Below are positions 1-37,029 of a stretch of DNA of 37,029 nucleotides, in pieces. The position numbers were made by a program, and so were the translations under genes. The notes under the pieces are model-generated. The model searched no databases. It was not told the origin of the DNA and saw only the letters and a program-made list of their open reading frames with translations. The stretch spans positions 1-37,029 of IMG/VR virus record IMGVR_UViG_3300009481_000037; one strand, given 5' to 3'. The first letter of the stretch is position 1. Every line of letters begins with the position of its first letter. The DNA comes from a virus. Its lineage: Duplodnaviria; Caudoviricetes.

Positions 1-241
1 ATTCCAAGGCATAGGCTTGTTCAGTATTAAAAATGAAAGGAATGAGCCGTGGAACAGCTGTCCCATCCTTGACTTCTTTTATAAATTCAAACCCGGAACG
101 ATTAACCACGGGACCATGTGGCAAAGGATAGAAATTTGAACAGGTTTCCAGTCCTGTTTGGTAATGGTTGAGATCTATTCTCCCGAGCATTTCCGGGGTA
201 ATTTCACCCCCGCCAAATGACCTTTGGTACATTCTAGCCAT
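1..241 (-). CDS. Tail tubular protein B / nozzle-like protein, N-terminal part (runs off the window edge)
   Basis: Not in the ORF track; translated by hand from the ATG at 241, which overlaps the upstream TAA (TAATG): MARMYQRSFGGGEITPEMLGRIDLNHYQTGLETCSNFYPLPHGPVVNRSGFEFI... The SFxGGEITP..GRxD...NF.PxPHGP...RxG start is typical of podovirus tail tube B proteins. Confidence 0.8.
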   Translation of the reverse strand, partial: MARMYQRSFGGGEITPEMLGRIDLNHYQTGLETCSNFYPLPHGPVVNRSGFEFIKEVKDGTAVPRLIPFIFNTEQAYALE

Positions 242-852
242 TAGTTCCTCGCTTTAATGCCACTTGGCTCAAATGTCTTTTGGTTTAAATCAACTTTGCC
301 TTGCTTCCCGGCATTGGCATCGATTGAAGATGCTTTCCCCAAAGTCCATGTATATTGTTCATATGCTGTCTTTTTTATTGCCGGGGTCCTTGTAATCGGG
401 AGGGCTAGATAAGATGCCAAAAGCCATGACAAGGCATGCACAAATTCAGCCGGGTATTTGGTTGTATCGGTAACACGCGTCGTGTACCAAAGCTCTGCAT
501 CTTCCGTATCACAAAGAACAATAGTCCCATGCGTATCATGCCCTTCTATTTCAAACCTAATTGGGGTGTCGTAGTCTTCCGCGACAACTTGCCTGGCTAC
601 AAGATACGGATTTGGAATAGTAAACCAATATTCCCAACCCGAAGGAGCATCCCCAGATATAGCAGCTAATAACTGCCGGCGTTTAGCAAAACCCCAATTA
701 TGATCTGAAAGGCATTCATCCCTTGCTATCGGGTAATATTTGGCACATTGTGCCGCTTGGGATGAACCATCAGGGGGTGAGATGGCGGTTATTTCCGCGG
801 CATCTCCTATGTGGCCTAAAGCCAGATTACAAATGTCAATTACGGAAGCCAT
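241..852 (-). CDS. Tail tubular protein A / head-tail adaptor
   Basis: 203 aa; starts MASVIDICNLALGHIG, with HNWGFA, YWFTIP and FVHALSWLLASYLALPIT motifs; lies between the capsid genes and tail tube B. Confidence 0.8.
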   Translation of the reverse strand: MASVIDICNLALGHIGDAAEITAISPPDGSSQAAQCAKYYPIARDECLSDHNWGFAKRRQLLAAISGDAPSGWEYWFTIPNPYLVARQVVAEDYDTPIRFEIEGHDTHGTIVLCDTEDAELWYTTRVTDTTKYPAEFVHALSWLLASYLALPITRTPAIKKTAYEQYTWTLGKASSIDANAGKQGKVDLNQKTFEPSGIKARN

Positions 853-865
853 CTACTTCTCCTGT

Positions 866-1174
866 TTATTTACTTTTTGTTTTGCTGCGAGACTTATTTT
901 TTACTACAGGCGGATCTGCATCAGATGATTTTGCCCTAGATTCCCCTACTGGTTCTTCCCAGGCTTCTTTACCCGCAACAAGTATGTTGCCTGCGGCTTT
1001 GGTTCCTTTAACCTGAGACGTAAATGGCATTGCATCCTTTTCAACAATAGGATCATTTTCACCCCCCATCCAGGAACCCCTTTCGGATTCATCTTTAATT
1101 TCAAAAACTTCCCCCGCTCGCCGCCGTCGCGCATCGTAATACCCGACTTTCATGGCTTTGACTGTGATACCCAT
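866..1174 (-). CDS. Hypothetical virion-module protein
   Basis: 102 aa with a GAGGG RBS; N-terminal VKA...GYY...RR.GEVFEI motif and a low-complexity tail. Confidence 0.65.
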   Translation of the reverse strand: MGITVKAMKVGYYDARRRRAGEVFEIKDESERGSWMGGENDPIVEKDAMPFTSQVKGTKAAGNILVAGKEAWEEPVGESRAKSSDADPPVVKNKSRSKTKSK

Positions 1175-1198
1175 AAGTATCCCTCATATAAAAGGTGT

Positions 1199-1263
1199 AG
1201 CTCAAGGGGAAAGAAAGTCGGACACAACCCACTTAATGCCCACACTTTCAATCCCCATGAACC
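1199..1263 (-). promoter_or_regulatory. Long imperfect RNA hairpin downstream of the capsid/cement genes (attenuator or processing site)
   Basis: Minus-strand pairings GGTTCA/TGAGCT, GGGGA/TCCCC, GAAAGT/ACTTTC and GGGCAT/GTGTCC. Confidence 0.5.
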
Positions 1264-1277
1264 AGGAGGACCAACGC

Positions 1278-1697
1278 TTAAATAGCGTCGGCGTAAGATT
1301 GCCAGCTATATACTTCTTGATCTGATAAATAAGCATCTACCGTGATCGTTGGAGATGTACCTGCCAGAACGTATTCAGCGCCAATGTAACGAAGCACCCC
1401 AGTACTTGGGACGGCTATCGAAAAATTGTAGCCAGCTACCAGCGTACCCGCGACAATAGCGCGAGATGCCAGGACCGTACCTAAAGAAGTAGCGGCTCCA
1501 GTAGCTACGCCAAAGCTATACGTTTCATCGGCAGATGTAAAATCTGCTGCTACGACAACATTAAAGTGCATGTATAAAGGCCGACCGGCACCTACCTGCA
1601 AAGCAGTACCAGTCAAATCAATAACATTTGTTGAATCTGCAGAAGCAGTTAATGCTTGTGCGTTGGAACATTCCAACCGTGCGTCTACTAAGCTCAT
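1278..1697 (-). CDS. Capsid cement/decoration protein (Bbp16-like)
   Basis: 139 aa; MxxDARLE.S.AQA.TA...STNVIDL and LRYIG..Y motifs; directly follows the major capsid gene. Confidence 0.8.
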   Translation of the reverse strand: MSLVDARLECSNAQALTASADSTNVIDLTGTALQVGAGRPLYMHFNVVVAADFTSADETYSFGVATGAATSLGTVLASRAIVAGTLVAGYNFSIAVPSTGVLRYIGAEYVLAGTSPTITVDAYLSDQEVYSWQSYADAI

Positions 1698-1754
1698 AGT
1701 ATTTCCCCTAAAGAGAAGTTATTGTTTTCATTTTAGTTAATCTAAAGACCATCG

Positions 1755-2762
1755 CTAAGAAATGGTTGCTTCTGTAGCTGTCAGACTATCACACCGGCGA
1801 ACAGGGATGCCATCAAATGACATAACGTGCTTGCCACCCACTTGCTCCATCATAAGATGAACATTTGTGGTATTTGCAATTTGCCGACGCAATATAGAAC
1901 GAACTCCCCGGTTCATGTAAAAAGCCGGTTTGCCTTTAGATGCATTTGGTAACAACTCAATAGCTTGAGCCATCAAGTCAGTAACGTCAGCAGATGACCC
2001 AGATTTGTCAGCGGTCAAAGCAGACTGATCGATGTTGCAGATACGAACTACATATCTCCAGTCACGAACCGAAAGACCACAATCCCATCTGTAATGAGAC
2101 CGATAGGCTTCCATTCGCCCAGAATTCGATCCTTCTGAAGCATCTTCAATAGTAACTTGCCCTTTATCACTAAATTGCAAGCCAGCCTTGGAACCTTTTG
2201 GATAAATGCCGTGGACGGTATCTTCGCCCCAACATATCAACCAAATGGAATTGTTATCTGATCCAGAACCACCACCTAAGATGATATTGTCAGCATTAGC
2301 TGGGCCAGAATTGTCATTAAAACGAGGGGCTAGGCCGGTAAATTCTTCCGGGGCGGTTCCTTCGTTTCCATAAAACAAGGTATCACTGAACTCTTGGCTC
2401 ATTCCTTCCATATGGGCCCGATCTTCGGTCATTCTAAACGCCGCGGTATTTCCATTTAGATCCGCCAACGCCTTGTCAATTTCTGCATAGGCTTCCAGCA
2501 TGCCAGTCGTATCTGTGACTTGCACGTTGGTTGCTTTGTTTGGCTGGACGCCCCCATACAATTTGCGCCATGTTGGTGCCGGGAGTCCCGCTCTAATCGT
2601 CGTACGGTGACCAGTAGGGAGATTTCCTTCTTTCCATACCATGTCATCCAATACTTCATTTGTTTCATTCAATATTTCTACAATCGTTGCGATTTTCCCA
2701 TCTGGGTCAGTTGCCTTCGCAACATCCGCCAGGGTTGGGTTAATTACCGATAAAGTTGCCAT
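1755..2762 (-). CDS. Major capsid protein (Bbp17-like)
   Basis: 335 aa; TLADVAK..DPDG, EILNETNEVLDDM...EGN..TGH, FYGN....PE.F.GLAPR and FDGIPVRRCD motifs. Confidence 0.92.
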   Translation of the reverse strand: MATLSVINPTLADVAKATDPDGKIATIVEILNETNEVLDDMVWKEGNLPTGHRTTIRAGLPAPTWRKLYGGVQPNKATNVQVTDTTGMLEAYAEIDKALADLNGNTAAFRMTEDRAHMEGMSQEFSDTLFYGNEGTAPEEFTGLAPRFNDNSGPANADNIILGGGSGSDNNSIWLICWGEDTVHGIYPKGSKAGLQFSDKGQVTIEDASEGSNSGRMEAYRSHYRWDCGLSVRDWRYVVRICNIDQSALTADKSGSSADVTDLMAQAIELLPNASKGKPAFYMNRGVRSILRRQIANTTNVHLMMEQVGGKHVMSFDGIPVRRCDSLTATEATIS

Positions 2763-2793
2763 TTTATTATCCCTTAAAAAGTTTTAATAGATA

Positions 2794-3438
2794 TTATTTC
2801 ATATCTGGATACATCGTTTTAGCCGCGGTTTTCTTTTGTTCCCTTGGCTTCATATCACCTTGCACAAAGTGATCCTCACTCATAGCCTGGTGTATACGAT
2901 GAAAAACCCGAATCATAGCAGGATGGTTGCCCCACCCGGATTCATTCATAAGCACTTCAACCTCAGACATTTGCTGCCCCTTTAAAGGTCCGTCTGGATG
3001 AAGGATAGCTTTCCCACCCGTATCTACAGCCGGCTGCGAAAAACTATTCATAGCTTTCCTTGCACCCGCCATATTTTCAGATAGATCTGCTCCCCCAAAT
3101 TCCTTATCTGCCATGGCCTGACTCGCCCATTCTTTTAAACGGCTTTCTTGTGCCGACTGAACCGAGTCATTATTCTTGGAGATAATATCAAAATGCTTAT
3201 CTACCATTTTCTGTGCTTGGGATTGATCTAGATTAAACTCTTTCGCGAAGTCTTTGACCTCTGATAGTTGAGTGTCATCCATTACAAACCCATCTGGTAT
3301 AGTAAAAGGTTCATATCCAGACTGTTCCGTTCCTTCTTCCGTCTCCGCCTGTGGCTTTGCCTGTTCCGGGCTTTCTTGGGGTTCGGTTTGTTCTGTCGCC
3401 TTGGATTCTTCCGTTGCGACTACTTCATCTTCTGCCAT
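2794..3438 (-). CDS. Capsid assembly/scaffolding protein
   Basis: Acidic N-terminus, Y-x-F-x-x-P-x-G and GWGNHPAMIRVF motifs, ends MYPDMK; immediately upstream of the capsid gene. Start placed at 3438 because of an AAGGAG RBS (ORF track starts at 3456). Confidence 0.75.
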   Translation of the reverse strand: MAEDEVVATEESKATEQTEPQESPEQAKPQAETEEGTEQSGYEPFTIPDGFVMDDTQLSEVKDFAKEFNLDQSQAQKMVDKHFDIISKNNDSVQSAQESRLKEWASQAMADKEFGGADLSENMAGARKAMNSFSQPAVDTGGKAILHPDGPLKGQQMSEVEVLMNESGWGNHPAMIRVFHRIHQAMSEDHFVQGDMKPREQKKTAAKTMYPDMK

Positions 3439-3448
3439 TACTGTCTCC

Positions 3449-3715
3449 TTATTCACTCAATTTTAATTTTAAAAGATCTGGTCTTGCTTCTGCTATTTCA
3501 GACATAATGCGCAAGCCAGCTTCCCGCATACCAAGTCTTTTATCCCGTTCAGAATTGTTAGTACCAGGAATGCTTAAAAAAACACAATGAAATTCTAATA
3601 ATCCATCCATATATCTACGACCGTAAGCTGTTGCTAATATTTGGCGCAAGTCATCGAGTCGTTGATCTTTCTTTGACTTGCCTTCTTCTAACCTTTGTTC
3701 TCTCCTATCGCTCAT
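3449..3715 (-). CDS. Bbp19-like head-associated small protein
   Basis: 88 aa; DLRQILAT.YGRR and G.R..GL motifs; sits between portal and scaffold. Confidence 0.7.
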   Translation of the reverse strand: MSDRREQRLEEGKSKKDQRLDDLRQILATAYGRRYMDGLLEFHCVFLSIPGTNNSERDKRLGMREAGLRIMSEIAEARPDLLKLKLSE

Positions 3716-5388
3716 AATTGCGTAAATTGGTTAGCTACTTCTTCCAAAGCGTTTCCTTCTCCAACATCAGTTTCACTTAATGTTTTAGCGGTTTTCGCGG
3801 CTTCTGGAATATTCGCCATCTGCTGCATCTGTGCTTGCTGTTCTGCTCGATCTTGTCGTATTAAAGCCACTTGTTCATTTGCTACGATTAAATCAGGGCG
3901 TATGCCCAGAATATTGCTATATTCATCTATCATTTTATCGGAATCTAATTTATCAAGCGCTTCTGGTTTTACAGCTGCTATCTGCCCCACCGTCCCAACC
4001 ATTCTATCCAGCGAACCAATACCGACCGCTTTCTGCGCCTGCGCCAGCATTGAAACATATTCAATGTTAAGTTCCTGTCCTTCTAGCTCTTGCGGAGGGG
4101 TAGGCAGTAGCCCTTCTTCCAATGCCATCTGGAAGGTATTGTCAATTAGCGGGTCAAGCAACTCATTTTGATTGCGCTCCAATACAGGCCCCAAGACAAG
4201 TAGTTTTTCTTCGTGTCTTTCCTCTATTTCTCTTGCAGTAATCTGCCTTCTATCTGACAAGGCAATCATCTGGAAAAGGTCAACATGAAAGGATGAATTG
4301 ATCCTGGCCCGTACATCCATTATGTCTTCCAATAAATGCTGTAGATTCAACTGGACTTCATACGCGGTACGAATTCCGCCCGTTGGGGCAGCAGGATCAT
4401 AATAGCTAATTCCCCCAGGCAATACATCTTCGCTCCCCCTTAATGCTGTTGGAACTTGCAAAGGCGGGTCCGTTTGGTAATCAATGCACTTGGCTTTCTG
4501 TTTTTGGTTGTCTTGTAATTGCTTAATATCTCCCAGGCTAGTCATCCCAGGGCAATCAGAGCCATACACATCGCCTCCCCTAACATTCCATCGAGGAACC
4601 AATGCCGGGAACATATTAAACCCGGATTCCCTTAAAAAGTTTTCATCATCCGCATCTCTTTCTAAAAACGTAGACTCCCATGGCATGTTAATGTTATCCC
4701 TTTTGCCTACATCCCTTTCCATTCTTGGCTGTATGGCATGAACAATCGTAACCCATTCATCCAAAACGCCACGATCATAAAGGTTTTGTGTAGCTAAACT
4801 TACATTTTTCCGCCCAAACTCCTGAACTATCGGGCCTATCTGCATTTGGAATTCTCTATATATCGTATCTATTTTGTAGCGATTGTCCTGTGCTGCATAA
4901 AATTCCCCTACGGTCTGGGGGTAAAGCCGAACTAAATCTTCCCTATCACGAAACAACATTGCACAGCCAGTCCCAAATGTAGCCATTTCTTCATATAGCC
5001 CATGCAAAACCCTATAAACATTTGACCTTGAAAATATTTCCCTAATAACTTCAACTACATCATCAAGCCATACCTTTACAGGTTGGTATTGCATCATTTC
5101 CCTATCCGCCAATGCCAAGGTAAACCATTTCCTAGCCGGGGAGCTCATTCCAGCCATCATCCCGGCTGCCAACACCCCTAAAGCCCTGGTCCCGGTAGAA
5201 TCATAAATATCCAGGTTTCTACGTTCACCCTTGTTACGATCCTCAAGAAAGTATCTGCCGCTTCTTGGTAAAATGTTATCAGTCAAATCTTTCCAATGAG
5301 AAACGTAACTTTCTCTTTCTAACTTCAAACGCCCAAGACGACGCGTATATTTCGCTTTCCTTCTAACATCTGTTAATGTTTCTATCAT
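3712..5388 (-). CDS. Portal protein (head-to-tail connector)
   Basis: 558 aa; IYDSTG..AL..LAAG, SP...WF, FGTG, PRW....G..YG...PG, TA.EI..R.EEKL..LGPV and IEYVS.LAQAQ motifs. Confidence 0.93.
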   Translation of the reverse strand: MIETLTDVRRKAKYTRRLGRLKLERESYVSHWKDLTDNILPRSGRYFLEDRNKGERRNLDIYDSTGTRALGVLAAGMMAGMSSPARKWFTLALADREMMQYQPVKVWLDDVVEVIREIFSRSNVYRVLHGLYEEMATFGTGCAMLFRDREDLVRLYPQTVGEFYAAQDNRYKIDTIYREFQMQIGPIVQEFGRKNVSLATQNLYDRGVLDEWVTIVHAIQPRMERDVGKRDNINMPWESTFLERDADDENFLRESGFNMFPALVPRWNVRGGDVYGSDCPGMTSLGDIKQLQDNQKQKAKCIDYQTDPPLQVPTALRGSEDVLPGGISYYDPAAPTGGIRTAYEVQLNLQHLLEDIMDVRARINSSFHVDLFQMIALSDRRQITAREIEERHEEKLLVLGPVLERNQNELLDPLIDNTFQMALEEGLLPTPPQELEGQELNIEYVSMLAQAQKAVGIGSLDRMVGTVGQIAAVKPEALDKLDSDKMIDEYSNILGIRPDLIVANEQVALIRQDRAEQQAQMQQMANIPEAAKTAKTLSETDVGEGNALEEVANQFTQL

Positions 5389-5403
5389 TTTATCCCCATT
5401 TAC

Positions 5404-5679
5404 TTAGGCTAATAGCGAACCACCTAGATTAAGGTTTTCATCTCCAACGCCTTGGCTACCAGTTAATAGCGTTGGAGGAGTTGCCGCCCCGCTTCGCAAC
5501 TTTGCGGATTTGACCATATTCGCCGTTTCCTTGTCAGCTTGCTTGGATACCTGTTGTACTTTTGATTTTGGCAAAGCAGCCATTTTTGGAGGCTTTGGAG
5601 CCATTGCCGCGGTTGCAAATGATGTAGCTGCCCCAATCGCACTACTAATCAACATTGCCGTGCCAACTTCTACACCCAT
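5404..5679 (-). CDS. Small virion protein, paralog 3 of the pre-portal triplet
   Basis: 91 aa; hydrophobic N-terminus, PKPPK, C-terminal TLLTGSQGVGDENLNLGGSLLA. Confidence 0.7.
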   Translation of the reverse strand: MGVEVGTAMLISSAIGAATSFATAAMAPKPPKMAALPKSKVQQVSKQADKETANMVKSAKLRSGAATPPTLLTGSQGVGDENLNLGGSLLA

Positions 5680-5680
5680 A

Positions 5681-5926
5681 TCAACCCCCTAAAATTGACT
5701 TGCCGGTTGTTAAAGAAGTGTCTCCAATGCCTTGGATGCCTGTTAATAAGGTGCCACCCGTACCGCCACCTACAGATCCAGATGCAGCCTGCGATGCCCC
5801 TCTTGTTTGACCTTGCTTTTGCCTGGCCGCCCGCATTGGTTGCTTGACGGGAGCTGGCATTGGAGCAGGCGCAGGGGCAGGGCTTGGCCCCCCCCCACAC
5901 ATTAAGACTGATAATAATTCAAGCAT
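5681..5926 (-). CDS. Small virion protein, paralog 2 (T7 gp6.7/7.3-like position and composition)
   Basis: 81 aa; MCGGG-PAPAPAP and C-terminal TLLTGIQGIGDTSLTTGKSILGG. Confidence 0.7.
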   Translation of the reverse strand: MLELLSVLMCGGGPSPAPAPAPMPAPVKQPMRAARQKQGQTRGASQAASGSVGGGTGGTLLTGIQGIGDTSLTTGKSILGG

Positions 5927-5930
5927 GTAA

Positions 5931-6176
5931 TTAACCCCCTAATAATGTTTTTCTTCCCAGATTGCCTTCGTTAGTACTACCTATAAAATCCCTACGCGTG
6001 CTTTCTCCACCTAGCAAATCCGCCCTAGTATCTCTGCCTTTGTTTGATGAATCACTAGTTTGTCTTCTTCCGGGTAGTTTGCTAAATTTTTCCCCTCTTC
6101 TAGCCCTCATATTTTCTTCCCCAAATCCTTGAGGGTCATCTGCGGTAATGGGATATTTTCCTGCCCAAGTACACAT
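5931..6176 (-). CDS. Small virion protein, paralog 1
   Basis: 81 aa; AAGGAG RBS, starts MC, ends NLGRKTLLGG. Confidence 0.65.
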   Translation of the reverse strand: MCTWAGKYPITADDPQGFGEENMRARRGEKFSKLPGRRQTSDSSNKGRDTRADLLGGESTRRDFIGSTNEGNLGRKTLLGG

Positions 6177-6190
6177 ATTTAGTCTACTCC

Positions 6191-7642
6191 TTATCGTTTT
6201 CCAGCCAAAGGGTTGTATGATCTTCTTTTTTTAGCCATTTCCCCCCGATGCGCAGCCATTCCTTTTGGAGCTACTGGATAGGCGAAAGTAAGGGCCAGGG
6301 CATCAGCAAGATCAGGAGAAGCCAATCCCCTTTTTTTCATGTCTTCTTTCTTTTCCAGTTGTATTTTGTTTGTTGGAGTAAACCCATATTCAACCCCAAT
6401 CAAGTCATCAATCAATTCCTGGTCCCTTGGGATAGAGCCTCTTTGCAGCCATTCCCTCATATTGCCCCACATTTCAGCTCTCTTATTTTGGTATCTACCA
6501 TCTTCAGCCTTGCCCCCAAAGTTGACTTCAATAACCGGGACATGGAGTTGATGCAGTCTATCTACAACACCTCCTCCCACACCACCGCCATCTACAAATA
6601 CCGCGTCAGCCTGATGGGTTTTAACCGCTTCCGATACATAAGAAGCTAACTGCATGGTATCAACACCCCGGTAAGTCTGCCACTCAATAGTTTTTGCATC
6701 CCGCCCACGCCTATAACAAATAACGCTTTGATCGTCACCAAATCGGGCAACGTCCACGGCAATAATTAATGGTTCTTCCAGATAACATTTCGCTTCCCGC
6801 CTATATGCATCATCAACTAAATCCCCGGATATAAACTGCATGGAAGAAGCGGATGGGAACAATCCCCGGACCCTCACTTTACAAAAGTCAGAATCTTCCC
6901 CATAATCCGCCACCCACTCTTCCAGTTTGCGCTTGTCGGTCATCTTGCAGGTACGGGAATCTATCTGTCTTGTTACCCATCGATGCTTGAACTTGCCAAA
7001 GGATTCTCTAAATCTCCCTGTATTACGCGTTGGGTTCCCAAAGGTAAACCACATAGCACCGGGAGTCGTCATAGCCCCTTCTGAAACCTCATAAATACAA
7101 TCAGGTATGGAACTTGCTTCATCATAGATTACCAATACTTCCCCATGCTGCCCCGCGAAGGCTTCTGAATTTCTTTCACTCCATGGAATTGCTGAGACGT
7201 ACCAGGTTTCCGGCGATGAAACGTGATAGAACTTGGTAGCCGTCCATTCAAACCAGGGCTTAATGATGGATCTGGAATGCCACAAAGCGAGTTCCCTCCA
7301 GGTTTTGGTTTCAAGCTGCTGTTTCGTATTGGCAGTTACTACTCCGTTCAAATTCTTTCTACAGGCCATTTGATGTAGGATTAGCCATGCTGTTACAGCC
7401 CCTTTCCCAATTCCATGGCCTGATGCACAGGCGTGTTGGTAGCTTTTCCCTTCCCCTTCCCGAATATGCCGCCCAACATCTTTTAGCAAATCTTCTTGCC
7501 ATGTATCCGGGCCTGTATGCCCTTCTAAATCCCCTTCCCCCCACGGGAAAACGTATTTAACGAAACCCAAAGGATCATCATGGAAGGATGCAATGTCCTC
7601 AACAAGATGATCCGCTGCTGTTTTTGTGGTCGCTACTGTCAT
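6191..7642 (-). CDS. terL: Terminase large subunit
   Basis: 483 aa; Walker A SGHGIGKG, Walker B LVIYDEAS, GNPTR coupling motif, nuclease motifs IAVDVARFGDD and SPDLADALALTFA. Confidence 0.95.
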   Translation of the reverse strand: MTVATTKTAADHLVEDIASFHDDPLGFVKYVFPWGEGDLEGHTGPDTWQEDLLKDVGRHIREGEGKSYQHACASGHGIGKGAVTAWLILHQMACRKNLNGVVTANTKQQLETKTWRELALWHSRSIIKPWFEWTATKFYHVSSPETWYVSAIPWSERNSEAFAGQHGEVLVIYDEASSIPDCIYEVSEGAMTTPGAMWFTFGNPTRNTGRFRESFGKFKHRWVTRQIDSRTCKMTDKRKLEEWVADYGEDSDFCKVRVRGLFPSASSMQFISGDLVDDAYRREAKCYLEEPLIIAVDVARFGDDQSVICYRRGRDAKTIEWQTYRGVDTMQLASYVSEAVKTHQADAVFVDGGGVGGGVVDRLHQLHVPVIEVNFGGKAEDGRYQNKRAEMWGNMREWLQRGSIPRDQELIDDLIGVEYGFTPTNKIQLEKKEDMKKRGLASPDLADALALTFAYPVAPKGMAAHRGEMAKKRRSYNPLAGKR

Positions 7643-7866
7643 TCTTTATCCCCCACTGGGAAACCACTAAATAGGCTACACGCCTCCGTAACATTTTGTT
7701 TGGCCTCTTCCTCTGTTAATTCTTCATCAGTCGCATTGGTAGGGGCCTCTAAACATTCCTTTTTCATTCGGAAGGTTTTACCAGACTCTAGCTTAATGCT
7801 TATATCTCCACCCTTATCTATAATATTCTTCAACTCCGCTATTCTTGTTAAATGGGATCTATTCAT
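7639..7866 (-). CDS. Hypothetical protein
   Basis: 75 aa; coupled to both terS and terL by ATGA overlaps. Confidence 0.65.
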   Translation of the reverse strand: MNRSHLTRIAELKNIIDKGGDISIKLESGKTFRMKKECLEAPTNATDEELTEEEAKQNVTEACSLFSGFPVGDKE

Positions 7867-8438
7867 AAATCAATACCCTTTGGCTTAACATCTTCAATTT
7901 CTTTCTTGCCAGCGCGTCTTCTAGCGTTATTTATTTCTAAAATATTGACATGCATGTTCGCTATATTGTTCGTAGTCGTTTCTGGCTGACTTAACTTATG
8001 CCGATCATATTCCATCTTTAAGGCCTGCAGCTTTGGATGCATTTTCACCTTATACACAGTACCACTCCCATCCGCGGTATGCATAACGGTTATTTCCTGA
8101 GCTGCTTTCCAAAACTCTGTTGGAACCTGGTCGGGGGCTTTAAAAGAAAACTCCCTGGTATTAGGATCGTATTGCATCCCATCCATTACATTGGATGTTG
8201 CGATCGCTTTGACTTCGCGCATAGCCATTTCAGCTGTAAGTCCAATCTTTTCTTCTAGTTTGGCTGTCTTTTTATCTACTAACTCTTTAACCTTATCTTT
8301 ACTTAACAGCCTAGAACCTTGCACTTCCGCTGTCCTTACACTATAACCCGCTCTAATCGCTGCCTGTTTCGCGTTCCTATCTATCAAATATTCGCTAACA
8401 AATAGTTTCTGCTTGCTTGTTAAGGTTTGCTTCTTCAT
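7863..8438 (-). CDS. terS: Terminase small subunit
   Basis: LTSKQKLFVSEYLIDRNAKQAAIRAGYS...A...GSRLL N-terminal HTH typical of the Terminase_2 family. Confidence 0.9.
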   Translation of the reverse strand: MKKQTLTSKQKLFVSEYLIDRNAKQAAIRAGYSVRTAEVQGSRLLSKDKVKELVDKKTAKLEEKIGLTAEMAMREVKAIATSNVMDGMQYDPNTREFSFKAPDQVPTEFWKAAQEITVMHTADGSGTVYKVKMHPKLQALKMEYDRHKLSQPETTTNNIANMHVNILEINNARRRAGKKEIEDVKPKGIDL

Positions 8439-8527
8439 TTCATCTTAGGTTTTTTGGGTTTTCTAGGTTTTCGTTTAATAGGAGGCCTGCCTTTCCTACT
8501 CCCATATGTTCCTGGACCTTGTGGCAT
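8435..8527 (-). CDS. 30-aa highly basic peptide MPQGPGTYGSRKGRPPIKRKPRKPKKPKMK
   Basis: Hand-translated and absent from the ORF track; AAGGAG RBS; its TGA overlaps the terS ATG (ATGA). Confidence 0.7.
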   Translation of the reverse strand: MPQGPGTYGSRKGRPPIKRKPRKPKKPKMK

Positions 8528-8528
8528 C

Positions 8529-8903
8529 TTATTTCTCCTTATAAGTTTTCTTGCCTACCCAATGCCAAAGTTTATCCCCGGCGACTTGATAGGCTACTGG
8601 TTTATCTTTGGTTATATATTCATGCGAAAAAAACCCTACATGTGTAATCCATTTTAATTCATTATGTTTAGCTCGTACCACCGTTTTGCAGTTTTTGCTT
8701 TCACTCCAATCCAAAATTTCATACTTAAACCGTATACCAGGAAACGTAACCACCATAGACCTATCACGTTCTGGACCCCACGCCAGCATATTTTCAAATT
8801 TCGGGACGATTGGACTTTCTTGTGCCATCACGGTTATACTTAGAACCATCACCATAAGAAAGCCTCCGACCAAAAAACCCTTCTTGTGTTTCCAAGACAT
8901 CAT
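8529..8903 (-). CDS. Hypothetical exported or membrane-anchored protein
   Basis: 124 aa; signal-peptide-like N-terminus (FLVGGFLMVMVLSITVMA). Confidence 0.6.
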   Translation of the reverse strand: MMSWKHKKGFLVGGFLMVMVLSITVMAQESPIVPKFENMLAWGPERDRSMVVTFPGIRFKYEILDWSESKNCKTVVRAKHNELKWITHVGFFSHEYITKDKPVAYQVAGDKLWHWVGKKTYKEK

Positions 8904-8991
8904 AATGTGGAGGCCTTAATTCTATTTTAATCAATTTTCCATTCTTGTCATAAGTCCGGCATTCATAATATTTGGGGTAATCGCCCTGCAT
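8794..8991 (-). CDS. Hypothetical protein
   Basis: 65 aa; starts just after the upstream stop and overlaps the next ORF by about 110 nt. Confidence 0.35.
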   Translation of the reverse strand: MQGDYPKYYECRTYDKNGKLIKIELRPPHYDVLETQEGFFGRRLSYGDGSKYNRDGTRKSNRPEI

Positions 8992-8993
8992 GA

Positions 8994-9266
8994 CTAATCA
9001 TTGATAACTTTGATCTGGTTCTGATATTTGATCCGGGTTCTCTTTTCCAACACCCAGGCCTTCCCAATAGAATCTAGATCACAGCTGCGATAATCATATA
9101 GTCCATGATTCCCAAGAGGGGCAACGCATTTCGGGGTAGCCGGTTCCGCATAAATCTTACCGATCCCTGTCTTGCTTCCCGCGCAGGATACTAGGAGGCC
9201 CATTAGAATTGCCCAATTCATCCAAAATGCTATCCGTTTCAAGATCATGCTTTTCATCACTTTCAT
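8994..9266 (-). CDS. Putative outer-membrane lipoprotein / o-spanin (Rz1-like)
   Basis: Signal peptide with lipobox LLVS-C; two further Cys; overlaps the 3' end of a single-TM gene within the lysis cluster. Confidence 0.55.
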   Translation of the reverse strand: MKVMKSMILKRIAFWMNWAILMGLLVSCAGSKTGIGKIYAEPATPKCVAPLGNHGLYDYRSCDLDSIGKAWVLEKRTRIKYQNQIKVIND

Positions 9267-9390
9267 TGATTTTCTTTAATTTACTTAAATCATTTCTAAC
9301 ATTCGTTAAAGCCTCTGATCCTTTGCCTTGGCGATAGCACCAGTACCCGGCGCCAATTAACAGCCCCAACAAAATCAAAGTAGTAGTCAT
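9157..9390 (-). CDS. Putative inner-membrane i-spanin (Rz-like)
   Basis: 77 aa; N-terminal TM (LILLGLLIGAGYW) followed by a helical charged region. Confidence 0.5.
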   Translation of the reverse strand: MTTTLILLGLLIGAGYWCYRQGKGSEALTNVRNDLSKLKKINESDEKHDLETDSILDELGNSNGPPSILRGKQDRDR

Positions 9391-9581
9391 TACTTGTCAT
9401 CCATGTTCTTATTTTTAAATACATTCATGCTTAAAAAATTCAATGCCTTTGAAACCATATCCATAAACTGGTTATTCTTCCAACGCGTTGGCATAGCCAT
9501 GGTCACAGTATTGGCAAACATCACTATTTCACCTGCCTGTGCAACCATGTTTTGACTCATAAAAGCCGCTAATAGTTCCAT
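9390..9581 (-). CDS. Small membrane protein, holin candidate
   Basis: 63 aa; hydrophobic segments and a LNFLSMNVFKNKN tail; TAATG-coupled on both sides. Confidence 0.5.
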   Translation of the reverse strand: MELLAAFMSQNMVAQAGEIVMFANTVTMAMPTRWKNNQFMDMVSKALNFLSMNVFKNKNMDDK

Positions 9582-10012
9582 TAGTTGTACTCCTCGATTA
9601 TTTGAAGTATAAAATGCTCATTTCCTTTCAATCTTTCCATGAATTCAGTAAAACCCTGGGCGCTTCTTTCTACGCCACTAAAGCCGAATCCTTCTGCTAC
9701 CAATATACACCCTTTTGTATCTTTTTTCGCGCTATTTCCTTTGTGGAATAGGATATGAGTTCTGTGGCCACTTTCAACATCTTTGACTTCGTACGTTTTG
9801 CCAAATCTAGGAGAATCAACACGGCTGGAAACATATATGCCTGGGGGGATACAACTTATATTAGGAGTGGTTTTGCCATCCTCTTGGAGAATGAGCGGAG
9901 GTTCGAGAGTTACGCAAAACGGTTCTTGGTCATCGAGTAAAACGCCGAAAGTGCCACGTTCCTCAGAAGTCGCTATTCGTTTTAGTTTTACAATCCTAGC
10001 TGGATCATTCAT
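9581..10012 (-). CDS. DUF5675-like protein, putative endolysin
   Basis: GTFG.L, CVTLE, SCIP.G.Y, SPRFG and R.HILFHKGN...DTKGCILV motifs (conserved His and Cys). Confidence 0.75.
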   Translation of the reverse strand: MNDPARIVKLKRIATSEERGTFGVLLDDQEPFCVTLEPPLILQEDGKTTPNISCIPPGIYVSSRVDSPRFGKTYEVKDVESGHRTHILFHKGNSAKKDTKGCILVAEGFGFSGVERSAQGFTEFMERLKGNEHFILQIIEEYN

Positions 10013-10051
10013 AACGATAATATCTTACCGTTACATTTCATGCTTTGACAA

Positions 10052-10972
10052 CTATTCAGTCATACTTTTTCGTTTTGTATAAGCTGGTTTGTATTCTTCA
10101 AATGGGACACTATGAAAAATTGCCCTATGATTTACCCATCTTTGAAAGGCATTCTGGTAATAATCACTCTTGTCATATGCCATAACGAACGGATCTACCT
10201 CCCAAGACTTTAATGTTTCTACCCTTTCCCTATCTTCTTCCGGGGTTGAATTGAAGCCTATTAAAACAAAAAACTGCATCTGCCATGGCTTAATGCCAAC
10301 ATCAATACATCTTTTAAACCCGCGTTCTATTAACTTTTTATCTTTGAAAATGTCCCATGCGAACGTTACCTGCGGATATTTGAATTGAAGATTAAAAAAT
10401 TTAACCTTTGCCAATGCATTAGCTTGGGTTTCAGTAATTGTCCTTATGTTCAAACCCTGGCTAAAACATACTTTAATCTTGCGATCCGCTAATTCAGAAA
10501 ATACGTCAAGGCAATCTGGATGCCCTAGAAAATCATCATCAAGCAATACCAATCTATCTTCCCCTTTGGGGTTACTAAGCAACTCCCTAATACTTAGATT
10601 GACTCTTGGCTTCCCATCCTTTTGAGGCACGACGCAAAACTCACAAGAAAGCCTACAACCTCTTTCACTAAAGCCTATATGGTTCTTGTAATCTGGATAC
10701 AAAAACCACGCCTGATTGTAATTTGCACTATTCATTTCTTCTGGCAATTTGCTATCCCAGGCAAACCCAGTTCCCCCTCGTATTACATAATCTGGCAGAT
10801 CATAACAATCAGTAAATCCAAATATCTTGCTTGCATAAACTTTGTCATATGGGAACAAAGGACCTGTCCAATGCTCTACATCATCCCCAAGCGCCTTGTG
10901 ATAAGCGGCAATCTGCATCAAAGCGAGGTTGGGCAGTTTGCCATCCATATGTACTAAGCCTATTTTTTTCAT
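10052..10972 (-). CDS. Radical SAM protein with a small N-terminal Rossmann-like domain
   Basis: CxxxCxxC motif (RGCRLSCEFCVVP), LLDDDF, FSQGLNIR; N-terminal PNLALMQIAAYHK..GD.V and GGTG. Start placed at ATG 10972 (ATGA overlap with the upstream stop). Confidence 0.85.
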   Translation of the reverse strand: MKKIGLVHMDGKLPNLALMQIAAYHKALGDDVEHWTGPLFPYDKVYASKIFGFTDCYDLPDYVIRGGTGFAWDSKLPEEMNSANYNQAWFLYPDYKNHIGFSERGCRLSCEFCVVPQKDGKPRVNLSIRELLSNPKGEDRLVLLDDDFLGHPDCLDVFSELADRKIKVCFSQGLNIRTITETQANALAKVKFFNLQFKYPQVTFAWDIFKDKKLIERGFKRCIDVGIKPWQMQFFVLIGFNSTPEEDRERVETLKSWEVDPFVMAYDKSDYYQNAFQRWVNHRAIFHSVPFEEYKPAYTKRKSMTE

Positions 10973-11151
10973 TCCTGTTTGCCCCTCTTTTGCCCTAACC
11001 ACTTATCACAGGTTTCACAAAAATACATTACCCTTCTGCGAGTTTTAACCTTTTTTACTTCATGTCCCTTGTGTTCTTTTTTTAATATGACTTTAATTGG
11101 TTTATTTGGTGTGTAAACTAAAGGGTGATTGCCTAAAATGTTTTCTTTCAT
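10969..11151 (-). CDS. Small hypothetical protein with H-x2-H and CxxC (possible Zn ribbon)
   Basis: MKENILG...HKGH...YFCETCDKW; ATGA overlaps at both ends. Confidence 0.6.
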   Translation of the reverse strand: MKENILGNHPLVYTPNKPIKVILKKEHKGHEVKKVKTRRRVMYFCETCDKWLGQKRGKQE

Positions 11152-11531
11152 TTTCCTTCTACCATCCTTTCCCACAAGACCCGGAAAGCAATAGCTCCAG
11201 TAAGCGGGACGACTCCGTTACCCAGGCATTGTAATCTTTCATTTCTATCTTCTTGACACTCGACCAACCAATCGGATGCCCCATCAACCACTCGACGAAT
11301 CTGGGGTTCAGCCGTTTCTTTTCCTTTGGCGTTTCCCCCATCATTTTCCTGCTGAGATCCGCATTCGTTAGCGTTGATCTGATTTTCTCTTGGTTCGCTA
11401 CATCCCTCCCCGCTACCTGATCTAATGTTACCGGGGTAGCCCACCGCTGGGGCAAGGTCGGGTCGTTCGGTAAGGATTGTTTCCCAATGCTTTCTTTCAT
11501 TTGGTCCTGGGGGCCAATAGGGGATTCGCAT
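11148..11531 (-). CDS. C5-cytosine MTase C-terminal polypeptide (motif X)
   Basis: EPQIRRVVDG...RNERLQCLGNGVVP; own RBS AAGGAG-8 nt-ATG; same frame as the N-terminal part at 11967-12512. Confidence 0.75.
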   Translation of the reverse strand: MRIPYWPPGPNERKHWETILTERPDLAPAVGYPGNIRSGSGEGCSEPRENQINANECGSQQENDGGNAKGKETAEPQIRRVVDGASDWLVECQEDRNERLQCLGNGVVPLTGAIAFRVLWERMVEGK

Positions 11532-12514
11532 GATTCAAACTCCTTTGCTTGATGGGTTAGCATTCTTTGTGATTGTGGACAGGCGGCATCTTCCCTAGCC
11601 GCCGGGGTAAGCCATTTTGCTCCTGGCCCAGTAGGCCAGGCATCTACAACGCTTGGCAGATCACTACCATTCCAGTTTTCTGATGCCCTGCGTTCTTGGA
11701 AATCTGACTTTACAGGGGTAGGCCATTTTTTGGTAGTTAGTGATAGATTTTCGCTTACTAATTCCTTCCCCTCAGATTTCCGCTTTTCCATTCGCGCGTT
11801 ATGGGATTCCACACTTTCATCCATCTCTAATGCCCGTGGAGTAGGCCAATTATTTGCTTCCGCTCTAGCAAGGGCAGCCCACTCCCCTGTCTTGTCTTCC
11901 AAGTTAAGCCCATGCGACCCCTTGCCATCATTTGAAATCCGTCTCCCAGTATCAGACATTCTAGCATTAGGATGTGGGGATTCCTGGGTTGTCGGGGTAG
12001 GCCAAGAGGAAAACTCTTTGGCGCTGATGGGAACTTCCCACTCCTGACGCTGAAAACATTCCCCATTGACAAGACAGCCCGATTTTGGAAAATTCTCCGA
12101 GAACAATGCCCATTGCCCCGTTATCCAGCAAGCCTGAGACGTTCTCCACGAAGACGTATCGGGGTCGTATTTCGCCAATAAGGCGGACGTATTCGTAGAA
12201 AAGCCCGGATCTGTTTCCTTTGACGATTCCTTCTTTTTTGCCTGCGACGGACAAGTCAGTACATGGAAATCCTCCAATGATTGTCGATACCTTTCCACGC
12301 CAAGGCTTGCCATCGAAGGATGTAATGTCGTCCCAAATAGGAGCTTCATCCAGGATCTTGTCTTCCATCTTTTTGCAGAGAGTGGCGACTGCATAGCTTT
12401 CCCGCTCGACATAAACCACAGTTTTACTGCCTGGGGCTGCCAATCTAACTGATTCGTCGAGTCCTCCAATTCCGCTAAAGAGGGAACAAATTGTTTGGGC
12501 AGGTATAACCACAT
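11159..12514 (-). CDS. C5-cytosine MTase alternative-frame (beta-type) polypeptide with WPTP repeats and motif IX
   Basis: 451-aa open frame overlapping both alpha parts; SSWRTSQ, FPKSG, repeated W[PLA]T[PG] units and RLNPRFVEWLMGHPIGWS. Confidence 0.75.
   Translation of the reverse strand: MWLYLPKQFVPSLAELEDSTNQLDWQPQAVKLWFMSSGKAMQSPLSAKRWKTRSWMKLLFGTTLHPSMASLGVERYRQSLEDFHVLTCPSQAKKKESSKETDPGFSTNTSALLAKYDPDTSSWRTSQACWITGQWALFSENFPKSGCLVNGECFQRQEWEVPISAKEFSSWPTPTTQESPHPNARMSDTGRRISNDGKGSHGLNLEDKTGEWAALARAEANNWPTPRALEMDESVESHNARMEKRKSEGKELVSENLSLTTKKWPTPVKSDFQERRASENWNGSDLPSVVDAWPTGPGAKWLTPAAREDAACPQSQRMLTHQAKEFESCESPIGPQDQMKESIGKQSLPNDPTLPQRWATPVTLDQVAGRDVANQEKIRSTLTNADLSRKMMGETPKEKKRLNPRFVEWLMGHPIGWSSVKKIEMKDYNAWVTESSRLLELLLSGSCGKGW
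11967..12512 (-). CDS. C5-cytosine DNA methyltransferase N-terminal catalytic polypeptide (motifs I-VIII)
   Basis: SLFSGIGG (I), DI (III), GGFPCTDLS (IV), ENV (VI), HQRQRVF (VIII). Confidence 0.9.
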   Translation of the reverse strand: MVIPAQTICSLFSGIGGLDESVRLAAPGSKTVVYVERESYAVATLCKKMEDKILDEAPIWDDITSFDGKPWRGKVSTIIGGFPCTDLSVAGKKEGIVKGNRSGLFYEYVRLIGEIRPRYVFVENVSGLLDNGAMGIVLGEFSKIGLSCQWGMFSASGVGSSHQRQRVFLLAYPDNPGIPTS

Positions 12515-12516
12515 TC

Positions 12517-12897
12517 TTAGTCTCCTATTTCAAGTTGAAGATATTTTTCTATGGCAGATTTTGCCTGTTCAAAACCATAACAAACGCAAGTTTCATAACC
12601 TTCCACCTTTAAACTAGCTAGCCACCAGTTTTGACTTGCTGTTGGCTTGTTCTTCCCATGTTTAAGTTCCAGAAACAAACCATGTTTGCCATTTTTCGGA
12701 ACCGCAAGGAAACAATCCGGCACCCCGGCTTTGACTCCGCCGGATTTAAGTTTAGCCCCAACTGCCTTATGCCTATGACCCCCATTAGGTATTGCAAACA
12801 AAAGACTTAAATGTAAGTGCAGACGTTCCTTTTCTTTCGCCCAGTTGAACAATTTTACCTGTTCAATATGTTCGTAATCATTCCTTTGCCTTCGCAT
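12517..12897 (-). CDS. VRR-NUC domain nuclease
   Basis: EH.EQ, FAIPNGG.R, GVKAGVPD, LFLELK and Q..W motifs (PD-(D/E)xK fold). Confidence 0.88.
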   Translation of the reverse strand: MRRQRNDYEHIEQVKLFNWAKEKERLHLHLSLLFAIPNGGHRHKAVGAKLKSGGVKAGVPDCFLAVPKNGKHGLFLELKHGKNKPTASQNWWLASLKVEGYETCVCYGFEQAKSAIEKYLQLEIGD

Positions 12898-13183
12898 TTA
12901 AATCCCCTTTCCCTTGATTTTCTATGATGCACTTTTCGCTTATTGAAATATAATTGCGAGCATCACAATAATTATCTAAGTGGTTTGGGTCCCAAGCTGA
13001 TCGTAAAACCTTCAACAATACTTGCTTTAACGCAGCTAGATGCCCCTCATTTATACTTTCCTGACCACTAGCTTCTGCAAATATATCTAAAAGTTGACAC
13101 ATTTGCCCGTAGGTTTGAAAAAAAAGCCTTGGGGGGCCATATTTTTCCATCCGATCTTCCATTATTTCTTCATCTTTCTTCAT
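12878..13183 (-). CDS. Hypothetical phage protein (DUF6378-like)
   Basis: DR...YG.P...F, LKV.R and H.DNY.D...Y pattern; GGGAGG RBS before ATG 13183. Confidence 0.55.
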   Translation of the reverse strand: MKKDEEIMEDRMEKYGPPRLFFQTYGQMCQLLDIFAEASGQESINEGHLAALKQVLLKVLRSAWDPNHLDNYCDARNYISISEKCIIENQGKGDLNAKAKE

Positions 13184-13526
13184 TATTTGCTTTCCTCCCT
13201 TTTTTGTTTTCACGAACTGAATTTCTACATACTTCCCCGCAATATCTTGCCTTACTTCCTTCTTCTATTTTTTTATGACACCATTCACAAAACCTTTCTT
13301 CTTTTGGAATCGTGCATAATCTCACCTGTAATTCCCTTAAACAGAACTTTTTGCCTTCAGTTATTCCAACATTTGTAGCTTGTGTTATCTTTTCCCCTGA
13401 TGGAATATGGTGCAGGCATACCAACATTTTATAAATTGAATGTTCCTTTGTTTCCCACTTCAAGTCATCTTCTAAAACAGTTAATTCACCTTGAAGCTCT
13501 GTTTTCTTTAGTTTTATAGACCCCAT
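13170..13526 (-). CDS. Hypothetical protein with a C-terminal Zn finger
   Basis: CEWC...RYCGEVC motif. Confidence 0.6.
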   Translation of the reverse strand: MGSIKLKKTELQGELTVLEDDLKWETKEHSIYKMLVCLHHIPSGEKITQATNVGITEGKKFCLRELQVRLCTIPKEERFCEWCHKKIEEGSKARYCGEVCRNSVRENKKGRKANNEER

Positions 13527-13527
13527 G

Positions 13528-13905
13528 CTATTGTCCTATTTTAGCGACTAGGGCTTTAATTTTTCGCTGATTCTGATAGGCTTCTGGATCTGCCTCATAT
13601 TCATCTCTTATTTTTTTTCTTTCCTTTTCTTCCAACAATTTCTTTTTCCCTTCTATTTCCTTTAATTTATTGGTTTTCTTGATCTTTCTGTTTTCTTCTA
13701 CCCTTTCTCTAATCAATGCCGGAACATTGGTTCCAGGATAAAACTGGGTAACCCGGTTGCATATCTGCATGATAGCTTCTTCCAATTCACCAGTCTTCAG
13801 ATCCCGAAGTAGACGGAACCATACTTCTAGCTGTTCTTCCGTTACATTTGGAAGCCCCGTCATTGATAACATTTGCATCCCCATCTTGAATTCCTTTCTT
13901 TCCAT
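13528..13905 (-). CDS. Replication-associated protein (helicase loader/inhibitor-like)
   Basis: W...L.DL....L..AI.......FYP pattern; directly downstream of the initiator. Confidence 0.5.
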   Translation of the reverse strand: MERKEFKMGMQMLSMTGLPNVTEEQLEVWFRLLRDLKTGELEEAIMQICNRVTQFYPGTNVPALIRERVEENRKIKKTNKLKEIEGKKKLLEEKERKKIRDEYEADPEAYQNQRKIKALVAKIGQ

Positions 13906-14611
13906 CCTTCGCCTCCCAGTTTTCTATGGTTTTTAGGTTTTTCCCCGCCAAGACTTCTTTCTTACCTCCTACTTTTTTTGCCGCGATCTTATCCCAATGC
14001 TTTCTTAAATTGTCTGGGGATAAGCATACCCTATGCCAAAATTCATCCTTGGCTACCCAGGAATACAATTCACGGATTTCCTTATCTGAATGCTTGTCCA
14101 CTTCCCGCATCAACCGAATAGTATTAGCCCAATTTTTAAGGTTGGGATCTTTATGGTTAGGATGGAGGGACTTTCTCCAATTCAAAATATACCGGGCTGT
14201 TTCATAATCCGTAGAAGTATCTACTTCTTTATTCTTATTCTTATTCTTATTCTTATTCTTGCTTGTAAGTTGCTTGCTGGCTACTTGCAAGTTCTTTGTG
14301 TGATTATCCCTTATTTCCAACAACTTAGGGCATGAGATTTTTAAAAGATTATCAGAAGATTCTAAGTTTATTTTGAGTTTGTTTTCAGAATATTCTAAGA
14401 ATGTTTCTAGTTTCTTTCGCTTTGCTTTTAAGAATGTTTGCCATTTGTTCCAAGAATATTCTGCATAACAGCGATCTGTTTTGTCCATTTGCTTTGCTAT
14501 TGTTTCTAATAATTTCCACCATCTAGCATAGCCAATTAAGCCAAATTTTTCTTCCAACCCGGCAATAAATTCATCGTCTGACGAATCGGTATAGTGCTTG
14601 AACCATTTCAT
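13787..14611 (-). CDS. Phage replication initiator / replisome organizer
   Basis: MKWFKH, G..GY..WW.LLE N-domain, KNKNKN linker, and a lambda-O-like C-domain (WAN.IRLM...D, FW....LSP..LRK.WD). Confidence 0.8.
   Translation of the reverse strand: MKWFKHYTDSSDDEFIAGLEEKFGLIGYARWWKLLETIAKQMDKTDRCYAEYSWNKWQTFLKAKRKKLETFLEYSENKLKINLESSDNLLKISCPKLLEIRDNHTKNLQVASKQLTSKNKNKNKNKNKEVDTSTDYETARYILNWRKSLHPNHKDPNLKNWANTIRLMREVDKHSDKEIRELYSWVAKDEFWHRVCLSPDNLRKHWDKIAAKKVGGKKEVLAGKNLKTIENWEAKDGKKGIQDGDANVINDGASKCNGRTARSMVPSTSGSEDW
14229..14260 (+). repeat. (TTATTC)x5 microsatellite encoding KNKNKNKNKNK
   Basis: Read directly from the sequence. Confidence 0.9.
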
Positions 14612-15021
14612 ACTGTTCCCCTTTTTTTTGGGTATTTATATTCATACCGAGTACATGGGTTATTGCAAAATTTGCCACGGTTGGAATTCGGTTGGAAATT
14701 TTTACCACACATCACACAGTCTTTTCTTGGGATTGGGGTATTTATATATTCCCCATAAGGGCCATAGCCCTTGCAAGGGTTATTGCAATAAACCCTTCCA
14801 GGCGTACCCATATATATGGTCCCACATTCTCTACATTCTTTTTCTATCTTATTGTCTTTTTTCTTTTTTTTCTTCTTTTTTGCTACTGGTTTGTAACCGG
14901 GTCTTAATGGGTTTACCCCTATATCTTCCCAAATTTTTTTAGAAATTTCCAATTCTGATACCGTATATTTAAAAAATTCCATGCCACATTCACACTTTTT
15001 TACCACCCTAACTTCATGCAT
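14608..15021 (-). CDS. Cys-rich basic protein with two CxxCG...[YF]CNNPC repeats
   Basis: CRECG...YCNNPC and CVMCG...FCNNPC; poly-Lys stretch. Confidence 0.65.
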   Translation of the reverse strand: MHEVRVVKKCECGMEFFKYTVSELEISKKIWEDIGVNPLRPGYKPVAKKKKKKKKDNKIEKECRECGTIYMGTPGRVYCNNPCKGYGPYGEYINTPIPRKDCVMCGKNFQPNSNRGKFCNNPCTRYEYKYPKKRGTV

Positions 15022-15045
15022 GGCTATTCCCTTAATAATTTATAT

Positions 15046-15417
15046 TCAAACATTTGTCTTAACTGGGATTACGCATCTTCCAGTTACCGTGCAAACACGC
15101 TTTTCTGCTTCAACCAAGTAACCCTTTTTCTTCATCCCATTTACCCTGCCACTAACCGCATTAATCTGTATTTCCGCTTCCCTACTAATTTCCTGCAGTG
15201 TCATTGAAGGTTTCCCTATAAGAATCTTGTAAATTGCCAATTCCTGGTTCCCCAATACCCCGGATTCTTGCAAATCCCGGTAGGCATCAAGACTCGTTGC
15301 CCTAACCCCATTGACAAAGCCAACCATATCCCGCACTTGTTCTTCCCTGGTCCCCCCTTCTTTAAAAAGAGGGAGTTCGGGAAGGCTTGGGTCATCAATA
15401 TAATGTCTGTTCTTCAT
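15046..15417 (-). CDS. Winged-helix DNA-binding protein
   Basis: TS.DAY, T.QEIS......INAVSGRVN.M.K.G.L and C.VTGR motifs. Confidence 0.7.
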   Translation of the reverse strand: MKNRHYIDDPSLPELPLFKEGGTREEQVRDMVGFVNGVRATSLDAYRDLQESGVLGNQELAIYKILIGKPSMTLQEISREAEIQINAVSGRVNGMKKKGYLVEAEKRVCTVTGRCVIPVKTNV

Positions 15418-15430
15418 GGCATAACCTCAG

Positions 15431-15784
15431 TTAAAATGGAATATCATCCTGTTCTTTCGTTTCGATCCCTTTTGGCATAAATGTAACACTTCCCGCAACA
15501 ACCTGTATTTTGGTTTGTTTTTGTCCGGATTTGTTTTCCCATTCGCGTTGATTCAAATGTCCTTCTACCAGGCAAAGCGCCCCCTTTTTTAAGTATTGGT
15601 AGCAATTATCAGCCAATGTATTCCAACAAGTAATGTCCAAAAAACATACTTCATCTTCACCTTTTTTTCTATTTCTATTCACAGCTAAACCAAATTCACA
15701 TAGGTTTGCCCCACTAGGGATTTCCTTTTTTTCCGGGTCACGCGTTAATCGACCCATCAATATTACCTTATTAAAGTTAGACAT
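15431..15784 (-). CDS. ssb: Single-stranded DNA-binding protein
   Basis: NKVILMGRLTRDPE, KG....VEG.L and acidic C-terminal DDIPF. Confidence 0.95.
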   Translation of the reverse strand: MSNFNKVILMGRLTRDPEKKEIPSGANLCEFGLAVNRNRKKGEDEVCFLDITCWNTLADNCYQYLKKGALCLVEGHLNQREWENKSGQKQTKIQVVAGSVTFMPKGIETKEQDDIPF

Positions 15785-16457
15785 TTTTGCTCCTTTGAAT
15801 GCTTGAGTTAATTGGGATAATTCGTATTCCTTTTATTTCTATCCGCCCATACTTGGCGATCACTACCTTCTTGATATTTGCAGCTACAGCCTTCCGCATT
15901 GTTTCATTCACCGGGATCAAATATTCATATGGAATTTGATCTTCTTTCCCCTTGATAATTTCAACATCCCAAGATGGCTTGATTGTGTTCTTGCCTTTAA
16001 GGGTAGGAATGGCTAATGGGGCTTCTGGCTGATCGATTAGTTCTTTTGCTGAATCAATAGCTACTTGCGGAACCCCTTGTTCTTCCATCTCAAAAATCAT
16101 ACGCTCATTTGCTTCTTTGTTTTTTTCTCTATTTTTCTTAATTTCTACTTCTAGAATTTCATCACGTTCCATTTCATAAGCGGCTATTTTATCGACAAGA
16201 TGTTGGCAACCTTCATTAACTGGATCTAAGATTAATTTTTCCGCCTGTTGTATCTTTTCACGAAGATCCTTTACTTGTTGTTTGTAAGGTTCCAAACGTC
16301 TTTTAGCTTCTTTTCTAACAGCTGCCCCTTGCGAAATCTTTTCATGGGCCTGGCTCCAAGACGCGTCATCCTTGACATTCAAAGCAATACATTGAGCCTT
16401 CAATCTATCCCCTTGCATTTTTAATATTTCAGTATCTTCAACAATGTCTAATTCCAT
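15777..16457 (-). CDS. Coiled-coil hypothetical protein of the recombination module
   Basis: 226 aa, mostly helical; IPYEYL and EIKGIRI at the C-terminus; lies between erf and ssb. Confidence 0.6.
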   Translation of the reverse strand: MELDIVEDTEILKMQGDRLKAQCIALNVKDDASWSQAHEKISQGAAVRKEAKRRLEPYKQQVKDLREKIQQAEKLILDPVNEGCQHLVDKIAAYEMERDEILEVEIKKNREKNKEANERMIFEMEEQGVPQVAIDSAKELIDQPEAPLAIPTLKGKNTIKPSWDVEIIKGKEDQIPYEYLIPVNETMRKAVAANIKKVVIAKYGRIEIKGIRIIPINSSIQRSKNV

Positions 16458-17107
16458 TAATTGTCCTCCATTTCTTCCAGTTCTTGCATTCCTTTGCGTT
16501 TAATTTCATTAGTAATAAATTGTTTTACGTCTTCTAATTCATATAATTTGATCTTGTGAGAACTTTCTATCCCCAATTCCCCCAACAGTTCTTTTGCTTG
16601 CTTCCCATTTAAACCCTTTTCCTTAGTTGCCCAGGTAATGAAATTCTGTCTATCTTCTTCAGAAAGATATATTGTATTTTCTGTTTTTTTAGGTTCTTCA
16701 GAGTCGGGCATAGGAGGGGTATTTATTTTGTTTTCCCCATCATCGTCAATTCTTGGAATAGCCAACAAGGATTCAATCCCGCCCCGTCTTGCATAAGTCT
16801 GCCCGGCAAGTGCTTTTTGAGGGCTCATGTTTTTTTCAACAACAATTTCAGTAAACGATCGCATAAACTCACCACTGGCATGCGTTACCTGGGTCACGAC
16901 CCAATTTTTACCTTCCAATGGCATTGTCCCTTGCGTCAATATAATATCCTGGTCAAGCAAGGGTTCATTGCATGCTTCAATAAGATCTTCTGCCGTCGCA
17001 TATGCACCCCAATTCCCCTTACCTTTTTTCTTAGCCCCTTCCATGTTTTTCCTAGCCTTAATCAGAGCTGAAGCAATCTTGCTACGCGTTTCACTATGAA
17101 TGTCCAT
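16457..17107 (-). CDS. erf: ERF-family ssDNA annealing protein
   Basis: ALIKA, YA..ED, H.SGE and Q......TYARR.......I...DDDG motifs. Confidence 0.85.
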   Translation of the reverse strand: MDIHSETRSKIASALIKARKNMEGAKKKGKGNWGAYATAEDLIEACNEPLLDQDIILTQGTMPLEGKNWVVTQVTHASGEFMRSFTEIVVEKNMSPQKALAGQTYARRGGIESLLAIPRIDDDGENKINTPPMPDSEEPKKTENTIYLSEEDRQNFITWATKEKGLNGKQAKELLGELGIESSHKIKLYELEDVKQFITNEIKRKGMQELEEMEDN

Positions 17108-17129
17108 CTATTGATCCTCCCTTAAAAAG

Positions 17130-17222
17130 TTAATCATCATTAACTACTGAGCCTATCAAGGCAATTATTAAAGCCAAATTCCATCCACAATATGCCATCC
17201 AAAAAAAATCTACCCAGGTCAT
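17130..17222 (-). CDS. 30-aa single-TM peptide MTWVDFFWMAYCGWNLALIIALIGSVVNDD
   Basis: Hand-translated; ATGA overlap with the upstream gene; fills the gap before erf. Confidence 0.5.
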   Translation of the reverse strand: MTWVDFFWMAYCGWNLALIIALIGSVVNDD

Positions 17223-17956
17223 AGCCATCTCTCCCATCTAATTTTTGGGCTAGGCTTGGACTTTGCATTAATGGCAGCTTGATTCTTTGATTTCCAAACC
17301 CTCGCGCGTTTTTGTCTTAAAGTAATTTTAAAATTCGCAGCCTTATAATAAATTCCGCTTTCATCAGCCCTAGTATATGTAATAATCCTTTTATATCCCA
17401 TTTCCCGCGCCTTCTTGCAAACCGCCCCTACCAACATTGAAGGAATGGGGGAAGCATGTATTGGGTTTTTCGTTGCCAATTCATAGTCGAATTCATCAAA
17501 ATCTTCTTCACCAACAAAGCAAATCCGAGTGATTTCTAGCGTCTTGCCATCGTCTAAATGTCGGTTGATTGGTCGCCCGCATACAGCTATACCATTCAAT
17601 ACCCTATCTGGTTTGACTTCTACGATAAGCTGTCTAAGATCACCATTGATATGGACGTCTAGAACGCGTTGATCTAATTTTGCACTATAAAAAAGGTTAT
17701 GGATGCCAGATTCCCAATCTTCATAGAATTCATCTTCATCCCAATCCCCTTCATAATCTCCCTTAATTGCAAAACGCCCCCGTATTTCATCTTCATTGTC
17801 AAAATCCCAATGATCCAATGATTCGTCTCTAAAAACAGCCAAGGTAAACTTGTGACCTTGTGGTTTGATATTGTGCTTGTGAAACTTATCTACAAGTTCC
17901 TGCGCTTTTCTTAATGGGTATTCTACTATTTCTATATTATTTGTAAGTAAAGTCAT
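17219..17956 (-). CDS. XF1762-family / Mom-like GNAT-fold protein with an acidic insertion
   Basis: FHKH...P.GHKF, G.A..GRP..R.LDDG.TLEITR.C and GYKRIITYT...ESG...KAA.F motifs. Confidence 0.75.
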   Translation of the reverse strand: MTLLTNNIEIVEYPLRKAQELVDKFHKHNIKPQGHKFTLAVFRDESLDHWDFDNEDEIRGRFAIKGDYEGDWDEDEFYEDWESGIHNLFYSAKLDQRVLDVHINGDLRQLIVEVKPDRVLNGIAVCGRPINRHLDDGKTLEITRICFVGEEDFDEFDYELATKNPIHASPIPSMLVGAVCKKAREMGYKRIITYTRADESGIYYKAANFKITLRQKRARVWKSKNQAAINAKSKPSPKIRWERWL

Positions 17957-18237
17957 ATTACCCGCCTTAAATTTTTCCTAAATTCAACTGGCAATAGCTT
18001 TCGTACCTTTGTCTGTATAGATACTATATCTTCAACAAGTACATCTAAACGCGTTGCTAGTTCATCTGCGTCCATGGATTCCGTTTTCACCAACTCAACC
18101 AACTGGTAAGTAATATCACGATTCGTTGGATGTGGATTGTATAAGGGTTGAAGGATTGACTGAATTTCATCTTCAAGCCCAGGTCCTTCTATTTGTTCAT
18201 CATCTTCAGACAAAAGAAAATTTTTAACATAGCTCAT
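17953..18237 (-). CDS. Hypothetical early protein
   Basis: 94 aa; AAGGAGATAGATAATG leader; ATGA-coupled to the next gene. Confidence 0.65.
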   Translation of the reverse strand: MSYVKNFLLSEDDEQIEGPGLEDEIQSILQPLYNPHPTNRDITYQLVELVKTESMDADELATRLDVLVEDIVSIQTKVRKLLPVEFRKNLRRVI

Positions 18238-18284
18238 TATCTATCTCCTTCTTTAGACCAATAACCATATACACATCGTTTTTA

Positions 18285-18515
18285 TTATTCATTGTTAATT
18301 TTTATATTTATTGCTATAGATCCATCCATCCAGTTTTTGATTAATAATTTTATAGCTGCATTCATAGTTAAATCGTTTTCTATACATTTTATTTTAAATT
18401 CTTTTTGTACCCCTTCATTAAGTTTAACTGCTATTACTTTTAAATCTTTGTTTCGTTCTTTACTTCTTTCCCGATCCCACTTTCGGTATTCGTCTGTTTG
18501 ATATGGTGTTTTCAT
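18285..18515 (-). CDS. Ribbon-helix-helix-like small DNA-binding protein
   Basis: KVIAVKL.E....EFK.KC......M...I..LI..W pattern. Confidence 0.6.
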   Translation of the reverse strand: MKTPYQTDEYRKWDRERSKERNKDLKVIAVKLNEGVQKEFKIKCIENDLTMNAAIKLLIKNWMDGSIAINIKINNE

Positions 18516-18725
18516 TATCTATCTCCCAAGTTTTTATTACAATAATCACACGAACTTCCTTCATAATTGATTACTGAATGATGTAAATGTTTTGGCATAC
18601 ATGCTTTTTCCGCACACGCAGAATCACAAAAAATCTTCCAACCATCACGTCTTTTATTCTTCCATGGATTTGCAGCAACCCTTCCATTAATGGCTTGTGT
18701 TTTCATTATCTATCTCCCAAGTTTT
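18507..18725 (-). repeat. 28-bp direct repeat AAAACTTGGGAGATAGATAATGAAAACA (RBS plus start) at 18507-18534 and 18698-18725, with partial copies near 18235-18248 and 19350-19362
   Basis: Read directly from the sequence. Confidence 0.85.
18515..18706 (-). CDS. Small Cys/His-rich hypothetical protein
   Basis: 63 aa; FCDSAC and CDYC; repeated leader element. Confidence 0.6.
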   Translation of the reverse strand: MKTQAINGRVAANPWKNKRRDGWKIFCDSACAEKACMPKHLHHSVINYEGSSCDYCNKNLGDR

Positions 18726-18727
18726 AA

Positions 18728-18796
18728 GGGGGCAGCCAAGGCTCACCGATTAAGAACCTTGGCAACTAGAGAGGAGTCTAGTTTTGGATACCCCCC
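18728..18796 (-). ncRNA. Putative intergenic three-way-junction RNA element
   Basis: Outer stem GGGGGTA/TGCCCCC enclosing hairpins AACTAGA-CTCCTC-TCTAGTT and GCCAAGGTTC-TTAATCGGT-GAGCCTTGGC. Confidence 0.5.
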
Positions 18797-18800
18797 ATGT

Positions 18801-19343
18801 TTATATTGAAACAGCCTTTTTGAATTGAACAAATGCTTCTGAAAAATCCAACTCATTCAAAATTACTTTTACTTCTTTGCAATCCCTCTTAACAACATCA
18901 ATATGCTTTTGGGTAATAGCCTTGCAACCCTTCCAAGAAAACTCACCACATTTGCCATCATCTTTATTGATGACCAATACCTTGTTTTTCAAAAGTCGTT
19001 TTAATTGCTTAATCATTCTTTGATCTTCATAAATTTCCATGACAAGAATTTCATCATCATAATCATTTAGTGAATTATCAAATGAAGAATGCCATTGCCC
19101 CATTTGCTTAACCAAGGCATCAAAATCCTTACTTGCCCCTTTGATGTATTCCTTCATGGATTCTGTTTTTTGGTCATAATAAACCCAAGAAATTTCAATC
19201 ATGCCACCATTGCCATCATCATAAACTTCGGCAACTTTTTTACCTTTGTAGCAAAGATCAAATCGAATTACATAACCATCATGCCCTTCCATTTCTTGAC
19301 ATTTCTTTGCTGAATAATCAGTTTTTAAAATTGTTTTTGCCAT
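18801..19343 (-). CDS. First early gene, hypothetical protein
   Basis: 180 aa; G.K.A.V.DDG.GG motif; GGGAG RBS. Confidence 0.75.
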   Translation of the reverse strand: MAKTILKTDYSAKKCQEMEGHDGYVIRFDLCYKGKKVAEVYDDGNGGMIEISWVYYDQKTESMKEYIKGASKDFDALVKQMGQWHSSFDNSLNDYDDEILVMEIYEDQRMIKQLKRLLKNKVLVINKDDGKCGEFSWKGCKAITQKHIDVVKRDCKEVKVILNELDFSEAFVQFKKAVSI

Positions 19344-19366
19344 TTTGTTTCTCCCAAGTTTTAGTT

Positions 19367-19424
19367 AAAAAAAAAGGACCCGTCAGAAAAGGCTACTTGG
19401 GAGAAGGCGAGCCTGACGGGTCCT
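19367..19424 (-). terminator. Intrinsic terminator/attenuator within the early leader
   Basis: Perfect 12-bp stem AGGACCCGTCAG/CTGACGGGTCCT followed by a T-run on the minus strand. Confidence 0.75.
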
Positions 19425-19500
19425 AAACTGTTGGGCGTAATCCAACAGGGTTGTCCTAAAATAGTTATTGTGATATTCCCAAGTAGCACTAAAACTAACT
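19367..19500 (-). ncRNA. Putative ~135-nt leader / antisense sRNA
   Basis: Lies between a sigma70 promoter and a terminator; has two hairpins; the terminator loop is complementary to downstream RBSs. Confidence 0.55.
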
Positions 19501-19506
19501 TTTATG

Positions 19507-19536
19507 GTTATATCACAAATATCAAAATTATGTCAA
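19507..19536 (-). promoter_or_regulatory. Sigma70-type early promoter
   Basis: TTGACA-18 nt-TATAAC with an extended -10 TG. Confidence 0.75.
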
Positions 19537-19538
19537 AT

Positions 19539-19751
19539 TTATTTTTTATCTAGCAAATGGTTGAGAATTAAAGAGATATTATCATTAATATTATGAATAT
19601 CATCTTTTGTAGCTATCCTTTCTTCTAACTGTGATAGGCGATCATTTAATACATCCTGGTTCCTAAATACCCTTTTTGTAATAAAGCCTCCTACTAAAGC
19701 CAAAGTCCCTATAAGCATTTCATTCAGTCGATCCATTGTCCTTGCCTTCAA
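19539..19751 (-). CDS. Small single-TM plus coiled-coil protein (holin-like or XhlA-like)
   Basis: LIGTLALVGGFI followed by heptads; the real start may be ATG 19736. Confidence 0.55.
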   Translation of the reverse strand: MKARTMDRLNEMLIGTLALVGGFITKRVFRNQDVLNDRLSQLEERIATKDDIHNINDNISLILNHLLDKK

Positions 19752-20064
19752 TCCTAATAGTTTTGATCTTATCTTGTTTTTGGTCTGCCAGGGAGTTTAC
19801 TCTTAGGTGAACCCCGTTTAGTTTTTCAACTGTTTTGTCTAGATCCACTTTATATTCAGATCGTCCAATGGATGTTAGCCCTAATGTATCTACTTTTTTT
19901 TCTACATCATTAATCTTACTGCCTAGCTGTCTAACCGCTTCATTAATCTGGTCAGAATTGCATTTTTCCTTATCTAGAGCATCCAGTTTCCCTGAAAACT
20001 GCTTAAAAAAATATGCGAATATGGCTACAAAGATGGTCCAGGCGTCGTGTAAATAGTCATCCAT
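19720..20064 (-). CDS. Single-TM plus coiled-coil protein
   Basis: AWTIFVAIFAYFF followed by heptads. Confidence 0.6.
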   Translation of the reverse strand: MDDYLHDAWTIFVAIFAYFFKQFSGKLDALDKEKCNSDQINEAVRQLGSKINDVEKKVDTLGLTSIGRSEYKVDLDKTVEKLNGVHLRVNSLADQKQDKIKTIRIEGKDNGSTE

Positions 20065-20070
20065 TCATCA

Positions 20071-20154
20071 TCAGCTGATTAGCCCGTTGGTTTTTGGAAC
20101 CCAACACGCTGTGAGTAAAAGTAAGGTTAAAAATAAAACGATTATCTTTTGCAT
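20071..20154 (-). CDS. 27-aa lipoprotein-like peptide MQKIIVLFLTLLLLTACWVPKTNGLIS
   Basis: Hand-translated; GAGGG RBS; lipobox LTA-C. Confidence 0.5.
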   Translation of the reverse strand: MQKIIVLFLTLLLLTACWVPKTNGLIS

Positions 20155-20162
20155 GAATCCCT

Positions 20163-20381
20163 CTAGGCCATAGCGTTAAAAAGTGTACCCTTGCCTGATT
20201 CTACCGAACCAATAGGAGCTAAACTTTCAGGCTCAGCTATTGATACATTACCCATGTCCGCAGGAGTTGTCGTTCCAGTAGATCCAGCAGGGGTAATTGC
20301 AGACTGGTTTAAATCCTGGAACGCAGGGGTGTCTAAAACATTTTGAACATCCATTTTTGAATTTACCTTGATAATTTCCAT
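20163..20381 (-). CDS. Hypothetical low-complexity protein
   Basis: 72 aa; TAATG-coupled to the upstream peptide; ends GKGTLFNAMA. Confidence 0.5.
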   Translation of the reverse strand: MEIIKVNSKMDVQNVLDTPAFQDLNQSAITPAGSTGTTTPADMGNVSIAEPESLAPIGSVESGKGTLFNAMA

Positions 20382-20473
20382 TATTGATATAAAGTTTTAT
20401 TTAAACTACTCGCCACCCAATAAAATACACCCAACCAAAATAATATTGATAGAATGACTGACCACCTAATCAT
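20381..20473 (-). CDS. 30-aa single-TM peptide MIRWSVILSILFWLGVFYWVASSLNKTLYQ
   Basis: Hand-translated; fills the gap and overlaps the next start (TAATG). Confidence 0.5.
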   Translation of the reverse strand: MIRWSVILSILFWLGVFYWVASSLNKTLYQ

Positions 20474-20476
20474 CTT

Positions 20477-20896
20477 TTACTGACGCTTTGCAGCTGCGTC
20501 TATGCAAGCCTGTCTCTTATCAGATGCAGTTTTTAAAACTACTTTCTTTTCATCTGCTGTACAACAATCATCAATTTGTGCTTCGATAGAACAGCACATA
20601 CGGTGAGACTTATTCATTTCACAATTTTCTGTACGAATAAGAATTGTTAGACGATCCCTAAGTTGATAATCATTAACTTGTTTAATAACACTAATATCAA
20701 CATCCAAACTAATTTTATCTGGTTGAGTATGACGATACGGCTCCAACTCGGCAGGCCATGCACCAGATGGAAGTGTTTTCAACATATTTGTATACATATC
20801 TATATTGTGTTGATATGAACAACACTCATGCTCTCTCAGAATAACTCCATCAGCTAGCATTTCAATTTTTTTATCTTTACTGATTGTTTCAGACAT
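20477..20896 (-). CDS. Hypothetical Cys-rich protein after the tail fibres (chaperone candidate)
   Basis: 139 aa; AGGAG RBS; three CC pairs. Confidence 0.65.
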   Translation of the reverse strand: MSETISKDKKIEMLADGVILREHECCSYQHNIDMYTNMLKTLPSGAWPAELEPYRHTQPDKISLDVDISVIKQVNDYQLRDRLTILIRTENCEMNKSHRMCCSIEAQIDDCCTADEKKVVLKTASDKRQACIDAAAKRQ

Positions 20897-20908
20897 TTAT
20901 TGTATCTC

Positions 20909-21937
20909 CTATAAGAATGATGTTATTGCCCCGTGATGAATACCACCGCTGGGGATTGTTCCGGGATTAGAATATTTACTACCCCAACCGTTTGAATAAG
21001 CATAAGCAAAAATATATGGGTTGCCTTGAGAACCAACTCAAACAAGTTCCCCGTCATCACTAAACCTTAACCAATTTCCCGTGTTTGCTGGAGGCGATGC
21101 TGGTGCAGACCTTTTTGTTCCGAATCCACTTGAATAAGGATAAGCAGCTACTCTAGGACTTGCATCCTCACCAAACGCGCATTCTGTTCCGTCATCATTA
21201 AAGTCACAAGATTGCATAGGCGATGAAGTTGGCGTTGAACTAGGCGCAGACCTTGCTGTACCCATACCTGATGCAGAAAAAGCCCAAGCATGAACTAAAG
21301 GAGTACTATCCGAACCCGCAATAACTTCAGTGTCATTATTATTAAAAGAACAACTTTGAGATGTATCACTTGCAGTAGAACTAGGATCACTATGTTTAGT
21401 TCCAAATGCCGAGCCAGTCCAAGGATATGTAGCTGCATAAGGAGTACCAGTACCAGTAAACATCAGGTAACCGTTAGTATTACCAAAAGCACAACCCCTT
21501 CCAGCAGTAAAACTTGGTGCTGATGCGGGATAAGATACCTGAGAACCCCAACCACTTGATGAAACAGCCCATACATCTGTACGCTCAGCAGTATCATATG
21601 CGTTTGTTGTAACCATATAATCATCATTAGGGCCAACCTCACCATCATACCCTTGAGTATGGTCCGATGTGGCACCAGTAAATCTAGTACCCCAACCACT
21701 AGTGCTTAAAGGAAAACCACCCCGCTCACTAAACATCGCGCTACTATCTGACAAGGCTGACGTATCTCTAGAAGCACCGTGTGCGCCAGTAGCACTTGAG
21801 TATACAGTTCCAAAACCCACACCTTTCTCCCACGGAACACCATATGGTGACGAAGAACCATTATCAGCGTCTGTGATAATTGTAATCATGCCTCCAGCAG
21901 CAACAGATCCACCCAAAATTAGTTGATGTATGCCCAT
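20909..21937 (-). CDS. Beta-propeller-repeat tail/receptor-binding protein with an in-frame TGA at 21038-21040
   Basis: ~44-aa repeats (F......E...G....P...AY.[WFY]S.G[FW]GT..S.P). The frame continues 42 codons past the TGA with one more repeat and ends at TAG 20909-20911. Confidence 0.7.
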
Positions 21938-22896
21938 TAGCTAATCCCCACTCCTGTTAAGACCCACTCCGTTGCAGCCACTTTCAATAAGTTGACAAGA
22001 GCAGGTGCTGTTATAGTGCGTGAACCTGTACTGTTATCAGGATACCAACGCAGTTCATCGCTTGTTATAGCTAAAGTAATTACACCAGCCCCATCCTGAT
22101 TGACAATAGTTATTGCGGTTCCAACTTCATAAGCAACAGAACTATTGGCGGGAATAGTGAATGTCCTTGCCGAGGTATCAGCAGACGGATGCAAAATATG
22201 TTTTCCAGCATCGGCAATCACAAACGCCTCTGCTGCTGATAAACTGCGTTGAGGTATCTTACTAACGATCTCGCTCACACCAAGTACAGATGGGAACTTA
22301 TCATCAGCGGTTCGTGTGACGTTCTCAGCACTAGTGGATTGTTCTACAAGACCAGCAGCAGAAGTTGTTGCTGCTGTAGCAGTTCCCACCAAAGCCTTGC
22401 CTGATGCCCTTGAGTAATTTACGCAAGTTACTACGTTGGATGCAGTTGAAACAAACTCAGCTACATCACCGGCAGCGGTAGTTATGTTTGCCCCACTAGG
22501 TAAATCAAGCGTACCCGCACCATGCGTCATAATTAATGCGCCAGCAAACTCTAAAAAGAAATGTCGATCTGCCGCTACCGTCATAGCAGAGAATCCAGTA
22601 GTTCCAGTACATATAAAATAATCACCTGTAGTTAAAATTACCGTTGGTGAAGCCGAGGCAATATCAGGCCCCTTTTGCATTTGAATATAATTTCCATTTG
22701 CATCTAAAAAACCTCCCAATGCCGGTGAACTATCTGCCGCTACTGAGGCGATACCTGTGTCAACATCTGTTGCCCAACCTAGATTTAAACTCCCATCTGT
22801 TTTTAAAAGCTGTCCAGCGGAGCCATCTGCCGCAGGCAACACGAAAGCTACACCGCCGGTTTTTTGAATTTTATCTACAACGATTGTAGAAGCCAT
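21937..22896 (-). CDS. Tail fibre-related protein
   Basis: LPAADGSAGQLLKTDG and D.SPALGG.LD.NG fibre junction motifs; C-terminal TIP.N.SVA...GT.I domain. Confidence 0.75.
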   Translation of the reverse strand: MASTIVVDKIQKTGGVAFVLPAADGSAGQLLKTDGSLNLGWATDVDTGIASVAADSSPALGGFLDANGNYIQMQKGPDIASASPTVILTTGDYFICTGTTGFSAMTVAADRHFFLEFAGALIMTHGAGTLDLPSGANITTAAGDVAEFVSTASNVVTCVNYSRASGKALVGTATAATTSAAGLVEQSTSAENVTRTADDKFPSVLGVSEIVSKIPQRSLSAAEAFVIADAGKHILHPSADTSARTFTIPANSSVAYEVGTAITIVNQDGAGVITLAITSDELRWYPDNSTGSRTITAPALVNLLKVAATEWVLTGVGIS

Positions 22897-22910
22897 GCCC
22901 TTTTACTCCT

Positions 22911-24983
22911 TTAAATAATTGTTAAAACGCCATTACCAGCGATTGTCCATACTGCCGTGCTTGTTACCGATATTGTTCCCATTAAAAACATATTTTTAGT
23001 TGATGCTGTAGTTGTTGTCGCATTACCAGAAATAGTGTTGTAATTAGCAAATGTTACGCCAGCCGTTGTAATATCTGATGCTTCAATTGAATCTACATAA
23101 GCCTTAATACTTTCAGAAGTTGCTAATTTAGTAGCACTAGCAGTTCCAAATGTATCGTCATCAATACAATCTGAAATATTAGCCGTAGTTGGGAAATCTA
23201 TATTATTGCCATTTAAATCCAAATCACCGCCAAGTTGAGGAGTACTATCGTCTGCTACATTCATTATTCCTGCGGTTGCAGAAGTTACCGCTACAAATGT
23301 AGTTCCGTTATGTACTTTTAAAACATTATTTGTGGAATCGTACCAGAGGTCTCCTTCATTTGGAGAGCCAGGGGCGGAAGAAGCAATAGAATATGTATCT
23401 CCATAACTATTTATTGAAGATAAATTTGCAGCGCAAGTCGCCATATTCGTAACATTTGCGCTGGTTCCCAACGTGTTCATGTCTGAAACTACGTCCGCGG
23501 TCCCCAGGGTATTTAGGTCGCTAACTACATCAGCTGTGCCAAGGGTATTTAAATCAGTTACGACATCTGCCGTGCCTAAAATTGATAAATCCGTAACAAC
23601 TGCCGAGGTTCCTAATAACCCCATAGCAGTCACATTTGCCGAAGTTCCTAGCAATCCCATAGCAGTCACATTAGCACTCGTCGCCAAGGTATTCATATCA
23701 GAAACCACGTCGGAAGTTGCAAGGGTGTTTAGGTCTGAAACCACGTCCGAGGTCGCCAACGTATTCATATCGCTCACCACATCAGCGGTTCCTAAAATTC
23801 CCATGTCAGTTACAACAGCTGAGGTTCCAAGTAAACCCATAGCTGTTACGTTTGCTGAAGTTCCCAAATGACCCATAGCTGTTACATTCGCTGAAGTTCC
23901 AAGTAAATCCATGTCAGTTACAATAGCTGACGTACCCAGTATCGCCATATCAGCCACGGCGTCAGCAGTTCCTAAACGGCCTATTTCTGTAGCTTTGGCC
24001 GCAACCGCTCCAATGTCTGCCCCATCTGCCGCGACTACTCCAATATCTGAAGCATCTGCCGCGACTGCCGATATATCGCTCGATATTCCGGCACAAGTCG
24101 TGACATTGCTGGCTATTCCAGCCACTGTCGTGACATTTGCTTGGATGCCAGAAACGGTATTAATATGTGTTTGGTCTGAACTTGTTGGCGTGGTTCTCAC
24201 CCAGGCAGAGCCCGTATAGACCATCATTACATTATTGCTACTATTAAAATAAAGCGCTCCCGTAATAAGAGCGTCTCCATCATTATCGACACTAGGATCT
24301 CTTGACTTAGCCCCCAAAAACCTGTCATCAAAATTATCATAACTGGTCGCGGCTGCTGTAGCACTTGACGCACTCGCTGTTGCTGAAGATGCACTTGCAG
24401 TCGCGGAAGATGCACTTGCAGTCGCGGAAGATGCAGCAGCGGTCGCGGAAGCGGCTACCGTTGCAACCTGGTCAACATAATTATCCGTAGAAACGCCGAC
24501 ATTGCCATTTGCATCAAAAACAACTGCCTTGCTTGCTCTAAGGGTTTCTGTTGGGAGTTCAACCGTAGTCCCGGTTGAGTCTGATATGGGAATTTGAATG
24601 GATCTAGAAGTTTGTTCTTGAGCGCGTCTAGAAAGAATAGTATTACGATCTACCATGTCTTCAATGACATTTGGGAAGAAACCCCCGCCATTGACTATAT
24701 CTGACGACTGCGTATACTCAGGTTCATTAACAATAACCAGCTTTTCCCCATTAGCTGGAGGCGTCCCCATAGTAACCGTACCGCCAGGATTATTGTCCTG
24801 GTTTGCATTGAGGCTAACCGTGTAATGAGTAGTCAAACTTTTAACCGATTCAACACCAGATGAATTGGTAAGAGTGACGGTTAAGTCATTCTGGCTAAAT
24901 GTTTTAAATGTTATGGCAAATCCCGTAGTTGAGCCATTTCCTGCAAAAACCGAAGATTTGATTGCTTCTGTTGATATGGTCAC
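22911..24983 (-). CDS. Tail fibre protein with a T7 gp17-like N-terminal adaptor and 13-residue repeats
   Basis: GNGSTT.F.I.F N-domain, SATASAS heptads, GALYFN and GDLWYD knots, D.TPQLGGDLD.NG; GTG start with GGAG RBS. Confidence 0.85.
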   Translation of the reverse strand: MTISTEAIKSSVFAGNGSTTGFAITFKTFSQNDLTVTLTNSSGVESVKSLTTHYTVSLNANQDNNPGGTVTMGTPPANGEKLVIVNEPEYTQSSDIVNGGGFFPNVIEDMVDRNTILSRRAQEQTSRSIQIPISDSTGTTVELPTETLRASKAVVFDANGNVGVSTDNYVDQVATVAASATAAASSATASASSATASASSATASASSATAAATSYDNFDDRFLGAKSRDPSVDNDGDALITGALYFNSSNNVMMVYTGSAWVRTTPTSSDQTHINTVSGIQANVTTVAGIASNVTTCAGISSDISAVAADASDIGVVAADGADIGAVAAKATEIGRLGTADAVADMAILGTSAIVTDMDLLGTSANVTAMGHLGTSANVTAMGLLGTSAVVTDMGILGTADVVSDMNTLATSDVVSDLNTLATSDVVSDMNTLATSANVTAMGLLGTSANVTAMGLLGTSAVVTDLSILGTADVVTDLNTLGTADVVSDLNTLGTADVVSDMNTLGTSANVTNMATCAANLSSINSYGDTYSIASSAPGSPNEGDLWYDSTNNVLKVHNGTTFVAVTSATAGIMNVADDSTPQLGGDLDLNGNNIDFPTTANISDCIDDDTFGTASATKLATSESIKAYVDSIEASDITTAGVTFANYNTISGNATTTTASTKNMFLMGTISVTSTAVWTIAGNGVLTII

Positions 24984-25019
24984 CTTAAATCTCCATGCTT
25001 GAGGTTATATCTCCCTTCA

Positions 25020-25048
25020 ATGATATACATTATCTTGAAAAGTGTCAA
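25020..25048 (-). promoter_or_regulatory. Sigma70-type promoter upstream of the tail fibre module
   Basis: TTGACA-17 nt-TATCAT. Confidence 0.6.
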
Positions 25049-25056
25049 TTTACTAC

Positions 25057-28000
25057 TTATTCCTTAGAATACCCAAAAAGTGGGGCTGTTGGAATGTCTG
25101 TCTTCCCCGCCTGTAAATCCATAAAACCCGTTAGCGTTTTATCAATTTGCCCCGCGGGATAGTGAAATAGAATCCCCCCGGTTCGATTTAATGCCCTTAT
25201 TGTTTTTTTAACATCTATATCTTCTTTCTGTAATTGCTGTGATAATCTCGCGGCATCTGAAAAAAACCGCGTTCCTGCTGGCCCTTGGTAGCCAAAGAAA
25301 CCTTGCCCAAGTGAACTCAATTCACGGACTCCATATAACCCTCCAACAAGATAGCTCCAATGTTCTTTCGCTAACTTCCCGCCTACGCATGCCATATCTG
25401 TCCCAAAATCACACTCCCCTTTTAAAAAGGCCTCTCTCGCATACCAAGTTAATACTATTGGTATTGTATAAAGCATTAGCAGATCTACCCCTAACCGCCC
25501 TACGGCAAAGGGGTCTCGAACTACTTGAGTAGCTAATGAAACAGGGCCGGTTACCTTGGCTTTTTTTAATGAATCTAGGGTTAAATTATAGGTAACCTGG
25601 AAATAAGACATGAAATTAGTAAATAACTTTTTGATAGGACTGCCCCGCTGTACTTGTGCTAAATCCTTTATATGCCCAGAACCCTGGGAATCAATGACAG
25701 CTTGATCTGCCAATGCAATCGCCGTTTCATAGTCTAGGCCACTAGCTAATGCCTTTTCTTTTGCGCCAAACCATACCGGGGTATCTGCCATCAACTGGGC
25801 TTTAGCCATTACATAAAAATATGTTTCTGACATACTTTCTATAGGGAGCCCTATTTTTTTAAATAATTGCCTCTGCCCCTGGGACCAGAAGCCTTGCTTG
25901 AGAACCTTGTTTCTAATTTCACTAACTTCCCTGTTTAAGGTTTTAGCCCGGAGCCTCATAAATGAACTATCTGCATACATTTCCTTGACAGCGCTTTCCA
26001 TCCCTACAGCCCCTCTGCCATAACGAAGTAGCCCTTTCATTACCCATAACGGGCCCACCTTCGCAATCCCCTGGGTAATACCAAATGGTTGAAGTAACGC
26101 AGTTCCAAGGTTCCACCCCATAGCAGAAATAGAAACCCCCGTTCTAAGATAATTGAACGCCTTTTCATGCCATTGAACGCCCTGGGTTTCCCCTACGGCT
26201 ATATCTCTTAATGTATTTTTTATTACCCCTAGCCTTTCCCCACCCATATATTTTTGGATTACAGCAGGTAGTGAAAAGTTAGGACCTAAATCTGATTTGT
26301 GGTTTATTAGTTTATTTGTATTTACGAGAAATTCATGCCATGCGAGATCATGGACAACCTGCTCAACATGCTCAAAAATAACGCCAAAATCCAAGCGAAT
26401 CGGCTTTTGCCCAGCAGCATCCATCCTGGCCTTGGTATGCCCTCTCTTGGTAGTTGCTCTGCCAATCGCCCCTTTTCTTGCCAAATCATAAAGTTCCGCT
26501 TCTTGTTGAGCGCCTGCTTCTTGGCTCAAGTCCTTGTCAAAAGTTATAGGGAAATAGCCTCCGCGCAGCTGACCGAATGGGGTCATTACTGGCAAGGCTT
26601 CAACTTTTTCCGGGGCTACACCAGTAATTCGCTTTTCCTTCGCTTCAATTTCGTCCCAATAGCTATCTATAAAATCCCATACCCCTTGCACAAATTTCCA
26701 ATCACGAGCATCTAGCCCTTCCAAAACAATATCTACATGTTCATCTTTCCATCCAAACCCATCACGGACCCGGTTCCTATTATCCGCATTCCCCCAATTT
26801 AGGGCTACCATGATTCGTTCCATTTTGCTTATATCTACCCCCATGCCACCTTCTAAATCTGGGATGTTTGGAATATGCTTTCTTGCATAAAGCCTTTGGT
26901 TCGGGAGCATATTGTCCAGGGTTTCCGATGTAAGATAAGCAAATTCCGTAGCCTTGTATGCATTAAACAATTCCCCAAGGGTCACGGTCGCCTCTTCTTT
27001 TCTGTTGGCTTCCCAATCAGCACGATCATTCATCGGCCTAGTAATATATTTGAAGAAAGGCCCATTTTGCTCAAAACCATCTATTTCATGCCCGGTATTT
27101 GCCATCTTGCGATGTTCTGAAAAATATCCTAACTTTACTTTCCCCGGCTGATCTTGTGGTAAATTCCTAGATAGCTTTTTGATTTCTTTCTTGCTTTTCC
27201 TTTTCTGGTTATGCTTTTTGACTGAATCCCCAATTTCAATAGCCGCCGTTTCTACGCTTGCTTTTTCTTCTGCTAAAATTAGCCTGGTTTCATTTGATCC
27301 TAGATGATCTATGTTCTGGATAGCATCATTTAAACCACGGAGTTCTTCCATTGCAATAGTTCTATAATGCACTCGCTTTGTTTCATCTTGAAGGTTCGCT
27401 GGTATAACCGGGGTATTCCCCTTCGCTTCTTCTGCGGCTATCCACTTGGAAAGAATTTGCTGTTGTTCTATTTCCTTGTTAGTAGCACTTTTTCTAAGAT
27501 CATACCGATTCAGCATTCGATCTATTTGGGCAGACGCATCAAACCCAATGCGTTTTCTCGCGGATTTACCATCCAGCCTATCAAAATACCTTAGAACACG
27601 ATCTACTTCGCTAAGTGCCTGGGTTGCTTCCCTAGCAAAATAAAAATTTAAAATAGCCGCTCTTTTGTGATCGGCTGCTAAATTAAGATCCCCTTTGCCT
27701 ATAGCCCTTTCCGCATTGCGGTTAGCCCGTCGTTCCGCCGCCATATAGTCATTTGGGCGAATGTCCATAATTCTCGTGCCGGCAATCTTGTCTTTTGCGT
27801 ATTTTCTAGCAGATGCTGCTAAAACATTTCTAGCACCTACTTTTTTAGCCAAGACCTTCATTTCGGTATGCAGGACTCTAGCCCTCTGTTCCCCATGTAG
27901 GGCTTCTGTGATTGCGCGTGTCTTGGCTTCTTGGGAATTCATATCCCCAAATACTTCCAACATTTTCGCATCTGTTTCTTCTTCTACTACAACTCTCATA

Positions 28001-31000
28001 TCCGGGGCGGCTACCAACTCCTGTATCATTTGGTCCCCCGAACTATACCCCAGGCCTCGCGCTATATGATCTGGGTTCCCGCCATGATCTTGGTCTGTCA
28101 CCATTGCATACCTGCCTTTAAGCGGCAGTTGCTTCCATAATGCATCCTCCCCATTCCCATATTCTTCAATCAACGCCTGAAGTGATAATTTCCCCCCGGA
28201 TTCGTTGTCAATATGAACAAGCCCTTCTTCTTCTGCCAAGAAGTTTTCATATGCTTCCGCAACATCCCATTCATCATTTTTAATAGAAACGCGCTTATTA
28301 CCATTCAATTCATCTAGGAACCTATCTTCTAGATCCGTTGGGTCATATTTATCATTTTCATCTAACGGGAGATAACCATATCCCTCTTGAGACAACAAGA
28401 CCCCCATATCATCAATGCTTTTGGGTCTCTTTTCTTTAGGCTTGCTAGGATCATCTTTCTTCCATACTGGGCGAGCAGCCCCAACCCCGGAACTTAACTT
28501 TGTCTGCGGGTCAATGCCCCAGGTGGCCACTACTTCATCCTTATTTAGCCCCCCTAGTTTGGCAATCGCCGTAAACAATGAATCTCGGGTCGGGTCTACA
28601 ACATTAGGATTAATCTTTACCTTTGGACGTTTTTGTACCGGGGTACGCAAAAACTGCTTTGCCTTGTAAACTCTACGGTTAGCAACTTCCAACGTCGCTT
28701 CTTTTTTTAGTTCCGCCCTTCTTTCCCTTTGCGTTCTTTGGATATTTCTCAATACCCGCCCGCGTGCGCCTTCCATATATTTCATATCACGGAGCGCCCT
28801 GGCCTGCAGCATTTCGTCAGCTTCTTCTTCTTCGTCTACAATTTTAGCCTTATAGTCCACCCATTCTTCTTGGGTCATCCCGGCAGATTCCCTAGATTCC
28901 CATAATGGCTTAAAGCCTTCCGATTCTCTTGTTAATCTAATTTCTTCATCACTGGCAAGCATGCGATCAAATACGCCACGAACATCATCGCTTAGATCAA
29001 CTTGGAGGCTTGTTAAGTTTTTATATAAAGCAACAAGCCAGCTTTTAAAGCGGCGGAACATATTTGTCAGATCCGCTGATGGAGCTCTGCCTTCAAAAAG
29101 ATATGCTTCAAACGCCCTTGCAACGCGTTCATGCCCTTCCCGGCGGGCTTCCAGGCTCATAGAATTCCATTTATTAATATCTTCTACGCCAACAAACTTT
29201 AACAGCGTATTCATGTCATCCTTGATTTCCTGTGGGGAATCAGCCTGGTTTGCTAAATGCCGGGTTACTTCAAAAAAGAAATGCCCTGATTCATGGAGAA
29301 ATGTTGATAAATCAGCACTTTTAAATAAATTAATCGCGCTTTCTGTTTTAGTAATATCTTCCGCGAATTGAAAAGAACCCCTTGCTTCCCTTTGTTTTTT
29401 CTGGAAAACGGCTAAACTGGGGCGGGTTTTATTAAATGCTCTTTTCAATGGGGCAACATCAAACCCTGGTTGTCTCCCTGCATCATATGAGTCCGGGGCA
29501 GGATCTTCATATTCCATGGTTATCTTTTCCCCGGTAATACTCTTAACCATCTTGGCCGCTACATCAGGAACTAGGCGGTCATAGAAATCGACCATGCCCT
29601 TATCACTAATCTCTACATTGCCAGTATCAATAGAATGAGTCCCGTCTTTAATAGGTTCTTCAAGTAAAGTTCGTGCTACGTCTTTACCTACCATGGCGGG
29701 CAGATTCTTTTGTTCTACCTTGCCCACATCTGTCCAATGATCGCCAAGCCTGTTTGTACCCACGAAATGTTCCGCTCTTACAACAGAAAGTTGCTTGATC
29801 GCAGGGTTGTATTTTATCCTTGCGACGGTACTGACAAGTGAAGATTTATACCGTTCTGACTGCTGTGATCCTGAAGTCCACTCTACCCGGTCAAAGTCAT
29901 TCTCTACTGCGTAGGTAATAATCTTTTTCATAGCCAGCCCAACGTATGCGCTTTGGCTGTCAGTAAACGGAACCTGTACTGGTGTTGTTTTTCCACGGAC
30001 AGCACTTTCTAGATCCGATTGTATTTCATCTATAAATAGGATTTTCTTGCCATCTACTTCCCTAGTCTGTTTTCTTATCCATGTAATAATATTTGCATGC
30101 CCAGGGAAAACATGGGACTCAAATGCTCTTGTAGGGCGTGGCCCATTCTTGTAAATCTGCTGGATTCTTAGTCTATTTTTATCAAAATACCTTTCTTCTT
30201 CTTTCGTAAAAACATCCTTTGCATCTTTATGTCCCGGTAGAAATTTAAGATTTTTGTCTTGGACGTATGACTGCCATGTAGGAAAACGCAAAAGATCATT
30301 GTATCCAGGTTGGTAATCTCGCGTTCCATAAATATGAATTGCATGGTTCCATAACTTTTGTACTACATTAGTTTCCAATTCTAATTTTGGGGCAGCCCTT
30401 GGCGGAAACTTGAGCAAAATACTACTTTCATCTTCTCCACCGGGAAATGTGTAGTCAGTAAGGTCAGTGCCGATTTCAGAAAATGATTCAGGGGTTTGCA
30501 GGTCTTCAAGTTCAGCCCGGGCGTTTTCCCATGCCCTATTGCTTAGTATTTCATTCATTGGATCATTTGAATCATAAACTTTTTTTTCTATTTCTTCCCG
30601 ATGTTTGTCTTCTATGCGCTTTCTAGTAACTTCTACTGGTTCCCCTGTGATGCTATTCCCATCCGCATCCTTCTTTGCTAAACGGAATATTTCATCCTGA
30701 ACCAACATATCAAGACCTGCCTCTACCTCTCGTTTTAATAAATCATCAAAATACTGTTCTGCCCGGTCATGGAGTTCATTTTCATAGTCCTGGTTATTTA
30801 ATTCAACAAAGTCATCATTGGCCCCTATCATGCTACCAATTTCTACGGTTTCGATGCTTATGCCATTATTGAAAAGGAAATTGCTAATTTCGGATTTGGT
30901 GATCTTGTATCCTTTGCCAGCTTTAACCTGGGCTAATTGATCTTGAAGTCTAGAAATATCAGCATCTACCAAATTATAAGAATCGTCCCCTTTTATATAG

Positions 31001-34000
31001 GCATCTCGTTTCTTAACCCGCCTTTCAATCGCATCTTCTAAATCTAGGATTTGTGCTTCTTGCGTTTTCGTATCCAGCCATTCAAATATGCCAGTCCATT
31101 CTAATTCCTGTTGTTTAACCCCAAGTTTCTTGATGACTTGCTTCCAGCCCTTGGATGTTTTAGGTTGGGCTTTGCTATCTGGGAGTGCATCAAAGGATTC
31201 TGCCAATTTAGAATAATACCAGTCTGGCTTGGCATTCGCCTGGTCCACCCTATCTTGGAATAAAGTAAATCCTTCTTTTTGGACCCTTTCTCTTAGTTCC
31301 TGGGTAATGGGGATGATATGGTAACCTTCATCCTCAAAGCCCCCTTCTTCCTTCATTGGGTAGCCATCAATATGCATATGAGTTGCTACTTGCTTAGTTA
31401 GCTTCTTCATAATTGAAGGCATTTTTTTATCGTACTGGTTTTGATATAAGGTTCGGTATCTATCACTCCATCTATCAACCAATGTCTCAGAGTTAGACCA
31501 GGCTATAGACCCATACCCACCATCTACCGCATCAACGATTGCCCTTTTCAAACCAAGCGAAAGCCAAGAATCTCCCTTGAATGGAACATCAGGAACGCCC
31601 TTTTCTTCGGCAGCTATTTGTCTTTTTAGCGTTTCTTCTTCGGCGATGTAATTTTGCAGTTGTTCAATTTCTTCTTCACTAAATTGATCTTTAATTATCT
31701 TTTCAGTAATATCCCATTTCCTTTTATAAACCGCACTTGAACCTACAAACCGCCCTGAATTTGTTAGCTTTGTATATCTATCCATCCATCTTTCAGGGAA
31801 ATCTTCTTTTATCTGGAATGAAGCTATTTCCGAAAAATCCCCAAAATCAAGTCCATACTTTTCCAGACCAACATCAAATATGATTTGCCCTTTAAATCGT
31901 TTTTCATCATATATTTGCTCTGTTTCAAACGCGCGTTGCAAGCGAGTAGTAATTTCCGTGCTTGCCAATAATTCCTGTGCTTTGGCTTCTTCTATTTCTT
32001 CCCTAGTCTTCCCGGTTCTATATCCTTTCTGCCGGCCATCTTGATGCCAATCAGATTGAAATTCTTCGATAAAGTAGGTTTTATCTAAATGAAAATATGT
32101 AACATCTTTAGGTTCTACTGGAACAACTCCAGAAGCTGGAACCTGTAAATAGGAGCGGAAATTTTGGCCCGCAGGGAGCAACATTCCTATTTTCCCAGAC
32201 TTCCCAACAACTTTGCCTTGGGGAACATTGCGAAGGTGATACCCATATTCCGCTCTGGCTATCTTTCTTCCATATTCCATTTTTGCTTTCATTGAATTAT
32301 CAGCACTAACCCCAATGCCTTTGGCTGTAGCTTCTAACTGCCCCTCATAATCATCAGAATAATCTTTGCCATCCTCATAAACGATAAATGGTTTTTCATA
32401 CCGCCGTCTCAAATCCCCAAAAGTTTCTTCTTTAATTTCAAAGCCAGGGGGGTAAGGCAAACTACTCTTGTCCCCCTTATCTGCCTTAATTGCTACAGCA
32501 TCATCAGGGGGCGGTTTTAAGATCTTACCTTTGCCCATAGAAGAACTTGGAGGTATTGTATAGATAGATTTCATCTGTGGAGAAATATCATCCGTGCCTT
32601 CCCCGGATAACATCTCTCTATCATCAACTCTTAGGAACGCAACAATATTCCTATCTGGAAAGTGGGCTTCTTCATAAAAATCTTCTTCTATATCTGGTAG
32701 GGTTAGCTTGACTTCACGGTAATTTTCCTTATCCCCATCCATGGTATAATCTTCCCACTTTTTGATCGTTTCATCTCCCGTCGGGGATATTAGATCTTGT
32801 TCTACGGCATAGTCCATTGCCTGAATTTTTGCTTCAGAAAGGGAATAGATTAAGTCACCTTCAACTATATTTGCAGGATTCTGCCAGCCCCCTCTACGAA
32901 TATCCCAACCCTGGGCATCATTGCCCATAAGGGATAACCCAATCGTATCGTCCATGGTTTCTACAATATAAACAGGATCTTGCATATACAATTCTCTTGC
33001 TCTAGCTTCTACCCCTTCTTCTATTTCTGACTCATAGTTTTCTACCATATATTCCCATATCTGCGCCTGGTCCTTATCCCTTTCTATATTTTCTGGGATG
33101 TTACGATCTTCTTCTTTCGCGAGATCCCATACAACCTTATCCATAATCCCGTTATAGTCTGCATCGTCAACCAAGTATTTCCATGCTTCCGGGTCATCCC
33201 ATATTCTTTCAGAAGTCCATGCAATTTCAGCATCTCCTTCTAAATTTTCATCTTCTGCTACAACTACTTCCAACTTGATTCCATTGTTCCTTGCGAAAGC
33301 AACAACCCTTTCTCTGCTAAACTTGGCTTTTGGGTTGCCAGTTAGGAATTCTTCAATCCCTGAAAAGTTGAGTTCTTCTTTCTTGATTCCTGGCATGGTT
33401 TTTAGCTTCGCCCAAATATCTTTCCCGTTTGCCTGACCTACCTTCGGGTAAGTATCCGGGTCTTTTTTCCATGCCGGGAGGTTCATATCTTCCAGTGCTT
33501 GCTCTAATGCGCTATATAACCCATCACGACGGGCAGCCTGTTCTAGAATGTTAGGACTATCAGTAGGGCTTACATTGAAGATAGATTTGCTTTGGTTCGG
33601 CTCAAAGGTAATAAACTGGTCTTCAATAAAGTAATCAGTCATTGCCTGGGTTTCACCAGGTTCCGGCTTTCTTAAAAAGGCTTCCCTCGCACCCTTAACA
33701 ATAATACCGTCATGGCCTAGCCGTTTTGCTACTTCTACAACATTGGCTATGTTCTTGTTAGACAAAGTATTGTCCTTGACATCTGCCATGGCTACACTAA
33801 TAGGATTATCAAAGTCTAGTATGAATGGGTTTTTAATATCTAGGAATACAGGAAGAACATTTTGCCCACTAGTCTTTTCTTCTACTGCGGCAAATTCTGA
33901 AAACCTAGAAGCTAGATCAGGAGTGCTTGCAAAGAAGAACCCAAGTTCTTTCCCCCCTTGCTTGCCTGTTATCTTGCCTTGTGTTGACTTGTCAAAGGAT

Positions 34001-36039
34001 TCAATGTTAGCCGTCGTCCCATGATAAACAACTCTTGGCTCCCCTTTTTCATCTGTGATTTTAGAATCTTTAAAGAATGCTTCAAACTCTGGAGTGCGTT
34101 TGACCGCTTCGGCAGCCTGTTCTAAAGTCTGGACTTCATCTGATATTTGGGATTCCCCGCGAATTCTTAGCGGGAATTTCTTGTAAACTTCTTCTGGGGT
34201 TTTCCCTAATTTCTTGGCGAGACTAGCAAACATAGCCTTATGCAGAGAGGCATAAGTGTCCGCGGTTTCATCATTAAACCTACCAGTTTCAATAAGTTGT
34301 TTCCTTACCCCATCAAAAACCTTTTCAGATGAAGCAATAAATTCCGTATTCTGTGCCTGTTCCCGCAGGATGCGTTCACCTTTTTCAGCTAGTTCTTCAA
34401 AGGCTTTTTTTTCTTCTTCTGCTAGAAATGCCGTCGTCCCATTTGGATCAAATTTTACATGAGGGCTAATCTTGCTATTGGCTACCACGTCCCCGGCGAT
34501 TTTGTCCGTATAAACGGAAAGAGGGATAACAATATCCCCTTCCCCTTCAAGGGCATCTTTAAACTGTTCTGTCGCCCCTATTTCTTCAACTAGCAGATCC
34601 ACATCATCCTGGTAGACTTCTTGCAGCTGTTTTGCATCAATATATACATTGTCAATGCTTGTCCCTTCGTGGACGCGTTTGACGAATTCCTTGTGCGTTT
34701 CTCCATCCCGCTGTTTGAGTTTTGACCCTTGGACATTTTCACTCAAACTATTCAAATATTCCTGGTTAGCCGTAGCCTGGTCTGCATCCCTTTTTTGGTT
34801 ATACATGGAAATAGTTGCCCCAGGAATAGCCAGAATAGTCATAGCTTTTAGGGTTTCTTTAAAGACTTCCCCAACCTGATGCTGTATTTCTGCCCCAGTA
34901 ATGCTTTCAAATTCTTTGTCTGATAAGGCTTTTCCTGTTTCTACCCCAGTTATAGCGATTAGTTCCTGCCCGACTTCCGTTGCCGTTTCCCCGGCTATAG
35001 TCTTGCCAAAAGTCTTAACCCCGGCTGCTATCTTACTTTTCTTCGCGGTTTCCTGTAATATTTTGCGTTTGACCCCGCTAAGAAATCTTTTTTTAATGAG
35101 ATCTTTAAAAGGGGAAGCGATTATCTTGGCCCCAGTAACTTCTAATAACCCGGCAAAATCCCCGGCAACCTCCCCTACATTGTTGGCTATATTCTTTTCA
35201 ACCCCCGCATCAACTAAATCCTGGGCGATAAGCCCTCCTTCTACCTGCGAAGATTGGCGATAAAGTTCTACCGCTGCCCCAACAGAAGCCGCTGTAGCAA
35301 CAACAGCCGGTGCCGCCGGGCCCGTGAGCGCAGCCCCAGTTGCCGCCGCCCCACCTGACAAGGCTCCCGCTGCTATAACTTGTGGGACCCCTTCTATAAA
35401 TGTGCCAATAGCCTTGGCGGCCGCTTCCACAAAACCCCCAGAGCCTCCATCTAGTTGCCTTAATTGATCTTGTATTTCCTTGATTCTATTTCTTAGTTCT
35501 TGTTTTTCGGGTTCCGTCAATTCATCTTCAAATATTTCCCCCATTAGCCTACGCCTAGCAAGACCGAGCTCTCTGGTTTTCATCCCCCTTTCTAGTCCGA
35601 CAGAAGCATCTCGATGCAATCCTTCAAAGTAGCCAAGGTTTTCAAAGTCATCATTCGCAAACATGGAAAGATTGGTTTCTAACGTCATTTCTTTCAGCTT
35701 GGGAGATTTATCCAGTATTTCCTTGTTTTTGTCTATCTCAACTGAACGCTCAATACCATCAACATCTTCTTCAACCAATTCTTCCATTAAACCCGTTGTT
35801 TCTGATAATTTGCGAACCTTGACCGCTTTATCCGGGTTTATAGTTTTAGCTTCTTCAAGAATATCCAGCAGCATCGCATCATCTTTTTTTTGATCAATTT
35901 CCGCTTGTTTCGCCGCGCCATTATCATCTGGGATTTCTATTTCAGTATCTTCTAAGGCTTTCCCCGCTTCTTCTAAAAGCGGACTCTGTAGTTGCTCTCT
36001 GCGTTTTTCAAATTCTAGGAAAGAATCAAGGCTATTCAT
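25057..36039 (-). CDS. Giant polyvalent internal virion/ejection protein (3660 aa): ART-PolyVal-like domain, duplicated E-x-QSD domain and zincin metallopeptidase
   Basis: VYHGT/GFFFA/GHDGI (ART-like); two copies of YS.L...G.K..EL...HF/VF...E[FI]QSD...PF; ADLSTFLHESGH...HE..A..FE.YL.EG (HExxH); long helical C-terminus; located just upstream of the tail fibre. Confidence 0.85.
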   Translation of the reverse strand: MNSLDSFLEFEKRREQLQSPLLEEAGKALEDTEIEIPDDNGAAKQAEIDQKKDDAMLLDILEEAKTINPDKAVKVRKLSETTGLMEELVEEDVDGIERSVEIDKNKEILDKSPKLKEMTLETNLSMFANDDFENLGYFEGLHRDASVGLERGMKTRELGLARRRLMGEIFEDELTEPEKQELRNRIKEIQDQLRQLDGGSGGFVEAAAKAIGTFIEGVPQVIAAGALSGGAAATGAALTGPAAPAVVATAASVGAAVELYRQSSQVEGGLIAQDLVDAGVEKNIANNVGEVAGDFAGLLEVTGAKIIASPFKDLIKKRFLSGVKRKILQETAKKSKIAAGVKTFGKTIAGETATEVGQELIAITGVETGKALSDKEFESITGAEIQHQVGEVFKETLKAMTILAIPGATISMYNQKRDADQATANQEYLNSLSENVQGSKLKQRDGETHKEFVKRVHEGTSIDNVYIDAKQLQEVYQDDVDLLVEEIGATEQFKDALEGEGDIVIPLSVYTDKIAGDVVANSKISPHVKFDPNGTTAFLAEEEKKAFEELAEKGERILREQAQNTEFIASSEKVFDGVRKQLIETGRFNDETADTYASLHKAMFASLAKKLGKTPEEVYKKFPLRIRGESQISDEVQTLEQAAEAVKRTPEFEAFFKDSKITDEKGEPRVVYHGTTANIESFDKSTQGKITGKQGGKELGFFFASTPDLASRFSEFAAVEEKTSGQNVLPVFLDIKNPFILDFDNPISVAMADVKDNTLSNKNIANVVEVAKRLGHDGIIVKGAREAFLRKPEPGETQAMTDYFIEDQFITFEPNQSKSIFNVSPTDSPNILEQAARRDGLYSALEQALEDMNLPAWKKDPDTYPKVGQANGKDIWAKLKTMPGIKKEELNFSGIEEFLTGNPKAKFSRERVVAFARNNGIKLEVVVAEDENLEGDAEIAWTSERIWDDPEAWKYLVDDADYNGIMDKVVWDLAKEEDRNIPENIERDKDQAQIWEYMVENYESEIEEGVEARARELYMQDPVYIVETMDDTIGLSLMGNDAQGWDIRRGGWQNPANIVEGDLIYSLSEAKIQAMDYAVEQDLISPTGDETIKKWEDYTMDGDKENYREVKLTLPDIEEDFYEEAHFPDRNIVAFLRVDDREMLSGEGTDDISPQMKSIYTIPPSSSMGKGKILKPPPDDAVAIKADKGDKSSLPYPPGFEIKEETFGDLRRRYEKPFIVYEDGKDYSDDYEGQLEATAKGIGVSADNSMKAKMEYGRKIARAEYGYHLRNVPQGKVVGKSGKIGMLLPAGQNFRSYLQVPASGVVPVEPKDVTYFHLDKTYFIEEFQSDWHQDGRQKGYRTGKTREEIEEAKAQELLASTEITTRLQRAFETEQIYDEKRFKGQIIFDVGLEKYGLDFGDFSEIASFQIKEDFPERWMDRYTKLTNSGRFVGSSAVYKRKWDITEKIIKDQFSEEEIEQLQNYIAEEETLKRQIAAEEKGVPDVPFKGDSWLSLGLKRAIVDAVDGGYGSIAWSNSETLVDRWSDRYRTLYQNQYDKKMPSIMKKLTKQVATHMHIDGYPMKEEGGFEDEGYHIIPITQELRERVQKEGFTLFQDRVDQANAKPDWYYSKLAESFDALPDSKAQPKTSKGWKQVIKKLGVKQQELEWTGIFEWLDTKTQEAQILDLEDAIERRVKKRDAYIKGDDSYNLVDADISRLQDQLAQVKAGKGYKITKSEISNFLFNNGISIETVEIGSMIGANDDFVELNNQDYENELHDRAEQYFDDLLKREVEAGLDMLVQDEIFRLAKKDADGNSITGEPVEVTRKRIEDKHREEIEKKVYDSNDPMNEILSNRAWENARAELEDLQTPESFSEIGTDLTDYTFPGGEDESSILLKFPPRAAPKLELETNVVQKLWNHAIHIYGTRDYQPGYNDLLRFPTWQSYVQDKNLKFLPGHKDAKDVFTKEEERYFDKNRLRIQQIYKNGPRPTRAFESHVFPGHANIITWIRKQTREVDGKKILFIDEIQSDLESAVRGKTTPVQVPFTDSQSAYVGLAMKKIITYAVENDFDRVEWTSGSQQSERYKSSLVSTVARIKYNPAIKQLSVVRAEHFVGTNRLGDHWTDVGKVEQKNLPAMVGKDVARTLLEEPIKDGTHSIDTGNVEISDKGMVDFYDRLVPDVAAKMVKSITGEKITMEYEDPAPDSYDAGRQPGFDVAPLKRAFNKTRPSLAVFQKKQREARGSFQFAEDITKTESAINLFKSADLSTFLHESGHFFFEVTRHLANQADSPQEIKDDMNTLLKFVGVEDINKWNSMSLEARREGHERVARAFEAYLFEGRAPSADLTNMFRRFKSWLVALYKNLTSLQVDLSDDVRGVFDRMLASDEEIRLTRESEGFKPLWESRESAGMTQEEWVDYKAKIVDEEEEADEMLQARALRDMKYMEGARGRVLRNIQRTQRERRAELKKEATLEVANRRVYKAKQFLRTPVQKRPKVKINPNVVDPTRDSLFTAIAKLGGLNKDEVVATWGIDPQTKLSSGVGAARPVWKKDDPSKPKEKRPKSIDDMGVLLSQEGYGYLPLDENDKYDPTDLEDRFLDELNGNKRVSIKNDEWDVAEAYENFLAEEEGLVHIDNESGGKLSLQALIEEYGNGEDALWKQLPLKGRYAMVTDQDHGGNPDHIARGLGYSSGDQMIQELVAAPDMRVVVEEETDAKMLEVFGDMNSQEAKTRAITEALHGEQRARVLHTEMKVLAKKVGARNVLAASARKYAKDKIAGTRIMDIRPNDYMAAERRANRNAERAIGKGDLNLAADHKRAAILNFYFAREATQALSEVDRVLRYFDRLDGKSARKRIGFDASAQIDRMLNRYDLRKSATNKEIEQQQILSKWIAAEEAKGNTPVIPANLQDETKRVHYRTIAMEELRGLNDAIQNIDHLGSNETRLILAEEKASVETAAIEIGDSVKKHNQKRKSKKEIKKLSRNLPQDQPGKVKLGYFSEHRKMANTGHEIDGFEQNGPFFKYITRPMNDRADWEANRKEEATVTLGELFNAYKATEFAYLTSETLDNMLPNQRLYARKHIPNIPDLEGGMGVDISKMERIMVALNWGNADNRNRVRDGFGWKDEHVDIVLEGLDARDWKFVQGVWDFIDSYWDEIEAKEKRITGVAPEKVEALPVMTPFGQLRGGYFPITFDKDLSQEAGAQQEAELYDLARKGAIGRATTKRGHTKARMDAAGQKPIRLDFGVIFEHVEQVVHDLAWHEFLVNTNKLINHKSDLGPNFSLPAVIQKYMGGERLGVIKNTLRDIAVGETQGVQWHEKAFNYLRTGVSISAMGWNLGTALLQPFGITQGIAKVGPLWVMKGLLRYGRGAVGMESAVKEMYADSSFMRLRAKTLNREVSEIRNKVLKQGFWSQGQRQLFKKIGLPIESMSETYFYVMAKAQLMADTPVWFGAKEKALASGLDYETAIALADQAVIDSQGSGHIKDLAQVQRGSPIKKLFTNFMSYFQVTYNLTLDSLKKAKVTGPVSLATQVVRDPFAVGRLGVDLLMLYTIPIVLTWYAREAFLKGECDFGTDMACVGGKLAKEHWSYLVGGLYGVRELSSLGQGFFGYQGPAGTRFFSDAARLSQQLQKEDIDVKKTIRALNRTGGILFHYPAGQIDKTLTGFMDLQAGKTDIPTAPLFGYSKE

Positions 36040-37029
36040 CGAGCAGCCCTTTCTTTCACGCGAATCACATAATTAAGTATCGGAACTATTTCTTTGCCAT
36101 ATCTACTAACCAGCGTATCTACATCTTTTGCTTTTAGTGTTGTCAAATCATTTCTCATTAACGAATCAATAATCCCATCCCTTGTCATGGTAGTCCCGTC
36201 CGGAGTTCTAATTTTCCCGGTAGTAAGCGCCCTTCTGCGTTTTTCAATCTTTTCCTTCTTCTTTAATGCTTCTAATGCCCCAGCGCGATCTTTGTATCTC
36301 CAGGTAAGACCCTTTTCTATAATATATGCTTGCAGAGACTTGAGATCTTCCCCTTCTGTGTTGTCAATTTCCCTTATCAAAACTTCTTCGCCATTCGGCG
36401 TTAAAACATAGGCTGTTTCAGATTCTTCTTCATTGAGCAAAATAGCCGACACTTCATTGTCCGGGGAAAAGGTATTCTCCCTCATAACCTTATCACCCAT
36501 ACTAAATTTTATTAAACTTTCCCTTTGCCTGTATGTTGGCTCGCTTGGCAACCCGGCTGCTATGTTGCTTGTGCGAATACTGTCAAATGCCTCCATAATT
36601 TTTGTCTTGAACCTAAATCCTCGCTGTTCCTTATCTTCGCCACCCCCCTCTGCGGCCTTAAACTCCGCATCATAAAATTCAATAGAACTTTTAACATGAG
36701 ACTCAATCGGCTGAACTTGCTTGCCAGGCTTTGGCAGAGTTGGGGCAAAGTTTTTCTTCATTAACCTTTGAACCTTTGACGGCTTGTAAACCATTTTCAC
36801 TATTTCCGTATATTCATCAATACTTGCCTTTCTAGGGTCTCCCTTCTTTCGCAGTTCTTCTTCTTTTTGCAAAACCATGGAATTGACTTCATCTTGCAAT
36901 GCAAACCGGGTTCTTTCATTGCCATCATCTGAAAGTTTAAAAAACCCTTCATGCGTTCCTAGAATATCTGATTTCGCAAGAAGACTGCCTGATGTCTTGC
37001 CTAGTATTTCCGCCTGCAGATCAATAAAG
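36036..37029 (-). CDS. Internal virion protein, C-terminal part (runs off the window edge)
   Basis: The frame stays open from 36899 to the window end (checked by hand); ATGA overlap with the giant gene. Confidence 0.7.
   Translation of the reverse strand, partial: FIDLQAEILGKTSGSLLAKSDILGTHEGFFKLSDDGNERTRFALQDEVNSMVLQKEEELRKKGDPRKASIDEYTEIVKMVYKPSKVQRLMKKNFAPTLPKPGKQVQPIESHVKSSIEFYDAEFKAAEGGGEDKEQRGFRFKTKIMEAFDSIRTSNIAAGLPSEPTYRQRESLIKFSMGDKVMRENTFSPDNEVSAILLNEEESETAYVLTPNGEEVLIREIDNTEGEDLKSLQAYIIEKGLTWRYKDRAGALEALKKKEKIEKRRRALTTGKIRTPDGTTMTRDGIIDSLMRNDLTTLKAKDVDTLVSRYGKEIVPILNYVIRVKERAAR

Follow-up and report, generated by a model that had tools for sequence, protein, structure and literature searches.

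A 1.37-kb stretch of marine phage DNA holds, on its minus strand, three overlapping open reading frames in two phases, here called alpha-N, beta and alpha-C. They lie in a window of 37,029 nucleotides (the whole stretch of DNA that was analysed), with the following features:

12522..12526, minus strand: Shine-Dalgarno-like AGGAG, recognised from the sequence and common to both starts in ATGTG
11967..12512, minus strand: alpha-N, 181 aa, motifs I-VIII, from GTG 12512 to TAA 11969-11967; Pfam PF00145, PHROG 363
12479, 12272, 12152 and 12029, minus strand: alpha-N motifs FSGIGG, GFPC, ENV and HxRxR, in that order
11159..12514, minus strand: beta, 451 aa, +1 frame, from ATG 12514; a ~170-aa N-terminal part over alpha-N, then the module array and motif IX
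11312..12004, minus strand: WxTP module array in beta; modules start at 12004, 11848, 11725, 11614 and 11443, with a WPTG remnant at 11638
11532..11966, minus strand: alpha-frame dead zone, 435 bp, 13 stops, coding for beta only
11540..11545, minus strand: AAGGAG, internal Shine-Dalgarno-like site of alpha-C, within beta codons K-E, duplex energy -8.2 kcal/mol
11148..11531, minus strand: alpha-C, 127 aa, from ATG 11531; WPPGP...RPDLAPA segment at 11516-11445, motif X (RLQCLGNGVVP) at 11237-11205
11279..11311, minus strand: motif IX (LNPRFVEWLMG), beta frame; the alpha-C frame is open across it

Upstream of the AGGAG is a VRR-NUC gene with its stop at 12519-12517, and the ATGTGG start context is seen in most of the split loci listed. 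The alpha-N TAA is followed two codons later by an in-frame TAG, and between motifs VIII and X the alpha frame has 14 stops (the TAA and 13 more up to 11532). An alpha-frame TGA (11537-11535) falls between AAGGAG and ATG 11531, which are 8 nt apart, and the TGA of alpha-C (11150-11148) overlaps the ATG of a 60-aa ORF. Alpha-C also contains a low-information insert, namely the last beta module as read in the alpha frame. LNPRFVEWLMG, which we take to be motif IX after the label in the initial annotation of this DNA and the familiar C5-methyltransferase motifs, has the position between VIII and X in single-chain relatives. All coordinates given in that annotation, among them ATG 12514, GTG 12512, TAA 11967 and ATG 11531, proved correct.

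Each of the three chains has a start codon and a Shine-Dalgarno-like site, the AGGAG being common to beta and alpha-N, and all three carry the PHROG label DNA methyltransferase. Beta matches PHROG 1008 'DNA methyltransferase' (E 1.2e-24; 354 homologues) and alpha-C matches PHROG 29583 (E 8.7e-07; 31 short homologues). Pfam and NCBIfam recognise alpha-N alone among the three, which aligns to positions 3-161 of 324, the first half, of the DNA_methylase model (PF00145; E 1.4e-33). No stable RNA structure was found at the starts or at the alpha-N stop (z -0.12 over the internal AAGGAG), and the locus gave no Rfam match and no excess of promoter-like sites.

The surrounding genome looks like that of a podophage, with portal, GP7 capsid, Bbp16 and Bbp19 matches and a terminase, and it encodes a 3660-aa polyvalent protein with ART-PolyVal and LPD22 domains at 25057-36039. 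The DNA runs containing the window are marine and subsurface, and no RNA run was found among the 24 runs that contain it. A radical SAM gene (10052-11002) lies just downstream of the methyltransferase and a Mom-like gene at 17219-17956, and further DNA modification by these genes is possible. Three near-identical phages are without the stretch from the methyltransferase end to the radical SAM start, with loose ends at 11142. The window as a whole is poor in the words GGCC (118 vs 243 expected), GCGC, CCCGGG and GATATC, which is what restriction avoidance would produce, although word counts name no target.

The stops in the alpha frame are confined to the part between alpha-N and alpha-C. We compared each overlap with the stop number expected from synonymous resampling of one frame (2000 resamples). 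The alpha frame has no stop in the alpha-C overlap where 8.2 are expected, and the beta frame none over alpha-N where 10.8 are expected, with 0/2000 resamples stop-free in either case, whereas the 13 alpha-frame stops of the dead zone compare with 13.6 expected by resampling. The same pattern is seen across loci, where the 525 codons of the modules that fall inside alpha-C (13 distinct, of about five kinds) contain 0 alpha-frame stops and 83/86 dead-zone modules contain stops (270 in 3177 codons); the motif IX region has 0 alpha-frame stops in 30 blocks. For the PPGP block, base entropy at the three alpha codon positions is 0.58/0.43/1.06; the values are 0.58/0.35/0.96 for motif X (34 sequences in each of these two) and 1.00/0.48/0.36 for motif IX (30 sequences). 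It is therefore the alpha third positions that vary in PPGP and motif X, and the third positions of beta in motif IX, the pattern predicted when selection acts on each frame at the motif it encodes. This distribution of stops and substitutions indicates that alpha-C is under purifying selection as a protein.

Initiation signals for alpha-C were scored in 57 distinct contexts from 173 loci, after dropping duplicates, weak or missing alpha-C matches and anchors near contig ends. A start codon with a Shine-Dalgarno-like site of -3.5 kcal/mol or better, at most 30 codons before WPPGP, was present in 41/41 split contexts, 1/15 intact contexts and 22/124 dead-zone windows, although part of this signal could be a by-product, as the Shine-Dalgarno letters double as beta codons. 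The 41 include L142 and three loci of a second split lineage, both described below, and are related to one another, so that they do not count as 41 separate origins; a frameshifted locus, L033, was left out of the start counts. The starts fall into eight position/codon classes and come from different last modules. Where the RKDGK module supplies the start (6 contexts), it has Cys, which creates the ATG; in its remaining 4 contexts the residue is Ser.

To place the split among relatives, 331 loci were fetched, and L001-L172 with the window gave 136 distinct alpha-N segments, which reduced to 129 non-redundant rows at 97% identity. Thirty-one rows are split, 92 intact and 6 other, with the split loci being kin, such that these counts are not independent events. 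The intact two-frame relatives (92 rows) have the ATGTG double start, a beta with WPTP cassettes and motif IX, and an uninterrupted alpha, from which the clade of the window differs by its fixed split and internal start. In a quick tree, 30 split rows and the frameshifted L142 share one branch (SH-aLRT 93, branch unstarred), and L009 sits apart in a starred group with five intact rows; the starred branches of this tree force at least two changes. The layout is kept in 30 non-redundant relatives at a within-clade identity of 55-97% (median 68%), and these keep the catalytic PC, ENV and HxRxR, of which PC, ENV and RxR are invariant in 21 aligned clade members. In an ORF-independent check, motifs VIII and X were separated by a stop in 58/58 loci with the clade's motif X and an in-frame motif VIII, and no stop lay from PDLAPA to motif X in 65/65 loci (40 distinct), both counts taking in duplicates and the window's own contig. 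L040, the 66th locus whose motif X resembles that of the clade, has an intact alpha and lies outside the clade.

An additional search with alpha-N as query limited the bias of alpha-C-based searching. Its 159 loci comprised 71 two-frame intact, 6 split, 7 single-chain and 2 other, with 68 unclassified by the motif rules and 5 without motif VI. Six viral loci reach 57% identity or more. Five of them are split, all known from the earlier searches, and the sixth, L177, has an alpha frame open across the modules until a frameshift at a G-run. When a profile was searched against 1.84 billion representatives, the top six matches were short proteins and those below them mostly long ones; cultured phages and plasmids gave distant matches at best, or none. 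Based on the tree placement, the conserved stops and the alpha-N search, we conclude that the split is a derived, fixed trait of one clade. The initial annotation had named an intact alpha frame in close relatives, with stops unique to this DNA, as the mark of decay or error; instead, the homologue collection it had suggested revealed a conserved alpha split, with the start codon and Shine-Dalgarno-like site retained before alpha-C in all 41 split loci.

A second split lineage (L009, L011 and L012, the last at L012:2950-4440) lies outside the clade of the window. Its alpha-N stops 15 codons past motif VIII and its alpha-C restarts 25 codons before WPPGP behind a Shine-Dalgarno-like site, pointing to a probable second origin of the split. 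Other arrangements also occur in the wider family. In L142:280-1300 the frame shifts at motif VIII, which joins alpha-N to the modules and motif IX and leaves alpha-C separate; this fusion may be an assembly slip, since it is seen in one contig only and the close relative L143 has the usual split. L177, L188 and L033 switch frame at a G-run within the same module type in all three, which is possibly phase variation or a repeated assembly slip. Upstream in the single-chain loci L223, L254 and L274 the old beta frame is still open, which suggests that they arose from the two-frame form by secondary fusion. Serial forms (L080, L207) have motifs I-VIII in one ORF, and their other ORF is a beta that includes the modules and both IX and X. 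L302:2330-3320 has one late TAA, probably a lesion, in an alpha frame that is otherwise intact, and no restart is evident.

The beta array of the window consists of five modules and one remnant, and modules take the form W-P-T-P-x-A-x-D ... G-x-x-L. Sorting 273 modules gave 151 types at under 60% identity. In near-identical phages the module at 11848-12010 is replaced and modules are inserted near 11632 and 11725, at module borders, so that exchange proceeds as in-frame cassettes. Six single-chain relatives (L223, L226, L241, L254, L274 and L279) have WxTP modules in frame between VIII and IX, where the accessible text of PMC5944983 places the C5-methyltransferases' target recognition domain (TRD). 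The L223 single-chain model (pLDDT 84.6) matches M.HhaI at Z 24.5 (253 aligned, rmsd 3.1), and this fold match, together with the in-frame position in single-chain relatives, puts the modules in the TRD slot. The variable position between VIII and IX, the 151 types and the cassette exchange fit specificity units, and the WxTP modules are thus probably DNA-recognition units. The TL consensus with a PT(I/L/V) core, as given in the accessible part of PMC2413257, had 0 matches in beta, PT alone being common to the modules and the consensus. A profile of 100 modules run against solved structures returned no methyltransferase and 4 weak unrelated matches, and an AlphaFold model of beta alone (pLDDT 59.7) gave no PDB match by Foldseek and a best Z of 3.4 by VIA.

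That the split serves to allow long arrays was considered and rejected as unsupported by the module counts. Module number averages 4.3 in split loci (n=30) and 3.1 in intact loci (n=83), with overlapping ranges, and because of this overlap the array does not explain the split. The central 435 bp is free of alpha-frame constraint (13 stops vs 13.6 expected), as the initial annotation had proposed, but such release from dual coding is unneeded for a long variable region, because the intact relative L027 has 7 modules and five split loci have one-module arrays. The WxTP array had no place in the initial annotation, and it likely moves the recognition region from alpha, where it was assigned in M.EcoHK31I, to beta.

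Taken together, the three frames kept open are likely translated from separate starts into three proteins, which would assemble into one DNA cytosine-C5 methyltransferase, a reading to which we assign a probability of about 0.7. Co-folding the three chains with alpha-C as partner did not discriminate, scoring 0.87 against 0.76 for a control with beta replaced, and carries no weight for or against this reading. One alternative is recoding, in which alpha-C would be reached by a frameshift from beta or a hop from alpha-N, yielding fused chains and no third initiated protein. Shine-Dalgarno-like sites can stimulate frameshifts, and in the window the AAGGAG stands directly before TTTGA; frame-switch variants also exist in the wider family (the L142 fusion and the G-run switches of L177, L188 and L033). 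However, the start codon and Shine-Dalgarno-like site recur in 41/41 split loci in varied contexts, the alpha-N stop falls 14-33 codons past motif VIII with no fixed site in 37 loci (listed slippery patterns in 3/37), and Rfam returned no match. Relative to motif IX, the selected PPGP segment is upstream and in another frame, such that a single ribosome cannot make both IX and the whole of alpha-C. Because the alpha-N stop site is not fixed and the PPGP segment precedes motif IX in the other frame, recoding is disfavoured, and we consider it improbable. Even less credit is due to decay or assembly error, meaning a two-chain gene with a broken alpha and alpha-C as a leftover, even though one frame contains 14 stops, alpha is intact in most of the wider family (92/129 rows) and single lesions without restart exist (L302). 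The same stops are present in contigs of runs X2 and X3, from two other studies, which span 11000-12383 and 11000-12401 with one differing letter and no gap, so the stops do not come from misassembly. Decay is also at odds with the 30 relatives (55-97% identity) that keep the split and the catalytic residues, and with an alpha-C that is stop-free and selected. An intron spanning the dead zone was dropped, because removing the dead zone would also remove the modules of beta.

A different possibility accepts that three proteins assemble and holds that they have a single specificity, set by one module or by the alpha-C segment, or that they make another cytosine modification, possibly processed by the radical SAM neighbour at 10052-11002. 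The modules are without the TL consensus and without a methyltransferase match among solved structures, and for M.EcoHK31I the accessible text of PMC2836561 assigns the TRD to alpha. Against this, the modules lie in the VIII-IX variable region of single-chain relatives, show 151 types among 273 and are exchanged as in-frame cassettes, whereas the PPGP/PDLAPA segment of alpha-C, unlike the modules, is nearly constant. This possibility is unlikely, though it carries more weight than recoding or decay.

If three proteins are made, ribosomes at the common 5' site would pick either the ATG of beta or the GTG of alpha-N, and alpha-C would be initiated inside the beta gene. Motif X of alpha-C may then dock on alpha-N and complete the SAM site, while beta would contribute motif IX and DNA recognition. 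According to the available portions of PMC5944983 and PMC3404938, motif X belongs to the SAM site and C5-methyltransferase fragments can complement each other, although engineered splits of M.MpeI/M.SssI can fail, the Class J pairs being inactive (PMC5944983, same portion). The enzyme would methylate phage DNA, perhaps at several motifs, against host restriction. We put at roughly even odds that each module is one recognition unit, with the enzyme possibly marking several sites and thereby protecting the phage from host restriction. The split itself could have arisen from a two-chain ancestor whose alpha frame ran through the module array as a low-information linker. Once translation could begin internally, near the linker's end, the linker would become dispensable, and stops would then accumulate, entering with new modules as in a ratchet, after which any module landing in the last position must provide the start. 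In its fullest form, which we offer tentatively and at somewhat less than even odds, the proposal is a heterotrimeric multispecific methyltransferase encoded in one overlapping stretch, with a catalytic core, a motif X piece and a recognition chain of swappable cassettes whose last cassette is the ribosome entry for the third chain, and which would have evolved at least twice from two-chain ancestors.

An alpha/beta C5-methyltransferase, M.EcoHK31I, was reportedly described by Lee, Kam and Shaw in 1995. It recognises YGGCCR, and in the accessible text of PMC2836561 and PMC3404938 its motif IX is on a second chain from another frame, with I-VIII and X in the alpha frame; the present locus likewise has its motif IX chain in another frame of the same DNA. 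In those parts of the sources M.EcoHK31I has one alpha chain with I-VIII, a predicted TRD and X, and a small nested beta, whereas here alpha is two ORFs and a dead zone, with 14 stops between VIII and X and a split in 58/58 clade loci, and beta, which is larger than either alpha chain, begins 2 nt ahead of alpha and bears the module array. M.AquI (CYCGRG) resembles the locus in having a natural break in the variable region after VIII, with later motifs translated separately, but consists of two serial genes with IX and X in one chain (PMC3404938, accessible text), a pattern that was not found here, where IX and X are in different frames and chains. Since neither the one-alpha-chain feature nor the M.AquI pattern is present, we assign the locus to neither type; by its motif layout it is a variant of the M.EcoHK31I design and is predicted to work like it. 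The sequence motifs of PF00145 C5-methyltransferases are present across the three chains, with I-VIII in alpha-N, IX in beta and X in alpha-C, and relatives with IX and X in one chain model as the M.HhaI fold. Multispecific phage C5-methyltransferases, whose specificities have been tested, are single-chain enzymes with a TL motif. The present array resembles theirs in its tandem exchangeable units of ~30-50 aa between VIII and IX, each with a conserved Thr, and differs in that its units read WxTP, are on a separate chain and are candidate recognition units only. The several TRDs of such enzymes are attributed to Trautner et al. in the accessible parts of PMC2413257 and PMC2790894.

The natural split C5-methyltransferases named in the cited papers, as far as their accessible text goes, have two chains, and we found no three-chain C5-methyltransferase in the literature covered, which takes in few subscription papers. 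Judged from its conserved reading frames, the three-chain form is likely a step beyond the two-protein enzymes described so far. Such loci resemble pseudogenes during annotation, with alpha-N alone recognised by Pfam and NCBIfam. The single-, two-, three-chain and serial forms offer a natural series for studying the gain and loss of gene overlap, and the cassettes, more than 150 candidate recognition units carried by a detachable chain, could inform specificity rules and split-enzyme targeted methylation. A conserved three-chain form, if true, would mean that the SAM-binding domain can receive its motif X helix in trans.
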